From Arcobacter sp. (lineage in GTDB: Bacteria; Campylobacterota; Campylobacteria; Campylobacterales; Arcobacteraceae), in NCBI GenBank assembly GCA_965662175.1, contig CBFIGT010000076.1, forward strand, positions 1 to 10,747: DNA of 10,747 nucleotides. Direction: 5' to 3'. Made by a program: the position numbers and the translations under genes. The notes beneath the pieces are model-generated. The model was not told the DNA's origin and ran no database searches. It saw nothing but the letters and a program-made list of their open reading frames with translations. Each line of letters opens with the position of its first letter. Positions within the stretch are counted from its first letter, which is position 1. Shown here in pieces: positions 1 through 10,747 of this stretch.

Positions 1-1872
1 AAACTTATCTCAGGAAGTGGTAGAGAGTTTTATTACTCAAAAGGAATAATTGCAGCTGTTGTAGAAGTTGGTACTAGAAATATTAGTGATTATATGAGTG
101 ATATGAATGAAAACTTAAGAGAGCATATTCCAGCGCTTTTAGCGGCTGTTAAAGAGATAAAAAACTACTCTAAAACTAACTCTGTAAAAAGAGTTAACTC
201 TTTTGAGATTACTGAAATTGGTTCACATCATGTTGATTTAAAATGGGATTATGAGATAAATAAAGATCTATTTTTTGAGATATATAGAAGTGAAAAAGAT
301 AAAAACTTTTGTAACTCTTCAAACCTAATAGCTAGAACTAAAAACTTAACATTTAGTGATATTAATCTTACATCAAATAGAGATTATTATTATAATATAA
401 GAGTTGTAAATAAAAAAACAGGGGAGAAATCACCTTTTTATCCACAAATTAAACTTAGAACCGATTGTGATTATGATGAGTTTAGTAGAACATATTATGC
501 AACATCAAAAGAGACAGGATATGTTGCTGAAAACCTAAATAACAACGCTTCACATTTTGGTGTTAATTCACTTTTTGTTGGAGTTGATGAAAATAAGGGT
601 ATTTCTTATGCAATAGTAACTGTAAATTTAAAATCACTTCCCCAAAATGCTATTATTAAAAATGCCTCTATAAATTTATATCCAATAAATAGAGTTTCAA
701 CTACTATTGAAAAATATGGTGAGTGGAATGTTGGAATAGTTAATCAAGAGACTATGGGAGATATTACTAATTTTGATGATGTTGATGAGATGGATATTCT
801 TGAGTATGTTGGAAAACCTACTCAATCACATCAATTAACACAAGGAATTTGGAGAACATGGAGTTTTTCTGGAATTGAGTGTAAAGCTCTTCAAGAAGTA
901 ACACAAAAGTTTGGTAAAGTTGTATTTAGAATTGAGGGACCAAAAGAGTTAATTATTGGAAGAACAAGACAAATGATGCAGTGGGATATAGGTTATGGTA
1001 AATTTGGTTATGGATTACCTTATAGACCAAGACTTGAAATAACTTATACCATAAAACCAACTATTACAGAACTCTTTCCAAAAGCTGTTTATACAGTATC
1101 TAAAGACTCTGTTAAAGCTGATGAAATTACAGCAGGTTATGATGCTGATGGTAAAAAAATATATTCAACTTTTGAATTTAATCTATCATCACTACCACCA
1201 TATAATGATACTATGATAACAAAAGCATATTTTGAACTAAACTCAACAAAAATCTATATCAAAGATGATATTAGATTCCATCTTGAGTTTGTAGATGAGG
1301 GAATTGATCAAGATTTTGAATCTATAGCAAATAGAGAAATAATTCAAAATATTGGTTATGATGTAAGTGCAAATGAACTTAAAAACAATCAAACTCAATA
1401 TTTCCCATTTGATACCTTTGCTGAGATTACTTTAAATGAAAAATTAAAAACAAAATCAGACATATCCTTTGTATTAAAACCAACCTCTTCTAAAAGAAGT
1501 ACAAAAGATAAAAGTGTATCTTGGGAGGTTAAAAACCAAGCACTTTGTCCAAAACTTATAATTGAACATATTCCAAAAAGAAGATTTCCTTTGCCAAAAG
1601 TGACTAATGCAAAACTATCACAAGAGAATGGAAAAATAAAACTAACTTGGGATAATCCAAAAGAGGATGGACTAAAAGGTGTTAAAGTTATTAAAAATGC
1701 CTATAGAGTTCCCTACTCTACCCATGATGGTCAAAAACTTTATGCAGGTATGGATGAGTATACCTTTGATGATTTTGGTGCAAAAGATATAAATAAATAT
1801 TATGCACTATTTACTTATGATGAAGTTCCAAACTACTCAGAACCTGTAATAATAGAATATAAAGCAAAATAG
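1..1872 (+). CDS. 5'-partial multidomain protein: C-terminal end of a probable M14 zinc carboxypeptidase domain, Fn3-like domain, two DNRLRE-like beta domains, C-terminal Fn3-like domain
   Basis: Frame 1 has no stop from base 1 (KLISGSGREFYYSKGIIAAVVEVGTRNISDY-MSDM...), so the ATG at 94 is probably internal. SGSGREFYYSKGIIAAVVEVG resembles the M14 'G.s.dw.y..gi.s.t.E' segment carrying the catalytic Glu. Fn3 hallmarks: VDLKWD...FEIYRS...FSDINLTSNRDYYYNIRVVN and IKLTWDNP. DNRLRE-like motifs: VNLKSLPQNAIIKNASINLY and FNLSSLPPYNDTMITKAYFEL. The zinc ligands would lie outside the window. Confidence 0.75.
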   Translation, partial: KLISGSGREFYYSKGIIAAVVEVGTRNISDYMSDMNENLREHIPALLAAVKEIKNYSKTNSVKRVNSFEITEIGSHHVDLKWDYEINKDLFFEIYRSEKDKNFCNSSNLIARTKNLTFSDINLTSNRDYYYNIRVVNKKTGEKSPFYPQIKLRTDCDYDEFSRTYYATSKETGYVAENLNNNASHFGVNSLFVGVDENKGISYAIVTVNLKSLPQNAIIKNASINLYPINRVSTTIEKYGEWNVGIVNQETMGDITNFDDVDEMDILEYVGKPTQSHQLTQGIWRTWSFSGIECKALQEVTQKFGKVVFRIEGPKELIIGRTRQMMQWDIGYGKFGYGLPYRPRLEITYTIKPTITELFPKAVYTVSKDSVKADEITAGYDADGKKIYSTFEFNLSSLPPYNDTMITKAYFELNSTKIYIKDDIRFHLEFVDEGIDQDFESIANREIIQNIGYDVSANELKNNQTQYFPFDTFAEITLNEKLKTKSDISFVLKPTSSKRSTKDKSVSWEVKNQALCPKLIIEHIPKRRFPLPKVTNAKLSQENGKIKLTWDNPKEDGLKGVKVIKNAYRVPYSTHDGQKLYAGMDEYTFDDFGAKDINKYYALFTYDEVPNYSEPVIIEYKAK

Positions 1873-1890
1873 TTTTAAACTATTTTGCTT
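1862..1890. repeat. Perfect 14-bp inverted repeat overlapping the stop codon; possible terminator hairpin or operator
   Basis: aagcaaaatagttt (1862-1875), t, aaactattttgctt (1877-1890). The arms are exact reverse complements. No clear U-tract follows on the + strand. Confidence 0.8.
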
Positions 1891-1892
1891 CC

Positions 1893-1921
1893 TTGCAATT
1901 TTAATCTCTACAAGATATAAT
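1893..1921 (+). promoter_or_regulatory. Putative sigma70 promoter for the gamma-CA gene
   Basis: TTGCAA (1893-1898), 17-bp spacer, TATAAT (1916-1921). RBS-like AGGA at 1944-1947 precedes ATG 1955. Confidence 0.65.
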
Positions 1922-1954
1922 TTAATCCAATTAATTTAAAATTAGGAATATTAC

Positions 1955-2455
1955 ATGATACTAAAATTTAAAGAGTTTTATCCAGAGATTCATCCAAGTG
2001 CTTGGATTGCTCCAAGTGCTGATTTAATAGGTAATATAAAAATAGGTGAAGATTCATCTGTTTGGTTTGGTTGTGTTATTAGATCAGATGTTAATGAAGT
2101 AAGAATAGGAAAAAATACAAATATTCAAGATTTATCTTGCATACATACAGATACAAATACAAAAACAATTCTTGGTAATAATGTAACAATTGGCCATAAA
2201 GTTATGCTACATGGCTGTAAAATAGAAGATAACTGTTTAATAGGTATGAGTGCTACAATTTTAGATAATGCGGTTATTGGAGAGGGTTCAATTGTTGGTG
2301 CAAACTCACTTGTAACTTCAGGTAAAGTTTTTCCTCCAAGAAGTCTTATAATGGGAAGTCCTGCTAAAGTTGTAAAAGAGTTAAGCCAAGAAGATGTTGA
2401 TGGGCTTATTGCTCATGCAGGACACTATGTTGAGTATAAAAATGAATATAGATAA
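1955..2455 (+). CDS. Gamma carbonic anhydrase family protein (YrdA/CaiE/PaaY-like, left-handed beta-helix)
   Basis: 166 aa with hexapeptide repeats. Motifs LIGNIKIGEDSSVWFGCVIRSD, NIQDLSCIH and TIGHKVMLHGC contain the three metal-ligand His typical of gamma-CA. Also has GSPAKVVKEL near the C-terminus. Confidence 0.93.
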   Translation: MILKFKEFYPEIHPSAWIAPSADLIGNIKIGEDSSVWFGCVIRSDVNEVRIGKNTNIQDLSCIHTDTNTKTILGNNVTIGHKVMLHGCKIEDNCLIGMSATILDNAVIGEGSIVGANSLVTSGKVFPPRSLIMGSPAKVVKELSQEDVDGLIAHAGHYVEYKNEYR

Positions 2456-2471
2456 GTAGGTTTACCCTACT
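2455..2471. terminator. Small hairpin at the convergent junction; possible weak bidirectional terminator
   Basis: agtagg (2455-2460) and cctact (2466-2471) form a 6-bp stem with a 5-nt loop between convergent stops 11 bp apart. The stem is short and has no good U-tract. Confidence 0.3.
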
Positions 2472-3582
2472 CTTCTATACATGGAAAAGTCATAATAAAC
2501 TTTAGTCCCTTGCTACTATTTTCAACTTTTAAATTACCCTTTAAACTATTTTTTATAACGAGTTTAACCATATAAAGACCAATTCCTGTTCCTGACTCTT
2601 TTGTGGTAAAGTATGGGTCAAAAAGTTTTTCTAAGTTGTCTTCATCAATTCCACCTGCATTATCACCAATCTCTAAAAAGATAGTAGAATCTTTTTTATA
2701 TGAATTTATCTCAATAACTCTATTTTCAATATCTCTTTCATTATATGCTTGTATAGAGTTAGTTATTAAATTCATAAAAACTTGTGATAGCTCCATCTCT
2801 ACACCCATAATATAATTATCTTCAATATTTAACTTTATATCTACATTATTTTTACCAATTTGAGACTTCATTAAATCCAAAAATCCATCAATAGCTTTTT
2901 TTACTGAAATTTTTACAAAACTCTTTTCTAAAGTAAAAAAACTTAAAAAACTATCAATAGTATCACTCATATGTTTTATCTGTTTTTTTGTATTTATTGC
3001 AAAATCATCAACAGTCTCTTTATCCAACTCATCCATATCATATGAAAATTTTATATCATGGCAATATAAAGAGAGTACATTTAAAGGCTGTTTTAACTGA
3101 TGTGAAATAACACCAATCATTTCACCCATACTAGCCATTTTTGCATTATGAACTAAAAGCTTGTTAGCTTTATCTAATTCATCTGCTGAATTTCTTTTAT
3201 CTTCAAAAATATTAATAAAAACTTTTAATTTTGATGTTAATAAATCATTATCAATAGGTTTTGAAATATACTCAATTACTCCTAAATCATAACCTTTCTT
3301 TTGGTAAGAATCTTTGTCATAAATTCCAGTAATAAATATAACTGGGATATCTTTAGTTTTTTCAATACTTTTAATATAATCCACAAATTGAAAACCATCA
3401 ACATCTGGCATTTGTATATCACTTAAAATAAGGTCAACCTTATTTGTCATCAATAAAGATATGGCATCTTGAGCATTTAAAGCTGTAAAAATTTTCACAT
3501 CAAAACTATCTTCAATCATTAACTTCAAAGAGTAGATATTTTCTTCCACATCATCTAAAACTAAAATACTAAATTTATCCAT
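2467..3582 (-). CDS. Cytoplasmic hybrid response regulator/histidine kinase (REC-HisKA-HATPase_c)
   Basis: Canonical REC: ILVLDD, LILSDIQMPDVDG, PVIFIT, YISKP. H-box GVISHQLKQPLN, N-box QVFMNLITNS, G1 DNAGGI, F/G2 FDPYFTTKESGTGIGL. No TM segment and no DNA-binding domain. AGGA upstream. Confidence 0.93.
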   Translation of the reverse strand: MDKFSILVLDDVEENIYSLKLMIEDSFDVKIFTALNAQDAISLLMTNKVDLILSDIQMPDVDGFQFVDYIKSIEKTKDIPVIFITGIYDKDSYQKKGYDLGVIEYISKPIDNDLLTSKLKVFINIFEDKRNSADELDKANKLLVHNAKMASMGEMIGVISHQLKQPLNVLSLYCHDIKFSYDMDELDKETVDDFAINTKKQIKHMSDTIDSFLSFFTLEKSFVKISVKKAIDGFLDLMKSQIGKNNVDIKLNIEDNYIMGVEMELSQVFMNLITNSIQAYNERDIENRVIEINSYKKDSTIFLEIGDNAGGIDEDNLEKLFDPYFTTKESGTGIGLYMVKLVIKNSLKGNLKVENSSKGLKFIMTFPCIEE

Positions 3583-3613
3583 TTTTTCTTTCCTATATTA
3601 ATTTAAATTTTAT

Positions 3614-5431
3614 TCAAATAAGTTTTGAATAATCAGCATCCTCTAAAGGCTTTTTGAGTTCTAAAATAACTCTATTTAATACTCTTTTATCAATATCTTT
3701 TTCACTTAAAGCGATAATATTATTAATATTGTTTTTTTCAATAAGTAAAATATCATCTTCACTTAAACTATCAATATCAATTATTAGTTTTAAATCATTA
3801 CTCTTTATATCACTTAAGTTTGAAATCTGTTTGATTTTTTTATTTTGATTTTTAAGTTTTATAATTAAATTAATAAAATAAACAGGATTATTATTAAAAA
3901 CAATTAAATCAAAAGGAGAGTTTTCTAGCTTATTAATAATCTCTTTATCTAAATATTTCTCATCAGCTTTATTTAAATCTAAAACTTCTAATCCTTTTAA
4001 TAAATCCTCATTTTTAGGAATTATAAGTGTAAACTCACTTCCTTTATTTACTTGGCTAATAACACTAATATTACCTTTTAAAAGATGGGCTAACTCTTTA
4101 CAAATTGATAATCCCAGTCCTGTACCACCATACTTTCTAGTGGTACTTCCATCTACTTGTTTAAATCTATCAAAGATATGTTCTAGTTTATCTAAAGGTA
4201 TTCCAATACCTTGGTCTTTGATTTTAATAGAGATATCTTTTCCTAAATCTTCTATAATCATAGAGATTTTGCCATTGTGTGTAAACTTTAAAGAGTTACT
4301 TAAAAGATTTTTTATAATCTGTTTTAATCTATCACTATCACTATAAATATTTATTAACTTATCATCAATAGTTAAAATAAATTCAATATTCTTTTCCAAA
4401 GTTTGGGGATAAAACATGTCATATATACCATTAAAAAACTCTTTTACATTGATATTATCATTATTTAATAGAATCTGACCAGCTTCTAGTTTTGATAAAT
4501 CTAAAATATCATTAATTAAAAATAGTAAATCTTTTCCACACTTATTTATGATTCCTAAATTTTTAATTTGTTTTTCATTTAAATTATTTTCTCTATTTCT
4601 TTTCATAATATCACTAATAACATTTATAGAGTTTAGTGGGGTTTTAAGCTCATGACTCATATTAGCTAAAAAGTCATCTTTAGCTTTATTAGCTTGAACT
4701 AATTCAGACTTTTGTTTTCTAAGTATTTTATTTGAATCTTTTAAATCTTTATTTCTTTGAATTAAATTTTCCTGCATTCTATACATGGATTTTGATAAAA
4801 TTCCAATCTCATCTTTTGAGTTAGTAAATGGAATATCAGCTCTAACCTCTTTACCTATTTTTAAAGCAACATCAGAAAGTTTTGTTAGCTTTTTGGTTAG
4901 ATTACTTCCTATAATATAAGATAAGATAGTAGATATTAATATTTCTAAAAATATTATAAGTAGAGTTCTTTGTTTATTATTTTCGATAAACTGAATATTA
5001 GATGAAATATCAAAAATGATATATAAAGAACCTAAATAAATATCATCTTCAAAAAGTTGCTTATAAATTATTTCATAATATTCATCATTAATATGCATAC
5101 TTTTATTCTCTTTTATTTTTAAAAGCGCAGGCATACTTAAATATGGATATGCGAAGTTATCAGCTAAAACTCTGTCGCTATTATCTAAAATAACAACAGA
5201 ATTCATATACTTAGTTGAGTTATCAACCAAGTCATCTAAGGCAGCCATATCATATATACTAATAGGTACCTTAACTAATTGCTCTAAAAATATCGTATTA
5301 GATTCAATTTTTTCATCAATTAATTTTTTCGAACTATTTGATATAGTAATAAAGTTTACAGAAACAATTAATAAAATAAAAAAAATCTCAATTAAGACAA
5401 AAGAGATTATGAAACGATATTTAAATGACAT
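3614..5431 (-). CDS. Membrane sensor histidine kinase (TM, periplasmic domain, TM, HAMP, HisKA, HATPase_c, degenerate receiver)
   Basis: Two hydrophobic segments. HAMP (KLTKLSDVALKIG...SKDEIGILSKSMYRM). ANMSHELKTPLN, NLLSNSLKFT, DQGIGI, FKQVDGSTTRKYGGTGLGL. REC-like tail LIVFNNNP...LIIDID...IIALS...LKKP. Confidence 0.92.
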   Translation of the reverse strand: MSFKYRFIISFVLIEIFFILLIVSVNFITISNSSKKLIDEKIESNTIFLEQLVKVPISIYDMAALDDLVDNSTKYMNSVVILDNSDRVLADNFAYPYLSMPALLKIKENKSMHINDEYYEIIYKQLFEDDIYLGSLYIIFDISSNIQFIENNKQRTLLIIFLEILISTILSYIIGSNLTKKLTKLSDVALKIGKEVRADIPFTNSKDEIGILSKSMYRMQENLIQRNKDLKDSNKILRKQKSELVQANKAKDDFLANMSHELKTPLNSINVISDIMKRNRENNLNEKQIKNLGIINKCGKDLLFLINDILDLSKLEAGQILLNNDNINVKEFFNGIYDMFYPQTLEKNIEFILTIDDKLINIYSDSDRLKQIIKNLLSNSLKFTHNGKISMIIEDLGKDISIKIKDQGIGIPLDKLEHIFDRFKQVDGSTTRKYGGTGLGLSICKELAHLLKGNISVISQVNKGSEFTLIIPKNEDLLKGLEVLDLNKADEKYLDKEIINKLENSPFDLIVFNNNPVYFINLIIKLKNQNKKIKQISNLSDIKSNDLKLIIDIDSLSEDDILLIEKNNINNIIALSEKDIDKRVLNRVILELKKPLEDADYSKLI

Positions 5432-5439
5432 AGTTTTAG

Positions 5440-6222
5440 TTATTTAACTCCAATTTCTCTAATAGCATCATACTCTTTTGTTTGTGTTACAATAAAATCT
5501 TTAATACTAAGAATTTTTTTAATATCAGCTGGCATATCTAAAAATGCTTTTTGAATTTTCTCAATAGTCTCTTTTGAAACTCTTGGATGAAAAGCAATAG
5601 GATGACTTGGATATGCACTTGTTTTATAAACAATATTTATTTTATCTTTATCATTTTTATCTAAAAAATTATTATATGTTCTAATAATTCCACCACCTAA
5701 ATAACCAATATCTCTAGAAATACCTTTATAAACTGAGTCATGAGAGTTTACATACATTACTTTTGCATCTTTATCAACATCAAAACCAAATTTTTGTTTT
5801 AATTCAAATTTTGTTAATAGAGTAGCTGCAAAAGCATTAGGCGCTGGAAATAAAAATGTTTTTCCTTCTAAATTCTCTTTTGTAAACTCAACTTTTTCCT
5901 CTTTTGCTAATAAAATACCTACAATATTTTTCTTAGCCCTAATAAAAGCTTCATACTTTTGTTCATTATTTGCAACAATAAAATGATAAGGATTCATATA
6001 AGCAATATCATATTTTCCTGAATATAACTCTTTTTCAAAAAAAGGAATAGATTTTTCAGTTTTGAAAATTACATTAACTCCTGTAGCTTTTTGTAAATAA
6101 TCAGTTACTTTAATCCATTTTTTTGATAACTTCAGTGGACTTTGTTGAGGAACAACACCTAAAATTAAATCTTGCCCAAAGGCAAATACACCTAAAATCA
6201 GAATTAAAAAAATTCTTTTCAT
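5440..6222 (-). CDS. PhnD-like (phosphate/phosphite/phosphonate-binding family fold) periplasmic substrate-binding protein, ligand unknown
   Basis: Start reassigned from 6243 to ATG 6222: AAGGAG at 6233-6228 precedes it, and MKRIFLILILGVFAFG is a signal peptide (260 aa). Motifs LILGVVP, DIAYMNPYHF, LEGKTFLFP, SHDSVY and YPSHPIAFHPRV match the PhnD-type class II PBP pattern. Confidence 0.85.
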   Translation of the reverse strand: MKRIFLILILGVFAFGQDLILGVVPQQSPLKLSKKWIKVTDYLQKATGVNVIFKTEKSIPFFEKELYSGKYDIAYMNPYHFIVANNEQKYEAFIRAKKNIVGILLAKEEKVEFTKENLEGKTFLFPAPNAFAATLLTKFELKQKFGFDVDKDAKVMYVNSHDSVYKGISRDIGYLGGGIIRTYNNFLDKNDKDKINIVYKTSAYPSHPIAFHPRVSKETIEKIQKAFLDMPADIKKILSIKDFIVTQTKEYDAIREIGVK

Positions 6223-6263
6223 TAAAACTCCTTGTAATATCAACTCTTTAAAGATTATTTTTC

Positions 6264-6272
6264 ATTTTATCA
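6264..6272 (-). promoter_or_regulatory. Putative extended -10 promoter (TGnTAAAAT) for the PBP, kinase and REC-kinase sub-operon
   Basis: The minus strand reads TGATAAAAT about 40 bp upstream of ATG 6222, in the largest gap of the array (6223-6296). Extended -10 elements are typical of Campylobacterota sigma70 promoters, but AT-richness lowers specificity. Confidence 0.45.
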
Positions 6273-6296
6273 TTTACTATCTTTGAAGAAGTTTTT

Positions 6297-7811
6297 TTAT
6301 AATTCTAACTTCTTTAAACTCTCTAATAAATCTAAATTTTTTGAAAATACGAACTCAAACTTACTACCTTTGTCAAGTTCACTTGATACATAAACATCTC
6401 CTTTTAACAACATTGCTAACTCTTTACATATTGCTAAGCCTAATCCTGTACCTCCATATTTTCTGGTAGTACTTCCATCTACTTGTTTAAATCTATCAAA
6501 TATATGCTCTAATTTATCTTTTGGTATTCCTATACCCTCATCTTCTACTATTATTCTTATATTCTCTTTATCATCTTTTACTACTAGGCTTATTCTTCCC
6601 TTTTCTGTAAACTTAAGTGCATTTGATAATAGATTCTTTATTATTTGTTTTATTCTATCTTCATCACTATAGATACTCTCTAGACTCTCATCTATTTTCA
6701 TTACAAAATCTATATTTTTCATTTTTGTTTGTGGATAAAACATATCATAAATTGAACTCATCAAATCTTTTAGATTTATGCTACTATTATTTACTATTAT
6801 TTGTCCTGCTTCTAATTTTGACAAATCAAGCACATCATTTATCAAAAACAGCAAATCTTTCCCACACTTATTTATTATTTGCAAATTCTTTACTTGTTTC
6901 TCATCAAGTTTACCTGACCTATTTTTTGCCATTACATCACTTATTACATTTATTGAGTTTAGTGGTGTTTTTAATTCATGACTCATATTTGCTAGAAAAT
7001 CATCTTTCGCTTTATTAGCTTTTATTAACTCATTTTTTTGATCTTCTAATTTATTTTTTTGAATTTCTCTAATCATGGTAAGCTGTTGCATATTAATATA
7101 AGCTTCGTTGATTCTTTTTGACATTTTATTAAAAGTATTAGCTAGTTTTTGAAGCTCATTTTTTTTCATTTTCTTAGTATTTATCTCAAAAATTTCATGC
7201 TCAACAACATCAAATCTTTTTGTTGCATCTATTATTTCATTAAGAGGCTCAATCAAATACTTACCTGTAAATATAAAAAATAGAACCCAAAGAATTATCA
7301 TACTAGCAATTAAGTTTATTAATATTAAAACAATTGACTCTTTAAGTGATGCAAATATCTCACTATTTTTCATAAATAGAGTTATAGAAGCATATTTTTT
7401 ACCAAAGGCTAATAACTCTATTTTATAACTAAGGAAATCTCCTGTAGTAATAATTTTATCAATTTGATTTTCACTTTTTTTATACTCTAAAGGAATTTCA
7501 CCATTGGAGAAGCTAAATGCATCTTTATAATCTTTTATTAGTATACCTGAGATATTTGTAGTAGCAAAAATTGTATTTGACAACTCTTGTAATTCAAAAC
7601 TATTTTCACTAATTATATGTTTAGTAAAGAGATTTTTATAAACTTTTTCAATTTTTTTTAAAGAGTTTACACTCTCTTTTTTAGAATTGCTATATTCTGA
7701 AAAGATTTGATAAAAAATAAAAATTATTACAAAAATAAAGTAAGTAATATATACTTTTTTGAAAAGCATAAAACCAATACTATTTTTATAATTCTTCAAA
7801 AAGTTAGACAT
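6297..7811 (-). CDS. Membrane sensor histidine kinase (TM, periplasmic domain, TM, HAMP, HisKA, HATPase_c), no receiver tail
   Basis: Two TMs. HAMP (IEPLNEIIDATKRF...NELQKLANTFNKM). H, N, G1, F and G2 boxes intact. Ends shortly after the HATPase domain. ATG is 1 bp after the upstream stop (TAA-T-ATG). Confidence 0.92.
   Translation of the reverse strand: MSNFLKNYKNSIGFMLFKKVYITYFIFVIIFIFYQIFSEYSNSKKESVNSLKKIEKVYKNLFTKHIISENSFELQELSNTIFATTNISGILIKDYKDAFSFSNGEIPLEYKKSENQIDKIITTGDFLSYKIELLAFGKKYASITLFMKNSEIFASLKESIVLILINLIASMIILWVLFFIFTGKYLIEPLNEIIDATKRFDVVEHEIFEINTKKMKKNELQKLANTFNKMSKRINEAYINMQQLTMIREIQKNKLEDQKNELIKANKAKDDFLANMSHELKTPLNSINVISDVMAKNRSGKLDEKQVKNLQIINKCGKDLLFLINDVLDLSKLEAGQIIVNNSSINLKDLMSSIYDMFYPQTKMKNIDFVMKIDESLESIYSDEDRIKQIIKNLLSNALKFTEKGRISLVVKDDKENIRIIVEDEGIGIPKDKLEHIFDRFKQVDGSTTRKYGGTGLGLAICKELAMLLKGDVYVSSELDKGSKFEFVFSKNLDLLESLKKLEL
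6354..7013. repeat. Direct repeat copy A (660 bp) encoding the HisKA-HATPase core
   Basis: Manual alignment with 8209-8868 (offset 1855) is ungapped, with mismatches only at 6780/8635, 6974/8829, 6999/8854 and 7008/8863. Confidence 0.97.
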
Positions 7812-7812
7812 A

Positions 7813-10287
7813 TTATAGTTCCATTAGTTTTCTAAGTTCAATATCATCCATAATTTTATTTATAGATAAAACTATTCTATCTTCAATCTCCATAACTTTA
7901 ATGTTATTTTCTCTTATTCCAACTATATTTCTAATATTATTTTCATTTATTATTTTTATATCATTTTCATCAATTCTAGTTAAATCAATCAAAATATACT
8001 CTTTATTATTTTTAATATCTTCTAAGTTCATTACTTGGATAATATTTTTATAATTTCTAACTTTACTTATAAGTTCAATATTAGTAACAGGATCACTATT
8101 ATAAATAAAAATTCTTTCTTCATTTGATTTAAAGATAGTTTCTTGTTTATTTTTTATATCTAAAAGAGCTAAACTCTCAAGAAGTCCTTCATTTTTGGCA
8201 ATTGTTACCTCAAACTTACTACCTTTGTCAAGTTCACTTGATACATAAACATCTCCTTTTAACAACATTGCTAACTCTTTACATATTGCTAAGCCTAATC
8301 CTGTACCTCCATATTTTCTGGTAGTACTTCCATCTACTTGTTTAAATCTATCAAATATATGCTCTAATTTATCTTTTGGTATTCCTATACCCTCATCTTC
8401 TACTATTATTCTTATATTCTCTTTATCATCTTTTACTACTAGGCTTATTCTTCCCTTTTCTGTAAACTTAAGTGCATTTGATAATAGATTCTTTATTATT
8501 TGTTTTATTCTATCTTCATCACTATAGATACTCTCTAGACTCTCATCTATTTTCATTACAAAATCTATATTTTTCATTTTTGTTTGTGGATAAAACATAT
8601 CATAAATTGAACTCATCAAATCTTTTAGATTTATACTACTATTATTTACTATTATTTGTCCTGCTTCTAATTTTGACAAATCAAGCACATCATTTATCAA
8701 AAACAGCAAATCTTTCCCACACTTATTTATTATTTGCAAATTCTTTACTTGTTTCTCATCAAGTTTACCTGACCTATTTTTTGCCATTACATCACTTATT
8801 ACATTTATTGAGTTTAGTGGTGTTTTTAGTTCATGACTCATATTTGCTAGAAAGTCATCTTTTGCTTTTGAAAGCTCCTCAGCTTCAACCTTTGCTTCAT
8901 AAAGTCTTTGAGTCCTTTCATTTAGTTCATTCATCATAGTTACAAAATTACTATTAAGTGTATAAATCTCAGAAATATCAGTATCTAGAAGTTCAATTTT
9001 ACTATCTGTAGTTTTGATTTGTGAAGTTTCATCTGAAAGCTTTTCGATTGGCTCTGTAATAGTTTTTGAAAAACCTCTTATTTTTTTCAAAAGTAAATAG
9101 AAAAATATTACATAAAAAACCAATAAAAGAGCAATTGCTATATATCCTATTTTATTAGATAACTCTTTTAACTCATTAATAGTTTTAAAGATATTATCTT
9201 TATCAATTAATATCATTAATTTCCAACTTGTTTCATCAACATTTTGCTGTAATGTTAAATACTCTTTATTAGAAATCTTCAAAGAATCCATAGTTTTATT
9301 ATTTTCAATTAAATTTTTAAAGTGTGCAGCAAAAGGTGAGGCATTTGTTAAGATATTAAACTTTTCAGGTTTTTCAATAGTTTTTAAAATTGCATCTGTA
9401 TATAAATGCTCTTTTAACTCTTTTAATCCTAAAAGATTCTCTATTTTTTCAGACATAGCAATAATCATACCTGTTTCATCTACCATAAAAAGATTAGCTC
9501 CATATGGAAGTTTTCTATTTAAAATATTTTTTACAAAATCATCAATTGTAATATCTAAACCTGTAACACCCTCTAAAAAATCATTTTTATAAATAGGAAC
9601 AATACATGATAACATCCAACCGTTTCCAGCAGGATCCAAATAAGCACCCGTCCAAGCAGGCTCTTTTTTTGGATTATGTTTTAAGTCAGCTAAGTAATAG
9701 AAATTATAATCTTCCATTTGAATATGTGATCCATACTGTTCATAAACTTTATCAATAAAAGGATAAAGTCTATTCATATTATCCCAACTATTAAAATAAG
9801 AGGCTACGATATTAGGATTTGCATCTACTATATTTTTTAGATTTATATCCATAGCTTCTGTAAATAAAGCCTTATCTAAACTCTCTTTATCAATTTTTGT
9901 ATTTGCTGAATAGTATAAACTAGCTCCAACATTATTTGTTTTATAAAAAACTCCATTTTCAGCTTTTTCAAAACTTGGTTTACCATTTGGATAAGCAAAA
10001 CCTTTTGGGTTTTCAAATATTGTTTGATGTTCAGCTTGTAAGATACGTGCTAATCTAGATACTTCATTTAATTTATCACTAATAAAATTAGCTTCATTTA
10101 AAAGTAAAGCTTGTGTATGTGTTTGTGCTTCATTTAATAACAATTTAACATTTTTTGATGAAATGTAAGCGTTAATAGAAAAATACATAATTAAAAGTGT
10201 CACTTCAACAACTAATATTGGAATCAGTGAGAACTTCACAAAATGTGAAGAGAGTATCTTATCAAGCTTTTTATAAACGGTTTTCAT
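7813..10287 (-). CDS. dCache_1-type sensor histidine kinase (TM, dCache, TM, HAMP, HisKA, HATPase_c, degenerate receiver)
   Basis: About 340-aa extracytoplasmic region with Cache motifs PAWTGAYLDPAGNGWMLSCIVPIY...GVTGLDITID and LFMVDETGMIIA...SWKLMILI. TM2 IGYIAIALLLVFYVIFFYLLL, HAMP (ITEPIEKL...EIYTLNSNFVTM), intact kinase boxes, REC-like tail. Confidence 0.93.
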   Translation of the reverse strand: MKTVYKKLDKILSSHFVKFSLIPILVVEVTLLIMYFSINAYISSKNVKLLLNEAQTHTQALLLNEANFISDKLNEVSRLARILQAEHQTIFENPKGFAYPNGKPSFEKAENGVFYKTNNVGASLYYSANTKIDKESLDKALFTEAMDINLKNIVDANPNIVASYFNSWDNMNRLYPFIDKVYEQYGSHIQMEDYNFYYLADLKHNPKKEPAWTGAYLDPAGNGWMLSCIVPIYKNDFLEGVTGLDITIDDFVKNILNRKLPYGANLFMVDETGMIIAMSEKIENLLGLKELKEHLYTDAILKTIEKPEKFNILTNASPFAAHFKNLIENNKTMDSLKISNKEYLTLQQNVDETSWKLMILIDKDNIFKTINELKELSNKIGYIAIALLLVFYVIFFYLLLKKIRGFSKTITEPIEKLSDETSQIKTTDSKIELLDTDISEIYTLNSNFVTMMNELNERTQRLYEAKVEAEELSKAKDDFLANMSHELKTPLNSINVISDVMAKNRSGKLDEKQVKNLQIINKCGKDLLFLINDVLDLSKLEAGQIIVNNSSINLKDLMSSIYDMFYPQTKMKNIDFVMKIDESLESIYSDEDRIKQIIKNLLSNALKFTEKGRISLVVKDDKENIRIIVEDEGIGIPKDKLEHIFDRFKQVDGSTTRKYGGTGLGLAICKELAMLLKGDVYVSSELDKGSKFEVTIAKNEGLLESLALLDIKNKQETIFKSNEERIFIYNSDPVTNIELISKVRNYKNIIQVMNLEDIKNNKEYILIDLTRIDENDIKIINENNIRNIVGIRENNIKVMEIEDRIVLSINKIMDDIELRKLMEL
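8152..8199. repeat. 48-bp segment identical to 10700-10747 (post-HATPase linker AKNEGLLESLALLDIK)
   Basis: ttttatatctaaaagagctaaactctcaagaagtccttcatttttggc occurs exactly at both positions (offset 2548). Confidence 0.95.
8209..8868. repeat. Direct repeat copy B (660 bp) encoding the HisKA-HATPase core
   Basis: 656/660 identical to 6354-7013. The encoded 220 aa (KAKDDF...GSKFE) are identical. Confidence 0.97.
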
Positions 10288-10303
10288 TTTACTTTTTTTC
10301 CTA

Positions 10304-10747
10304 CTATATTTTTTCTAAAATTGTTTCATTAATAGGTTTTTTCAAGCAAATAGAGTTATTACTATCAAAACCTTTAATATTATCTTCATAGATTATTATC
10401 AAATCGTCTTTATCAAATGAACTATTTAATAAACTTATCTCATCATCAGATATTTTTGAAATATCTATAATTACTTTCCTTTTAATATCTTTATAACTAT
10501 TTATTAAGAAAGTTAAATCTGAACTTTGTTTTACATTAAACTTTTTATTTAAAATAATGATAACAGAAAAGAGATTAATAGGGTCATTATTAAAAACTAA
10601 AATCTCTTTTTTCTCGTCAGTTTTTTCTATAAAATCAACTTTATCTTCAATTTCTTCATATTTTTCATTATGCTCTTTTTCTTTATTATTGATATCTTCT
10701 TTTATATCTAAAAGAGCTAAACTCTCAAGAAGTCCTTCATTTTTGGC
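10304..10747 (-). CDS. 3' end of a further sensor histidine kinase (linker plus degenerate receiver), 5'-partial and absent from the ORF track
   Basis: Hand translation: AKNEGLLESLALLDIKEDINNKEKEHNEKYEEIEDKVDFIEKTDEKKEILVFNNDPINLFSVIIILNKKFNVKQSSDLTFLINSYKDIKRKVIIDISKISDDEISLLNSSFDKDDLIIIYEDNIKGFDSNNSICLKKPINETILEKI*. TAG at 10306-10304. The first 16 aa are identical to the linker of 7813..10287. Confidence 0.9.
   Translation of the reverse strand, partial: AKNEGLLESLALLDIKEDINNKEKEHNEKYEEIEDKVDFIEKTDEKKEILVFNNDPINLFSVIIILNKKFNVKQSSDLTFLINSYKDIKRKVIIDISKISDDEISLLNSSFDKDDLIIIYEDNIKGFDSNNSICLKKPINETILEKI
10700..10747. repeat. Exact 48-bp copy of 8152-8199 running off the window edge; probable 3' boundary of a third kinase-core copy
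   Basis: Identity is unbroken to the last base of the window. Confidence 0.9.

Follow-up and report, generated by a model that had tools for sequence, protein, structure and literature searches.

Repeated homogenisation of the catalytic cores of neighbouring sensor kinases in Arcobacter and related genomes

Two neighbouring histidine kinases on an Arcobacter contig, HK-B and HK-C, carry different sensors and nearly identical catalytic cores. Comparison with related genomes shows that such cores were homogenised repeatedly after the lineages split. The neighbouring-kinase cores are a clear case of homogenisation, probably by gene conversion, a known process and in itself an ordinary one. The window, by which we mean the whole stretch analysed (10,747 nt), is an entire contig of a 249-contig assembly.

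Re-alignment of positions 6354-7013 and 8209-8868 returned 656 identical nucleotides out of 660 without gaps, as the first-pass annotation of this DNA had reported. The copies differ at 6780/8635, 6974/8829, 6999/8854 and 7008/8863, corresponding to coding-strand core positions 234, 40, 15 and 6. All four differences are synonymous (AGC/AGT Ser, TTA/CTA Leu, GAT/GAC Asp and GCG/GCA Ala), and three fall within 40 bp of the gene-5′ edge, again in agreement with that annotation. Its descriptions of the repeat as roughly HisKA plus HATPase and of the flanks as lacking such identity also stood: the repeat spans residues 267-486 of HK-C, where Pfam places HisKA at 268-336 and HATPase_c at 383-490, and 30-nt windows on the same diagonal but fully outside the repeat match at only 3-17 of 30 positions. 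It is the longest of six repeats in the assembly (at least 150 nt and at least 90% identity). Identity between the two window copies could be overstated, as their assembly is fragmented.

Both kinases lie on the minus strand. HK-B (7813-10287, 824 aa) consists of sensor B (8869-10287, dCache_1-like with a match below the Pfam cut-off), a weak HAMP, core B (8209-8868, HisKA and HATPase_c, identical in protein to core C) and pseudo-receiver tail B (7813-8208). HK-C (6297-7811, 504 aa) consists of sensor A (7014-7811), core C (6354-7013, HisKA, i.e., the DHp domain, and HATPase_c) and an 18-aa tail (6297-6353); in both proteins the sensor-tail pairing is putative. Sensor A is apparently of TM-periplasmic-TM-HAMP type, its periplasmic part having no confident family; among 20 members of the sensor A family, Pfam finds HAMP in 11 and a weak CHASE5 in four. 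The same strand also encodes a Phosphonate-bd-family periplasmic binding protein (5440-6243, by Pfam), whose gene in relatives usually sits directly upstream of sensor-D kinases, and HK-D (3614-5431, 605 aa, core at about 4031-4687), a member of the HK-B/HK-C family with sensor D. With a core 72% identical to cores B and C, HK-D is a fourth family kinase and a neighbour that escaped homogenisation; the first-pass annotation had overlooked it as a family member. The final gene of the array encodes a REC-HisKA-HATPase protein of 371 aa (2467-3582, minus strand), beside which is a terminator-like site (2454-2472). A promoter scan stayed at chance level (52 against 63.8 expected).

The first-pass annotation had proposed comparing core and sensor relationships across related strains. 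When we did so, cores clustered by genome and sensors paired by orthologous position, including in a one-contig assembly (G001) and a three-contig assembly (G007). Within genomes the two cores are 99.4% (window), 99.7% (G007) and 99.2% (G001) identical; between genomes identity is 97.4-97.9% for G001 against G007 and 80.6-81.2% for the window against either. Paralogues within a genome are thus closer than orthologues (99.2-99.7% vs 80.6-97.9%), the hallmark of concerted evolution. The loci are older than the tract, sensors A and B being adjacent also in three congeneric genomes (G001, G007 and G004). Informative core sites group by genome rather than by orthologue in ratios of 121:0, 122:0 and 12:0. 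When 17 DNA cores were put to AU tests, clades were rejected for sensor A (p = 2e-9) and for sensor B (p = 4e-12). Silent sites are homogenised as well: among codons for the same residue, 4/213 differ silently in the window pair compared to 44/173 between orthologues (Fisher p = 5e-13). Another genus supplies a further pair, in G080, with 660/660 identical nucleotides and sensors D and X. The genome-wise grouping, the rejected orthologue clades and this second-genus pair together point to recurrent homogenisation and not to one duplication or an artefact. In tufA/tufB and the rRNA operons, concerted evolution likewise makes paralogues cluster by genome, with homogenised silent sites and differences at the tract ends; unlike those, the present case affects one domain pair in otherwise unrelated genes, and particular neighbouring pairs.

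The annotation had left a choice between ongoing conversion and recent shuffling, and the site patterns and AU tests uphold the recurrent process and not the single recent event. A single recent duplication or domain-shuffling event yielding a strain-specific chimera would suit the four silent differences and a window gene order unlike that of relatives. We consider it very unlikely, because the sensor types are old (A and B account for 24 and 29 of 133 family cores), four congeneric genomes have the two sensors side by side, every one of them with a genome-specific core, and the 121:0 and 12:0 patterns contradict it. One consensus core pasted twice in assembly or polishing is more improbable still. 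The 249 contigs, many 77-nt end overlaps and the fact that the window's contig stops within the repeat family invite that suspicion, and the block order around the repeat may be mis-joined; however, the same pattern appears in the one- and three-contig assemblies, the copies differ at silent sites, and run contigs from four runs and four studies carry the core in a single piece, 545 nt or longer, that shows few differences. Core depth about 1.3-2.6 times that of the flanks, among the matches listed (32 of 418), also speaks against an artefact, weakly, as depth is not copy number. Purifying selection alone, at protein or DNA level, deserves almost no credence. Cores are more conserved than sensors between G001 and G007 (97.4-97.9% vs 90.7-94.3%), which speaks for it, but silent sites drift freely between genomes (44/173 codons) and the proteins are just 80% identical between the window and G001 or G007.

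The remaining alternatives concern how the cores were copied. Four congeneric genomes share one codon as the 5′ edge of identity, which would suit a site-specific cassette or mobile element inserting the core. Yet this edge is simply the start of homology, it lies 28 nt further upstream in G080, and the 3′ end of identity varies among species, so the cassette that the annotation had described does not have fixed ends. None of seven window proteins scanned with Pfam matched a recombinase or transposase family, and none of the longest 25 of 104 inverted repeats flanks the core; we regard such an insertion as highly improbable. Repeated unequal crossover, in which tandem amplification is followed by collapse through the core without non-reciprocal conversion, is the least implausible of the alternatives, though still improbable. 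G001, G007 and G004 have two copies and the window three or more (see below); in each of the four converted pairs, both genes share one strand; and in G007 and G001 the sensor-B kinase has a tail 54-56% identical to that of a sensor-D kinase in G006 but no more than 41% identical to the other nearest tails, suggesting exchange across the core. Against it, 12 substitutions reached both copies in G001 and G007 with gene order and sensor-tail links remaining stable, and the strand contrast (4/18 same-strand pairs vs 0/6 opposite-strand pairs) is too small to weigh.

Gene conversion of the cores is our preferred reading, and homogenisation stops where homology stops. Three pairs retain 11 differences between their copies, nine of them no further than 45 nt from a tract end, a cut-off picked post hoc. 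RecA was found in 5/5 genomes, whereas MutL_C was found in 0/5, and mutL and mutS1 exceeded the cut-off in 0/5 (two of the five being fragmented). Varying tract ends, the presence of RecA and the failure to find MutL fit ordinary homologous recombination. We propose that tandem family members recombine in their sole homologous part, the core of about 0.66-0.72 kb, one copy being repeatedly overwritten by the other through RecA-dependent gene conversion that lack of MutSL repair may ease. Selection would retain both sensors, because a crossover between the direct repeats would otherwise delete one. Homogenisation may be tolerated because family members were never mutually insulated and feed one shared output. 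We hold this model, with repeated homogenisation of tandem cores at its centre, to be highly probable.

Homogenisation is pair-specific. Four of 126 within-genome core pairs reach at least 99%, all of them neighbours (4/24 same-locus pairs vs 0/102 others), and one genus supplies three of the four as well as G004. Most within-genome pairs are 58-79% identical in DNA, and 20/24 same-locus pairs reach at most 78.8%, including HK-D, 2.3 kb away. Adjacent sensor A/B pairs are at least 99% identical in 3/3 cases and non-adjacent ones in 0/6 (65.6-72.1%), a contrast confounded with genus. Among 126 labelled rows on the core FastTree, sensor type switches 19 times (minimum 4 for five types), a count that carries little weight without a shuffle control; the core protein phylogeny is a quick tree. 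A metagenome scan with HK-C gave 18 loci, the best at 69% and none of them informative, and a 73-locus scan was kept out of the counts because its genomes may overlap the main survey.

HK-B and HK-C are members of a family of orphan, hybrid-like kinases in Arcobacteraceae, in which a HisKA/HATPase core stands between the sensor and a pseudo-receiver tail. HisKA and HATPase_c exceed the Pfam cut-off, the phospho-accepting His is invariant in 133 cores, and DHp residues 8-21 are 94-100% conserved. The premise of the first-pass annotation that paralogous kinases diverge in the DHp domain to avoid cross-talk is thus weak here, since helix 1 is nearly invariant across the family, even though most pairs have diverged to 58-79% in DNA. 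The tail has a receiver-like fold (best E 2.6e-3) but lacks the full set of five active-site residues (DD, D, T and K) of a canonical hybrid kinase receiver: of 56 tails, 54 have N and two have H at the first DD position, 49 keep D, 47 keep K, and the T position is mostly non-S/T. Judged by these residues, the tail is a pseudo-receiver as defined in PMC12632262. The REC-kinase at 2467-3582, which may be the common phospho-acceptor, is the best candidate for the shared output, a proposal we put at slightly under an even chance; its homologue is found in 16/36 top loci, beside several sensor types, and is missing from 20/36, several of them short. Identical DHp domains should allow HK heterodimers, and homogenised cores probably let different signals feed one output.

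The closest published analogue is the Campylobacter jejuni chemoreceptor set Tlp2/Tlp3/Tlp4, paralogues from the same bacterial order with differing sensors (about 30% identical) and identical signalling domains, whose identical halves are DNA repeats and proposed recombination sites and whose signalling-domain trees track the genome tree (PMC9769880, PMC6433261); the text of those papers available to us does not term the process concerted evolution. A shared output is expected for the Tlp receptors because all feed CheA, whereas the kinases here share a catalytic core with its partner-recognition helix; further, sensors A and B fall in different clusters, unlike the Tlp sensors, whose dCache_1 domains are homologous. 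Alm, Huang and Arkin 2006 (PMC1630713) described lineage-specific kinase expansion by duplication and then sensor exchange, and their kinases, often orphans, likewise combine close kinase domains in one genome with different N-terminal sensors. The word "conversion" does not occur in their main text. In the present family it is the core that is copied anew between old sensor genes that keep their places, a history that an analysis of that type would score as recent duplication. In the GacS multikinase network, related cores with relaxed insulation serve one output (PMC8175716), and pseudo-receivers such as those of ShkA and CikA may regulate the kinase (PMC12632262); compared to these, HK-B and HK-C have no intact receiver or HPt, the identity of their cores extends to the DNA, and their shared output is putative. 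In the literature searched (most subscription journals and supplements lay outside its scope), we found no paper on concerted evolution of kinase cores.

These kinases offer a natural, well-controlled exception to the rule of DHp divergence between paralogous kinases: two to three of them keep an identical transmitter although the cores have diverged by about 0.22 substitutions per site. They are also a system suited to testing signal convergence and heterodimer formation. They caution, further, that dating by kinase-domain trees can make old sensor genes pass for recent duplications. Pairs of this kind go unseen in short-read assemblies: G004 is broken at both cores, where an identical 141-nt suffix, beginning with the first core codon, is common to two contig ends and an identical 141-nt prefix to two contig starts, and the core search returned no core match there. 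More speculatively, and on balance doubtfully, selection could maintain the core as a transmitter common to several sensors, and the core could at the same time be a standing platform for recombination. Arcobacteraceae would then wire several sensors to one co-evolving core in which compensatory change spreads to all inputs together, mixed DHp dimers would integrate signals, and crossover through the core would reassort sensors and pseudo-receiver tails within populations. Should this hold generally, many kinases that look like recent duplicates with shuffled sensors would in fact be old genes whose cores were converted.

A third copy, overlooked in the first-pass annotation, lies just outside the contig. 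The final 48 nt (10700-10747) equal 8152-8199 (minus strand), just past core B, and open tail A (10304-10747, minus strand). This tail comprises the C-terminal 147 aa of a third kinase truncated at the contig boundary, whose core and sensor lie beyond; the repeat family therefore has at least three copies. BLASTn, tBLASTn and contig-end matching did not find a third core in the window's assembly. A second sensor-A copy as the missing gene was ruled out by a single match in G000, and contig C216 as direct upstream neighbour by its ending in the start of an unrelated gene. The third sensor is predicted to be the FIST-linked sensor X of contig C237. Pairing of sensors with tails by tail similarity gave best matches of 33-45%; pairing from run contigs was dropped, as these collapse variants and derive from other strains. 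Identity with the third copy reaches past the core, through 8152-8199, and record 31 of run contig X4 covers 8152-8853 with one difference before running into tail A.

Direct alignment of 6354-7013 (in the sensor kinase HK-C) with 8209-8868 (in HK-B), both on the minus strand, gave 656/660 identical nt without gaps. The four differences, at core positions 6, 15, 40 and 234, are all synonymous, which bears out the near-identity noted in the first-pass annotation. The repeat corresponds to residues 267-486 of HK-C (504 aa) and the equivalent part of HK-B (824 aa), and it runs from the first HisKA residue almost to the end of HATPase_c, also as proposed there.

The kinases lie in a minus-strand array that begins with tail A of a third kinase (10304-10747; its C-terminal 147 aa, cut by the window end), followed by HK-B (7813-10287; dCache-like sensor B, core, tail B), HK-C (6297-7811; sensor A with HAMP, core, 18-aa tail), a phosphonate-binding-family binding protein, HK-D (sensor D, a core 72% identical, and a tail) and, at the end, a REC-HisKA-HATPase protein (REC-kinase; 2467-3582, 371 aa). 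The window spans the whole of contig C76, one of 249 in its assembly. The last 48 nt of the window, in which the third-kinase fragment opens, are identical to 8152-8199. A single contig of sequencing run X4 carries 702 nt of core plus linker, with 1 difference, running into 250 nt of tail A; the species therefore has a third near-identical core. This core was absent from the 249-contig window assembly when contigs were searched and contig ends matched.

Another contig, C237, runs out within the N-terminus of a further family kinase with sensor X (C237:1-200), preceded by a 360-aa gene that we take to encode a FIST protein. Locus L060 carries this gene pair immediately ahead of the genes for the binding protein, the sensor-D kinase and the REC-kinase. 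This synteny links tail A with the sensor-X N-terminus, and we infer that the third core belongs to sensor X. The assembly thus divides the third kinase, with its tail at the window end and a candidate N-terminus off the C237 end. The product of 94-1872, an unassigned protein that matches fn3 weakly, has 862 aa in relatives G001 and G007; in the window assembly its N-terminus sits on contig C163.

A different order of the blocks between the window cores is possible. The arrangement X-core-tail B, A-core-tail A, B-core-short tail is about as probable as the assembled one; it would match relative G004, whose tail is long on sensor A and 25 aa on sensor B, and tail similarity does not decide between the two orders. 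The homogenization result is unaffected by block order.

Sensors A and B are also neighbors in three relatives: G001 (assembled as 1 contig), G007 (3 contigs) and G004 (~40 contigs). Within-genome core identity is 99.2% in G001, 99.7% in G007 and 99.4% in the window, compared to 97.4-97.9% between G001 and G007 and 80.6-81.2% between the window and either. The expectation that cores would group by genome and sensors by position was upheld: in four-core comparisons, sites grouping by genome versus by orthologous gene numbered 121:0 (window/G007), 122:0 (window/G001) and 12:0 with one site crossing (G001/G007). In a tree of 17 DNA cores, which we picked out of the 133, starred clades unite the window cores and, separately, the G007 cores; the two G001 cores lie beside the G007 pair without resolution, inside a starred four-row clade. 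Clades of sensor-A cores (p-AU 2e-9) and of sensor-B cores (p-AU 4e-12) were rejected.

This grouping makes a single old duplication unlikely. Protein-level selection keeping the cores alike is also unlikely: same-residue codons differ at 44/173 between orthologs versus 4/213 in the window pair, so core silent sites are free to change. A short-read artifact is unlikely given recurrence in the 1- and 3-contig assemblies. The G004 assembly is interrupted at both cores: two contig ends share an identical 141 nt from the first core codon onward, and two contig starts share an identical 141 nt that finishes in the linker. Homogenization of the cores is real and well supported.

Across the family, 71/174 genomes had a match at E <=1e-62 (17 candidates per genome were scored, and 150 of the 151 matches were listed). 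We fetched genomes with at least two matches plus earlier loci, leaving out 19 single-match genomes. The resulting set comprises 133 cores from 52 genomes, 48 of which contribute 126 within-genome pairs. Four of the 126 pairs reach >=99%, a lower bound because collapsed pairs like that of G004 escape the count: the window, G001 and G007 pairs and, in G080 from another genus, a sensor-D/sensor-X pair matching at 660/660. A second G080 pair is 88.7% identical with an 89-nt identical run, and the remaining 121 are at most 78.8%. In all four >=99% pairs the cores are on one strand, separated by 1.9-4.1 kb, and such identity occurs in 4/24 same-locus pairs versus 0/102 of the rest (Fisher p 0.001, with related genomes not independent). 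Twenty neighboring pairs, including HK-D, are not homogenized. A quick protein tree mixes sensor types at several depths, as with sensors X and D in G182, a pattern suggestive of older homogenization events followed by escape. The second G080 pair (loci L229 and L230; 88.7% over 504 nt) is partly homogenized, and its two contigs both break off at one core position, a hint that an unresolved repeat lies beyond. At L242 (G009), just downstream of the REC-kinase, a minus-strand 280-aa sensor-A ORF (1483-2322) ends at the sensor/core junction without a kinase core and may be a sensor-only remnant or silent module. The window assembly also contains 164-187-nt repeats of 91-92% identity (C243/C67, C13/C77, C25/C77), presumably chemoreceptor signaling tips.

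The sharp domain-boundary edges proposed there are not the fixed ends of a cassette. The 5' tract edge falls at the end of sensor-specific sequence (28 nt further up in G080, where the linkers are alike), but the 3' edge differs among genomes: it coincides with the core end for window B/C, lies 57 nt further for window B and tail A and ~30 nt further in G007, and in G001 it frays from position 621 onward. Of the 11 residual differences, nine are <=45 nt from a tract end, a cut-off set afterwards. The varying edges and end-clustered differences fit homologous recombination limited by homology rather than a cassette. RecA was found in 5/5 genomes checked and MutL_C in 0/5; mutL and mutS1 exceeded the cut-off in 0/5, compared to 11/14 controls. 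Mismatch repair sets the barrier to recombination between diverged copies, and we infer that this barrier is low here. A 988-aa MutS-like protein (C15:9102-11708) scores under the mutS1 threshold; each of the other four checked genomes has a similar match, and no MutL was found in any of the five.

DHp residues 8-21, within the helix where we place partner-contact residues after EnvZ work, are 94-100% conserved among the 133 cores, so paralogs appear not to be insulated even without conversion. Identical DHp sequences also make mixed dimers plausible. A REC-kinase homolog adjoins sensors A, B, D or X in 16/36 top loci and is missing from the other 20, several of them short; the REC-kinase may be the common acceptor, at slightly less than even odds. 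Four species retain both sensors even though the direct repeat is prone to deletion, which suggests selection for both. In the accessible text of PMC8175716, duplicated hybrid kinases show relaxed specificity and convergent output.

The tufA/tufB pair is a known system for comparison. Among the papers listed by literature searches of partial coverage, none dealt with concerted evolution in kinase cores. As far as the accessible texts go, the nearest published analog is C. jejuni Tlp2/3/4, which likewise share an identical signaling part behind differing (~30% identical) sensors (PMC9769880), the identical halves being proposed recombination sites (PMC6433261). Alm et al. 2006 (PMC1630713) describe kinase expansion with sensor shuffling, the word "conversion" not appearing in the portion available; PMC4603909 and bioRxiv 2020.09.30.321588, likewise available in part, are tangential.

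Structure prediction for tail B from a 56-tail alignment gave a five-strand alpha/beta domain (pLDDT 81.8) whose top structural matches are mostly receiver domains (best E 2.6e-3), and a profile search with the tail returned response regulators (E 0.013-0.17). The acidic pair is replaced (N in 54/56), with D and K mostly kept, and the tails are pseudo-receivers by the definition in the accessible text of PMC12632262. The sensor-B tail of G001/G007 is nearest to the sensor-D tail of G006 (54-56% identity; L021:13215-13616 of G007 versus L029:13161-13565 of G006, 56%, both directly preceding the REC-kinase), a likeness that points to exchange across the core too, likely a sensor swap. Tails shortened to 16-25 aa occur on kinases of all three sensor types A, B and D, in separate genomes (window 6297-6353; L030 start, G004; L172, G104; L191, G115), consistent with repeated pseudo-receiver loss.
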